Assembly (NCBI RefSeq): GCF_009914755.1 | Contig: NC_060926.1 | DNA: 64,000 nucleotides | Strand: one strand, 5' to 3' | Source of the DNA: the human T2T-CHM13v2.0 reference genome, Homo sapiens | Shown here: positions 1 to 64,000 of the stretch, piece by piece | Numbering within the stretch: position 1 is the first letter of the stretch | Layout of the letters: each line of letters starts with the position of its first letter | Notes under the pieces: model-generated | What the model was told of the DNA's origin: nothing | What the model saw: only the letters and a program-made list of their open reading frames with translations | The model's database searches: none | Program-made: the position numbers and the translations under genes

Positions 1-731
1 TTTAGATTACATTATTATTAATGTTTACTAATCCTCCACATCATTGTTAGTTGTTTGTAGGAGCTATGACTACTACTCATACACCAGCCCTTCCAGGAAT
101 CATAATAATGCTTCTATAATTTCCAAATCTAGCTCATTAGAAATGCTATGCAAGGCCATATTAACAAAAATCAAACATGCAAAAGGCCAAAGTTTGATTC
201 TAGTTTAGATTGATTTAAGATCATTTAAATTGGTTCTAGTTTAGATTGATTTCTAATAAGTTAACATTAAGCATGAAGAGAATGTTTAATATGTCCAATG
301 CTAAAAATAACACATTAGACTTTTTCAATTATTAACTATGAAGTTCATGAAATATCCATGCTTTTTGAGTGTCCTCTTATTCCATGATGTTTCACAAATG
401 ACCACTCAGAAAAGTCTGAATGATGAATGATGCCTTGTGTTTCCATATTTTCCTTCTTTATGGAGGTTGCTGTACTCTAATCTTAGTCAAATGAGTTAAA
501 ACTATTTGTTTAAATTTAGTTATCCAACTGTTTTCCTAAAAATCTTCGAGGATATATTGAAAGTTAAAGTGATTTGAATTGATCCTCCTTCATAAAGTAT
601 TTTTTCTTCAAATATTGATATTTAGATCACCTAAATCAGGAAAGATACTGAGGTGGGTTGCAGCAACCTCTTAAAATTAGCAGCAACCCTTGATCTTACA
701 TTGATGTGACTTTATCAAGACCAGCTGTTGG

Positions 732-1342
732 GTACTTCCATGTTCATTGCAGCATTATTCACAAAGACCAAGTTATGGAAACACCCTAAGTGTCCATCAA
801 TGGATGAATACATAAGGAAAAGGTGGTATATAAATACACAATGGAATACTATTCAGCCTTATAAAAAAAGGGAATTTTGTCATTTGTGACAACATGGATA
901 GAACTGGAGATTATGCTAAGTGAAATAAGCCAGGCACAGAAAGACAAAGACTGTAAGTTCTCACTTAGATGTGGAACTAAAAAAGTTGAATTCATAAAGA
1001 GTAGAATGATGGTTACAGAGGCTGGGGATTTGAGGGAATGGGGAAATGTTGGTCAAAGGGTACAAAATCTTAGACAGAAGAAACATGGCTTTTCTTGAGA
1101 TCTGTTGCACAGAGTGGTGAATATAGTTAATAATAGTGTACTGTACATTTCAAAATCGCTAAGAGTAAATTTCAAATATTCTCACCACAAAAATGTTAAG
1201 TATTTGAGGTGATGGATATGTTAATTGGCTTGATTTAATTATTCCATATTGTATTCACAGATCATAACATCACTTTGTACCCCATAAATATATACACAAT
1301 AGTAAATAGTCAATTTACAATAAAATAAAAAAGAAAAAAAAA
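732..1342 (+). mobile_element. 5'-truncated old LINE-1 (L1M/L1MA-type) ORF2 end + 3' UTR
   Basis: L1 signature CATGTTCATTGCAGCATTATTCACA...AAGTGAAATAAGCCAGGCACAGAAAGACAAA; ends in AATAAA + A-rich tail; flanked by AAGACCAGCTGTTGG (717-731) / AAGAATAGCTGTTGG (1341-1355) as probable TSD. Confidence 0.9.
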
Positions 1343-1639
1343 GAATAGCTGTTGGATTTCTGGGCAAGACCTTCTTTAAATTTTCATCCAGAAATAACCA
1401 GAATACACTGGTGTTGTCATTGGTTCCCAGGGGCTCAGGAGGACAGGAAAGAGAAAAGGGGGAAAAAAGGAGTTGAGAGAGTGAGGACTGAGTCAAAGAC
1501 GAGGGCGAAAGTGAGTGAAGGGAGAGGTACCATTTTGTGATTGCAAACTCTTACCCTTCCTTCACCCTCCACTGTTTAGAATTTAAAAGTTTTGGCCAAG
1601 AAAAAAGTGTTAAGACTGCTTTTTGATTAATTATAATAC

Positions 1640-1711
1640 CTTCACGTGGTGTCATCTCTTTGGGCTTTGCAACAACTTTTTTGGCATCTTTCTTCACAGC
1701 CTTTTTGGTAA
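1640..1711 (-). CDS. TTN: TTN exon 113, PEVK (VTKKAVKKDAKKVVAKPKEMTPRE)
   Basis: 72 nt, long poly-U tract + AG, donor GTATTA, phase 1/1. Confidence 0.93.
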
Positions 1712-2177
1712 CTAAAAAAAAAAAAAAAGAAAAAAAAAGAAAAAATATTTCTGGTGTAAGTAACTAAAATGCTTTCAGGAAACTAGGAATTTTATTGAAA
1801 TATTTTATTTTTCCATATGTTGATAGTAGCGAGATTCTGCATATTACTACAAGATATTTGTTTTGGAAAGATCTAGGACTAGATGCAAAAAAATTGTTTT
1901 GGAGGGATATAGAAAATGTACTGTGATCTTACATCTTCACTGATTTTATGTCTGCTGAGAGTTAAAGTTTTCAGAACATGGAGTGTGAATCTAAGTGATA
2001 TCATAAATAGTAAAGTACACATTTTCATCTTTGCTTCATCCTTAGGGACGAACACAAATATGTTAGGAGGAAGAGTAACAAGTGGGTTTAAAGTCCTTTG
2101 TTGTGCAGCTGTTATACCTTAACCACGGTTCCTAATCATACTTGATTATGGCCTTTTGTATTCATGAATAAATAACA

Positions 2178-2814
<637 letters not shown>

Positions 2815-3919
2815 TCTTTTTTAATTTTTAAAACATTATTTAACTTCTCAAGTTTCACAGTGAGTACCAAACTTAGCCATGTTGATACTACCAGTCAAAG
2901 AACAAATCATTCATTAACATAAGTTATTATTTTTGACAACAGAAATAGAAATGGAAATCCAATTTATGATTGTTGATTCTTGTTCCTCTCTGTTCTCACA
3001 GCTAGATAAAATGCTTATGTTCGTATGAATCATAAAAATGCTTCTCTTTGTTAATGAGGTTGCATTAGTCACAAAATTGGAAGTTTCTAATTGAATTTCC
3101 TCTAAGGCTGGCTGAAAAATAGGTCAAGCGTTTAATGCCAATTATAGCGGGTGTTAAGGGCCTACCATTTCCACCCCTTGAATCTAATACAGTAGTAGTG
3201 ACTTAGCTATAGAAAAATGTGATTTTGACATACAGAATTTTTTCTGACCATGCTGGGAGAATTCTGACAGCATTTCTGAACTCCCTATAACTCCAGAAAG
3301 TCCCAGGAAATCTGTTGTCTAATTTAGTTGAGAAGCTTTGGGACACAAATACTACAACTTCTCTACTGAGTATTTGAGAGGAGCAATTCCTTGGAACACT
3401 TAAGATCTCTTTATTGGTGAGATCATGCCTTAGGTACAAAAGAAGTCAAATATTTCATAAGTATTCTAAATCATATTTTATGTGACAAAATAGTAAATTT
3501 TTAAGAGTAGTTAATACTATAAATTGAGAAAAGCCACAAGCTATAATTTGCAATTTGGCTGTAAACTACTATGGTTTATTTCTATAAGCTGCACTAGAAA
3601 TTGGTTCCATTATTCTTTTTGTTATACATAGTAGTTAGGAAAATATGAAACATTAAATTAGTTCTCTATTAATGTTTCAGTAATTTCATTAAAATAAAAT
3701 ATTTTAATACCAAAATAGTATTTTGTTTGATGATTTTCAGAGTTTTAAGCACATAACTTACACATTTAGTTAGCTAATACTTTGAGAAAGTAATTTACAT
3801 TTTGAAAGGCAATTCCACCTCTTGACCACTAGAGGGCCAATGCGTTGTATTAAGCAACATTTTTCGGGTCAGCAGAGTGAAATTCTTATTTCGACATCTA
3901 GGTAGATGAGGTATAATAC

Positions 3920-4003
3920 CTTCAATACGTTTTGGTGGTGGTTTCTTTTCTTCGGGTGTTGGTAGCAAAAGGGGGATAGGAGGAGCAACCACAGGAGGGA
4001 TTT
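3920..4003 (-). CDS. TTN: TTN exon 112, first PEVK-type exon (EIPPVVAPPIPLLLPTPEEKKPPPKRIE)
   Basis: 84 nt, AG/GT, phase 1/1, P/E/V/K-rich. Confidence 0.94.
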
Positions 4004-4327
4004 CTGAAGAAAATAAATGCCGTTAGTAACATGTTTTAGTTTCTTATTTTGCGTAAAATATAATGAAAAGTCTCATGCATTTCTTTCAGTACTTCATAGG
4101 TATTATAGTACGAATTCATCAGTCGGAACAAATAAAAGTAGCATTTATTTATAACTGGAACTACTTTTTTTTTTTACTTTAATTTCTAATTGCTCACTGA
4201 AGAATATGACATGGAAGGGTTTGTTCTGACTCTGCTGCAGTTTGGTCGCTGGTATAAAATTTCGTACAGATTCCTAGTGCTAGAATATTGCTGCTCCAAG
4301 CTCAGATGTTGAGGTTCTGGGTCTTAC

Positions 4328-4387
4328 CTTCTGGTGGCACTGCTCTGATAGGCATGGTTGGGATTGGAACTCTGGAGTCAGGAATAT
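4328..4387 (-). CDS. TTN: TTN exon 111 (DIPDSRVPIPTMPIRAVPPE)
   Basis: 60 nt, CCCTTTCCAG acceptor, AG|GTAAGA donor. Confidence 0.93.
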
Positions 4388-4839
4388 CTGGAAAGGGACA
4401 TGTAATAAGCATAGAGAGACTGAGAACAAGCTATTTATTAGAAAACTAAGGTGTGTTTGATTTATTAGATCCTGAGATATGTCAGGCATATCTAATGGCA
4501 GAATCTAATATACAGACAAAATAATATTAGTATTCTTTTGTATGCAACCACGCAGGTAAGTTTTGTTCACTGTCAAAATTTGTTTCATTCTGTGGCTATT
4601 CTATTTAACATGATTCTAGCATCAGCTGAGTGAGACCTTATTATCTCTAATTTGCCAGACTCACAAGGTTTAACATTTTATTATTTGACTGAAAGTAATT
4701 CTACTGCATAACAGTTTTATTGAAAAATATTTTACCCAAAAGAGAAAGATATCTTATACATTTTAGTTTGGCTTCTGTGATTTACAAAATTATGCCAAAT
4801 TTATTGTAAGCAAGGATTGATTTTTACAAAACAACTTAC

Positions 4840-4866
4840 CAGGAGGCTTCAGCTCAAGTTTGATTT
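4840..4866 (-). CDS. TTN: TTN exon 110, micro-exon (EIKLELKPP)
   Basis: 27 nt, poly-U + CAG acceptor, G|GTAAGT donor, frame preserving. Confidence 0.9.
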
Positions 4867-4967
4867 CTGCAAAATAAAAAAAAAATGATATTTTTGTGTT
4901 CAGAATGGTATAGGTAGGCTACGTGTTTCGAAGATGGCAGGGTGGCTTTCTGATGGCGCTACCTCAC

Positions 4968-5045
4968 CTTTCGTCGTTAGGTACAGCTCTGCCGTGCTTC
5001 TTGCTTCACCTCTTGGCTCCAGCCGAGCGATGACCGAGTAGACAC
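4968..5045 (-). CDS. TTN: TTN exon 109, C-terminal part of N2A Ig I83 (GVYSVIARLEPRGEARSTAELYLTTK)
   Basis: 78 nt, AG/GTGAG, completes the Ig begun in exon 108. Confidence 0.94.
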
Positions 5046-5253
5046 CTAGGGTGAAAAATCATCCAACTTTTGTTTTCTGATATGTTGCAAATAACACTTC
5101 TTTACTTCAATATACGTATGTGTTTATTTACACTTGTCTTTTCTAAAAAAGCATTCTAGATAGAATGAGAGCATGAGCGCATACAGGGTAGAAATACAGA
5201 AAACAGACGAGGCTTAAATTATACATTCACTGGAAAACTGTCAATGAAATCAC

Positions 5254-5463
5254 CTTCATCGTCTGGGGTCACATTGTGGATGGTCATATAATGGCAGCGG
5301 CCATCATTCCTGAAGTTGTATTTCTGGCTCTCTGTCAGTTCTGTTGGTCCTTTGTACCATGTTACAATGGCATCATCAAAGGACACTTCACACTCAAAGG
5401 TGGCAGACTGATGCTCACTCACCACGATGTTCTGTATGCGCTTTGTAAACTGAATTGGTTCAG
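5254..5463 (-). CDS. TTN: TTN exon 108, N2A Ig I83 N-terminal part (AEPIQFTKRIQNIVVSEHQ...)
   Basis: 210 nt, AG/GT, Ig motif. Confidence 0.95.
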
Positions 5464-6946
5464 CTGTTTAAGTACAAAGAGGGTTCAAAGTTAGATTATA
5501 TAGAGAGGAATTTCTTTTACTTGCTTTTACCTCAGATACTTAAAATCTCCATCTTTGTACCCAGTTATAAAATAGCAAGAAAAGTTCAAAAATCCAAAAT
5601 GAGAAGAAATGCACTCTTCTTTGCATCACTAACAAAAAAGTATCCCAATTCTTAAGTGTATTCATGCTGGTCGAATGTAGCAAAGTGTAAAGAAATTATT
5701 GTGAGTTCTTAAAATATTTATATAAAGAACATACTAAAGAGAGCTAATGACCCAAAGTCAAATTAAATTTTAAAAGTGTTAGGGAACACAAACTTGATTG
5801 TACTCTACAACTTATTCCTCTGTGAAATTCTTTCTTGCCTCAGTAAAATAATTTTTGCTATTCAGGATCTATAATTGTTTATCTAATATGTATAACTTTT
5901 CCTGTAAAATAATTTCAAACGCAATCGGAAATCTGCACTTCTAAATTTCAAAAAGAAAAATTTTAGAGTTCAGAAATCTGCTAAGTACATATGGGCACAA
6001 ACAAAGTATGTGTGTGGATGGCAGGAGTGCTTTCTAGAAGAGGCTGGAGGGGAGGGTCTTATATGTATAACAGTACCATAAAGTCTTAGAAATCACAGTA
6101 CTCTGGTGAGCTCTATTTACTAAAGAATTATATTAAAAATATCAATTATTTAAAAAATAATTAGTACTTGCAGCTGGCCCTTTAATTTGAAAACCATTTA
6201 AAATACAACCAGTCACTGATATTCATTGTAAGGTAAGTCAGAAAAGTTGACATGCTTATGTAAATCCAATGTCATATATTTGTGTTTCAGCAACTACGAA
6301 TGGGCACCAATAGCTGAAAGCAGATGCTATTATCATAGCCAAAATTTTTCTCAATACAGTTTGAGGGTGTCTTTGGAAAATGTGTATAATCAATTAGGAA
6401 ATGAATGTTGTTACTCCTAAATTCTGAGATTTCACTTAATTTCAGAGATTCAGAAGGTTGAAACATGATCTGAAAATGAAATAAATATTTTTGAAAAATA
6501 GTTGCTAATTGCACATGACATGTTTATGTTATCTATATAATTTTGTACAGAGAAAGTCAGACTAAGTCCTATAAACAAAATATCAATTCCTAGCCAAGAT
6601 CCTCCAGATTTACATCTATGAGATCTTGTCCTTTCCTAGCTTTCTTTCTACAATCCTAGATATGAGAATCATGAAATTTAGACTTTAGACAGAAATAACT
6701 GTTAAAGATTATGTCTTAGACTAGATTAAAATCTAAAAGAACGATGCAAAAGAACTGACACTCATTTGAATATTTCCCTTGTGCTTTTGTATGAACTTTG
6801 AGATGAATACTATGAGAACGTGTGTTGGGAAATAAGAACACATGACCACTTTGGTGTGTGTCTACAGGTAGGGTTGCAGGGGTCCTGCACAACATTTGCC
6901 ATTGACCTATGCTGTACCCACAAGGACTCCATAGTGTTTCACGCAC

Positions 6947-7207
6947 CTTCGATTCTGAGTTCTGCTGAAGTTTCAAGGTCTTCATATTTGCAGGTGTACT
7001 GACCCTGGTCTTCTGCTCGAACATCTGCAATGGTCAATTTATGGACTTTGTGTTCCACTTCTGTTTTATGTCTACCTTGGGGTTTAAGGATTCTGCCATT
7101 TCTGAACCATTCAGATTTTACATTTGGTACAGAAAATTGGCATGTCATGGTGCAAGTCTGGCCTTCTTTCAGAGTCACATCCTGAAGATGCCGTTCCCAT
7201 GCAGGCT
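6947..7207 (-). CDS. TTN: TTN exon 107, N2A Ig I82 (EPAWERHLQDVTLKEG...)
   Basis: 261 nt, AG/GT, Ig motif. Confidence 0.95.
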
Positions 7208-7309
7208 CTGTTCATGTGATACAACACGCATTTTGTTCAATATCACACGCAGATGTGCTCAACAGTAATTTAAATCTCACAAGTATTTCATAAGCCTTTT
7301 CTAACTTAC

Positions 7310-7577
7310 CAATTACAGTTAGTTTAGCGCTAGCGATGTGTGGACCACAAACCAATCGATAATTGCCCTGGTCTTTAAGTTGACAGTTTTTGACTCTGAG
7401 TGTATGTCGGTCACCATCAATGCTTATTTCAAATTTATCACTGGGTTCCAGTTTTTCAGTTCCTTTGTACCACGAAAGCTTGATTTCTGGATAATTAATT
7501 TTAATGTCAATTTCAAAGACAGCATCATTATCTTTCAAAACTGTCTGATTTTCAATGTCCTTGATCAGAGTGACAGG
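7310..7577 (-). CDS. TTN: TTN exon 106, N2A Ig I81 (PVTLIKDIENQ...)
   Basis: 268 nt, phase 0/1, AG/GTAAGT. Confidence 0.95.
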
Positions 7578-7676
7578 CTAGGAGAATAAAGAATTAAAAC
7601 ACATTTGTTACTCCTTCCCTTATAATAATACTCAATAATAACTTGTTCATTTTATTATCAACATAATTCTTTTTAC

Positions 7677-7766
7677 CTCTGTCTGTGACAGTCTTTGCTG
7701 AATAAATGATACAAGTTCCTCAAATTCCTTTTCGTCCCTCTCTGACCTCTCTATTTCCTCAATTTC
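7677..7766 (-). CDS. TTN: TTN exon 105, N2A unique insertion (EIEEIERSERDEKEFEELVSFIQQRLSQTE)
   Basis: 90 nt, phase 0/0, AG/GT. Confidence 0.94.
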
Positions 7767-7973
7767 CTGAGAAGAACAAAAATGATAGGCATTACAGATG
7801 AAACAAAATTTGATTTAGAGGACGCATGACTATATTCAGCTTCCATTCTGGATGCTGGTTAGGTCATATTAAATGACGTCATATAACTATAGGATTCTGG
7901 TAATTCAAAGGGAATATGTGAGATGTTTTAAATGTGACTTTTTTAGCATGATGCTATATATGAAGGAGCATAC

Positions 7974-8157
7974 CAGTCTATGTGTCTCTTCTTCTTGGCT
8001 TTGCTTGAGCAGTTCAAATGCTTGAAGAAGACCTCGGAAGTCAGTGATTCCATACATGCGGGCATATTTTTCATATTCTTTAGGATCAACATTTTTGAGA
8101 AGTTCCATGATATCAATTTCCTCTTCTTCTCCAGCTCCTTTCTTTAAGATTGGAGTC
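7974..8157 (-). CDS. TTN: TTN exon 104, N2A unique insertion (TPILKKGAGEEEEIDIMELLKNVDPKEYEK...)
   Basis: 184 nt, phase 2/0, AG/GT. Confidence 0.95.
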
Positions 8158-8942
8158 CTAAATAAAATTTAAAAAGTAAGGATAAAACACCTGTCTTCTA
8201 CTTATTTTTAATTGTCTATCATCATTCAAAGATTATATACTTCATTAAGGTTTTCTATGTTCTTTATTCAATAAATATTAATTTTACCATGTTAGCTGTG
8301 AAACAATTTAAAAATGTGGGTTTGGAGATGGAGTCGATTAAGATCAGATGGATTAGGACCATTGTAATAAAATATAGATGTAGGAATGAAAATTTTAAGA
8401 AGGGAAAGGATAATAGAAGTATTTCTGTAAACTTTATAACCAAAGAGCCTAGCTAATGAATTATAATATCAGAAAAAATAATAATAGCAATGGAAAACTT
8501 TAATAATAGAATAGTATACATATCACGGAAACGATGTGTGGAAATTGAGTGTGGATTTAATTTAATAATTATGTTGAAAAATGAACCATATTGAAATGAA
8601 TGATAATTATGGAAAATGTTTAAAACAGTTGTTTTAGAGAACCATTCATAACATAAGAAATCATATATAGAAAAAAAGTTTCATACCTAGGCACAGACAA
8701 TACTGGGGTTTCTTTATAGGCCATTTCTTTTTGTTTAAAAATCTTAATAGACATTCACCTCATTCTTAAAACTTTCTCTTAAATTCGGAAATTGATTCTA
8801 ATGAAACAAGAACACCCAGATGTTGTGTATTTGCTTATCTGCTTCTGTGAAAATGTCTATATGCCTATGTTCTTTAACAATCTGAATCTTGAGATGGATG
8901 GCCCATGACTCTTGAGAGATTCTTTTTGTGAATGGGACATTA

Positions 8943-9225
8943 CAGTCATCCCTCTCTATGCCTGGGAGATTGGCTTCAGGAGGCCTGTGGCCAGATGCTC
9001 AAGTCCCTGATGCAAAATGGCATAGTATTTGCATGTAACCTATGCACATCCTCCCATATGCTTCATCTCTAGATTACTTATAATATCTAATACAATGTAA
9101 GTGCTGTGTAAATGGTTGTTATGCTGTATTGTTTATTTGTATTTTTAAATTTTTTGTTCTTTAATACTTTCCACTGGGGCTGGTTGACTGTGGATGCGGA
9201 ACCCACTTATATGGAGGGCTGATTG
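8943..9225. mobile_element. MER2-like TcMar-Tigger DNA transposon remnant
   Basis: TA-flanked imperfect TIRs CAGTCATCCCTC...GAGGGCTGATTG; internal GATGCTCAAGTCCCTGAT...TCTCTAGATTACTTATAAT typical of MER2. Confidence 0.85.
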
Positions 9226-9253
9226 TACGATTTGTGGTTTTTATTGAACTCAC

Positions 9254-9539
9254 TTTTTCAGCATTGCTCTAAGATCGCCTTCAATTTTCTCTTGTTTCTT
9301 CCTTTCATCCACCTGTAAGTTAACATTACTTTCAATTTCACCATGTTCGTTAAATGCCACGCATCGGTATAACCCAGAATCAGTTTTTGTGGTGTCCCTA
9401 ATCTCCAGTTTTGCTTCATCGCCTTTTTGGTGGATGAAAACACGACCTCCTTGGTTCAGCTGTCTCCACTTCCCTTTTGTCCATTTAACATTTGGGATTG
9501 GGTCACCTCCAACTTTTGCAATGAAGGTCGCAGTGGTTT
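9254..9539 (-). CDS. TTN: TTN exon 103, N2A Ig I80 remainder (TTATFIAKVGGDPIPNVKW...RAMLK)
   Basis: 286 nt, phase 1/2, AG/GTGAGT. Confidence 0.95.
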
Positions 9540-9661
9540 CTAAGGAATAATGAAAACAAGTGAATAAAAATTTAATTTTCTAAAATCAGTTCTTCCAAAA
9601 TTAAATCATAAGTAAAAGGTATAAGATAGATGAAGATGTACTTCTCATGAAGTGCACTTAC

Positions 9662-9754
9662 TTTCTACGACTCTGATACTCTGAGGTTCTGACACAAAAA
9701 AGAGTCTTCCATCTACCGCAGCTTTCTTGGTTGCTGGGGCCACAGCTGGTTTGT
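9662..9754 (-). CDS. TTN: TTN exon 102, start of N2A element (DKPAVAPATKKAAVDGRLFFVSEPQSIRVVE)
   Basis: 93 nt, AG/GTAAGT. Confidence 0.94.
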
Positions 9755-10325
9755 CTGAAAAAACATTTACATGTTTTGTTACTACAATCACCTCAGAATT
9801 ACAATACATATCCCCCTTTGTAAAATAAGCCTTAGGAGGTTGGCAGTTTGATAAGTAAGTACTGCAGAATTCTCTTTCTATGTAAGGGTGGGTTACAGAA
9901 GATAAAGCAGCTTCTCAGACATTTATGCTAATGATAGCTATCAAAGGTTGAACTATAATCATATTAGTAGTGTCAATATTTTTAGACTTGGTTTTATTTT
10001 TTCCAGGTGTATCACAACAGCCTACTTTCTATCGCATTATTATAGCATCATTTTTGGAACTGCGTTAATTACATCTTAATGGATATGGTGAAAAGAAGTT
10101 CAAGAAATAGGGTGGTAAACTTGTAGTAATTTCAGATACTTTGTATTGACATTATTTCTGTTAAATTACCTAATATTTCAATTATAATAAGGAGCCTACA
10201 AATTGCAGATGAGCAACAACTGATATTTCTAAAAATCTAATTCCATTTCTAGGGAAATCATAATAAGCAAATAAACATGAGTGGTTGCTGGCTTGAGCTG
10301 CATAATACTTTTGAGGTGTCTGTAC

Positions 10326-10613
10326 CTTTAATGGTCACTTTTGATTTGGTAGTGTCACTTCCAGCCACATTTGAAGCTTTACACACATAATCTCCCGAAT
10401 CTGCTTTAGCCACATCTCTGAGTTCCAGTACAGCTGTCCCACTAGCAAAGCTGAAGCTGCATCTGTCTGAAGGCTTTATTTCCCTGCCAGCCTTCAACCA
10501 CTGGATCCTAATTGGCTCAGATCCCTGGACATGGCAGCTGAGCTGCACGTATTCTCCTTCACTCACTGTTACTGGAGTAAGGTGCTGATCAAATACAGGT
10601 GGCTTCTTAGGTT
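10326..10613 (-). CDS. TTN: TTN exon 101, Ig I79 (EPKKPPVFDQ...)
   Basis: 288 nt, AG/GTACAG, phase 1/1. Confidence 0.96.
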
Positions 10614-12365
10614 CTGGAATTGAAAAGGTATTTTCATGAGGAACATAAAGGCAAAAAAGTATTAAATTCCACAAGAGAAACAAATAAAGAGAAAAACTGG
10701 CCTCTAACAGGTAACACTGTTGCTGTAGTAGGACAGAATTATGTGCCTGGTTTATTCCTCTCTAAAGACAATAGTTTAAATTTGTTGGATTTTTTAAAAA
10801 GATAAAGGTTTAAAAACAAGCAAAGAACACATCACATGCTGCCCACAAATTGCCCCAGCCTCTGTGTCCTTACTAAGCACTGCAGACATTGGCAGTTACT
10901 ATGAACTTCTTTGCCATATAGCACACTATTAATTCTCTCAAACCTGTGTACAGCGGTGTTTTTGCTGAAGCCTGAAAATGAAGGGCTTATTTGGGAATTC
11001 TGCTTATCTCCAGCGGCAATGATTGCTACCCTCTAGGAAAGAAAGCTAGCATTTGAGTAATACATGAGCCCACATATTTATATGTGATTTTCTCTGATGT
11101 TCATCTTTAGCTATTAAATGCAGCCACAGTAGCATTTAAAATCCAATCTTAGCCCAAGGGAATTAGGAGTTGAGGCTCAGTGTTTAACTGAAGACCAATG
11201 ATGAAGACATTGATGAGTAACATGATAGGAAGGCAATGTACAACTCAGTATTATGTAATGATTTTGTTCAATGGTTCTGAGACCTGTACCTAGAAAGAAT
11301 AAGGCCATTTTTTTTGTTATTGCAAAGATTAAAACTTCTGATGTCTATCCTTTAAAAACATTTTATAAATAGCTTCAGAATTCTATAGAAAGCATTTATC
11401 TGCCCATGGTAAAACCATCATGAGTGTAAATCATGAAGATAAGCCACTGCTAAGTATATATTTTTCATTTTATAAAATGTGTTTTAAAACTAAATGCATC
11501 TAAATTCCACAAAATGAGTGGTGAAACTGGAATTTTAAGACAACTCAGTGATATTTACTTATTAGTGATATCAGCCTATTAATAATAACTTACTACCTGT
11601 GCACTGTGAGATAACTAACCAGATCATAAGAGTTGGTAATTAATTCCAGGCTGCTCTAGGAGGTTAGTTTTTAATGTGATTTTGATGAAGCTATGTTGTA
11701 ATTACTGGAAGCCATTACAGTGAAGAGAAACAGATAAAGATATCCTTAAACAACATGGTCTATTTCATTTTCTCAAGCGATGATTGTGTATTTAAATATG
11801 TCTTCCATAATGATATGCAATGTTTTCTACCCATTATTTTTCTTTTTGGGCAAATGTTACCCTTTTGTCTGGGATTAATATTTGTTTGCAGGTCAAACGC
11901 TTTGGGCAATATACATTAAACAATAATCCTTTAGAAATACACTTGGAAAGGAGAAAGTTTCAGACTGTGATATAATATATAACTCAATAATAGTCAAGTT
12001 AATGTGATATTTGGTGATGAACATTAAAAAAATTTCAAAACAAATGTGCTTCATAAAAATATATGTCACATATGCACACATTTCAGAGTACGCTGAAACT
12101 TCTAACTACCTAAAGGAATTTTAGGATATGATTTAGAAACCTAAGATATTAGTCCGTTAAATGACACCTCCTTCGGGAAGCCACATAATTAAATTACAAT
12201 AATTTATATTTTTAGTAAACATATGGAGTGATAAATACACAGTTAAATAATGTGTATTTATATTTGTTATAACTTACTTGGTCAAGATATCATAAGAAAT
12301 GCTCATGGATATATAACAGGCAGTGAAGAAAAACACAACAGGTTGGGGCTGTGAGGATAACTCAC

Positions 12366-12656
12366 CTTTGATGACGATTGAAGACGTGCACAGAGCAGAG
12401 CCTGCATCATTGGACACTTTGCATGTGTACAAACCAGCGTCGTTCATGCCTGCTTTCCTGACTTGCAGCACTAACGTGTTGTTCTTGAATGTTATTTCAC
12501 AGTTAGAAGTTGGTTGTATCTCTATATTATTTTTGTACCAGGCAACAGTTATAGGTTGGGAACCAGCCACACGTCCCTCAAGTTTGAAAGAATTCCCTTC
12601 TGTTTCTTCTACTGTCTCTGAGAGTCTTTTAGTGAAACTTGGTGGGATGAGCCGCT
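12366..12656 (-). CDS. TTN: TTN exon 100, Ig I78 (ERLIPPSFTK...)
   Basis: 291 nt, AG/GTGAGT. Confidence 0.96.
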
Positions 12657-12884
12657 CTATAAGAAATTGCAAGGATATATGAAGTAGAAGCTAGAAGCAG
12701 ATTACTAATATGAAGCTTTTCAAGAAAAAAAACCCTCATATTTTTAGTTAAAAATCAAGGCTAACCAACTAAATACACTATATCAGAATATGTTCCTAAA
12801 CATTTCAGCCTCCTTCTACGAGCTTATTCTAAACTGTTCTTTGACTTACAAGGTGGATGATAAGAAGTAACTCATGGCCATTTA

Positions 12885-13262
<378 letters not shown>

Positions 13263-13434
13263 ACAGATTTAAAAAATGACTTCTTCTCTAGATAAACTTA
13301 TTTCCTCTTAAACATTTTCTTTTCATTTGTTTAAAAATGTCCTAAATTGCATTCATCATCATAAAAACGACACCTTCAGGCTATACTACAAAATGATTAC
13401 ACTTTTGTTGGACCACTTGCAAAATAAACGATAC

Positions 13435-13722
13435 CTTTTATATTCAGCTGAGCTGTGCAAGAGTCTTTTCCCACTTCATTCACAGCATAGCAGGTATATT
13501 GTCCAGAATCTCCTTTGTCTACTTTGAGGACTGTCAGGTGGGCGCTGTTTTCCAGATAACTAATCTGGTACTTTCCGCCACTTCGTATTTCTCTGCTGTC
13601 TTTGGCCCAGCTGACCTTTATCGGTTGTGTGCCCGTGACGTGGCACTCAAAGTCAGCACTTTCTCCCACCACAGCATCCACAGGGGCAAGACGGATGTCA
13701 AAGAAGGGTGGGTTCTTCCCCT
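13435..13722 (-). CDS. TTN: TTN exon 99, Ig I77 (EGKNPPFFDI...)
   Basis: 288 nt, AG/GTATCG. Confidence 0.96.
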
Positions 13723-13861
13723 CTAATAGTAGAGCAGAAAGACAAGGTTTCAGGCTCAATATCTGGACCATGTCAGTTTACTGAAATAGAAATTTCTCCC
13801 TAAGTTCATATTTGATTATAATACTTTAATTCTAGAAATGAAAGTTTAAGAATCCACAAAC

Positions 13862-14149
13862 CTGTGAGAATGAGCCTGGCACTGGAAGAAGCAGAGCCTA
13901 TAGGGTTTGTAGCTGTGCAGGAATACTGGCCTGCAAGGCTCCGGTCAGTTTTAAAAATATTGAGTGTGGCTGTATTGTCTAAAAATGATGTTTGTACATT
14001 TGGGCTGTCTTTCAATGGCTTGCCGTCTTTATACCAAGACACGGAGATAGGTTCTGATCCACTTATGGCACAATCAAAAACAACTGGCAGTCCAACTGTT
14101 TCTTGAACATCTCTCAATTGTCGAGAAAATGATGGTGGAAGTTTTTGCT
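13862..14149 (-). CDS. TTN: TTN exon 98, Ig I76 ([10 protein letters not shown]...)
   Basis: 288 nt, AG/GTTTGT. Confidence 0.96.
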
Positions 14150-14743
14150 CTGTAGGAACAGAATAAAAGTAACAAATACTTTAATTTACTAAATGCTCTT
14201 CTCACAATTATATATATACAAACGCACGTATATATGCAATTTCTATTAAAAATCAGGAATTATTAATGTCTCTTGAATTAACTTGGAGATAAAGAAAAGC
14301 ATATAGATTTCTGGAGCAAAAGTATCACTCTGAGACCAACCCTAATGCACAGTAGGTGCAAAACAGTATGAAAACCAATAAAGCAATTGGTTGGCTGAAG
14401 GCATGTCTCTGGGCAAGCAGCAGATTCCTGTAATTTTAAAGACTGCCTTCTAGCAATTTGCATGAGATACTTACGGGGTGGAATTTAAAAATATATGGTC
14501 ACTTTTTAAAAAAGATTTAATTATAGAAGCAAATGATTGCATAATCCTTCCAATTAAAGATTTAGTCATATTATCTCTCTGTAGAATCCATAGAAAAAGA
14601 TAAGCCACTAACTGTAAATAGGATTACTTAAGCAGAATTTTAAGCCTTTGGAAAGATTTTCCTAAAAAATAGGCCTCCCCAGACATTTTAAATCTTGTTC
14701 AAAAGAAACACAAATTCGTTCACTTTAAAAATATTGCAATCAC

Positions 14744-15022
14744 CTTGAACGGTAAGGAAAGTTGATGCAGAAACTTCTCCCACGCTGTTTTCAGCTTTGC
14801 AGATATATTCTCCACTATCATTAATATCAACCTGGTTGAAAACCAGTGTAGCAACATTATTCCTAAAATGCATTTTGTAAGTCGTAGTGGGTCTCAATTT
14901 TGTATCTCCTTTATACCAGGATACCCCAATTTCAGGGGTTCCAGCAAGCTGGCATTGTAGAGAGGCAGAATCTCCAACAGACACCTTAACCGGCTCCAAC
15001 TGCTTGACAAAATACGGTGGTT
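14744..15022 (-). CDS. TTN: TTN exon 97, Ig I75 (EPPYFVKQLE...)
   Basis: 279 nt, AG/GTGATT. Confidence 0.96.
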
Positions 15023-15114
15023 CTGCAGCCAAGAGAGATAATCAATCAGTCATGAAGGAGACATGCCAGATCATCGATTGTATACAAAGATAAAAATGTG
15101 CAATCATGACAAAC

Positions 15115-15393
15115 CTAGTATGAGTATTTGTGCTGAACAGGAATCTTTTCCAGAGGCATTTTCAATGTAGCAGTTGTATTGTCCTGCATCCTCTACTGTG
15201 CTACTTGGAATTTCCAGGATTGCCGATTTTTCAGTCGTAGTTATATTACACCTCTGAGAAGGAGTTACATTTATGCCATTTTTCTTCCAGGTAACCGAAA
15301 TGGGAGGAGTTCCAGTGAATGTACCCTCTAGGATCAGGGGTTTTCCTTTCTCTATGCTGTAATCATTCAGCCTCTTCACAAATTTGGCTGGGG
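15115..15393 (-). CDS. TTN: TTN exon 96, Ig I74 (APAKFVKRLN...)
   Basis: 279 nt, AG/GTTTGT. Confidence 0.96.
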
Positions 15394-15496
15394 CTAAAGT
15401 GACCAAATTGAAAATATAAAATCAAACACATATACATACAGACAAAGACACATCTAATTACTAATCGTATAAATCTAGAAGAGCAGTCTGACAAAC

Positions 15497-15775
15497 CTTT
15501 TATGTAGAGATGTGTTGTACAAGAAGCCTTGCCAGCTTCATTGCTAACTATGCAAGTATATTCTCCACTTTGTGATGTATCTACATCGAACAACTCCAGT
15601 TCAGCAACTGAATCCTCCAAAGACACGTTGCATCTGTCACCTGGTACTAGTTCACTGCTACCTTTGAACCAGCTAACACTGAAAGGAGGTGTTCCTTTTA
15701 CGATACTTGTGAAAGTTACATTGGTCCCAGTTAAAACATCCATGGGATCAGGTTTCTGAACAAAAGATGGTGGTT
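15497..15775 (-). CDS. TTN: TTN exon 95, Ig I73 (EPPSFVQKPD...)
   Basis: 279 nt, AG/GTTTGT. Confidence 0.96.
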
Positions 15776-15884
15776 CTAAACACAAAAGCACATATCAGAA
15801 AAGGTTTAGTATTTGTGAATTGTTATGACAAACATGCTTAATAAACTATGAAATGCAATTCATTTTACTGTTTTGTAAACTGAC

Positions 15885-16172
15885 CTCTCACAGTCAAAGG
15901 AGCACTACATTCATCAGAACCAGCCATATTAGTAGCTATACATGTGTAGTCACCACTGTCTGATTCTTCCAGCATGTTCACAGTTAAAGCACAAGTATTA
16001 TCTGTCAGGGTGGTCTGGTATTTCCTTCCACTACTGATCTCATTTCCTTCATGGAACCAGGAGACAGAGATTGGAGGTGACCCATAGACTTTACACTCCA
16101 TTACAACTGAGGAGCCGGATAGACCATTTGTCTCTTTCAATTTTCTTGTGAATGAAGGAGGAACGGTTCGGT
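15885..16172 (-). CDS. TTN: TTN exon 94, Ig I72 (DRTVPPSFTR...)
   Basis: 288 nt, AG/GTCAGT. Confidence 0.96.
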
Positions 16173-16182
16173 CTGAATGATA

Positions 16183-16220
16183 CAAAACAAAACAAAACAA
16201 AACAAAACAAAAAAAACAAA
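16183..16220. repeat. (CAAAA)n pentanucleotide microsatellite forming the exon 94 polypyrimidine tract (TTTTG)n on the sense strand
   Basis: CAAAACAAAACAAAACAAAACAAAACAAAAAAAACAAA read directly. Confidence 0.9.
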
Positions 16221-16696
16221 GGACAACAATTATAAAATGACTTGAAGAGAGAACTGTCTTTTTGATGGACTATCCCTAGATCCATTTGGCTCTTTTGTGA
16301 CGGTATTAAAAACTCCTCTATGGGTTCACACTATCAAAAGCTTGGAGAATCAGTGGGCAGAATGTGATGGTTGACTTGCTAGGGATTTTGTTCTCTCTTT
16401 GCCGTGAAGCATTATGTGGTGAATTATTTCAGCATAAATGAAGACTGCTTTAACCTTATCCAGGGACTATTTTTCATTCCTATCATCATTTTGGAAATTC
16501 CTCAAAAAGAAAGGGATATAACTTTTGAACATGGTTTTCTTCTAATTCTACAGATGGTATTGCCTCTGAATTTGCTGATTCAGAAGATGTCGGACTCATG
16601 TTATCCTATAGAAGATGTAACAACCCATATACATTTATGAAAATCAGGAACTACATTATTATAATGATGAAGGAAAAGCCCAAGAAATCAACCAAC

Positions 16697-16975
16697 CTGA
16701 AACCTGCAATGAAGCTGTGCAGCTGTCTTTGCCAACAGGGTTCTGCACCTCAAAACTGTATACCCCACTGTCACTCGGTGCTACATTGATGATCTTAAGG
16801 CCGGATACTTTGTTGAAGAAGCTTATTTTGTATTTGTTGTCACTTGTTAGCTCTTTTCCATCCTTAAACCACTTAGTACTGAGTTCAGGGGTGCCAGCTA
16901 CTGTACACTCCAAGGTACAGGTGTCTCCCGTGGTAACTTTTATGGATTCTGGCTTTTCTACAATTGTTGCAGGCT
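16697..16975 (-). CDS. TTN: TTN exon 93, Ig I71 (EPATIVEKPE...)
   Basis: 279 nt, AG/GTTGGT. Confidence 0.96.
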
Positions 16976-17091
16976 CTGGAATGAAATGTAAAAGATATCC
17001 ATATTTTAAACTCAAATTGAAAAACTAAAGAAAATACAGATCCTGGTGAGTGTGTGCCTTGTATCTGTGATAACATCATCTTTTTACTAAC

Positions 17092-17373
17092 CGAGAACGG
17101 ATAGCGTGGCGAAGCACTCTTGCATCCCAGCATCGTTTTTGATCTGACAAGTGTATTTTCCAGCATTGGCTGGTTCCACTCTTGAAAACTGTAAGGTTGC
17201 AATGTTTTCTGAATAAGAAATCCATATGTTGTCACTTTCTCTAACGATTTCTCCCTTATCTTTGAACCACACCACTGAAATGGGTTCAGCGCCTTCAATG
17301 GTAGTCTGCAGCTGAACTTCTTTACCAACGACAGTAGATATGTCACTGAGCTTCTTCACAAATCTTGGTGGTG
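17092..17373 (-). CDS. TTN: TTN exon 92, Ig I70 (APPRFVKKLSDIS...)
   Basis: 282 nt, AG/GTTAGT. Confidence 0.96.
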
Positions 17374-17785
17374 CTGATGAAAAAGGAGGAAAGCCTGGGT
17401 TTTAAAATTTGTGAGACTGACAGCATTTTGCTCAAATCGTGAATGCCGGGAATCAAACTAGTGATAATGTGTTATTTCCATTTAAGAGGCATTTTTGGTG
17501 GATGCGAGCAGGGACACATTAAAGTTTGTATTCAGTAGGAAAGTTGAATATCTCATCTACTCCAGCTTTCTTAATCCAATCAAAACCTAATTACAACATT
17601 ATCTAAAAGGATATTCAGTAGGATTTGGAAAAGGGAAGCAGACTAAACAGAAAAGGACTTGGAGAGGAAACAAAGGGAAAGTGGAATAGGCTGCTAGTGA
17701 TAAGACTGGGCTGGGGTGGAGGGGGCAACAGAGTATTACAATTAGAAGGGAAGTAGTGAGCAGAAGTGAATGCAGTCCATCTAAC

Positions 17786-18064
17786 CTTTGAGAGCGATGG
17801 AACCAACGCAAGTGTCGCTTCCCACATCATTTGTGGCTTTACACTGATATTCCCCAATGTCTGCAGCATCGACATTCAGGATGTGGATACTGGTTAGGAA
17901 GTTCTCAGACATTATCTTGTACTTCTTGCCGCTCCTAAGTTCTCTCTTGTCTTTATACCAAGAAACGTGAAATGGGGGAGTGCCCTGAAGCTCACATTCA
18001 AGGTGAACATCAGCTCCTTTCAGTGTCTCTATAGGATGAGGCTTTTTGCGGAAAATGGGTGGTT
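17786..18064 (-). CDS. TTN: TTN exon 91, Ig I69 (EPPIFRKKPH...)
   Basis: 279 nt, AG/GTTAGA; read manually, not in ORF track. Confidence 0.95.
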
Positions 18065-18292
18065 CTAAAATTGGAAAAAAGGAAAATACGGATGTATTCT
18101 GTAAGTATATAGTTAAAAGTAAGAATCAATCTTCCACTCCATCAGAGAGATAGAGAGTGAAAAAAACACTTTCAATTCTTTGTTGTGTCCTTTCCCTATT
18201 TTAAAACATCGTTGAAGAGTCAAACAGGAAGTTAAGAGGACAATTAAAGAGGAGGCTAATGTGAAAAACACACAGGTGGGGAGAGCGCTGAC

Positions 18293-18574
18293 CTTTAACT
18301 TTTAAGGATGTGCTGCTGCTGGCACTGCCTGCTGCATTGTGGGCCTCACAGGTGTAGTCTCCACTGTCTTCAACACTGAGATTGTGCATTTCCAGCACAG
18401 CCACCGAGTCAACGAATGACATTCTGAATTTACTGCTCTCTTGAATTTCAGTCTCGTCCTTATACCATAAAACTTTGATTTCTGGAGACCCACCGATTTT
18501 GCATTCATACCTTGTGAATTCATCCTGTTTCACAATTCTTGAAGGTTCTAGCTTCTTAATGAACCTGGGTGGTT
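18293..18574 (-). CDS. TTN: TTN exon 90, Ig I68 (EPPRFIKKLE...)
   Basis: 282 nt, AG/GTCAGC. Confidence 0.96.
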
Positions 18575-19894
18575 CTATGGAACCAAGAGGAAAAACACAG
18601 GGTAAGGGATGGAACAGATGCATATAATTCAAGATGAGGTGGAAAAAATAATCTTTGCTAGAGAGGTCTTTAGCTCTGGAAAACAAATTTATGCAGTTCA
18701 AGGAAGAAGAGTTAAATGAAACCTAAATAGAAAATTTCTAAAATAAAATATGCTTGTTTTTGTAAGCATCCACATCAAGTATTATTACTAAAAGAAGGAG
18801 AAAAAGACATTACTCTTTATTGTGCCATCCTCTCCCCAGCAAAAGAGTCCCTTCTCTAGTGCCAAGATCAGAGATAATAGCATGTATCTGTCAGTGGAAG
18901 CCCTCTGAGGTCCACGGGGAATGAGAATTTGATTACTGTCTTGTATATGAACCAGTGGAGAACTATTTCCTAAGGCTGCAATGCTATCAGTTACATAGCA
19001 TGAAGAGCCGGAATGGCAAAGTGGGTCAGATATCTTAATATTTTTAAAATGCCATTTTCCTCTTTTAGGTGTTAAATGGGTATTTCCTCAACCTTCATAA
19101 TTTTCCTTTGAAGTGTGTGAGAGTAATGATTTCCTCATTAACTGAAGCAAAAAATTCAGGCATAGGGAAGTAAAAGTGATTAGCTATATGTCATAGAGCA
19201 AATGGGCTGCTAAATCTAATTATATTTTAATTTCAAGATATTTATAAACCACCACTACAAAAACCCTTAAAAATACTCTAATGGACTAGACTAGCAGTCC
19301 ATTGAGTGAACTATTTAATTTCTGACAGTAGCAGCGATAAACATGTGGCAGAAACACATGACTGCCTTCCATAATAGCAGATACTGATCTACTTACTCCC
19401 CAGCCCCTGACCTCCACTATTATTTAAGTGGGGCTAGTGGAGGAAAGTAAGTTGAACTTATCATTCTCATCTGAATTCTCCTTGAAGGGCTTGATAGTTT
19501 GGCTCTTTGCTATGCCTTAGAGGGACAAAATCCATTCATTTACTAAGTACTGTGGGAAAAAAGTCATTTGCAATAACTTCGCTTTTGTCCTATGATACCG
19601 TCTTTCAAACTAGGATTTTCTTGCAATTTTGTAGAGTTTCGGTTATCTCTCTCTAGTCTCTATTTTTAGTCTCTTAAAATGGACTTTTGGTCCATGTTTT
19701 CCTAGTTTTAAATTTTTTTTTTAAAGTAATTAAAAAATACTTGTCTCCATTTGGAAGGTCCTTGATCCACTTGATCCATTTTCATCACTAGACCCTGGTC
19801 CTAAACATAGCTCTCTCTCAAGCACACCCACCCTCCTATATTTTAAGATACTGAAAATGTAAAAGAGATCTTGCTCCTTCACTCTAACAAGTAC

Positions 19895-20182
19895 CTTGTA
19901 CACCCAGCTGAGCAGAACAAGAGTCTTTTCCAGCGATGTTGCTTGCATAGCAGGTGTACTGCCCGGCATCGCCTTTGCCTACTTTGAGAACTGTCAGAGT
20001 GGCAGTATTTTCTACCAAAGTCATCTTGTAGTTGCCTCCAGGGCGAATCTCTCGGTTATCTTTGGCCCAAGTGATTTTGATTGGTGCAGTCCCAGTTACA
20101 TGACATTTAAAAGTACCACTTTCTCCAAGAGCAAGATCTACTGATACAGGCTTTAGATCAAAGAAAGGAGGCACTTCATGCT
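19895..20182 (-). CDS. TTN: TTN exon 89, Ig I67 (EHEVPPFFDL...)
   Basis: 288 nt, AG/GTACTT. Confidence 0.96.
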
Positions 20183-20322
20183 CTGAAAAGAATGAAGACC
20201 AACATGGTGATTTTTATTTCCATGCTCTCACATACAGAGCAGAAACTAAATGGCACCAGCCTTTTGGTGGCCTGGAGCAGTGAAGCTGCTTTACAATGAA
20301 GAGGGTACTGTGAGTTACTCAC

Positions 20323-20610
20323 CTGAGAGAATGAGCTTGGCACTGGATGAAGCAGTCCCAAGAGGATTAGAAGCAGAGCAATTATACTGCCCTATGTGGC
20401 TCTGGTCAGTTTGTAAAATCTGAAGAGTTGCTACATTATGAACAAAAGATGTCTGCAAATTAGCATCATCTTTCAAAAGAACCCCATCCTTGTACCAAGA
20501 CACTTGAAGAGGTTCTGAGCCATTGATGCGGCATTCAAATGCAACTGGGAAGCCTAGAGTCTCATGAACGTCTTTCAGTTTTCTTGCAAAGAAAGGTGGA
20601 AGTTTGCGCG
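20323..20610 (-). CDS. TTN: TTN exon 88, Ig I66 ([10 protein letters not shown]...)
   Basis: 288 nt, AG/GTGAGT. Confidence 0.96.
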
Positions 20611-20742
20611 CTGTAAAGAAGTTACAGATAATCCTTATTTACAGGTGAGAAGGCATCCACAACATATTTCAATTCATAAAAGTTTTAACGTTTTTAAGAA
20701 AATGAATCTGTTCACACACACTAGGTTAAACAACACCATCAC

Positions 20743-21021
20743 CTTTGATAACAAGCACAGCTGAAGAAGCGACTGCCCCCACACTGTTGTCTGCCTTGCA
20801 TGAATACTCTCCCACATCACTGTGATCCACTTTGTTGATTACTAAGGAAGCAACGTTATTTTTGAATTGCATTTTATATGCAGGAGCTGATCGTAGCTTT
20901 GTGTGTTCTTTATACCAAGAAATTCTAATTTCTGGAGTTCCATCCACTTTACACTGTAAAGTTGCAGGTTCTCCAATGACTGCTTCCACATGTTCCAGAG
21001 GTTCAATAAAGTACGGTGGTT
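20743..21021 (-). CDS. TTN: TTN exon 87, Ig I65 (EPPYFIEPLE...)
   Basis: 279 nt, AG/GTGATG. Confidence 0.96.
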
Positions 21022-21121
21022 CTATGGTACAAAGGATGGTAGTCAGCAAGTCAGTCATGCCATGTAAAAGAGGATGTTTGAAAAGAAAGAGAGCAATAAA
21101 AAGAGGTAGCTGTCAACACAC

Positions 21122-21400
21122 CTAAGACAGACACCAGAGCTTCACAGATATCTTGACCAGCCTCATTTTCTATCAGGCAGCTGTACTGTGCATAATCCTC
21201 TATTGTGCTCTCAAGAATTTCCAGTATGGTAGATTTTTCTGTCATAGTAATACTGCATCTCTCAGATTGTGAAATAAGATACTCGTCCTTTATCCAGCTC
21301 ACTGAGATTGGAGGTGTGCCAGTGTATGTGGCCTCGAGAACTATGGGGCTTCCTGTCTCAACACTGAAATCAGCCAATCTTTTCACAAAAGTGGCTGGTT
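21122..21400 (-). CDS. TTN: TTN exon 86, Ig I64 (EPATFVKRLA...)
   Basis: 279 nt, AG/GTGTGT. Confidence 0.96.
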
Positions 21401-21494
21401 CTATAAGGAGAAAACATGTGGGTAAAATTCTTGCCTTCTAATGAAGACTTAAGAGAAATTTTAAAAGATGTATATATTGGGGGAAAGAGCAAAC

Positions 21495-21773
21495 CTTTCA
21501 CAAAAAGATGTGTGGTACAGGAAGCACTGCCAGCATCATTTGTAACGAGGCAAGAATAGTCTCCACTTTCTAATGGCTGCACCTCAAACAACTCCAGTTC
21601 TGTGACAAAATCTTCCAGAGAGATGTTGCATGACTCCCCAGGCACCAGTTCCCTGCTGCCTTTAAACCACTTGACCTTGAAAGGAGGGGTGCCTCTGATG
21701 ACACTGGTGAATGTGAGGCTCATTCCAGGCAAAACTTCCACAGAATCAGGGGTTTGTTCAAAAGATGGTGGTT
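21495..21773 (-). CDS. TTN: TTN exon 85, Ig I63 (EPPSFEQTPD...)
   Basis: 279 nt, AG/GTTTGC. Confidence 0.96.
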
Positions 21774-21963
21774 CTAGATATTGCAAGGCGGAAGGGGAGA
21801 TAAAGAGAAGAAAGAAATCCAAGTGAGAAGTGCTTTTGCTCCTTAAAAAAAGGGAGCTAAGACTAAACATGAAGACAAAATAAAGAAACTCCAGGGAAGG
21901 CAGGCACCACGTCCACATGAAAGAGGTGTTAGAGAAGCAGCAGCTTTATCCTTGCACACTGAC

Positions 21964-22251
21964 CTTGCACAGTCAGGACTGCTGAGCACTCATCGGAACC
22001 AGCTACATTGGCAGCCACACACGTGTATATGCCTGTGTCGGAGGGCTCCAACAAGCTCAGATTCAAAGTACAGACGTTTTCCGAAAAGCTGGACTGACAT
22101 TTGGGCCCACTAACAATCTCATTTCCATCCTGAAACCAGCCAACTGAAATCGGGGCTGAGCCAGAGACTCGGCACTCCAAAACAACTGAGGCCCCCAGGA
22201 TGGCATTCACGTCTTTCAGCTTGCGGATGAAGGAAGGAGGCACAATCCGAT
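21964..22251 (-). CDS. TTN: TTN exon 84, Ig I62 (DRIVPPSFIR...)
   Basis: 288 nt, AG/GTCAGT. Confidence 0.96.
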
Positions 22252-22353
22252 CTATGTGGGGAAGGGTAGTTTTGCGTTTAAAGAGAAGTTTTATTCTGTG
22301 CCCCTCCACCCCCTGGAAATATTGTATATTCATAAAAATCTCATTCTACTCAC

Positions 22354-22632
22354 CAGAAACATGGACGGATACAGTGCAGTTACTTTTGCCAACACTGTTT
22401 TTCACTTCAAAGCTATATAATCCTTTGTCACTCATTTCGGCACAGGGGATTTTAAGGGAAGCCACTTTATTGATGAATGTAATGTGATGTTTGCTGTCTG
22501 CAGACAATTCTCTTCCATCTTTGAACCACTTGGCTGAGAGTTCTGGTGTTCCAGTCACTACACACTCTAATGCAAAAGGATTTCCAGTAGTGACAGTCAT
22601 GGGTTCGGGCTTCTCTATGATTCTTGCTGGTT
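22354..22632 (-). CDS. TTN: TTN exon 83, Ig I61 (EPARIIEKPE...)
   Basis: 279 nt, AG/GTGAGT. Confidence 0.96.
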
Positions 22633-22782
22633 CTAAAAGAAGAAGTATTTTGCATTGAAAACAAAGTAACCTTTCAAACTCAAGAGTGCAATCACTGAAT
22701 TACTGGATAAGAGGAATATTTGAGGAAAATGATCATGGATCAAGTAAATTGATTTTTTCTCTGGCTGTGCTTTGCTACTAAC

Positions 22783-23064
22783 CTAGTACAGTCAAGACTG
22801 CAGAGCATTCTCTCATTCCAGCATCGTTTTTGATTTGGCATATATATTTTCCAGAATTAGATGCTTCTGGACTCCCCAGCTGGAGGGTTGCAATGTTATC
22901 AATGAATGAAATCCTGGTATTTTCACTCTCTCTGATGACTTCACCTCTATCTTTCAGCCAGACAACAGAAATTGGCTGGAAGCCCTCCACTATGGCCCGT
23001 AACTCAACAGCATCCCCAATAAGGGTTGAGGTGTCACTTAGCTTTTTCACGAATCGTGGAGGTT
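22783..23064 (-). CDS. TTN: TTN exon 82, Ig I60 (EPPRFVKKLSDTS...)
   Basis: 282 nt, AG/GTTAGT. Confidence 0.96.
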
Positions 23065-23184
23065 CTGATGAAAGAAATTTGTGGTTAGAGGAAAAAATGT
23101 GAGAATCATGGCCACACAAGTTATTAGTTAGGCAAGAACAGATAGGAGGAAGGGGCATATATTTTTGTGTCCATGTATACAAAC

Positions 23185-23463
23185 CTTTGAACTTGACAGA
23201 GCAAGAACACGTGTCACTTCCCACCTCATTAGTAGCTTTGCAGTGATATTCCCCGACATCGGAGGCTTCAAGATTAAGGATATGAAGACTTGTATCAAAA
23301 TGTTTTGAAGTGATTTTAAATTTCTTGCTGTTTCTAACTTGCTTTCGATCTTTAACCCATACTACTTCAAATGGGGGAGTTCCCGAAATTTCACATTGGA
23401 GAATCACATCAGAACCTTTAAGAGCTCCTACTGGAGAAGGCTTCTGGGTGAAAACAGGAGGTG
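23185..23463 (-). CDS. TTN: TTN exon 81, Ig I59 (APPVFTQKPS...)
   Basis: 279 nt, AG/GTTTGT. Confidence 0.96.
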
Positions 23464-23720
23464 CTACCAGAAAAAAGGAGATAAACAATGAGAACACTTG
23501 CTTACTATAAAGGAAAAAAAAATTAAATCTAGAACCTTGAAGAGTGACTGGTGTGATCATATGACAATACATGCTGACACAAGAAATGACAATTCATTAA
23601 AACTTGTTGAAGAATTGCAACCAAATAACCTTAATTATCCTTTTATTTTGGAACTCATAACTTTGCTAAGAGCCCAAATCAGAGGAGAATAAAGAAACAA
23701 AGAAGCTTAGTGTGTCTAAC

Positions 23721-24002
23721 CTTTCACTGTCAACGCTGTGCTGCAGCTGGCGTCACCAACACCATTATGAGCCTCACAAATGTAGTCCCCGCTGTCTTCA
23801 GCACTAGCTTCATTGATCGTAAGCAATGCCACAGAATTAATGAATGACATGTTGTATTTCCAACTTTCATGAAGTTCGCTGTCATTTCGGAACCATGAAA
23901 CTTTGATTTCTGGGGAGCCACTTATTTTACATTCCAGTTGAATGGATTCTCCCTGCTTTGCAACTTTTGAAGCTTCTAATTTCTTAACAAACTTTGGAGG
24001 TT
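23721..24002 (-). CDS. TTN: TTN exon 80, Ig I58 (EPPKFVKKLEASKVA...)
   Basis: 282 nt, AG/GTTAGA. Confidence 0.96.
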
Positions 24003-24201
24003 CTAGTAAACCAAACAAAACAGTCAGTAAGGGATATTTATTATACATGTTAAAAGAGCTTGTTTTTGTAGCTGAAGATCCCATAAATTTATATTTAAAC
24101 TGGTTTGTTATTAAGAATATACTTTCTGAGGATTTTACAGTAAAATAAGTTATCTTTTAAGTTAAATAATCTCATAACATTTTTTTTTTAGTTTTTTAAA
24201 A

Positions 24202-24241
24202 TTTATTATTATTATACTTTAAGTTTTAGGGTACATGTGCA
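24202..24241 (-). mobile_element. Extremely 5'-truncated primate L1PA 3' terminus (~40 bp plus T-rich tail)
   Basis: TTTTTATTATTATTATACTTTAAGTTTTAGGGTACATGTGCA is the reverse complement of the young L1PA/L1HS 3' end. Confidence 0.8.
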
Positions 24242-24646
24242 TTTTTAATAGAGAATTTAGTTGATTCTTTTTTTTAGTTTGACTATGTAAGTTAAAACAT
24301 AAAAGTTAATGTATTATAGATGTATTTGATCAACATTTAGTAATGATAAATCAGAATGCCATATAACAAGAAAGCATTAAAAAATGGACTAGATAGTTAA
24401 AACAACATTTAACAAATTTCAATTAAACAATACTTTTTGATAAGATTACACTTAGAGTTACACTAATGTAAAGAACAATATAAAGAGAAAACACAACTTT
24501 GATTAATGTTGCCTCCAACACTAATACACAAATTCTAACATGTCCAGTTAGTTTCTCTCAAACATTTAAAAACCAAAGAAACTTTTATAAGACAATTATG
24601 CAAATATGGTAAGGAACAAATATTGTCAAAAGTCATGGAATGATAC

Positions 24647-24934
24647 CTTTTACACTGAGCTGAGCTGAGCACATGTGTTTGCCAACATCATTGGTTGCTT
24701 GGCAAGTATATTGACCAGAGTCTCCTTTGCCTACTTTAAGAATTCTCAAATGAGGAGTGTTTCCCACACATGTGATTGTATAGTTTCCTCCAGGACGGAT
24801 CTCCTTGTTATCTTTTGACCAAGTGATTCGCATCGGTTGAGCACCAGTAACATGACACTCAAAATCAGCACTTTCTCCAGCAATAACATCTATAGATACA
24901 GGCTTGATGTCAAAGAAGGGAGATTTCTTGGGTT
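24647..24934 (-). CDS. TTN: TTN exon 79, Ig I57 ([10 protein letters not shown]...)
   Basis: 288 nt, AG/GTATCA. Confidence 0.96.
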
Positions 24935-25058
24935 CTGGAGGATGAGAAGAAAGGCAATGTGTATTTTTTGTTTGTTTTTTTGCCATTGGTCGTTTCTACT
25001 TTGACAATGAAATATGAAGCCACAGTTTGCAAAGAAAAAGAGTGACGTGTGAACAAAC

Positions 25059-25346
25059 CTCTTGCTGTGAGTCTAGCACTAGAAGATGCTGTTCCAAGTG
25101 GGTTGGAAGCTGAGCAAGAGTACTGGCCAGAGTGACTCAAGTCAGTTTGCAAAATTTTTAAAGTTGCCACATTATCTACAAATGAAGTCTGTAGATTTTC
25201 ATCGTCTCTTAAAAGTACTCCATCTCTATACCAGCACACTTGGATGGGTGCAGAGCCATTTAATCGACAAGTGAGTGTAACAGGTAACCCCACAGTTTGT
25301 TCAATGTCCTTTAATTGTCTTGCAAAAGAAGGTGGGAGTTGGCGCT
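25059..25346 (-). CDS. TTN: TTN exon 78, Ig I56 ([10 protein letters not shown]...)
   Basis: 288 nt, AG/GTTTGT. Confidence 0.96.
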
Positions 25347-25458
25347 CTGTAGGGAGACATGTAATACTTAAGGTGTTAGGAGATGAAATGAGAAGTTCAC
25401 CATAAAGATACAAGAGTTAAGGAAAAAAGAATTTTTTTAATTTGTAAAATATCATCAC

Positions 25459-25737
25459 CTTGAATTCTGAACACAGTCTTAGAAGAAGCAGTTCCTATAC
25501 TATTTTCTGCTTTGCATGTGTACTCTCCACTGTCATTGATGTTCACTTTATTAAAAACAAGTGTGGCCACATTGTTTGTAAAGTAGGTCCTGTATTCAGG
25601 AGTTGGCCGTAATTTGGTATCTCCTTTGTACCAAGACACTGTAATTTCTGGTGTCCCAGCAACTTGGCATTGTAAAGAAACCGAATCTCCAACTGCTGCC
25701 TCCAGAGGTTCCAGTTCCGTAACAAAATAAGGCGGTT
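25459..25737 (-). CDS. TTN: TTN exon 77, Ig I55 (EPPYFVTELE...)
   Basis: 279 nt, AG/GTGATG. Confidence 0.96.
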
Positions 25738-25845
25738 CTAAGGAAGAAAGGCTCACAGTTAGCAACTGGAATTAATGAATATCAAAGAAACTATGCTACA
25801 TGTTAGAAGAATGCAAATGATTTAAGAGACAATAAGACAACACAC

Positions 25846-26124
25846 CTAATGTAGATACCAGAGCTCCACAAACATCCCTTCCTGCCTCATTTTCAATCTC
25901 GCAGGAATACTGCCCTGCATCTCTTTTTGTGCTATTCAGAATTTCCAGGATACAAGTTTTCTCTGTTGTGACTATGTTACATTTTTCAGAGGTAGTTATG
26001 TTAAAACCATCCTTTTTCCAAGTGACAGAAATTGGAAGTGTTCCAGTGTAGGTGCTCTCCAGAATTATGGACTTCCCTGGTTCTACAGAATGATCACTTA
26101 ATCTCTTCAAAAATGCAGCTGGTT
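25846..26124 (-). CDS. TTN: TTN exon 76, Ig I54 (EPAAFLKRLS...)
   Basis: 279 nt, AG/GTGTGT. Confidence 0.96.
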
Positions 26125-26217
26125 CTAGTAAGTGACAAAGCACAGCAGTTAAACACAAGAAAAACACAAGGATGTCGGTATACAGAAAACAGAAAAAGTG
26201 AATCCACTTGAGCAAAC

Positions 26218-26496
26218 CTTTCACAAAGAGACGGGTAGTGCAAGATGCTTGGCCAGCGTTGTTAGAAACCACACAGGTGTATTCCCCACTCTGAGATATG
26301 TCAATATTAAATAATTCCAGTTCTGCCACAGTGTCTTCAAAATAGATGTTGCACCGGTCTCCTTTCACTAGTTCTCTGGCACCTCTGAACCAGTTGACTT
26401 TGAATGGAGGGGTTCCTCTAATAACGCTTGTGAAGGTTACATTTTTGCCTGGTAGTACTTCCAAAGGTTCAGGTTCTTTCACAAAAGAGGGTGGTT
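26218..26496 (-). CDS. TTN: TTN exon 75, Ig I53 (EPPSFVKEPE...)
   Basis: 279 nt, AG/GTTTGC. Confidence 0.96.
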
Positions 26497-26655
26497 CTAT
26501 ATAGACATGGAGAACAATTAAAAGATCCTGTAAGCTTCAGATGGAGTTGCAATTTTGAATAAAACATTAGAGCACTTTCAAATGTTTGTCAACATAGATG
26601 TGCACCTGAAGAGGAATTTGTAAGAAATTCCTTACAAGTTTGACTGTCTACTGAC

Positions 26656-26943
26656 CTTGTACAGTTAGCACTGCACGACATTCATCAGACCCAGCGACAT
26701 TAGCAGCCACGCATGTGTAATTGCCCATATCTGAGGAATCCAGAGAATTCAACTGCAATGTGCAGACATTATCTGAAAATGTGGTTTGGTACTTTGCTCC
26801 ACTGACAATCTTGGTTTTCTCATGAAACCAGGCAACTGAAATAGGTGATGATCCAGCTACTTTGCATTCCAAGATGCAAGAAGCACCTAACACCCCACCA
26901 GTATTTTTCAGTCTTCGTGTGAAAGAGGGAGGAACTGCTCGGT
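26656..26943 (-). CDS. TTN: TTN exon 74, Ig I52 (DRAVPPSFTR...)
   Basis: 288 nt, AG/GTCAGT. Confidence 0.96.
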
Positions 26944-27059
26944 CTGTGTGAGGAAAGGTAAGAGACTCATCATGATTTGAAAGAATAGAAGAGACTTGAA
27001 AGAAGGAAACTTGTAAAAGGAATTTGCATAAGCAACCAGAAGAAAACAGCAGAACTAAC

Positions 27060-27338
27060 CTGAAACATCAACCACAGCTGTGCAGCTGCTTTTCCCAACA
27101 TTATTTTGAACCTGGAAAGTGTATGTGCCTGCATCTTGCCTTTCAACTGAGAGAATCCTTAAGGAAGAGATTTTGTTGTAGAAGCTAAATTTGTGTTTTT
27201 GGCTGCTGGTCAACAGCTTTCCATCCTTGTACCATTCAACAGAGAGTTCCGGAGTGCCAGCCACCTTACACTCCAGAGTGCACGTTTCTCCTACAGTCAC
27301 CGTCATCGGTCCTGCCTTCTCAACAATGACTGCGGGCT
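27060..27338 (-). CDS. TTN: TTN exon 73, Ig I51 (EPAVIVEKAG...)
   Basis: 279 nt, AG/GTTAGT. Confidence 0.96.
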
Positions 27339-28167
27339 CTGAAATAAAACGTGATATCCATCTGTCAAAGTCTGGGATCTTTACTCTGTCTCTACTATCA
27401 CATTCACTAAGATTGTTTCTCCCAGTGAGATGGTTATGTTAGGGTGCTCTCTCTCTCGACTTTAAAGTGTGATTCCATAATTACATGCAGTCATAGAATT
27501 ATAGCTATTTTTTATTTTAATATTTTTTCTTTTCAGTTTTTTCTTTATTTTTTGTTTTTCCCACCACTCTTGCTGTCGTCTTATGTAGCAATTATTCTTA
27601 AGAAATATATGTTCGTGCATGACTCAACTTCAAAACAATTTAAACAATGTGCATTAGATAGTATATATTGATTTCCACTTGACCCTCTGTAGATCAAAGT
27701 CTACAGGTTATTGTGAATTACTTGGTATTTTTGCTCTACCTTAAGGTGCTAAAGACAATTCTTTGAAAGTTGTTATTCAAACAATTGTTTAATTGTCATT
27801 AATTTTATGTGGAAGCTTTGCTATCAAATGCCAACCTTTGGAGTTCTTGTTAGTTTTAACAATTACTCTTGTAGCACATGCTGGGCTCTGTATTCTTTCA
27901 TGCTTAATCAAAGAGAGTCATGATTGTATCTGCTAATTGATATAGACAGGTAGTTATTAAACAATAAAACAGATGTCTAATTTTTGTTAGAATCACAGAA
28001 ACAGAAAAGAGTGTTTGAAAGATCAACTATGTCTTTCCTCTAGACCTTTCAAATAGATGAGGATAAATATAGTTCTAGAAGAAACTCAGAAAAAGAATCT
28101 GCCAGTAACTCTTAGTAATTCATTCCAGCATTTGGCACCAGTTTCTATCGTGGGCTATTGTACCAAC

Positions 28168-28449
28168 CTAAGACCATCAGTGTGGCCATGTTCTCCCTCA
28201 TTCCACCATCATTCTTGATTTGGCAGATATACTTTCCAGCATTAGCTGGCTCTGCTTTTGCAAACTGTAGAGTTGCAACATTTTCCACAAATGTAATCCT
28301 GATGTTTTCACTTTCTCTAATCACTTCTTCCTTCTCTTTAAGCCACTGGACAAAAATAGGCTGGGCGCCTTCTATGGATGCTTGTAATTCAGCAGGCTCT
28401 CCGGCTACAACAGTGAGGCTGTTCAGTTTGGAGACAAATCTTGGTGGTT
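28168..28449 (-). CDS. TTN: TTN exon 72, Ig I50 (EPPRFVSKLN...)
   Basis: 282 nt, AG/GTTGGT; read manually. Confidence 0.95.
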
Positions 28450-28567
28450 CTGAACAGGAAAAGATGGATGGAAATTGTTGAAAAGATTGTCCAGATCATG
28501 CGAGAGTGAAAAAAGTAGGATTTTGCACATTTATGACATTTCTGCCATGTGGATGAACTATATTTAC

Positions 28568-28846
28568 CTTTCAATTTTACAGTACAAACACAAGTATCAC
28601 TTCCCACTTCATTCTGTGCTTTGCAGTGGTATTCACCGATGTCTGAAGTGTCCACATTGAGAATGTGAATACTTGTGTGGAAGTTTTTGGATGCAATCTT
28701 GTATTTCTTGCTGCTTCTGAGTTGCCGCTTGTCTTTGTACCATACCACCTCAAACGGTGGTGTTCCCGAAAGTTCACATTCAAGACTGACTTCAGCATTT
28801 TTAAGGGTTTCTACTATAGGAGGGAAGCTGCTAAAAACAGGTGGCT
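28568..28846 (-). CDS. TTN: TTN exon 71, Ig I49 (EPPVFSSFPP...)
   Basis: 279 nt, AG/GTAAAT. Confidence 0.96.
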
Positions 28847-29889
28847 CTGCAAAAAACAAGAATTTCTCATGAATTGGGCTACTGAATTTCACAAAATGAA
28901 AATTTTTTATTTGTCTTTAAATTGGAAGAAAGGTTTAAGATATTCTAATGGGTAAGTAGAGTCCAGCACTAACACTCTCATGGGATAACAGCCTCAGAAG
29001 CCATTTGCCTTCACAAGATAACCAGCTAGATGGGCAGAGAACCCAGATAGATCCTAGATGTCGTTACTGAACAGTTCAACATTCTATCTACTACACCTTA
29101 CTGATGTATCTTAGGCTACAAAGATTGATACAAAAATTGCAAACAAGCAAGTATAGCAATAAATAATGATTTGCATGAAGTATGGAATTCTAATTTCAAG
29201 GATGATTTTTTTTGTATATGTTCTATAACAGACACTTGGAAGTCATCACAACATCCGTGATCTAAGTCTTCCATTTCAGCAAATGATTACTGCAATAATT
29301 GTCTTAAAACAAGACAAACTTGGCCTTTGTGACAAAAAAAAAAAGCACTGGAAAATTGCAGCAAAAAAACACAGATACTATTTGTACCAAGGTATAGTCA
29401 TATAATTTTTAAAGGATAGGAAGTGATCCTTGAGAGAGAAGGAAAAAATATTATTGTCCTGTTTTAAACATAAGTTTAAAACCTGTATTGCTTTCACTTT
29501 GCATAGATATAGTAAAAGTGCTTGTTATTAATGATATAGATTATAGTGAGAATGATATATCTGTAAGTTGATTGAAAGCAAAAGACTAATTTTAAAATGC
29601 CTACTTCATTTTTTTGTGCAGTTTTGAAACATCACGTTTGATGTTTGGCAAATGTGTTGAGGTAATCAGAATTATGACACTGGAATAACAAAAATATTTC
29701 ATAATGACTAGTTACATGTAAGCAAAATTCAAGAAGGAAACCATCTAAAAAGGGAAATAATACTAGCTCAGAAAAATATTCTATGATCTCAAATGGAAAC
29801 TAAAATGATAGTAAATGAATAAAGAGCTATAATACCCAGGGGAGAAGGTGGTTTTCATTTAATGAGAAACACAAGAACAAGATGTCTAC

Positions 29890-30171
29890 CTTTTACTATA
29901 ACCTTGGTACTGCAGCTTGTGCTGCCAGCGGGATTCTGAGCCTCACAAATGAAATCTCCACTGTCCTCAGTACTGAGATTGTTCATCTGTATGACGGCCA
30001 CTGAGTCAATGAAAGTCATTCTGTACTTATCACTGGCTGGAAGTTCATGTTCATTTCGGAACCACACAACTCTGATTTCTGGGGATCCAGCTATCTTGCA
30101 TTCAAGTCGTGAAGAGTCACCTGCTTTCACAATTTTGGAGGCTTCTAATTTCTTTACAAACTTTGGTGGTT
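29890..30171 (-). CDS. TTN: TTN exon 70, Ig I48 (EPPKFVKKLEASKIV...)
   Basis: 282 nt, AG/GTAGAC. Confidence 0.96.
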
Positions 30172-30384
30172 CTAAAGAGTCAGGAAAGAGGAGAGTATCA
30201 GGGAACAGAAATAAATAACAATAGTTAAATTAGATAGTATACAGGCAAGAGAAAAACATGAGCAAATACTGTTTACTATGTTAGAAAGAATACTACTTTC
30301 TTGATTGTTTAGAGACATTGTAACTGAATACAGAGAACCAAAGACACAGTCAGACAGAAACATAAAGGAATCAAATTTGCACAC

Positions 30385-30663
30385 CTGTCACAAGCAACAT
30401 CGTAGTACAAGAGTCGCTACCAACATCATTGGTAACATGGCAAGTATACTGTCCAGTCTTAGAAGCATCCACTGAGTAGAGATTTAAGAAGCTAGTCGAC
30501 CCTTCCAAGCCAATGAAACATTTAGGACCTGAGACAAGTTCCACATCATCCTTAAACCATTTTATTTTAAATGGTGGTGTTCCTTTTAGTATTGCCTTAA
30601 ATTCCACTGTAGAATCAGGTATGGCTTGCTGTCGCCCAGGTTTCACTAGGAAGCTTGGTGGTT
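30385..30663 (-). CDS. TTN: TTN exon 69, Ig I47 (EPPSFLVKPG...)
   Basis: 279 nt, AG/GTGTGC. Confidence 0.96.
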
Positions 30664-30909
30664 CTATAGATTTTAAGAGAGATATATTTAATTAAATTGC
30701 TTGCAGTTGAATTATTGTGACAGTTTTATGGACATTTAAGAAAACACTCTTGGAAAGAGGCAATGGCTGAATATTTCTTGAACACAATGAATATGTATCT
30801 AAAGAACCAGAATCATAGAGATTTTAGCTCTAAAGGATACAAAGGCAAGAGTGATACATTTAAGAAGCATTCGCAAGGAAGAATCAAGAAGAGGTAAAGA
30901 AATTCTAAC

Positions 30910-31197
30910 CTTTCACAGTTAAGATGCCACTGCATGCATCATCTCCTGCTACATTTGACACTTTGCATGTGTAATTTGCAGTATCTTCTAATTCCAGATT
31001 ATTAACTTCCAGAGACACAGATCTCTCATGGCACACAAGTCTGTATTTTGCACTTGTAGATATTTCTTTTCCATCCTTAAACCACTGAGCACTAATGGGA
31101 AGTGAACCAGACACCTTGCACTCCATATGAATAGAAGAGCCCAGAACTTTATCCATTTTGGTTAATTTTTTGGTGAATGATGGAGGAATATTTTGAT
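30910..31197 (-). CDS. TTN: TTN exon 68, Ig I46 (DQNIPPSFTK...)
   Basis: 288 nt, AG/GTTAGA. Confidence 0.96.
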
Positions 31198-31299
31198 CTG
31201 TCCAATGCAAACAGCAAAACACATCCATTAATCTCTTGCTATTTGTTTACAAAGGACATACTATAAATAAGGGAAGCTGACTGGGGTGAAGATACAAAC

Positions 31300-31578
31300 C
31301 TAGCACTCTTAAGTAGGCATCACAGCTACTGCTTCCGAAGTCATTTTCCACCTTGAAAGTGTACTGACCGCTGTCCTGCTTCATTACTGACTGAATTCTA
31401 AAACTGGCCACGTTATTTTCAAAACTCATTGAAAAGTATCTACTGGGAACTATTTGTTTCCCGTCTTTAAGCCATTTCACTTTGAGTTCTGGTGTTCCAG
31501 CCACAACACATTCCAAGGTCATGGGATCTTTCTCCGTAACATCAACTGATTTAGCTTTCTCTACGATTTGAGCTGGTT
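31300..31578 (-). CDS. TTN: TTN exon 67, Ig I45 (EPAQIVEKAK...)
   Basis: 279 nt, AG/GTTTGT. Confidence 0.96.
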
Positions 31579-31690
31579 CTGTAGTAAAAATGAAAATGTG
31601 GATGAGTTACATTGGTAACTCCACTAGAAATAATGTCTGCTAATGAAACTGTCGCTATAGACTATCTTTGAAAGAGAATAGCTTACAAAC

Positions 31691-31969
31691 CTTGTACTAA
31701 AAGGAAAGCATAACACCTCTCAACTCCTGACTCATTCTTGGCTTGACAGGTATATCTCCCACTGTGTCCATTATCCACACTTCTGATTTGAAGTGTGGCC
31801 ACACTGTCCACAAATGAAATATAGACATTATCATCTTCATCAAGAATCTGATCATCCTTTAGCCAGGTTATAGAAATAGGAGGAGAACCTGCCACGGTAC
31901 TCTGAAAGGTGGCAGAACTTTTCAAAACAGTAGTGGTATTTTCTATCTTCTTAATGAATGATGGTGGTT
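31691..31969 (-). CDS. TTN: TTN exon 66, Ig I44 (EPPSFIKKIEN...)
   Basis: 279 nt, AG/GTTTGT. Confidence 0.96.
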
Positions 31970-32087
31970 CTGTGATTAAATAAGAGAGTGTGAAAAGAAG
32001 AAACATATTGTAACTCCTACCCATAATGATAAGATTTAAAAGCGTTACAGAATTTTTATTTGATAGGCTGCTTCTTGTATAACTGAC

Positions 32088-32366
32088 CTTTCAGGGCAAC
32101 TCTAGTACTGCATGAGCAGCTGCCGCCTTCATTGGATACAATGCACTGGTATTCCCCAGTGTCTGAAGGGTCACACTTGGTTATATGGAGGTTAAACACA
32201 GACACTCTGTCGGTCAATGTGTATTTTTTGCTGCTTCGAATTTCCCTGTTATTCTTCAGCCAAGTGACTTCAAACGGAGGTGTTCCCGTAACTTCACACT
32301 CCAGCTCCACGTCACTATATTTTACTACCTCCACAGGCTTCAGCTCTCTGATAAAGGTGGGGGGTT
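32088..32366 (-). CDS. TTN: TTN exon 65, Ig I43 (EPPTFIRELK...)
   Basis: 279 nt, AG/GTCAGT. Confidence 0.96.
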
Positions 32367-32463
32367 CTAAAGATTCAAAAGGAAGACAGTAGCTTACTCA
32401 AGGGAAGACCCCAAACTTATCAGGCAGCACAGCCAAAATGGAGAATAGATTCCATTCACGAAC

Positions 32464-32745
32464 CTTTCACTTTGAGTTCAATGCTGCAGCTCGCCGTGCC
32501 TGCGTCATTTCGAGCTTCACACACATAAGTCCCACTATTTTCTACCCTGGCACCAGAAATCTGGAAAGTGGCTAAACCATCAATGAAGGAAATGCCATGT
32601 TTCTGAATGGCTGTTATTTCATTCCCGTCTAGATACCAAGACACTCGGATTTTAGGAGTGCCTGTTATTTGGCATTCAAATGTTGTTGACTGTCCATTCC
32701 TCAGCACTAAGACTGGACTGGGCTTCTTAATGAATTGAGGAGGTT
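32464..32745 (-). CDS. TTN: TTN exon 64, Ig I42 (EPPQFIKKPS...)
   Basis: 282 nt, AG/GTTCGT. Confidence 0.96.
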
Positions 32746-32892
32746 CTAAAGATGGAAAAAGAATTGTGATGTTGAATATTTTTAAAAACAGGTCACTGGG
32801 CAAAACTGCTGTCTTAAGCGTCCCCCGCCCCGGCCCACCCCAGGCAAGAAAATCTAGACAAGCAAGAAAGTGAGGAGATGTAGAGACCAGAC

Positions 32893-33171
32893 CTTTTACA
32901 AAGAGAGTGGCTTTGCTGGTTGCTGTGCCAACATCATTGCTTAGTTGGCAAATGTAGGTTCCAGAATCGGTAGCTTTGGCTGCAAAGAGCTCTAGACTGG
33001 TAGAGGTGTCATCCTTCCAAACTGAGCGGGCTGCTCCTGAGTGTAACTCTTTGTTATCTTTAAACCACTTTATTGTCATGGGTGCAGTGCCACCCACAAG
33101 AGCCTTTAACTGTACCCTTGTGTTGGGATTGACATCTTGTGACTGTGGCTTTTCCACAAAGTAAGGGGGTT
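32893..33171 (-). CDS. TTN: TTN exon 63, Ig I41 (EPPYFVEKPQ...)
   Basis: 279 nt, AG/GTCTGG. Confidence 0.96.
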
Positions 33172-33304
33172 CTGAGGTGAAAGAAAAAACAAGCAAAAGA
33201 AAATAGGAAGTTTTATTTTATAACTTAGCAATAAAGGTGAAAATTTAGAAATGAAACAAAAATATTTTGTAAGTTCTTGATAAGTGGAAATAAAATTTGC
33301 CAAC

Positions 33305-33592
33305 CTTTGACTGTCAGATGCCCACTGCATTGGTTGTGCCCTGCCTTATTTGTGGCAGAACAAGTGTATGTCCCACTGTCTGTACCTTCCAGCTGGCTGA
33401 TTTCCAAGAAGGCAGTATTGTCATGAAAAGAGAATTTGTACTTTTCACTAGCTGATATTTCTTGGTCATCTTTGAACCACTGGATGCTTATGGGATGTGA
33501 CCCAGCCACTATACATTCTAAATCAATGAAAGAACCTTTAATGCTGTCCATTTTCTTCAGCTTTTTGGTGAATGAAGGAGGTATGATAAGAT
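33305..33592 (-). CDS. TTN: TTN exon 62, Ig I40 (DLIIPPSFTK...)
   Basis: 288 nt, AG/GTTGGC. Confidence 0.96.
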
Positions 33593-33724
33593 CTATTCAA
33601 TGAAAAAGCAAACAACAACAAAAAAAGGTCAATCTACTAATTTGTTTTTGTTTTTTTTTTTAAATTTTAAGGGAAGAAGGAGCATGGAAATGCCCAATCC
33701 TCTCTGTAGAAGAACAATACCAAC

Positions 33725-34003
33725 CTAATACATTAATTCTAGCCTTGCAGCTGCTCCTCCCAACATCATTTTGGACCTCGAAAGTATATTCTCCACTATC
33801 TTTCTTTTCTGTAGAAATAATCTTCAGTATTGAGACTGTATCAGTGACACTGATTTTATATTTTGAGCCCAGGGTCAGTTCTTGGCCATCTTTAAACCAT
33901 TTGGCTGTAATCTCCTTAGTCCCTGAAAATTTAACCTGCAAAGTGGCTGGGTCTCCTTGGGTGACATCTATAGACACAGCTTCCTCGGTGATTGTTGCAG
34001 GTT
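33725..34003 (-). CDS. TTN: TTN exon 61, Ig I39 ([10 protein letters not shown]...)
   Basis: 279 nt, AG/GTTGGT. Confidence 0.96.
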
Positions 34004-34104
34004 CTGTAGAAAACAAAGGGATAGATGTGGGTTGTGCATTACCCTGCTGAAAGGCTTACATCTGCATTTCTTCCTCAAACCCAAGGCAAACGTTCTGAAC
34101 CAAC

Positions 34105-34383
34105 CTTTTACTGAGAGTAATGCAGAACATCTTTGTATTCCTGCATCATTTTTGGCCTGACAGACATATTTCCCATCATGCTTGACTTCAATGCCACTGA
34201 GGTACAAACTGGCCACATTGTTCTCAAAGGTCATTCTTATATTATCGTCTTCAGTGATTTCATCGCTGTCTTTTAGCCAAGTCACCGTAATTGGCAAGGA
34301 GCCCTTCAGAGTGGCCTGGAAGGCAGCTGTGCCTCCCCGGAGGGAGCTGGTACTCTCGATCTTCTTTATGAAGGATGGGGGTT
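34105..34383 (-). CDS. TTN: TTN exon 60, Ig I38 (EPPSFIKKIES...)
   Basis: 279 nt, AG/GTTGGT. Confidence 0.96.
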
Positions 34384-34492
34384 CTAACAGAAGAATGAAT
34401 TCTCAATCAATATTATCCCTATAGCAAAAGTGGCTTAAAAAAAAGAATTGACTCTTCAGAAAAGCCAGTCCCTCACTGGAACCAACACTAAC

Positions 34493-34771
34493 CTCTTAAA
34501 GTCACCCTGGCACTGCAGATGCTGCTGCCCACCTCATTGGTCACCCGACACTGGTATTCGCCAGCATCTGCAGCTACAAACTTGAGGATCTGCAGGCTAA
34601 CCAGATGATCCTGAATGAAAGTCTTATACTTTCTACCACTTCGCAGGATTGTGTTATCTTTGAACCAAGTGATCTCAAAGGGAGGAGTGCCTGCCACCTC
34701 AGCCAGCAACATGACATCGTACTCCTTTAAGACTTCAATTGGCTTAAATTCCTTGGTAAAATAAGGTGACT
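34493..34771 (-). CDS. TTN: TTN exon 59, Ig I37 (ESPYFTKEFK...)
   Basis: 279 nt, AG/GTTAGT. Confidence 0.96.
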
Positions 34772-34865
34772 CTACAGTAAAAAAGGAATGATTTGCATTA
34801 AGGGAGGAGGGGTCTGTGCCATGGGCCATAACTTTGGCAACACAAGAGGCAAAGTGAACACAAAC

Positions 34866-35147
34866 CTTTGACTATTACAATGCTACTGCAGTGGTCACTG
34901 CCAGCCTCATTTTGGGCCTCACACATATATTCACCACTGTCTTCGATGCCAACATCTGTCAGTCTTAGAACTGCAGTAGACTCCACAAAAGACATTCTGT
35001 GTTTGCTGCTCTCCTTAATTTCTCTATCATTTGCAAACCATGTTATTTTAATTGGAGGGGTACCAGTTACTTTGCAGGCTAGCTGGGTGGCATCTCCCTT
35101 CTTTAACAGCTGTGATGGCTCTAACTTTTCAACAAATGTGGCAGGTT
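34866..35147 (-). CDS. TTN: TTN exon 58, Ig I36 (EPATFVEKLEP...)
   Basis: 282 nt, AG/GTTTGT. Confidence 0.96.
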
Positions 35148-35239
35148 CTGTGGAAGGAAGGAAGTTATTAAGAAATGTGAGAAAGAGGAAAGAATTTATA
35201 ACAAGGTTAGCACAAAGATGTCAAGAAAACAATGCAAAC

Positions 35240-35518
35240 CTTTTACAAACAAGTTTGCACTGCATTCCACCCCTCCAGCGACATTGCTGACTTTACATGT
35301 GTACGTGCCCGAATCAGAGGTTTTTACTAAATAGAGTTCCAGGGAACTCTCTAAAGCTTCTTTGGTAATATAGCAGCTTCCACCAGAAACCAGCTCTTTG
35401 TTGCCCTTAAACCATCTGATTGTGAGAGGAGTAGATCCTTGGAAAGTGCTCTTCAGGCAGACTGCTGAGCCAGGCAGAACATCCTTTGAGCCGGGTTTAG
35501 TTACAAAACTGGGTGGTT
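35240..35518 (-). CDS. TTN: TTN exon 57, Ig I35 (EPPSFVTKPGS...)
   Basis: 279 nt, AG/GTTTGC; read manually. Confidence 0.95.
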
Positions 35519-35633
35519 CTGAAGAAGGGGTATAAGAAAGAATTTCAAAGAGTTAAGAGGGTTGATCTAAGGGAAGATGACTTAATTTGAACATAATCTT
35601 TAATAAGGATAAAATGCAAAGTCTCCAGCCAAC

Positions 35634-35921
35634 CTTGCACAATCAGGGCTCCACTGCTGTCTTTGCTTCCCACGGAATTTGTGGCTCGACAAGTGAAATT
35701 CCCTGCATCATTCATGTCTACTCTGATGATCTCCAAAGAGGCTGTGCCTTCCACAAATGCTATCCTGTATCTGTCAGAAGCAGCTATTTCTTTGCCATCC
35801 TTAAACCAGGACACCCTCATGGGGAGGGAGCCTGCAATTTTGCAGTCCAGTCTGCAGGTACCATTAACAACACTATCCACGTTGCGCAAGGGTTTGGTAA
35901 AAAATGGAGCAATGTCTCGAT
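35634..35921 (-). CDS. TTN: TTN exon 56, Ig I34 (DRDIAPFFTK...)
   Basis: 288 nt, AG/GTTGGC. Confidence 0.96.
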
Positions 35922-36038
35922 CTGTGTGTTGCACAAGAAGGGAGAAAAGGTCAATATAGAAGAGTGCTCAGTGATTGACTTTAGGCCATTTGTTGGGTTT
36001 CAAATGCATATGTAGCATCATTTTCTAAAAATACTAAC

Positions 36039-36317
36039 CTAATACAGTGAATGTAGTCTCACAGGAGCTGCTGCCCACTTCATTGGAAATCTCAAATGTG
36101 TATTGGCCACTGTCGTGCAGCTCAGCTGAATAAAATTTGAGCTGGGCAACATTGTTTTTAAAACTTATTCGGTATTTTTTACTGGCGACCAAGGGTCTCC
36201 CATCTTTGTACCATTTGGGCTTCAGTTCTGGCGTGCCTGCCACTGTGTACTCCAGTGTGGCGGGATCTCCTGCTGTCACCTGGATCAGTTCTGCTCGCTC
36301 AATGATTTTGGCAGGTT
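36039..36317 (-). CDS. TTN: TTN exon 55, Ig I33 (EPAKIIERAE...)
   Basis: 279 nt, AG/GTTAGT. Confidence 0.96.
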
Positions 36318-36413
36318 CTACAATGGTATGAAATAGTTAGCACCCTAAATGCTTGTTAGGGTTTCACTTTAATTCTAAATAGCAATTTGAGGTTTAAATG
36401 TTCCTACACAAAC

Positions 36414-36692
36414 CTTTAACTATTAATTCCCCAACAGATGTTTGGCTTCCAGCTTCATTTTCAGCCAGGCACGTGTATTTGCCTCCAAAACTAATCTGAA
36501 CATCAGGGATTATCAAGACTGCAACACCATTGGAAAAGCTCATTTTGATTTTTCCGTCTTCTCTGATGACCTCTTGACCTTTCATCCATGTGACAGAAAT
36601 GGGCTCTGACCCTCTCACAGCAGCTTGCAGGGTAACGGTTTGTCCTCCTAGTGCAATCAAATCATCTACTTTCTTTACAAAGGTTGGAGGTT
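36414..36692 (-). CDS. TTN: TTN exon 54, Ig I32 (EPPTFVKKVDD...)
   Basis: 279 nt, AG/GTTTGT. Confidence 0.96.
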
Positions 36693-37127
36693 CTAGTTAA
36701 GGAAAGAGAGCATATAAAACATATCAATTCCCAAACACTTTCAACACCATCTATATTTAAGAGTTTTTTCAAGATTATATTTATCTTGTCCCAATACTAC
36801 TATTTCATAGTGTTAATTAGAAGAAGAAATAAAAGTTAAGAATAATTATAATTCCATCCAAGAGACAGAGGCATAGATGATACATGTTTGTCAGCTGACA
36901 AAATGGCTTATTATTCCCTTTTGTTATCAGATAATAGATATTTACACTAGTCTCGGGAAAAAGACCAGGTGAAAGTTACTGACTTTGTTCCCAAGGTCCC
37001 AGGTCAAACCAAGACAAAACAAATTTAAAGGATAGGACAAGAGAAGAAAGTACCAGTTTTTCTTCCATGGGGTAAGAAAGCTAGTTTGACAATTTATTAA
37101 AGAGACATTAGTTTTTCAAGCACTAAC

Positions 37128-37406
37128 CTTTGAGTAAGTGGGTTGCCATGCAGCCACACTTGCCGACTTCATTAGCAACAACACATTCATATTCACCAAC
37201 ATCTGCACTATTAAACGAAAAGATCTCCAGACACACAAGAGACTTCTGAGAAAACAATCTGTATTTTTTACTACTTCGAATTTGTTTCTTGTCTTTGAAC
37301 CAGCTAATTTCAAATGGTCCAGTGCCTGAGACTTCACACTGAAGTAGAGCATTTGTTCCTCTCACTATGTCTGCAGGCTCAAGAGTTTTGATGAAAGAAG
37401 GAGGTT
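37128..37406 (-). CDS. TTN: TTN exon 53, Ig I31 (EPPSFIKTLEP...)
   Basis: 279 nt, AG/GTTAGT. Confidence 0.96.
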
Positions 37407-37506
37407 CTACAAAAGCATGAAAGCATTGTGTAAGTAATGGGTAATAAGTAATTAAAAGGGAAATCTTTTCTCAGAAAAATACTGGATGGAAACTCAGTAA
37501 ACAAAC

Positions 37507-37788
37507 CTTTGATAACTATTTCAGTACTGCAGCTATCACTGCCGACGTCATTCACTGCTTCACATGAGTAACTCCCACTGTCTTCAACTTTTACATCCGT
37601 AATATCAAGTATAGCCTCAGAATTGACAAAATACATTCGGACTGTGTTACTTTCACTGAGTTCTTTGTTATTTTTAAACCAAGTAACCTGGATCACAGGT
37701 GAGCCTTTCAGCTTGCAATGGAGGCGTGCTGATTCACCTGGGAGCATTAAATAAGAGGGATCCACCTTCTTCACGAAGGATGGTGGCT
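37507..37788 (-). CDS. TTN: TTN exon 52, Ig I30 (EPPSFVKKVDP...)
   Basis: 282 nt, AG/GTTTGT. Confidence 0.96.
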
Positions 37789-38310
37789 CTACATGAAGTT
37801 TACAAAAAAGAAAAAGGAGAAGATATCTGAAACATAAACTCCGCAAAAGAAAAGTAGACATATACAACAAAGAGACCCAACACACATAAAATATCTCCAC
37901 AAAATTTCTGTAAAAGCTGTGGTGCATTTAATAGGTTCCTATCATTCTAAGACACTTTCCCAGTCTCTTGATTTAAAATAAAACAACAATAAACAGACTA
38001 CCTACACAAAGAAGAATTTTATAAAAGAAGATAGTTAAGAATTGCTCAGACACTTGGAGTTTTTTCTTAGAAGAAATTTTAAGCAAGCTTTGTTAATAGC
38101 AGACAATTTAAAAGAACAAAAGTTAAGTGAACTTTGAAGAGGATTAAAAAAATAAAATCAAACAATGCCAGGACTTTCCCAAACCATAATGTTTGCTGAA
38201 TGACATTATTTTAATAACAAAGTGTACTGACTGAATTGTTTGCCAACAGTTTTTCTACTGAGGATTCCTTGCAGAGAAGGGACTAGAAAATACATTCACA
38301 CGTTTCTTAC

Positions 38311-38874
38311 CTCTGACAGTGACTGTGGCTGAGCAGGAGCTGCTTCCAGCCTCATTTGAAGCTGTACAGACATAGGTTCCTGAATCTTTCAGTTTGGCCA
38401 AAGGAATCTCAAGTGTTGCTATTTTATCTTCAAAACAGATCTTATAATCTTTCCCTGGGGGGAGTTTTTGCCCATCTTTGCTCCACGTAACTGTGACTTT
38501 TCTGTCTTCATCTACTTGGCACTCAAGGTGGACCTTCTTATTGATAGCGGACTGCACAGGCTCTAATTCTTTAATGAAATGTGGCTTATCAATGATGATC
38601 AACTCTGCTTGGCAGATGTCTGCTCCAAACTTGTTAGAAGCCTTACAAGAATAAACTCCTCTATCTTGAATGGTAAGGTTTGAGAGTTCTAAAATGTGTT
38701 TGTTTTCTGCGTCGGAAATCCTCCAGTTAGGTGAAGGTGAGAGTGCAGCACCATCTTTCTGCCAAATGGTTTCTATCACAGGAGTCCCTGTCACTGTGCA
38801 GATGAACTTGGCTGCCTTACCCACAAAAGTTGTAAGGGACTTAGGTCTGGAGAGAAAGGTTGGTGGATATGCCT
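38311..38874 (-). CDS. TTN: TTN exon 51, two Ig domains I28-I29 (EAYPPTFLS...VTVR)
   Basis: 564 nt, AG/GTAAGA, two tandem I-set motifs. Confidence 0.96.
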
Positions 38875-39869
38875 CTGCAAAAGAAATTTTTCCAGCATTA
38901 CATTTAGTCCCCACCAAAGCACTTGCTGTAATTATATATTCCAAGACAGAGAAAAGATGAGTTAAGTCTTTAGATAGACATGAGCCATAATTTAAAATGG
39001 AGTAATGTGTTAATAAGAACAAAAGATTGTCAAAGGAAAGGGATGAGAGTGTTCTTTATAAGGGAGCAAGACATCACTTTACTTGTCTCTATCAAAGAAA
39101 AGACAAGCGTTCCTTTATTAAGTAACATTACTAAAGATTTGTCCATTTTAGTGGCTGCTTGTTTAATTATTTGATAAGCTATTGAGCTGATACTTTAATT
39201 CTGCAAATTAGAAGATTATGTAAGGAAGATAAAGAAAATGTATTTGACTCTTCTGAAGAGTAGGGATATTAAGTGATAAGAAGATTGAAGTAGTTTTGTA
39301 ATGTCTTTCTAACCCTCATGTCAACTGCCTGGAAATTCTTATATGGCTTAACTATGAATGCATCCTCTAGGCCAACTCAAACTTGTAAAAATATTTAATA
39401 GCAGCAACTTCCCCTTTCCATTCTGCATCTTGAAGCCAGACTTTCAGAACCTCTCTTTTTAATTTTTTTAAGTCATCCTCCTTATCCTTTCCTCTTATTA
39501 TCTGAAGCTTCAATATTAGTCGCATTCCTAAATTGACCTAATTTGAGTAAAGAAACTTCCAAACGCGTCAGTATGAATAATATCATGTACTTGGTTTTAT
39601 GGAGACATTTTGACCAGAGTGAAAAGCACTGGTTGGGTCATCATGGGCCTGGGTTTTTCTTAGGATCACGTAAAAGGATTGTAGAGAAGAGGAAGCTATA
39701 GGGAACCTCATCGTTTTCACATTCAAGAGATGTGCTGCATTTGCCCTTCCCCTTGATATTCTCATTGACAAAGAAGACCAAGGGACAGCCTTCCCCAACA
39801 GTCCAAGTATGGCTTGACTGTACCTCTACCCCTGTCCTCAAACCACAGTTCATACTCACACTTTCTCTT

Positions 39870-39974
39870 GGGAAGAGGGAAAGAAAGAAAAGAAAGAAAG
39901 AAAGATAGAGAGGAGGGAGGGAAGGAGGGAAGGAAGGAAGGAAGGAAAGAAGGTAGGAAGAAAGGAAGAAAAGC
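39870..39974. repeat. Polypurine (GAAA/GGAA/GGAG)n low-complexity tract; pyrimidine tract on TTN sense strand, intron 50
   Basis: About 105 nt almost free of pyrimidines on + strand. Confidence 0.9.
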
Positions 39975-40097
39975 TTGCTACTAATATTTTGGTTAATGAA
40001 GGCATTCAAGTATTTGATGAGTGTTAACTATTTGAAAGTCACCCTACATATCAATTAGAAAATTGGGAATAGGATATTTGTGTAGTTGTCTTATTTT

Positions 40098-40399
40098 CTT
40101 TCTTTCTTTTTTTTTTTTTAGGTGGAGTCTCGCTATGTTGCCCAGGCTGGAGAGCAGTGGTGCAATCCTGGCTTACTGCAACCTCTGCCTCCTGGCTTCA
40201 AGCAATTCTCCTGCCTCAGCCTCCCAAGTAGCTGGGACTACAGGTGCGTGACACCACGCCTGGCTAATTTTTTATATTTTTAGTAGAGATCGGGTTTCAC
40301 TGTGTTAGCCAGGATGGTCTCGATCTCCTGACCTTGTGATCCGCCTGCCTTGGCCTCCCAAAGTGCTGGGATTACAAGCGTGAGCCACCGTGCCCAGCC
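40098..40399 (-). mobile_element. AluS-family (AluSc-like) element in intron 50, sense to TTN
   Basis: Full dimer, T-rich tail, TSD GTCTTATTTT (40088 / 40400). Confidence 0.95.
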
Positions 40400-40881
40400 G
40401 TCTTATTTTTAAATTAGTAAAAATGCCTAGAGAGAATCCTAGTTTTCAGTCCTATACTAGCTCCCTGTCTTACATTAGGATTTAATTTTAGACTTAGACA
40501 CTGACTTTTTTAAGTTTGTAATTCTGTTCTTAATTGGTTATTTGATTTAAAATTTTTAAATACATTGAGACATTATTTTTTTTTAGTGGCACCAAACTGT
40601 CCTGATATGTTTTATATGAAGGGCCAAGCTGAGCTCATTTGATTACTTAACTTTGTTCTCAAATAATAAATTATTTTTTCTTTGGTCAGTAGTAGAAATG
40701 TGACTGTAAATAATGATTTCTTATCCCATATAGGCTCTGCAGTACCTACCTACCATGTTACTGTCTTGGTTGTTGGTCTCTCCAGTTGGTAATACAAGCA
40801 TTTCCCACACATGTACAGAAAGCAAAAAGGACAACAATATGAAATGAAGTGACAACATCTGTGCCAATGTATGGCATTTAC

Positions 40882-41160
40882 CTGTCACAGTTAGTGTGGC
40901 TGTACAGCTGACACTGCCATACTCATTGGAAGCTTTGCATGTATACTCGCCGCAGTCAACCACCTGGGTTCTCAGGATTTCAAGGCTGGAGATATACTTT
41001 GAAGATCGAATAGAACACTTGTCACTCTCATAAATTTCTCGGCCAGCTTTAAACCACTGGAACCGGACATTGGGAGCACTTTGGATCTCACAGGTGAATT
41101 TGGCTAGGTGGCCCAGTGCTACTTCCAGGGGTTCGATTTTCCTCTTGATCACTGGGGCAG
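40882..41160 (-). CDS. TTN: TTN exon 50, Ig I27 (AAPVIKRKIEP...)
   Basis: 279 nt, AG/GTAAAT. Confidence 0.96.
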
Positions 41161-41940
41161 CTGCAAAGGGAAGTAGAGTCCATTAACATGCCTCCTTATC
41201 AGGCATATGACATTTTTGTTTTTCTTCTAACTTTTGTTGCTGTTAATGGAGTAAAACAGTTGAAATTGGTGAGATGGATTACAGCAGTTTAAGGCAAGTG
41301 ACTGGAAAATGAGAAAGATCATTGAAGGCAAAAGAAGACAATAAGCTTTTTTTAAAAAAAACCTATTCAATCATTGCTTTGCAGTGAATTGTGAAAAAAT
41401 GTGATGCTATTGGATTATATGCATAACAACATGATATATTCTTTAAATATACCATGCTGAATGGGAACACTGAAAATAATGTGAAGAAACATGATATACT
41501 AAATAAAGTGATGAAGTGAAACAACAACAAAAAATAAACAGAAAAAAGAAACAGACAACTAATCATGGTTATTTTAAATCTAAGGGTGAGACCAGTGATT
41601 TCAGAGTGGCTAGGTGTTCACTGATACTTTTTATTACATATTATGAAAGTTATCTTCATATGAAAATTAACTAAAAGCTTATCTATTGGTATTATGAAAC
41701 ATATGAAAATATGTTTTATTTTTAAAATAAATAGTACCATGGATATGATAGCATAGCACCCAACAGGGCAGTAAGGGAAAAGGTGAGTTCATAACCATGA
41801 TTATGTCTGTGATTTCATTCTTACTCTAAATAAATTACATTCTGGAAGTGGCAGATAAGTGAAAATTTAAGTGATGCAAGCTAAATCATTACAATCCAGT
41901 GAATGTTAGCATTTGATCTATTTTATCCTTAAAATCCAAC

Positions 41941-44721
41941 CTCTTTTTACTACAGTGAGTTTGGCTGAAGTTGCTGTTTTTCCGCTGTCATTCAAGGCCT
42001 CACAGACATACTCTCCTTGATGGTCTTCGGTATTTACTTTGTCGATGACTAGCGTATATGTATTTTGATCTTGTAAACACTTGAACTTTTCATCTGAAGG
42101 CACCAGTTTATTCTCAAAATACCAATTCACCTCTTTAGCATTTGTTATGGATGTTGTGAGGTGTACAATATCACCTTCCTCAGAAACAGTGTCCACTAAA
42201 GGTGTATGTATCATGGGGCCATCCTCTTTGATTAAGCCACCCTCAGCTTCCTGTATCTTTACTGTAGCAACCTCCTCAGTACCACTTTCAGAGGAAGACT
42301 CCTCTTTTTCCTCTGATGGTTTCAGACTCTCATCTTGTTTTTCGTCAGAGACAACAGCTGAAGCAACCCCTTTAGTGACAGGTGTGGCATCCAAATATTT
42401 AACCCTACTTTGCACGTTAAAATAACTGACCTCTTCAGTTGAGATCAGATATTTAGATTCAACTTCTGGTTCAGTAATGGGTTCAACCTTCTGTGAACCT
42501 GAAAAAGAATCCATTTCTTCTTGCAAACTTGTTTTGGCTCCTTGCTGAATTCTAGGACCCTCAGCTGTTAGGATGTCTATTTCCTCATATATAATAGCAC
42601 ACAAAGCATCCCTAAGTTCCATTTTCAGGTTAGCCATTTGAGGATCAACATCTTCAATAATGATGGTTACTTCTTCTGTTACAGACTTTGCCGAAGTAAC
42701 AAGGTACATGCACATGATGTGTCTGGGCTCTTGGGTGATGTTTACAGCCTCGACCTCCACCTTTTCAATATTTCTTAGCCACTCAGAGAAAAGACCTGGC
42801 TGCTCGCTGGCCACGGCTGCTTGCAAAGCCTGGCAGATTTGAATTTTCAGGTTTAATCTCTGCTCTTCTGGAATACCAGAAAGCAAGCTTTCCTTAGAAA
42901 GAAGGTCCCTTCCCTGTACCTCCTGCACTTTCTTTATTGCCACGGGCTCTCTTTTAGACTCAATGATTTGGTCTGGGGGCATCACCACGTTGTCAGAATG
43001 CTCTTCTTTGAGCAGTACCTGCTTTTCTTCAAGTGCTAGTGGAAATCTTAAGGACTTGCCTTCCTCAATTCTGACCGCAGAATCTTGCCCTGCATTTTCC
43101 AGTGGATTTGCACTTTCTATCAAAATTTTACCTCCTTCTGTGCATGAGTGTTCTGAAGGGACTAGGGGCTCATAGTTTACCTGAGAGATCATGACATCAG
43201 GACTCTGGAGACTCTCCACGTGTCCCTCAGCTAAGCTCTGACTCAAGATGAGCGCACTTTGTGCCTCTTGCTTTTGAAGAGTCACTCTTTGCTCTCTGTT
43301 GGTGTCAGATACTGTCTTTTCTTTTGGTGAAAGTACTTCCTCAGCCACAGAGGTTAGATAAGAATGCATTGGAGGTTCTATTGAAGACTGTGGATAATTC
43401 CCTTCAGGTTCAGCTAATAAAGTTTTCAGAGGCTCAACTGTTAATGAATTAATTTGTTCTATGGACATGGCACTTGGGAAGATTTTCTCGGTATCTGATA
43501 GAACTGCCTGTGTCTCAGGCTCTTCAGGCATTAGAATACCTTCTTTGGAGAAGGTTTTCTGGGACTGTACAATCTGCAGCTGTAGGTTGGGAGATGGTTC
43601 CTTGAGAGGCTGAAAGTGAATACTGCCATTGATGCAAAGAAATTCCCTGGTGCTTTCAGGAGTGAGCTTGTCTTGCTCCAAAATGGATTGCAATTCCTGA
43701 GCTCCCAAAGGAAGCTGACTGCTCAATTCATTGGCTTTAGCAATATGCTCATAAGATAGTTGCTGGTTTTCTTCTGTAATTAAAGCAGCTTTCAAAATGG
43801 TGTCTTTTACAAACGTTGCAATTTCCTGCTCTGAGTCAAGTGCTTCAACTGCGGGACCCTTTAAGGGTGTCTGTGGAAAATCCTCAGGAGCCTCTGGTGT
43901 GGACTTTGCTTTGCAGGGGGTATCAGTCATGTCTGTGTCTTCCAGAAGCACAAGCAGCTCTGCTGCACAGGTGGACTCACCCAACATATTCTCTGCTTTA
44001 CAGATATAGAGGCCACTGTCTTCCCTCTGAGGGTCATTGACAATGAAAGTTCCAGAGCCATTAGGGTTATGAATGATAGTGTAATAAACACTGGTGCAAA
44101 GCTGCTTGTTTTCTTTGAACCATGTAACAGTAGGGGCAGGCTCTCCAACCACTGTGTACTCAAAGATGGCAGGAAGCCCTTGAGCACAGCGAATTGGTTT
44201 TAACTCCTTAAGGAAGTGAGGAGGACAAGGACCTCCCAGCTTTTCCAGAGATTTTGCCACTGCTGATTCTGTTTCAGTGTCTTTGTGACCCTCTCCTTTG
44301 GAATTAATTTTTAGATAGGCACTACATATTGTCTTTCCATAGTCATTACTGGCCATACATGTATACTCTCCCTCATCCTCCAATTTGGTGAACAGAATGA
44401 TCAGGCTATGATCATCACCGTCAAAAACAAATTTGTAGTCAGCAGAAGGGGTTAATAGCACTCCATTAAAGAACCACTGAATTTTAGGTTTGGGGATGCC
44501 AATGACAGTTACAGACAGTGTAGCCACATCCCCCATGCTTATATCAGCATTTGACACTTCTTTGATGAAAATTGGGCCAGTGCCTTCCTTTTCGGAATCA
44601 AATTTAGTTGGGTAAACTGGAGATTCAGACAAAAGTTCAAGTGTTTCATTTATTTTAGATAATTGAAGTTCGGCGCTATGAAGTCCTTCTTCCTCGGCAG
44701 ACAGAAAAGAACTAGAAAACT
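41941..44721 (-). CDS. TTN: TTN exon 49, cardiac N2B element (Ig I24, I25, N2B unique spring sequence, I26)
   Basis: 2781-nt open exon EFSSSFLSAEEEG...SAKLTVVK, CCCATACAG acceptor, GTTGGA donor. Confidence 0.97.
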
Positions 44722-47700
44722 CTGTATGGGGAAAAATGATTATTATTTTACTATAAAATTTTATTTAATATAAAAATAGAAATCAAAGAATTAGACACCA
44801 GTTGATGGCCTTCTTCTGCTTTATTCCTGGAATGATTAGATTATTCCAAGATTAATGTATCAAAAAGCACATTTCTAAATTTTTCTTAGCTTAACATATA
44901 AAATTATGCAAAATTATAGATACTGTACAAAAGCAATTTTTGATCCACTTCATCTGTGATAGAGTTCATGTTTTAAAAATGCTCTCATGAGTTTTTCTTG
45001 AGATATAATTCCAATTTTAAAGTTTGAAAAACTGCTAATTAAATAGTTATAATAATCCAGCATTATTTAAATCAACTTCTAAAAAGATCCAGAATTGTTA
45101 TTTATATTTAGAGTTTTCTTGAGGTTAAGAATAATCTTCTTTGTTAAAGACTGATTATTTCCAAAATAAACCATTGATGTTCTAATTACTGCCTCTAAAG
45201 TCATTATTAAAAATAAGAGGCTACAGGAAATGTTTAATTTGGATTTGTAAGAGAACCACTGTTTTCAGTTTCTAGAAATGCAGGCCTTCTTTCATCTATG
45301 TAAATCACCATATTACTTGAACAAAGCCTTTGTAATAAGGCATTAGCCAAGAAAATAAGATAATCAAAAATAAGAGAAAACAACTCCAATATTAAAAGTT
45401 CATTGTATTTTATTGTATAAGAAAACCTATACAGAACCACTGAGCAAGAAACAAAGCAGTGCATAACAGAGACTCTTTAAACAGTATCCTGGATGACAGG
45501 ATGAAAGACATGTAATTTTAAACAAGGAATTCGATTTTTTATTAAACCTCTTAGCTATGTAGAACAGGCCTGTTATTAGTAGTTTTATTGCCTTAGCAAA
45601 AGGCAGTTTTATGATTTTATTTGGTGACTTCACTTGCATCACATGAAATAGACTTACACCTTAATTCCTTTCTGTTCTAGCATATAAGCATTAGAAGACA
45701 GGACTCAAGTGTCTGCTGGCTGTAAAAATACTGGAGAAACTCATCTATAGCATGCAGAATACATATTCAGGTATTTATTATTTTAAGTAAACCATAAAAC
45801 CATTGATAATTTTACATATTAATGGTGATCACTTAACTTCGCATTTAATCTACAATACATAATTCGCGTTACCTTTCCCTTCACTTGAACTCACAAAATA
45901 TCTGTAAAGGGAGTGAATGTGAATACAGTTAAAATACCCTTACTCACTACTATGTTGAACTATTTGCAAATATTTTACTTCAAGCCATGGTATTATTAGC
46001 CATAAAAAGGATAGTAAATGAAATTCAAATGTGCTGAAACTTGAAAGGCATAGTTTAAAAAATTACATGTTGTGGTAGCAGCTATTAATTGTCTAAACTC
46101 AACTATGTGCAATACAATAAATTCTTTATCCAGAATCAGAGAAATTAATATTTTGGGGTTTTATGTTACGTGCCATTGAGTCAGAAAATAAAAAATTCCA
46201 TTTCATTATCTATGACAATTAAAGTAAGCCAAGGCTTACTTTTCTTTATTCAGTCACTGTTATTCTGCGTATACTCAAGCTCACCATACTTGAAACTAAC
46301 AGAATTACAGAATTCTAATGAGCAAAACCAAACAAAGCCCTCTTTACTATATGAATAAGAGTGTTTTTCAGCTCTTCCTGAAATCCAGTAGGACATAAAA
46401 ACATTTTTCTATTTCTCTCTTTCTCTTTTTTTAAGAAACAAGGTTTGAACTGTTGCTGTGCTGTATGATGTTTGAGTAAAGCATGCTTGTCATGTTTGCC
46501 TCAATCTGAGTTTCTCGTTAATTTTAACATCCATTATGTGACTAAGTGCAGAATAAATCTCTAAGTTCCTAATCTATAGAATTAGTTTTATTTCAGGAAT
46601 TTGTGATGTGATATATTACATTATGTCTATAATTATTATCACAGATATTGTGTGCTCACTGGTTGGAACAGGAATGATTGTTCTACAATAGTGTATCTAT
46701 GCTGATGAGTTATGGTGGCTCAAACAGATAATTCAAAATTTTTTTTGTGAGGGAGGCAGGGGAGGCCTGGCTGCTCTGCCTATTTTCTGTACATTGTCTC
46801 TATTGCTTCTTTAATTTGGATAGCTGTTAGAGAATTCCCATGTTGAGAATAAAGACTGATAGATGAAAGAAACATAATAAACATAATTGGATATGAATTC
46901 TTTTGAAAATTAAATTTAAATTGTTTACATTTCTAATTAAAATTAGCATTTTAAATATGATAATGGTACTTAAATATTGCTAAATGCAGGTGACAAATGT
47001 AGCCATTAAGTAACAATAAGTAATTTAAGAGGTGGAGGGAGATAAAATTTATCTTTCATTGTAATATTATTTCTCTCGTCCTTTGTTACAAAATTAAAGT
47101 TTATTCTAAATTGTATTAAGAATAATTACTATTAGCTTAACACAGAATTGTATTGTTGAATGATCACCTCTAAGGTCTTTTGGTCCTACCCTTCATTTTC
47201 AGAATTTTTTATATTTGTCGAGTCTTATATGAGAAGACTTGGGTCCACATTAGTATATAGGTAAGATATTAAGGAGTATGTTAATTTACTGTTATTTTAA
47301 TTTTAAAAGACAAAATTAAAGAGTTACTTTAGAAACATAAACATCACAATAAAAATTGAATGCTTATTAAGCTATATTCGTTTTAAAGATGAAATTCAGT
47401 GAAACTGATAGGAAAGCTTGTTATCTTGTTATTTATATATAATCTGAAATACAAATTACCATATTGTCTCAATTCTAAAAATATCCCACCTTTTTTTAAA
47501 TTTTAAAGATTCTGAAATCAGAATACAGTTTTAAAATCTATATGTAAACACAATATGATAGTTTCCCTTTTTTCCCCAGGCCAATACTAAATTATTGCTG
47601 CATTTTACACTTGATGTCATCTCAAAAATGGAGAAAAATAAGGTATCTCCAAAAGTGGAAAGATCTATTTGCTTATTTTGCAAATGTCTAGGTGAACCCT

Positions 47701-48302
47701 GCCCACAAAGAGCACAATTGGTCCCTTGAAGCCAGTGAGAATTAAAGCACTTATGAAGAGGAATATTAATAACGAAAACATTTTTAAAAGAGATGAAGTT
47801 AATATATTAAGATTGAAATGTCAAACAGATTATAGAGTTAGTTGCCAATTGGGAGAAGCTGGTTTTTGTTGTTTGTTTTGCCTATTCTAAGTCAAAGTAA
47901 ATAAACATGAGTTTGGATGCAAAGGGGTTAAAATTCCAAAAATAACTTAGAATGGGAGCAGAGAGATTTGCCCTTACCAATTTGTCTGCGTGGTCATCTG
48001 ATATGGTCTCCACTTTTACATTGTACTTTTGCATATATGGTTTATCTGCTAAAAGAGAGTCCATTCCACTGAAACACTTTGTGGAGGAGGCATGAGGGTA
48101 AATAGAAGTACAAACAATTAGGTAGCCAAGGAGAGATTTAATTGTGTTTGATATTACACAGCATGATTGACACAAGTGATGATTCCACAGTTCAGATAAC
48201 AAAATATTTACATGTATTACAAAGATGAGATTTCTACATAGAGATTATTTCTTTAGGGGTCTCCAAGGTAATGAATTCAAATATGGTGGACCTGTTTGGA
48301 AG

Positions 48303-48308
48303 TTTATT
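48303..48308 (-). terminator. Candidate proximal AATAAA poly(A) signal for Novex-3 transcript (another at 47100-47105)
   Basis: TTTATT on + strand ~80 nt after the Novex-3 stop; the used site cannot be determined from sequence. Confidence 0.3.
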
Positions 48309-48384
48309 AGATCCACATAATTTGGAAAATATGAAAGCACTCAGATCAATGCTAATAATTACTGAGGCACTAAAACATTACATT

Positions 48385-51300
48385 TTAAGTTAAGGTGAGT
48401 GCTGCAAAGCTCTCAGCCATTCCTGATTTGTTTGTAGCTACACACCTATACTCTCCTTCATCACTCTTTACTAAGCTTGTTATAAACAGGTTATGGAACC
48501 CTGTGCCACTTTCCTCAACAGTGAACCTTCTTCCTTGGACTAATTTTCCATCTTTGTACCAGTAAACCGTGGGTCTTGGAGAGCCACGAACTAAGCACTG
48601 AAAATATGCTGCTGTACCTATTGGTGCATAACAGTCAGAAATACCTTTGATAAACCTGGGAGGCCCTTCCACCACCTGAAATTCAAAAAAACTGTCTGTG
48701 TAGTTGCTCTTTAAGACCAATTCTTCCATTAAACTGCTTAAAGTCACTTTGCTTTTCTTTGCTATCACAGCAAATATTTCAGAATCTCCCATGGTGAGGA
48801 ATCCCCGACAGATAGCCTCTCCTACACAATTCACAGCTCTGCACCTGTATGTTGCACTATCAGAAAGACAGACATTTCGAATTTTAAGAGTGTGACTTCC
48901 CTTCTCCTCGCTAATCACGTATTTAATATTATCTGGCTCAATACACATATATTCTTTATACCACTTAACTTCGGGAGTCGGGATCCCTATGACTGAACAT
49001 TTGAATACAGCATCTGAATTTTCTGGAATTTTAAAATCACAAATAGGCATTATAAAGCGAGGAGGCATTTCAAATACTTCTAAATCAATTTTTAGTTCTT
49101 TGTCTTCTCCCTCCCTTGAATCCATATTTGGATCTACAAAATTAAATGGAAGAACATCTAGACTCACAATCATACTTTTATGGTCAGGAGTAAATTCGGG
49201 AACTGTCACTATTTTCACCTGCTTCTCAAATTCTTTAACGTCTTTTTCACTTAATTCAACTTCCAGGACAATTTCTTGAGGAGAAGGTGTTCTTGATGAT
49301 GTGGTGTGTTCCAAATCAAACTCCATGACATGCTGATGTGTTACTGGAGGTGGTAGTGCCACCACTCTTTCTTCCTGGGGCATTATGTCTACATTTGCAA
49401 AGCTCTTTGCTTCCCCTATGATGTTTACAGCATGACACATGTACTCTCCCCCTTCTCCTTTTTGAATGTTAGAAATTTCCAGTGAACACACATTACCCAC
49501 TCTTTCCATTTTGATTCTTTCATCTGGCTCTAGTAAAGATTTATTTCGATACCATTTCACACCAGGAACTGGAAGACCTTCAACTTCAACAATGAAGCCT
49601 AGTGTTGTGTTTTCATATACCTTCCTTTTGGTCAGAGGTTCAATAAAAGATGGAGGCATTTCATTGTCTTTTGGCTCAATGGCTTCATTGGGTGTACCAA
49701 ATGAATCGGAACGCCATATTTCATAAGCTGAACCCCTCTCTTCTGTAGGTGTGTAGAAATGCTCATTTGGTGTACCGTCTTCCCTTTCTATTTTTGATGG
49801 ATATGTTTTAAAAGTACCAGTGGGGTTTGGTCCTCCAGTAGGAATAGAATATCTCTCTAGTGCCTCCCCTGGGGGTGTGGAATATCGCTCTAGAGTCTCT
49901 CCTGGGGGTGTGGAGTATCTCTCCAGAGTCTCTCCTGGGGGTGTGGAATATCTCTCTAGAGTCTCTCCTGGGGGTGTGGAGTATCTCTCTAGAGTCTCTC
50001 CTGGAGGTGTGGAGTATCTCTCTAGTGTCTCCCCTGGGGGTGTGGAGTATCTTTCTCCTACCTCACCTTCGGAAGGTGTTGAATATCTTTCAGCAACTTC
50101 CCCTAAAGGTGTGGAATATCTTTCAACTGTCTCACCTCCTGAATGTATTGAGGATTGTTTAGTTATATCTGAAGGATTAAAATATAAGTCAGGGGACTTT
50201 GGAGATTCAAAATATTCAACAGATGATGGTGGGGTATAAAACTGATCTAACTCAGATATTTCTTCACTGGTTGTACTTCCCACACCAATGGAAATGTCAG
50301 ACTCAGGAGAAAGTGGACGACCTAGTGATTCCTGTTTCTGGTTGTAGTATTCATACACAGTGTTGAAAGTTACTTCTTCCACCTCCATTGAAGTGATTGA
50401 TTCACTCTGGACAAGCTTTGCCTGGTCTCTGGTGTCTTTAGTTTCAGGAACCTCACGCTTTCCAGCAGCAAGTAAATATTGTGTTAGGGAGGTCTCAGAT
50501 TCTGCTGCCTCAGTGGTATGTGCCTCATCTAATTTAGGAATATTTTGAGAAAAACTAGTTTCTATCATTTCTCCTTCTAAAGTGGAGAAAGAAGCTTCAT
50601 TCTGAACTTGAACTTCTTCATAACATTTTTCTTCTCCAGAGGCATGAATGTTTGTACTTATTTGTTCACCTGGATTCTGTTGTTCTTCAGTCATCAAGAG
50701 TGGGAAGCACTGACTCAGGGAGAGCTGTCTATGGAGTGTGTCAGCTTCCTGAACATCACCTCTGTGGTCTTCCAAAGTGGCATCTGTATATTCCTGTGTC
50801 CCACCATCCTGCTTTGGAAATGCTGCCAACTCTGGTTCTAGAGTGCATTCTTCTTCCATTTCACCAACCCCTAAAGGCTTTTCCTCACTTGCTGCTTTTT
50901 TCAAATGTGAGATGGAACTTCTGCCTCCATTTTCTAGAGGACAACTTTTCTCAGAAAGATCAGTTTCTTCTATATCTGCAGATGAGGTTGGAAGTAGGGC
51001 ACATGATTCACTATAGATTTCTTCAGAAAAGGATTTAAGAGAAAGATCAGTTTTTAAAATGTCTAAGTTTTGTTCCTGTACATGTCGGACTTCTTTTTCT
51101 AAAGAAATGGAATTTTCATCAATACTACTTTTCTCCACCATAGTTCTATTTGAAAGCTCTTGACTGGAAGAAATTTCTTGACTGGCAAATACATTATTTT
51201 GCACACTTTTAGAGATATTGTGTGTGTCAGGTTGTAACGTTTCAGGGCTAGGAATTTTTTCTTTATAATGTATTTCCTGCTGTTCCCTAGTTTCTTGCCC

Positions 51301-54300
51301 TTGGAACTCCAGAGCTGGATCTCCTATATGAGAATACATTTGTTTTAGATCAAATACAATGTTCTCAGTGTCAGCAGGATGTTGGATTTTAAAATAAGCT
51401 TCTTCTGGTTGACCACTATCTAATTCTTGGAATTTCACATCTGTGTGTTTTATTTGAGTGTGAAACTGCTTTAAGTCAAATGTAATAGGTGATTCATGTT
51501 CAGCTCTTTTAGAAATTGCAGGTTTATCTATAAGACTTATTTTTTCCTGTTGTTCCCTTTCTTGTGCGTCAAATTCTTTATGAGTTTGAGAGGAAAGCAG
51601 CTTTAAATTTATTGCAATGTTAGATGAATCTGATTCAGTATTTGGAGACATTTTCTCTGCCTGATACATATTTGCATTTAGATTGCTTGATCTTGATTCT
51701 CTTTGCTTTAATGAAAAGGCTTTGTCATCAATCTTCTTTTGAGGAGGATTAACAATTGATGTTCTGGTAGGTCTTTTTTCTAGAACTCCTTTTTCTACAT
51801 GTAATTTTTCAAATTCGATAATTCTATGCTTCACCTTTTTCCCCGGGTAGTGTATCTCTTCACCAAGGGATTCTTCATATACAATGGCAGATGAATCTTT
51901 TGTATTGTAACTGTCAGAAATTCTCTCAGAGTGAATATTTGGTAAATAGTCACTTTGGGCACATTCTTGTACATTTTCCTTTTCTGATCTACCAAGTTTT
52001 CCAAAATTATTTCTTATTTCTTTCTTAATAGTGACATCACTGAAATCATCAACAAATGGATAAACAGTACCCTCTGCTTGGTGCAGCTTTGATTTTTCAC
52101 TTACATGTCTCTCTTTCCCTTCAGCCTGACATTGTATGAATTCAGCCCTGATGGGCTTGCTGATTTTTATGGTTCTTGAAGCACCATGCACAAATCTGGG
52201 AATTTTTTCTCTAGAAGGTATGCAACGCACCTGCTCTTTCTGGTCTATTTGCTCAATAGTCTCAAGGCTTTGAAAATAGTCCCTTACTGAATATTCTTTT
52301 ACATTTGTCCAGGGAGTAAAGGGACCAGCTGGATAATCATAAAAATGTGCCCTTACAGATTCTCCCTGGTCTTGCAGTTGCTGATCTCTGGAATATTTTC
52401 CATAAATTTCACCAATATTTTCGAATTGACTATTTTCTCTATAAGTGACAGGCTCCACTGTTAGATCTGAAACACTTTCAACTGCCCCTGAATTGTTTTC
52501 AGCAACACATTTATATTTTCCAGAATCTTGAGAATTAACATCCTTAATATATAATTGGTGGCTACAATTAACTTCTTCAAACTGAAACTTCTGGTTCTGC
52601 TTTAAAAGGACTCCATTTTGAAACCATGTTACAACTGGCTGGGGCTCACCAGATATTAAACATTCAAGAATGATGGAATCCCCTTCTCTACACCTGGCAT
52701 GCTTTGGCATTTCTTGTAACATTTTTGGTGGTTCATTAGTAATATCAGACAAAAATACAAATCTGTGTTTTGGTGATTGAGTAACTTGATCTTGAGGCAT
52801 TGCTTTAGGTTCCAGCTCCTCAGTTTGAAACACTTCTTTAGACTCTTTATCCTGTTCTGGGATAGGAGTAGCTGCTGTTACCTGAATTTCTACAGGAAAG
52901 GAAAGCAATTCTGTGTCTCCAGAGGGAGGAACTGGTGGGTTAGTTTTTAACAAATGAAGATTTGTTTGGCCCTCTTGACTCATAGATGGATGGGCGCCTT
53001 TTGCTTGGTCAAACACCAATGCTAGCTCTTCTTCCTCATCCAAGTAGTCATGGAACACTGGGACTTTATGTGCTTTGACATCATGTTTTTGTTTTGCTTT
53101 CACTTTAAGCATACTGGTTGTTTTTACTGTTCCATATTGGTTAAATAGCACACAAGTAATAGAACCTTCATTCTGATGATGAACAGATGAAAGAGTTAAT
53201 ATTGAATAGTTTTCCAACGAATGAATGATAAAGTTTTGATTACGTGGGATTGGCATGTCATTGTTATACCACGTCACTATAGGTTGAGGATATCCTTGAA
53301 AATGACACACAAAATTACAACTGTCACCTTCATAAACTTCTTGAGATTCAATTTCTTGAAGAAATGAAGGTGGGCAACGTTGTGGGCGTTTTCGAAAAGA
53401 ATTTTCAAAAAATCTCATGTTTTCTTCCTTCTGTTCGGTTTTGAATTCATCAATTCGTGTAGAAGCAGAGAGTTGTAATTCTCTCAAATCATCCTTTTTT
53501 ATTCTTTCACTAGCTATTTCTTCACTTTCTTCAACATTTACAAGTGTACCAAAAGATTCGCTGGCATGTGGTGTAATAGCTTGAGACACATTTTCAGGAG
53601 TCTCATATACTTCCTCCTTCTCACATACATTAGTGATATATGTGGATGACTCTCCAATTGTAGTATTGGCCATAATTTCTTCCAGCTGTCCTCTTGCTTG
53701 GGTATTTTCATTTACTAGAATTTCACCATATAAATGGTCTTTTGGTAGACTTTCCTTTACCAGTGCTTCTTGGCTCATTCTTATTTCAGTCTGGAAAATT
53801 TCTTCATCAACAATAGTTTGAAAGCTTGTGGGAAGTTCCTCAGATTCTATATTTTGATCCATTTGATTAGAAAGGGCATGTGGATTTTGCACAATACTCT
53901 CAGCTGAATGATCTACCTTATAACTTTCAGCTAGATCAGACATAGATCTGATTTTCATGCCCTCTCTAGAGAACAGAATATCTTTATCACTAGCTTCACT
54001 TCTGAAAGTTCTTGAGCTTATTTCAGAAGACGTATCTAAAAGAGATAATTTCTTTTTCTCCATTAACGTTTTTCTAGCCTCCCTTAAACGTTGCAACTTC
54101 ACTTTGGTCTCCTTGTCCAGGAAACTTTCACCTACATTAAGCCAACCTCTTATGTCAGATTTACTTTCTAAATATTCTTCATCATACATGTAATCTGTTT
54201 TCTTGGCAGAACTCATTGTCTTAAAATGTATAGTTCTCATCATTCCCTTTTGTTCCACATCTTGTTTTTTGTTAAAGGGAGAGCCAGTAAACCTCAGGTC

Positions 54301-54839
54301 AACCTTTATCCTATCTTCTCCCCTTTCAACTAAAGCCTCCACATTTTCATGTGTCCGTTCTGCTCTTTTCAGAAATTCTAAATATTTCTCATCTTGCCCT
54401 TTTTGGATAACAAGCAATGATGCAGTTGATTCTGCAGACCCTTCACTATTAATTGCTAGTAACCTATAACTTCCAGAATCTCTGTCTTGGACCCTTTTAA
54501 TCTCTAAGCTGGAAGAGTGATGGTGTAAATCACTCTCAGCTTTTATAATCCGACGAAGACCTGTTGGGATGGGCCGATTGTTATGAAACCAAGTCATTTC
54601 TGGAGTTGGACAGGCAATTAATCTACATGTAAAAACAACCGGTTCACCCTCTAAAACATATTTAAATGTAAGTTTCTGGGTAAAAGAAGGCTTAAAATAT
54701 TCAGGCCAGGAGCTTGTAGATGATATTCTACTTGCATATCTTTTAGCAGCCATGGATTTGTGGTCTATGTCTTCAGAATCTGAAAAGGCGTCACGTGTAT
54801 CCCTTTCTGAATGTTCAGATTCCCCCTCAGAGAATAATT
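48385..54839 (-). CDS. TTN: TTN exon 48, Novex-3 alternative terminal exon (coding part; six Ig domains I18-I23 + unique sequence, ends ...AALTLT*)
   Basis: T13-CCAG acceptor, ~2150 open codons starting ELFSEGESEH, six I-set motifs, TAA at 48385-48387. Confidence 0.97.
49840..50124 (-). repeat. TTN: Coding 33-bp minisatellite in Novex-3 (ERYSTPPGETL)n, 9 ERYS units
   Basis: Five exact ERYSTPPGETL, one ERYSTPPGEAL and three diverged flanking units. Confidence 0.95.
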
Positions 54840-55921
54840 CTGGAAAAAAAAAAAAACCTTTACTATTTTCCATAGAACTTGAAAAAGTTGAAAGTAAATA
54901 AAATTGCAAAATAGGAAATGAAATAAATTGCATGCTACAGATCTCACAAATCCATAGAAAAATTCACTCACCATATTTGTTCGAATAAACGCAACACCAT
55001 GCTCTGTTTAAAAGATTCTGACACGAAAATCGTTCGTTGTCTGGTCTTTTCTTCAAACTGTTGAAATTTCTTCTTGAACAAGCAAAAATGCATTTCAAAA
55101 TAACATGTTCCTGTGCATATTTGTTTTGAGAGCAGGAAAACTTTGTTCTTTTGATGGCTAAGTGGAAAATCTTACCTGACTTGCAGAGAGTGGAATAAAC
55201 GCCCTTTCTGATTCTTTTGATTGTAGATTAAATTATTATATTTTTGAGAATCAACTATTTAAAGAGTATATACAAGAACTATAACCATAAATAATTAGCT
55301 AAAATAAAATGAGAAGGCGTTTATTCGAACTAATACAGCCATAAAGTCACAATGTTATGCAAAGAAAAGCAGGCAATAAGGATCACATAAGGCAGCTATC
55401 TGCAAGCCAGTGTAAGAGACATATCAATGTTAAAATGATATATGTGAATGAAGTGTAAACCAGATGGGAATGTAATGTTTTCACACAACCTCAGTAAAGT
55501 AGCATTTCAATCATAATTCATTCATGACATTGCATTCTGAGAATGACAGCTAGGTTATTGTCTATTTTCAATGTAATTCACCGTGATTTTGAAAACAAAC
55601 TTCTACTTCATGATTTCATGCATTAAGATGACAACTTTTCCTAATATACACTTTTGGAAATGACTGCAAACATAAAGTTGAATTTGGCTGATAAATTTTA
55701 AATACAAAATTTTAAATTAACTTACAATAAATTACTGTGAAATGCATGTAACCATCAAAATTCTAAACCAAGCATGCGACATAGTAATATATACTCTAAG
55801 AGATATATTTGTATATCTATGTCATTTTTTTCTCAATAATACTAAGAGAAAGAAGGCAACTCAAGGATCCTATTAATCCTTTAGAATTTCTACTTAAATC
55901 TCACATCCATTATAACAATAC

Positions 55922-55978
55922 CTTTCATTTCCATCTCAATCTCTTGTTCAATCCTCTCATGCAAAATTGATTCAGGAG
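55922..55978 (-). CDS. TTN: TTN exon 47 (APESILHERIEQEIEMEMK)
   Basis: 57 nt, TTTTCTATTTTAG acceptor, AG|GTATTG donor. Confidence 0.94.
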
Positions 55979-56349
55979 CTAAAATAGAAAAACATATAAA
56001 GAGATTTTAGTGATTAATTGCATATATTTTCTGCATCAATTCATGACTTGTATGATTAAAGTTTTCTTTTTATTATAACAACAGAAAACAACATTCCCCA
56101 AATTTACCAAAAAGTCCATGCCAAACAAACTATTGAGCTGATAAAACACATGACAATGTTGACAGAAAGATTTAAAACATTTTTATTTTAGGTTCTTCAT
56201 GAAATTTCCACTTTTAGTTCTATAATTCCCCATGCCTTTACATGCATGCAGAAAGCAATCTACAAACCGAAGGAATATTATTTTCTAAAAAATGTCCTAT
56301 TGACTAAACACTTGCTAAGAGATGAAATCACATTTAGAAAGAACATGCA

Positions 56350-56807
56350 TTTTCTAAATTGCTACTTTAGCAGAGGGCTATTCTCAGTTTTTCCTGCTAG
56401 TAAACACTCCTTTGATTTGAATCACCTTTCAAACTTTGAACTACATGAAGTCCAAATTACATATTAAGAAACAAAACAAAGACTTATCAAAACTGTTTTT
56501 ATTCCACAAGGAATATGCACAGCTTTTAGACATAGTCATATCTAGGGCAGCTCCTTGGGAAAGGCTGGGGCTCTCGTATCACTCTCAGTCTTCAGTCCAC
56601 GTGGTATCCTGTCAGTAGACTTTATTCCCTTGTTCTCAGTTTCTTACGGTTTTTGGCATGAAGTTAATGACAAACTTGATGTTTTCTTTGACGATTCTCT
56701 TTTTACTTCACGGGTTGTTTTAATTTGTGACTCTCTGAGTGTTTTAATACTTTTAGTGTCAGAACCCAGAGTAATTTTTGTAAGTGCTCTGGCTTGCGAT
56801 TCTTTTG
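56350..56807 (-). pseudogene. Candidate decayed Novex-like exon in intron 46
   Basis: CCTAAC branch + pyrimidine tract + TAG; phase-1 frame gives K/S/T-rich linker, stop, then APAFPKELP Ig-start motif and weak GVFTS...SAKVAI Ig-end motif. Confidence 0.45.
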
Positions 56808-58239
56808 CTAGGTAAGAATAAAGTTAGGGAAAGGCATAAATTAGCTGTGTTTGTAAGAATAAAAAACATGCTGAATGTGGAGAAGATGGAATGTCATTAG
56901 GATGAGAAGGAAAGGCAGCATGTTAGTCATGAAACTTATATATGATATGTTTATGTTTATTATGCACATAATAACTGTATTCAAAAAGACTTCCAGGGGT
57001 TTGACATTCCTACTTGATCTTGGTGGATAACTCTGTAGCCTATATGAACTTATTAAGCCAAAATAAAAAAGGAACATATAAAGACTGGCCTATGTCAAAT
57101 AATTAGACAACTGTGCCTGATCTTTCACTCTTCAAACATCTAAAAATGTCTTATCTTTCAACTTTCTTAGGTACAAGTAAGGCAGTTGGATGTTCAAAAA
57201 AATTCTTTTGCTTCAAGAACACTTTAATAATATTATCAATTGGAACTGAATGAACTGGAGATCCTAGGGCAAAAGAGCCGAGTTCAAATCAATTCTGGGA
57301 ATATGACAGTCAAACACCGCACTATAGCACTAGATTCTTTAGGAAGTGAGTTAAGAGATCTACATTTCTCCCACCTTCACAACACAGCCAACTCCCAATT
57401 ACATTACTGAAAAAATTGTCACACTGTCACCTACAGGACTTGTAGACAACACCTCCAAATAAATAGTCACTCTGTGTGATTACTGTGCTAGCCAGCAGCT
57501 GTAGTGAAATTGAGGGTCAACTCTCTGGCTGGTGGAATTTTCTATCTAATTTACATAACTAGACCTCAGTTCTTGAGATATTGCCTTTGTAGGCTACGGT
57601 GACAGAATGAGAGATAGCTATAGAACAAAATCTCATTAAGAAAGAATAAGACCTCTTTTTGGTGAGTAGGTGTTGCGGATACATTATATGAATCAATAAA
57701 CTGTATTCTCTGTACTGGGTAGGAAGAAAGGCCACTGTTTCAAAATTCTGTGCAGAGATGGCTGTGCACCTACATAGCACTGCATTGCCCCCTTTTCATC
57801 CCTAACACCACTATGGCCAGGATCAGGGAGGAACTTGAGGCCAGAGCTTTCCACAGACCCCTGGAGATGCCTGAATTTATTCCACCAGCTTCCTTCCATG
57901 AGACTCAGTGAAGCTGTTTTGACTACGGGCACACAACACAGGCTTATGGCACCTGAAAAATATTTTTCTCATTTCATTAATATCCAAAAGGAAAGTCCAT
58001 GGATAAGAGGAAGAAGTTATTACTTGCCCAGACAAGTTTATTCCTGCTCTTCCAGACATAATGGAGAATCAAGCCCAATAACGACAAAAATTGTGATCTT
58101 GCCATGAGAAAATTATACAATTCCAGGAGGATTTTAAGCCTGTAAAAGCAGCATCATTTATGGAGAAATATCTAGAGACTTCTAATTTTGGTCCAGAGAG
58201 AGCTTTGTTATTTTCAGTGCCCAATTTTCAATTTTCTAT

Positions 58240-58542
58240 TTTTCTTTTTTGGAGATGGAGTCTAGTTCTGTTGCCCAGGCTGGAGTACAGTGACCCTATT
58301 TCGGCTCACTGCAACCTCTGCCTCCTGGGTTCAAGCGATTCTCCTGGCCTCAGCCTCCTGAGTAGTTGGGATTACAGGCATGCACCAACATCCAACATGC
58401 CTGGCTAATTTTTGTATTTTTAGTAGAGATGGGGTTTCACCATATTAGCCAGGCTGGTCTCAAACTCCTGACCTCAAGTGATCTGGCTGCCTCGGCCTCC
58501 CAAAGTGCTGGGATTACAGGCATGAGCCACTGTACTTGGTCC
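58240..58542 (-). mobile_element. AluS-family element in intron 46, sense to TTN
   Basis: Full dimer with small CCAACAT duplication; TSD CAATTTTCTATTTT either side. Confidence 0.95.
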
Positions 58543-59019
58543 CAATTTTCTATTTTCATGGCCCCTTTGTAAACAACTAGAACCTCCAGATGTGAAAATA
58601 AAGAGGAGATAAGAATTGTTGAACCTCTTGCTATTAAAACAATTAAACTGAAATTTACCACAGTATCTGGCACAATAATAAATACCCAATAAGTACTTCT
58701 CAGAATACAACATTTTAACTTTGCTACACTTTCTTGGTAGTGCGTTGGTAAATATTAGAAAATGCAGCACATAGGAAATAAACCTTTGCTTCCCGAACCT
58801 ACGTTTAAAAATTAAACTTTCTGAATCTAGACTGGTAAGTTAAATTTTCAGGATAATCATGGCCAATGACTTGGCTGACTTTCAGAAGTCACTTATGAAT
58901 AGGGTGCTAATTTAGAGATATTCTAATTAATATATTCGTCGATTGAATTTGCATGGCAGAAAAGCTGCATAAAGCGATGAGGATGAAATGAAGCAAGTCA
59001 TAGCTAAAAATCAATTAAC

Positions 59020-59595
59020 CATCTTCTACACTTAGTACTGCTGACGTTGTCCTCTCTCCACAGTCATTGTGTACAATGCAGCTGTATAGTCCTTGGTCTA
59101 CCAGCTGAACATTACATATGGTAAGAAACTGAATATTTCCATTTTGTGATTGTTTCAGTCTCTCGGATTCCTCTATCTTTGCACCTTCGTGAGTCCAGGT
59201 TACATCAATGAAAGAATCATCTTTTAAAACACAGAGGAATTGAGCCGTGTCACCGCACTTTACAGTGACGTCCTGAAGATGCAGGAAAATCTTGGGCGCC
59301 TCACCCGTGGACTCTTTAGCACATTCCTTAGATAGCTCAGTGCTTTCTGCAATTTGTGAAAGGGATGCAGTATGGCACAACTGTGTATCTTGAACAGATG
59401 CAGCTGTGTGGATGGAACTTTGAGATACACTTTCAAAAACCTGCACTTCATATTCATATGATGATCCTTGAAATGACTTAATTTCCTTTTGAGATATTTT
59501 GCTCTCCTCCTTTGTGAAAGAGGAATCTGCCACTGCCTGGGACTTGGTGGACTCTCTTACATCTTTCCCAGAACTTTGCCTATCTAGGGCTTGCA
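59020..59595 (-). CDS. TTN: TTN exon 46, Novex-2 (unique sequence + Ig I17)
   Basis: 576 nt, VQALDRQSSGK...SAVLSVED, AG/GTTAAT. Confidence 0.95.
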
Positions 59596-59945
59596 CTGTA
59601 TAATCAAGTGACAAGAAAAAGAAAAGAATATTAAGATCTAAGCTTTGTCACTTGCCCATGTTAGTAACACAAAATGGCATGGAAGATGAAGATGAAAGAC
59701 GTAGTTGTCACTTGAAAGCAGCATGCCAGATGCAATATGATCTAGATGTCAGGATCACACAAAAGAAAATTCATTCCTGGTGATTCAGTGCTGAGTGGTT
59801 GATGAAGACTCATGCAGATGCCATGCAGTATCTGGTTCCTTCTTTCTGTTGTCATTTCAGCTATCCAAAGTGACCCAGTCTGTCTTTCTCTCTCTCCCTC
59901 TAGCTGACTGTATTTGGGTTAGCATTTGCTCTCCGTCCACTGTAT

Positions 59946-60297
59946 GCTTTAAGTACAGTAAGTAATACTGTACTTGCTTTAAGTACAGTAAGTAATACTG
60001 TACTTGCTTTAAGTACAGTAAGTAATACTGTACTTGCTTTAAGTACAGTAAGTAATACTGTACTTGCTTTAAGTACAGTAAGTAATACTGTACTTGCTTT
60101 AAGTACAGTAAGTAATACTGTACTTGCTTTAAGTACAGTAAGTAATACTGTACTTGCTTTAAGTACAGTAAGTAATACTGTACTTGCTTTAAGTACAGTA
60201 AGTAATACTGTACTTGCTTTAAGTACAGTAAGTAATACTGTACTTGCTTTAAGTACAGTAAGTAATACTGTACTTGCTTTAAGTACAGTAAGTAATA
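59946..60297. repeat. Perfect 30-bp tandem array (GCTTT AAGTACAGTA AGTAA TACTGTACTT) x ~11.7, each unit an inverted repeat
   Basis: AAGTACAGTA recurs every 30 nt from 59951 to 60281 with no mismatches. Confidence 0.98.
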
Positions 60298-60609
60298 ATC
60301 AGCAAATAGATCATTTAATGATGCAATGATACAATATTGCTTAGAAGAGTAAAGAAGCCAAGCAAAGGTGGTGCCTAATAAAATAATTATTGGTTCTCTA
60401 GTGCATAGAACACATACTTCAGTGAAATTTAAAGTATGTAGGTTAACCCATAATTGAGGACCTAGCGGGAGTTATTGCATGTTATTTTATTAGTAAGTTA
60501 TGGACTGACCACAGTATGCAATAAAACAAACAGCAGAGACTCTCATTAGTAACAGTGGGACTGAGAGGTATACAGCAAATCAAAGTCCTTGAAGCAAGAT
60601 GGGCTTTAC

Positions 60610-60984
60610 CTTTTGGAGTCACTGTGAGTGTAGCTGCACAAGTGGCTTCCCCAGCACTATTGGCTGCTTTGCAAGAGTACTGCCCAGCATGCTCTGAGTA
60701 AGCATCAACTATAAGCATTAAAGCCATGCCTGTGGACTCCTCAAAATGGAAAACTACATCTTTTGTTGGTAGAATTAGCTGCTGGTTATGAAACCATTGG
60801 ATTTCTGGCTTGGGAATGCCAGAAACCCTCGCATGAAATCTGACTGTCTCCCCGTTGTGCACCCTGAGGCTTGACAGAGGCTGGATGAAGCTGGGCTTTT
60901 GGCCAAGGGGCTCCTTCTTAAATGAAACTGATAAAGAGACATGCCATTGGGAGTTTGATGTATTTTCTTCAAATTTGCTAAATC
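60610..60984 (-). CDS. TTN: TTN exon 45, Novex-1 (unique sequence + Ig I16)
   Basis: 375 nt, GFSKFEENTS...ATLTVTPK, AG/GTAAAG. Confidence 0.95.
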
Positions 60985-62051
60985 CTGAAAAGAAGCATAC
61001 CAATTTTTAATGTCTTACCTTGCACTGAAACCAGAACTCATTTGGAGTTGTCTACAGATTTGTCACAAATTTCAATAATGGACTAGAATTCAGTCCACTC
61101 CTACTGCCTTGTCCTTGTATGTCACTATTGACTCGAAGTCACACAAGTTCACTTCCATTTCCCAGAGAAGCAAGCTGAGACATGAATGGGCTAAGGAACT
61201 TCACTACATTGTTCATGAAGGCAATAGTGGAGTACCCAACAGGGTTTTGGATATTCTTTTCTTTCTTCCTCTTGTTGTAAAGTCAACTTTTTAATTTTAA
61301 ACCACTTTAAATTCATTATTTAAAAAAACATCTAGTTACAGTTAATGCGTAAGGTTAAGAAAAAAATAGTTTCTCTAAATCCTTATGTATTTGTATGTAC
61401 TTAATACTACATAGACTATATTTGCTCAGGAAAAATAGTACCACTATATAAAAATGCTATCCTTGTTTGAATCAAATTCCCCATGTTACTGAGGAAGTGT
61501 TTCTGATTACAATTTAAGAGCCCCAACTAACAGAAATGTTAAACCACTTTAGGACTGGACTTCTTAACACTAAGACATTCTTGAGAGGAGGATGAATATA
61601 GCTCGCTGGTGTACAGACCTGAAACGGTCTAGCTTTTGTGAAATCAAAATTGTGTCAGCATGATAGGAGGATGATAACACTCTTAGATGTTTTTAAAATT
61701 TAATTTTTATCTTAGCCAATTGAGAAAACAAATCTACCTATTTATGCAGCATATTTCGCCCCCTTCTGATTCATGCTGATTAGGAAGCATGACAGCTGGT
61801 GACAGCAGCAATACATTACAAATTGTTACAGAGAAAAAGCGGGGCCAAATGAAACGTGATGGTCTATGATTCACAATGAAAAGTGGTAAAGGAGAGGCGA
61901 GACCATGGCATATAACAGGGAAATAATTAGTTGAATTAGAAGAGAATGGTAGGAACAACAATGATTTACATGAACTCTTGAGTAATTGTTACAGACATTG
62001 TTAAGATTCGATCTATATTTAAATGGGGTTCTGAAAGTTGTTTTACTTTAC

Positions 62052-62240
62052 CTTCCAGACTCAGGTTGGCTGTGCTTGATACTTGGCCTACAGCATTATT
62101 AGCAACAAACGTGTAAGTTCCTTCATCTTCTGGATAAGCTTCGGCAATTTCCAGTTGATAAGTGTCTTCAAATTGAGTCATTCTAAAGAACCGAGATGGC
62201 TTGATTTTCTTGTCTTTGCTGTACCACGACACTTTTAGAT
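62052..62240 (-). CDS. TTN: TTN exon 44, C-terminal part of Ig I15 (DLKVSWYSKDKK...TANLSLE)
   Basis: 189 nt, AG/GTAAAG. Confidence 0.95.
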
Positions 62241-63317
62241 CTGCGACACAAAAGAAAAGAGATACTTCAACCACAAAAACGAGTGGATTTTTACAATTTA
62301 CCTGCAAACACAATGTTAATAATACTAGTGCCTACATTTCATATTTGACTTAATAACATGATACTTTTCTCTGGGCATGCCATATCTACTATTGTTAAAT
62401 GATTTCCTTTCATCTTCAAGAAGGAAATGTAATGATAGAAAAATATAGCTTGTCCTAAGGTTGAACTGGTTGTAATGTTTAAAATGATAGAACTTCAGTT
62501 ACATTCTCTTTAGACATTTGCATGTCATGCAGTGGAAGCAGAGACAAGATTTTGACATATTCAGTGACTTTGAGAAAAAGACAGTCCTAAGAAGAGTCAT
62601 CAGGAAAGGTTTGATCTGGGCTTGTAGTTGCCTTCTGGGACAGGAAATGAGAAAAATCTCCACTTTTGGTTTGCAGAAAAATCAATCAAAAAGAGAGCTG
62701 AGAAGATCAAGATATGAAAAGTCTAAAATAGATACCTTTGAAGGCTGTAGAAAAAAAATCTCTATCTTTGTTACTAATGAGCAAAAGGTTTCAGTACGCA
62801 GTATATATGGCACAAATAATTGTAGAGAAAATAATTTTTTAAATAAAGAGGGTGATTTATTATGGTATTTGAGCATCTTAGATACATTTGACTCTTTTCA
62901 GAGTGGCAGTTATAAGACATTATAATAAAGCTAGCTATTTCTATATAAGGATTTGAACCATCTTAAAATAATAGAAAGTAAAAACCCAAATTACAGTAAA
63001 GTAGCAGGTTATTGTGTTGTAATAATTGTAGGTGATATGCACTTTAATTTTAGTTAACTGTTTGAATAGCCAAAATCAAAGCCATCTTGTTTTTGGAGCA
63101 CAGTCACTATACCACTTCTTGGTCTCAAAACCATCCAAGATGATCTTCTAATAGTCCAATCATCTAGCATTTGTCTGCATTTTAATGCCAATACTTGTCT
63201 ATAAAAGTTACTCTCCTGCCCATGATGGTAGATGTGTATAAATGGCAGGTTCTCCTCTTAGAGTAACAAATCTGTTCAGTTCCTTAGATAGTAAGGTAAA
63301 GTAGAAGATGAAATCCT

Positions 63318-63600
63318 GGCCAGGCGCGGTGCTTCACACCTGTAATCCCAGCACTTTGGGAGGCTGAGGCGGGCAGATCACGAGGTCAGGAGTTCGAGAA
63401 CAGCCTGACGAACGTGGTGAAACCTAGTCTCTCCTGAAAATACAAAAATTAGCCAGGTGTGGTGGCACACACCTATAATCCCAGCTATTCAGGAGGCTCA
63501 GGCAGGAGAATAGCTTGAACCCGGGAGGGGGAGGTTGCAGTGAGCCGAGATCTCCAGCCTGGTGACAGAGCAAGACTCCATCAAAATATATACATATAAA
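63318..63600 (+). mobile_element. AluS-family (Sg-like) element with short right-arm deletion, antisense to TTN
   Basis: GGCCAGGCGCGGTG...GCAGATCACGAGGTCAGGAG; flanked by AGAAGATGAAATCCT / AGAAAATGAAATCTT probable TSD. Confidence 0.93.
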
Positions 63601-63609
63601 GAAAATGAA

Positions 63610-63800
63610 ATCTTGACACTACAACTTGTCAGCTGTGTGGCCTTGGAAATGTCATTTAAGCTTTCTGGATTAGTCTTTTCATTTGTAAAATGGCATGCGT
63701 AATAATTTATGGGCTATTCGTTGCATATAATTGCTGTGAGAATTAAATGATATAACACACATGGAAGGGCTTTATAAGCCACTGGCACAAGTCAGTCATT
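63610..63800 (+). mobile_element. MIR SINE fragment
   Basis: AGCTGTGTGGCCTTGG...TCATTTGTAAAATGG...TGTGAGAATTAAATGA MIR core. Confidence 0.8.
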
Positions 63801-63914
63801 ATAGCAAGAATATCTAACATCACAGATGGAAGCAACGTTGTCTTCAATAACACGCCAAAAGACAGTGCCATGTGATATAACATGAAACACCACCCCTATT
63901 TAGTTTGTGTGAAG

Positions 63915-63916
<2 letters not shown>

Positions 63917-63950
<34 letters not shown>
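63917..63950. repeat. (GT)17 microsatellite
   Basis: Read directly. Confidence 0.97.
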
Positions 63951-63953
<3 letters not shown>

Positions 63954-64000
63954 ATCATCAATGGTACATCCTCTTACAAGGTTCTCTGCTTATTTCTACT

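What the first reader, a model, noticed from the sequence alone, without database searches (positions are those of the whole stretch)
54966..55339. One docking sequence, two competing selectors, two cryptic donors upstream of Novex-3 (Dscam-like RNA switch?)
Seen: + strand GCGTTTATTCGAAC (55317-55330) is the exact reverse complement of GTTCGAATAAACGC (54979-54992), 14/14, and the overlapping GGCGTTTATTC (55316-55326) is the exact reverse complement of GAATAAACGCC (55193-55203), 11/11. In the TTN pre-mRNA the upstream element can therefore pair with either downstream site but not both. Each downstream site lies just 5' of a consensus donor: CAG|GTAAGA (exon end 55176) and ATG|GTGAGT (exon end 54972); with G-U pairs the longer helix (55317-55339 with 54970-54992, one mismatch) runs across the GU itself. 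All three copies keep CpGs in an otherwise CpG-poor AT-rich intron. The module sits in intron 47, 130-500 nt before the Novex-3 acceptor, the decision point between truncated Novex-3 titin and full-length N2B/N2A titin. Established: docking-site/selector pairing controls mutually exclusive exons in Drosophila Dscam1 and 14-3-3. Inference: an unannotated RNA-structure switch that hides or exposes decoy 5' splice sites and tunes Novex-3 use. I know of no description of it, but could not search.
Basis: partly seen in the sequence, partly recalled or inferred. Interest (0 to 1): 0.85.

Follow-up and report, generated by a model that had tools for sequence, protein, structure and literature searches.

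The report
Conserved RNA pairing boxes before Novex-3
Three short matching sequence boxes in the titin intron just before the Novex-3 exon are real and are kept in distant species, one of them lies at the end of an already published small extra exon (48'), and together they look like an RNA fold that could hide or free that exon's splice site.

Summary
In detail: 14/14 and 11/11 complementarity, two strong donor-like sites, retained CpGs. The interpretation needs correcting. The "cryptic" donor at 54972 is very probably the donor of exon 48', a conserved 85/100-bp cassette exon reported between exons 47 and 48 by Chen et al. 2018. Here it reads 55072/55057..54972, 101/86 nt, with an in-frame TGA. 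The far box is the last 20 nt of that exon.

By energy and shuffling the repeat is unremarkable. However, open frames translated from the same intron of five unnamed other-species contigs are identical to human almost only over the helix arms: 355/358 arm cells, against 132/1035 for other intron. The intronic docking box is included, and a further 18-bp stem (55417-55399 x 55187-55170) buries the second donor. All detectable substitutions fall at unpaired positions or turn G.U into A-U.

Best reading (about 0.5): a conserved RNA-structure module with mutually exclusive pairings that gates the exon 48' donor and silences a decoy donor. It resembles ATE1 or BRD2/3 regulation more than Dscam. No nucleotide-level covariation or experimental data could be obtained.

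The parts
55399..55417 (-). H1 5' arm: upstream arm of the outer stem, complementary to the decoy donor region.
   Evidence: It pairs 6+12 bp (one bulged A at 55411, one G.U) with 55187-55170 in the minimum-energy and centroid folds, with probability 0.99 in the whole-intron model. It is conserved in 2 of 2 other-species frames that span it. Their only detectable changes are at 55418, 55411 and 55398, all unpaired.
55311..55339 (-). Docking box: 55339-55317 pairs with the far selector (H3) and 55326-55311 pairs with the near selector (H2). It contains AAUAAA at 55325-55320.
   Evidence: Complementarity. The peptide AVLVRINAFS encoded by 55339-55310 is identical in 3 other-species frames, and LVRINAFS in a fourth. 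In the fourth frame, 55339 G>A and 55336 G>A both turn G.U into A-U.
55193..55208 (-). Near selector (H2 3' arm).
   Evidence: It forms 13+2 bp with 55326-55311. The duplex energy is -20.7 kcal/mol. It is conserved in 5 of 5 spanning frames, which read it in three different frames.
55170..55187 (-). H1 3' arm, containing the donor-like CAG|GUAAGA (last 'exon' base 55176).
   Evidence: Donor score 8.7. Its probability of being unpaired is 0.02 in the whole-intron model. It is conserved in 4 of 4 frames counted; in the most divergent one identity ends exactly at 55170.
54972..55072 (-). Candidate exon 48': 101 nt, or 86 nt from the alternative acceptor with first base 55057. The in-frame stop TGA lies at 55055-55053.
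   Evidence: Sequence reading. Published exon of 85/100 bp with a 15-bp alternative segment, conserved, frame-shifting. CpG observed/expected is 1.68, against 0.23-0.27 elsewhere in the window. The acceptor region and the mid-exon are partly conserved.
54970..54992 (-). Far selector (H3 3' arm): the last 21 nt of exon 48' plus the GU of its donor.
   Evidence: 14 bp exact plus 8 further pairs beyond one mismatch. The duplex energy is -28.9 kcal/mol. It is conserved in 3 of 3 spanning frames, read in two frames.
54966..54974 (-). Donor of exon 48' (ATG|GTGAGT).
   Evidence: Score 8.9, second best of the 58 GT in the intron. One other species has a G at +4 (54968).
54840..54860 (-). Polypyrimidine tract and AG of the annotated Novex-3 (exon 48) acceptor, 131 nt downstream of the far selector.
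   Evidence: Hub annotation (exon 47205-54839). Acceptor score 13.8. Sequence.

Best explanation
The 450 nt before the Novex-3 acceptor hold a conserved RNA-structure module in the TTN pre-mRNA. It consists of five boxes that form three helices.

- H1 (55417-55399 x 55187-55170) buries a strong donor-like site, CAG|GUAAGA.
- H2 (docking box 55326-55311 x near selector 55208-55193) sits inside H1.
- H3 (docking box 55339-55317 x far selector 54992-54970) covers the last 21 nt and the GU of exon 48'. Exon 48' is the published alternative exon that puts a stop codon in front of the Novex-3 coding sequence.

H2 and H3 use the same docking nucleotides, so they exclude each other.

Inferred mechanism: with H1+H2 closed, which forms first during transcription, the exon 48' donor is free and the exon can be included. 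This gives a Novex-3 message that terminates 1-6 codons after exon 47 and is probably subject to nonsense-mediated decay. When the docking box pairs with the exon end instead (H3), the donor is masked and the exon is looped out, giving the canonical 47-48 Novex-3 junction.

What is shown: the complementarity, the mutual exclusion, the identity of the exon by position and size, and conservation of all arms at the level of translated frames.

What is inferred: that the helices form in vivo, and the direction of the splicing effect.
For: 1. Complementarity and exclusivity. The matches are 14/14 and 11/11, extending to 22 and 13+2 pairs. Duplex energies are -28.9 and -20.7 kcal/mol. The docking box is paired to one or the other with summed probability of about 1 in every context folded.

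2. Exon identity. Chen et al. 2018 (abstract, sections 3.1, 3.4, 3.7, discussion and legends read) report three things. [quoted passage not shown] It is an exon 48' of 85 or 100 bp with a 15-bp alternative part. It shifts the frame and is not changed by Rbm20 knockout. The only plausible candidate in the human intron is 55072/55057..54972. It has exactly the 15-nt alternative acceptor spacing and the second-best donor of the intron. CpG observed/expected there is 1.68.

3. Conservation. Five open frames from orthologous introns of unnamed contigs match human sense-strand frames by exact peptides of at least 5 residues. The match covers 355 of 358 nucleotide-by-species cells in the helix arms. 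It covers 117 of 301 cells in the rest of exon 48' and 132 of 1035 in other intron. P0002 was found through exon 48' alone, so its identity over the docking box, near selector and H1 arms is an unbiased test.

4. Block edges match helix ends. The docking block 55339-55310 equals the union of the H3 and H2 arms. Its 5' half (55339-55327) is used only by H3. In the most divergent frame (P0008) identity stops at 55170, the last H1 pair.

5. Substitution pattern. Detectable changes in or beside the arms fall at 55418, 55411 (the bulge), 55398 and 55188 (the two sides of a U x C mismatch) and 55192 (an internal loop). The other two, 55339 and 55336 G>A, turn G.U into A-U opposite a fixed U.

6. The 256-nt H1+H2 domain folds at -60.07 kcal/mol, z = -3.80 against shuffles.
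Against: 1. In every context of 1082 nt or more, H3 has probability of about 0 and H2 of about 0.98-1.0. This holds even when the H1 arms are sequestered as a stand-in for a pseudoknot. H3 wins only in the 411-nt context (0.78) and ties in the 561-nt one (0.50).

2. The energy is not exceptional against real sequence. The window holding the domain ranks 65 of 1993 for composition-corrected folding energy. Two of 69 annotated donors have as good an upstream duplex. The 561-nt fold has z = +0.28.

3. The plus strand folds equally well (z = -4.06), so nothing marks the sense RNA rather than the DNA as the selected molecule.

4. No pair changes on both sides. The arms are essentially invariant, which says nothing about pairing as opposed to other constraints.

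5. Only translated frames were available, so third codon positions are unseen. The docking box is read in a single frame.

6. Four of the five homologues were retrieved with queries that contained the boxes, so how general the conservation is remains unknown.

7. The human candidate exon is 101/86 nt, not the printed 100/85. Figure 4D and the supplements could not be seen.

8. There are no structure-probing, duplex or splicing data.
Confidence: 0.5

Rival explanations
1. The boxes are conserved for separate, linear reasons, and their complementarity is incidental. The far box would serve as the exon 48' end, an enhancer and its 5' splice site. The near box plus GUAAGA would be the end of another unannotated or ancestral exon, or a U1-binding site. 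The docking box would be a branch-site/polypyrimidine region or a protein-binding site.
For: - Both selectors sit 11-17 nt upstream of good donors.
- A moderate acceptor lies 18 nt downstream of the docking box (first exon base 55298, score 6.8). It would define a 123-nt segment ending at 55176.
- No pair shows a change on both sides.
- A 14-nt inverted repeat is not rare by chance.
Against: - It needs three or more independent constraints that happen to give 22, 15 and 18 pairs.
- The edges of the conserved blocks coincide with helix ends, and the changes avoid paired positions.
- The 5' half of the docking box has no splice-signal reading.
- RT-PCR across exons 44-48 gave the 47-48 and 47-48'-48 products in all species; the only further band, in frog, carried exon 45 as well, and no exon ending at 55176 was reported.
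Confidence: 0.25
2. This is a DNA-level regulatory module. The shared 10-nt core occurs three times, in both orientations, as a cluster of sites for one DNA-binding protein in an intronic enhancer or silencer.
For: - The orientation-independent repeat and the equal folding of both strands are what a DNA motif cluster would give.
- The CpGs are retained.
Against: - Complementarity to each selector extends beyond the shared core, and in different directions: 19-22 nt to the far box and 13+2 to the near box.
- The separate H1 pair of boxes does not contain the core but is equally conserved.
- RefSeq lists no functional element here (hub table).
- No motif library was available to test this.
Confidence: 0.1
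3. The fold exists to mask an intronic polyadenylation signal. The docking box contains AAUAAA (55325-55320), with U-rich sequence downstream, and both selectors carry its complement. Pairing would prevent, or regulate, premature 3' end formation after exon 47.
For: The hexamer and its context are in the sequence. Its probability of being unpaired is 0.00-0.10 in the four folds with the docking box and near selector free, 0.05 with the near selector blocked, and 1.00 only where the docking box itself is constrained.
Against: - The hexamer is common in AT-rich introns.
- Two of its six bases are third codon positions and so unseen in other species.
- An upstream UGUA is lost in P0008 (55336 G>A).
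- No transcript ending here appears in the hub's annotation or in the papers read.
Confidence: 0.08
4. The arrangement is chance, or a neutral small inverted duplication with no function.
For: Nineteen of 100 shuffled windows contain an equal repeat. The thermodynamic rank is ordinary.
Against: All boxes are identical at the peptide level in five other-species frames whose remaining intron is largely unalignable. The stretch is single-copy in the genome, so it is not a repeat family.
Confidence: 0.03

Closest known systems
Competing long-range RNA structures in human ATE1 (Kalinina et al. 2020/21, PMC7797038; abstract start seen in the search listing)
   Same: One conserved element can pair with two others that compete for it. 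The outcome is a splicing choice, and sensitivity to co-transcriptional folding is proposed there too.
   Different: ATE1 regulates two homologous mutually exclusive exons through intronic elements. Here there is one cassette exon, one selector is exonic and overlaps the donor, and nothing has been tested.
RNA structures that control poison exons in BRD2 and BRD3 (Petrova et al. 2024, PMC10789245; abstract read)
   Same: [quoted passage not shown]
   Different: In BRD2/3 the pairs lie in the flanking introns, and the effect was shown with minigenes and antisense oligonucleotides. Here one arm is the exon's own 3' end, a competitor helix exists, and there is no experiment.
Catalogue of pairs of conserved complementary regions in human genes (Kalmykova et al. 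2021, PMC8052449; abstract and passages read)
   Same: These are conserved complementary intronic boxes near splice sites. The paper reports that such pairs suppress looped-out exons and obstruct cryptic or inactive splice sites.
   Different: 'TTN' does not occur in the main text (0 occurrences). The paper gives false-discovery rates of 10% to over 50%.
Docking-site/selector control of Drosophila Dscam1 and 14-3-3 zeta (recalled; a 2026 Dscam1 paper, PMC12962786, seen only in the listing)
   Same: One docking sequence with alternative complementary partners, only one of which can pair at a time.
   Different: There is no cluster of homologous variable exons here. The selectors lie inside exon ends across the donors rather than in the intron next to each variant, so pairing is predicted to repress rather than to activate.
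Stem-loops that sequester a 5' splice site, such as MAPT exon 10 (recalled; PMC3479178 seen by title and abstract start in the listing)
   Same: A helix covering the exon end and the first intron bases is expected to limit U1 access.
   Different: The MAPT stem is a local hairpin. H3 spans 324 nt, loops out the whole exon and has a competitor.
TTN exon 48' (Chen et al. 2018, PMC5852582)
   Same: Same place, same 15-nt alternative segment, conserved, frame-shifting with a stop.
   Different: The human sequence gives 101/86 nt, not 100/85. The sections and passages of the paper read here name no RNA structure and no regulator; RBM20 is excluded.

Membership tests
Dscam1 / 14-3-3 zeta type docking-selector system | A tandem array of homologous, mutually exclusive exon variants | tested here: not met
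   Exon 48' and the segment ending at 55176 share only the 10-11-nt box. RT-PCR in the literature found exon 48' and no second cassette from this intron (the extra frog product also carried exon 45).
Dscam1 / 14-3-3 zeta type docking-selector system | One docking site complementary to two or more selectors, with mutually exclusive pairings | tested here: met
   Both helices use 55326-55317. Their probabilities sum to about 1.
Dscam1 / 14-3-3 zeta type docking-selector system | Selectors lie in the intron next to each variable exon, so that pairing activates that exon | tested here: not met
   Each selector lies 11-17 nt upstream of a donor, and the far one lies inside exon 48'. H3 runs across the donor GU; H2 stops short of the 55176 donor, which H1 covers. 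Pairing would therefore mask.
Dscam1 / 14-3-3 zeta type docking-selector system | Docking site and selectors conserved, with compensatory changes | tested here: inconclusive
   The boxes are conserved at the level of translated frames in 3-5 other-species sequences. The only changes seen are two G.U to A-U changes; no pair changes on both sides. No nucleotide alignment was obtainable.
[quoted passage not shown] | Both arms lie in conserved non-coding elements of one gene, within 10 kb | tested here: met
   The arms lie 82-324 nt apart. Conservation was shown by peptide proxy. The far arm lies in an exon that RefSeq does not annotate (hub table).
[quoted passage not shown] | A stable duplex of about 10 nt or more | tested here: met
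   H3 -28.9 and H2 -20.7 kcal/mol. The segment around 55175, which holds the H1 3' arm, has its best upstream duplex at -29.3.
[quoted passage not shown] | Listed in the published catalogue | not testable with these tools
   The catalogue is in supplements and a track hub. TTN is absent from the main text.
Structure-controlled poison exon (BRD2/BRD3 type) | A conserved cassette exon that introduces a premature stop | tested here: met
   After exon 47 both forms reach TGA at 55055-55053, 81 nt before the exon's end. The paper reports a frameshift and a stop. Decay of the message was not tested.
Structure-controlled poison exon (BRD2/BRD3 type) | Inclusion changes when the helix is disrupted and is restored when the helix is restored | not testable with these tools
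   This needs a minigene or antisense experiment.
TTN exon 48' (Chen et al. 2018) | Between exons 47 and 48; 100 or 85 bp; a 15-bp segment used alternatively | tested here: inconclusive
   The position and the 15-nt spacing match exactly, but the length is 101/86. The only exact 100-nt AG..GT pair in the intron has negative site scores. Figure 4D was not visible.
TTN exon 48' (Chen et al. 2018) | Highly conserved across vertebrates | tested here: met
   CpG observed/expected is 1.68. The acceptor region, the mid-exon and especially the 3' end are shared with other-species frames.

The most novel reading that the evidence does not exclude
This would be a deeply conserved, RBM20-independent RNA switch made of three helices, one of them pseudoknotted to the others. 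It would sit in front of the Novex-3 exon and set the ratio of productive to poison-exon-containing Novex-3 titin mRNA. The near selector would act as a kinetic trap formed first during transcription, and the exon's own 3' end would be the thermodynamically stronger partner, so that output depends on elongation or helicase activity. The same fold would keep a consensus decoy donor and an AAUAAA silent.
Probability: 0.3. Interest if true: 0.75.

Novelty: new member of a known kind. Interest (0 to 1): 0.6.

Why it matters
TTN is the main gene for dilated cardiomyopathy, and what controls its Novex-3 branch is unknown. The paper that found exon 48' showed that RBM20, the master titin splicing factor, does not regulate it.

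A conserved set of complementary boxes gives a concrete, cheaply testable mechanism for why a stop-carrying exon is kept across the vertebrates that paper tested. It also gives defined antisense targets (55339-55311, 55208-55193) for shifting Novex-3 output.

There are practical consequences for variant interpretation. Intronic variants in 55170-55417, and synonymous-looking changes in the unannotated exon 54972-55072, would currently be read as deep-intronic and ignored.

Tried and rejected
- Transposon or repeat relic: the 406-nt stretch is single-copy in the genome at E of 10 or better, and I saw no target-site duplication by eye.
- Known RNA family: there are only two Rfam matches, far below their gathering scores (25.8 vs 90; 18.1 vs 55.5).
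- Protein-coding exon: the 67-codon open frame across exon 48' is not TTN's frame (it shares exon 47's phase only from a non-candidate AG at 55111-55110, with a stop at the Novex-3 junction), and other species carry indels inside the exon.
- Thermodynamic significance: this is not convincing once real sequence is the background and shows no strand asymmetry. A shuffle-based sliding z-score was abandoned as too slow (95 of 997 windows) and replaced by a regression on composition.
- H3 at equilibrium in long contexts: not predicted.
- Other hits of the protein search: P0001 (a repetitive 2887-aa protein) and P0003 do not look like this region and were dropped. P0004 starts at the exon 48' donor and shares no peptide of 5 or more residues, so it was left out of the counts.
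- Literature: neither 14-mer occurs in any held paper. Searches combining titin or Novex with RNA-structure terms returned no paper on RNA structure at this locus; one search was mostly noise from the gel brand name.
Full report
**1. The observation**

TTN lies on the minus strand, so the pre-mRNA runs from 55978 (exon 47) down to 54839 (the Novex-3 acceptor). Plus-strand 55317-55330 is the reverse complement of 54979-54992 (14/14), and 55316-55326 is the reverse complement of 55193-55203 (11/11).

In the RNA the long helix extends to 55339-55317 x 54992-54970. It has one A x A mismatch and four G.U pairs, and it covers the first two intron bases of ATG|GTGAGT.

I built a matrix from the 69 annotated TTN donors of the window. 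On it the two donor-like sites score 8.9 (last exon base 54972) and 8.7 (55176). These are the 36th and 35th percentiles of real donors, and the 2nd and 3rd best of the 58 GT in the intron.

**2. Chance**

Taken alone, the repeat is not significant.
- An exact inverted repeat of at least 14 nt within 500 nt appears in 19 of 100 dinucleotide shuffles of the window, with a mean of 0.22. In the real window it is the only one apart from homopolymer and low-complexity cases.
- The best duplex between the exon-end/donor segment and the 30-500 nt upstream of it is -25.1 kcal/mol. That value is matched or beaten by 2 of 69 annotated donors and by 112 of 9056 sampled positions.
- The 561-nt fold has z = +0.28.
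- The stretch is single-copy in the genome and matches no Rfam family.

**3. One 'cryptic' donor belongs to a published exon**

Chen et al. 2018 (PMC5852582; outline, passages and sections 2 and 3.7 read; figures and supplements not visible) report the following:
- RT-PCR and sequencing show it to be a new exon, 48'.
- The exon is 85 or 100 bp long, depending on a 15-bp segment.
- It is present in Novex-3 transcripts of all species tested.
- It shifts the frame and introduces a stop.
- It is unaffected by Rbm20 knockout.

On the sense strand the donor at 54972 is preceded by an AG whose first exon base is 55072, and by a second AG exactly 15 nt further in (first base 55057). That gives 101 or 86 nt, one more than printed. 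The only exact 100-nt AG..GT pair in the intron has negative scores for both sites. I therefore take 55072/55057..54972 to be exon 48' and leave the one-base difference open.

After exon 47, which ends with the first base of a codon, both forms reach TGA at 55055-55053. That stop lies 81 nt before the exon's end.

The exon has 5 CpGs in 101 nt, an observed/expected ratio of 1.68. The ratio is 0.23 for non-exon sequence and 0.27 for annotated exons of the window. The far selector is thus the last 20 nt of a conserved exon, which by itself explains why its CpGs survive.

**4. A third helix**

The empirical scan flagged the segment around 55175 with a duplex of -29.3 kcal/mol. Folding 55420-55165 gives a long hairpin.
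- The outer stem H1 (55417-55412 and 55410-55399 with 55187-55170) has 18 pairs, one bulged A and one G.U. It buries CAG|GUAAGA completely.
- Inside it lies H2, formed by the docking box and the near selector (13+2 pairs).
- The minimum free energy is -60.07 kcal/mol, z = -3.80, with 1 of 200 shuffles as good.

H3 (docking box with exon end) crosses H1, so H3 together with H1 would be a pseudoknot.

Two cautions apply. The plus strand folds as well (z = -4.06). Against real sequence, the grid window holding the domain ranks only 65 of 1993 for composition-corrected energy.

**5. Modelled equilibrium**

The docking box is always paired, but its partner depends on the context folded.

| Context | H3 | H2 |
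|---|---|---|
| 411 nt | 0.78 | 0.21 |
| 561 nt | 0.50 | 0.50 |
| whole intron (1082 nt) | 0.00 | 0.996 |
| 1279 nt | 0.00 | 0.996 |
| 2101 nt | 0.00 | 0.996 |

Sequestering the H1 arms, as a stand-in for a pseudoknot, does not rescue H3 (0.00 and 0.006). In the whole-intron model the decoy donor is 2% unpaired, and the AAUAAA inside the docking box is 0% unpaired. Equilibrium models of more than 1 kb are weak evidence, but as far as they go they favour H1+H2 as the default state.

**6. Conservation**

No vertebrate DNA is held by the tools, so I used translated frames as a proxy.

A full HMMER search with the human 67-codon frame across exon 48' found P0002. This is a 246-residue open frame that is colinear with the human sense strand from about 55497 to 54959, switching frames at indels. 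It is evidently a spurious gene call on the orthologous intron of another species.

Word-indexed searches with P0002 and with alignments found P0004, P0005, P0006, P0007 and P0008. P0001 and P0003 are unrelated and were dropped. P0004 begins at the exon 48' donor and shares no peptide of 5 or more residues with the human frames.

Exact shared peptides of at least 5 residues mark these islands:

| Island | Feature | Frames conserved / frames spanning |
|---|---|---|
| 55416-55395 | H1 5' arm | 2/2 |
| 55339-55307 | docking box | 4/4 |
| 55215-55164 | near selector, H1 3' arm, GUAAGA | near selector 5/5; H1 3' arm 4/4 |
| 55088-55056 | exon 48' acceptors | 2/4 |
| 55042-55012 | mid-exon | 3/4 |
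| 54998-54963 | far selector and donor | 3/3 |

Counted as nucleotide-by-species cells inside each frame's span, coverage is 355 of 358 in the helix arms, 117 of 301 in the rest of exon 48', and 132 of 1035 in other intron. Spans were set by each frame's first and last match, so the six docking positions 55339-55334 of P0008 are not in that count.

P0008 is the most divergent. It covers 13 of 204 'other intron' cells and 5 of 80 exon-interior cells, yet it carries all three boxes in order.

Several caveats apply:
- Only P0002 was found independently of the boxes.
- P0002, P0004 and P0006 are related to one another (84% identity).
- Species are unknown.
- Third codon positions are unseen.
- The docking box is read in one frame only.

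**7. Substitution pattern**

Codon-level reading places every detectable change in or beside the arms at a position that the model leaves unpaired:
- 55418, just outside H1;
- 55411, the bulged A;
- 55398 and 55188, the two sides of a U x C mismatch, each seen in a different species;
- 55192, in the two-base loop between H1 and H2, where human C faces T in all four frames that show it.

The only exceptions are 55339 and 55336 G>A in P0008. Both convert a G.U pair of H3 into A-U, opposite bases fixed by a Trp codon and a stop codon.

The edges of the blocks also fit the model. The docking block (55339-55310) equals the union of the H3 and H2 arms, and its 5' half is used by H3 only. Changes resume at 55342-55340 and at 55309-55303. 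In P0008, identity ends at 55170, the last pair of H1.

No pair was seen to change on both sides.

**8. Mechanism**

Shown: three conserved helices, two of them mutually exclusive; one covers the donor of a real alternative exon, and another covers a consensus decoy donor.

Inferred:
- H1+H2 forms first as the RNA emerges and leaves the exon 48' donor free.
- H3, the stronger duplex (-28.9 against -20.7 kcal/mol), masks positions -21 to +2 of that exon end and donor and loops out the exon together with its weak acceptor (score 3.3, 1st percentile).
- The balance between the two states would then set the ratio of the 47-48'-48 message to the 47-48 message. [quoted passage not shown]
- Because the stop lies 81 nt upstream of the last junction, the 48' form is a likely decay substrate. 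This last step rests on established knowledge of nonsense-mediated decay, not on a result here.

**9. Comparison with what is known**

- Dscam-type system: membership fails on two defining features (see the membership table).
- Human ATE1: the logic is closest to this case, where two elements compete for a third (listing).
- BRD2/BRD3: conserved complementary regions control poison exons there (abstract).
- PCCR catalogue: it reports in general that conserved complementary regions suppress looped-out exons and obstruct cryptic splice sites.
- Print status: neither box sequence occurs in any held paper. 'TTN' is absent from the main text of the catalogue paper, and its supplements could not be opened. 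Searches joining titin or Novex with RNA-structure terms gave nothing on this locus.

**10. Verdict**

The cross-species footprint lifts this from a chance-level repeat to a credible conserved RNA-structure element. It remains unproven at nucleotide resolution and in the cell.

If real, it is a new member of a known kind. Interest 0.6.

Noticed in passing
window 59951-60290: This is a tandem array of a unit of about 30 nt that is itself a small hairpin. It lies in the intron between the Novex-1 and Novex-2 exons. Windows of 256 nt here have by far the most negative composition-corrected folding energy of the 64 kb (about -105 kcal/mol, residual z -6.7). The array is not in the hub's list of masked repeats.
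   Followed up: partly
window 55320-55325 (minus strand): The docking box contains a canonical AAUAAA, with a UGUA 9 nt upstream and U-rich sequence downstream. Both selectors carry its complement, so the hexamer is always paired in the models with the docking box and near selector left free (unpaired probability 0.00-0.10).
   Followed up: partly
window 55176-55298 (minus strand): A 123-nt exon-like segment runs between a moderate acceptor (first base 55298, score 6.8, directly downstream of the docking box) and the buried donor at 55176. After exon 47 it meets an in-frame TAG within seven codons. The RT-PCR described by Chen et al. reports no such exon.
   Followed up: partly
window 55192, and near 55340: Human differs from all other-species frames that show these sites. 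It has C instead of T at 55192, in the loop between H1 and H2. It also has an apparent 1-nt deletion just upstream of the docking box, which shifts the human frame relative to P0002, P0005 and P0007.
   Followed up: no
window 54972-55072: The exon 48' candidate is 101/86 nt in this assembly, against 100/85 bp in print. P0002 and P0006 each imply a net 3-nt shorter exon, reached by different indels, and P0008 implies an exon about 18 nt shorter. The interior tolerates indels while the 3' end does not.
   Followed up: partly
window 55053-55055: The in-frame TGA of exon 48' reads as Trp (TGG) in P0006. In that species the TTN frame would stay open to the end of the exon and terminate only in the frame-shifted Novex-3 exon.
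   Followed up: no
P0001: The top hit of the protein search (E 3e-12) is a 2887-residue protein made of many near-identical repeats, each with a short segment resembling part of the exon 48' frame. I judged it a repeat-inflated score unrelated to TTN.
   Followed up: no
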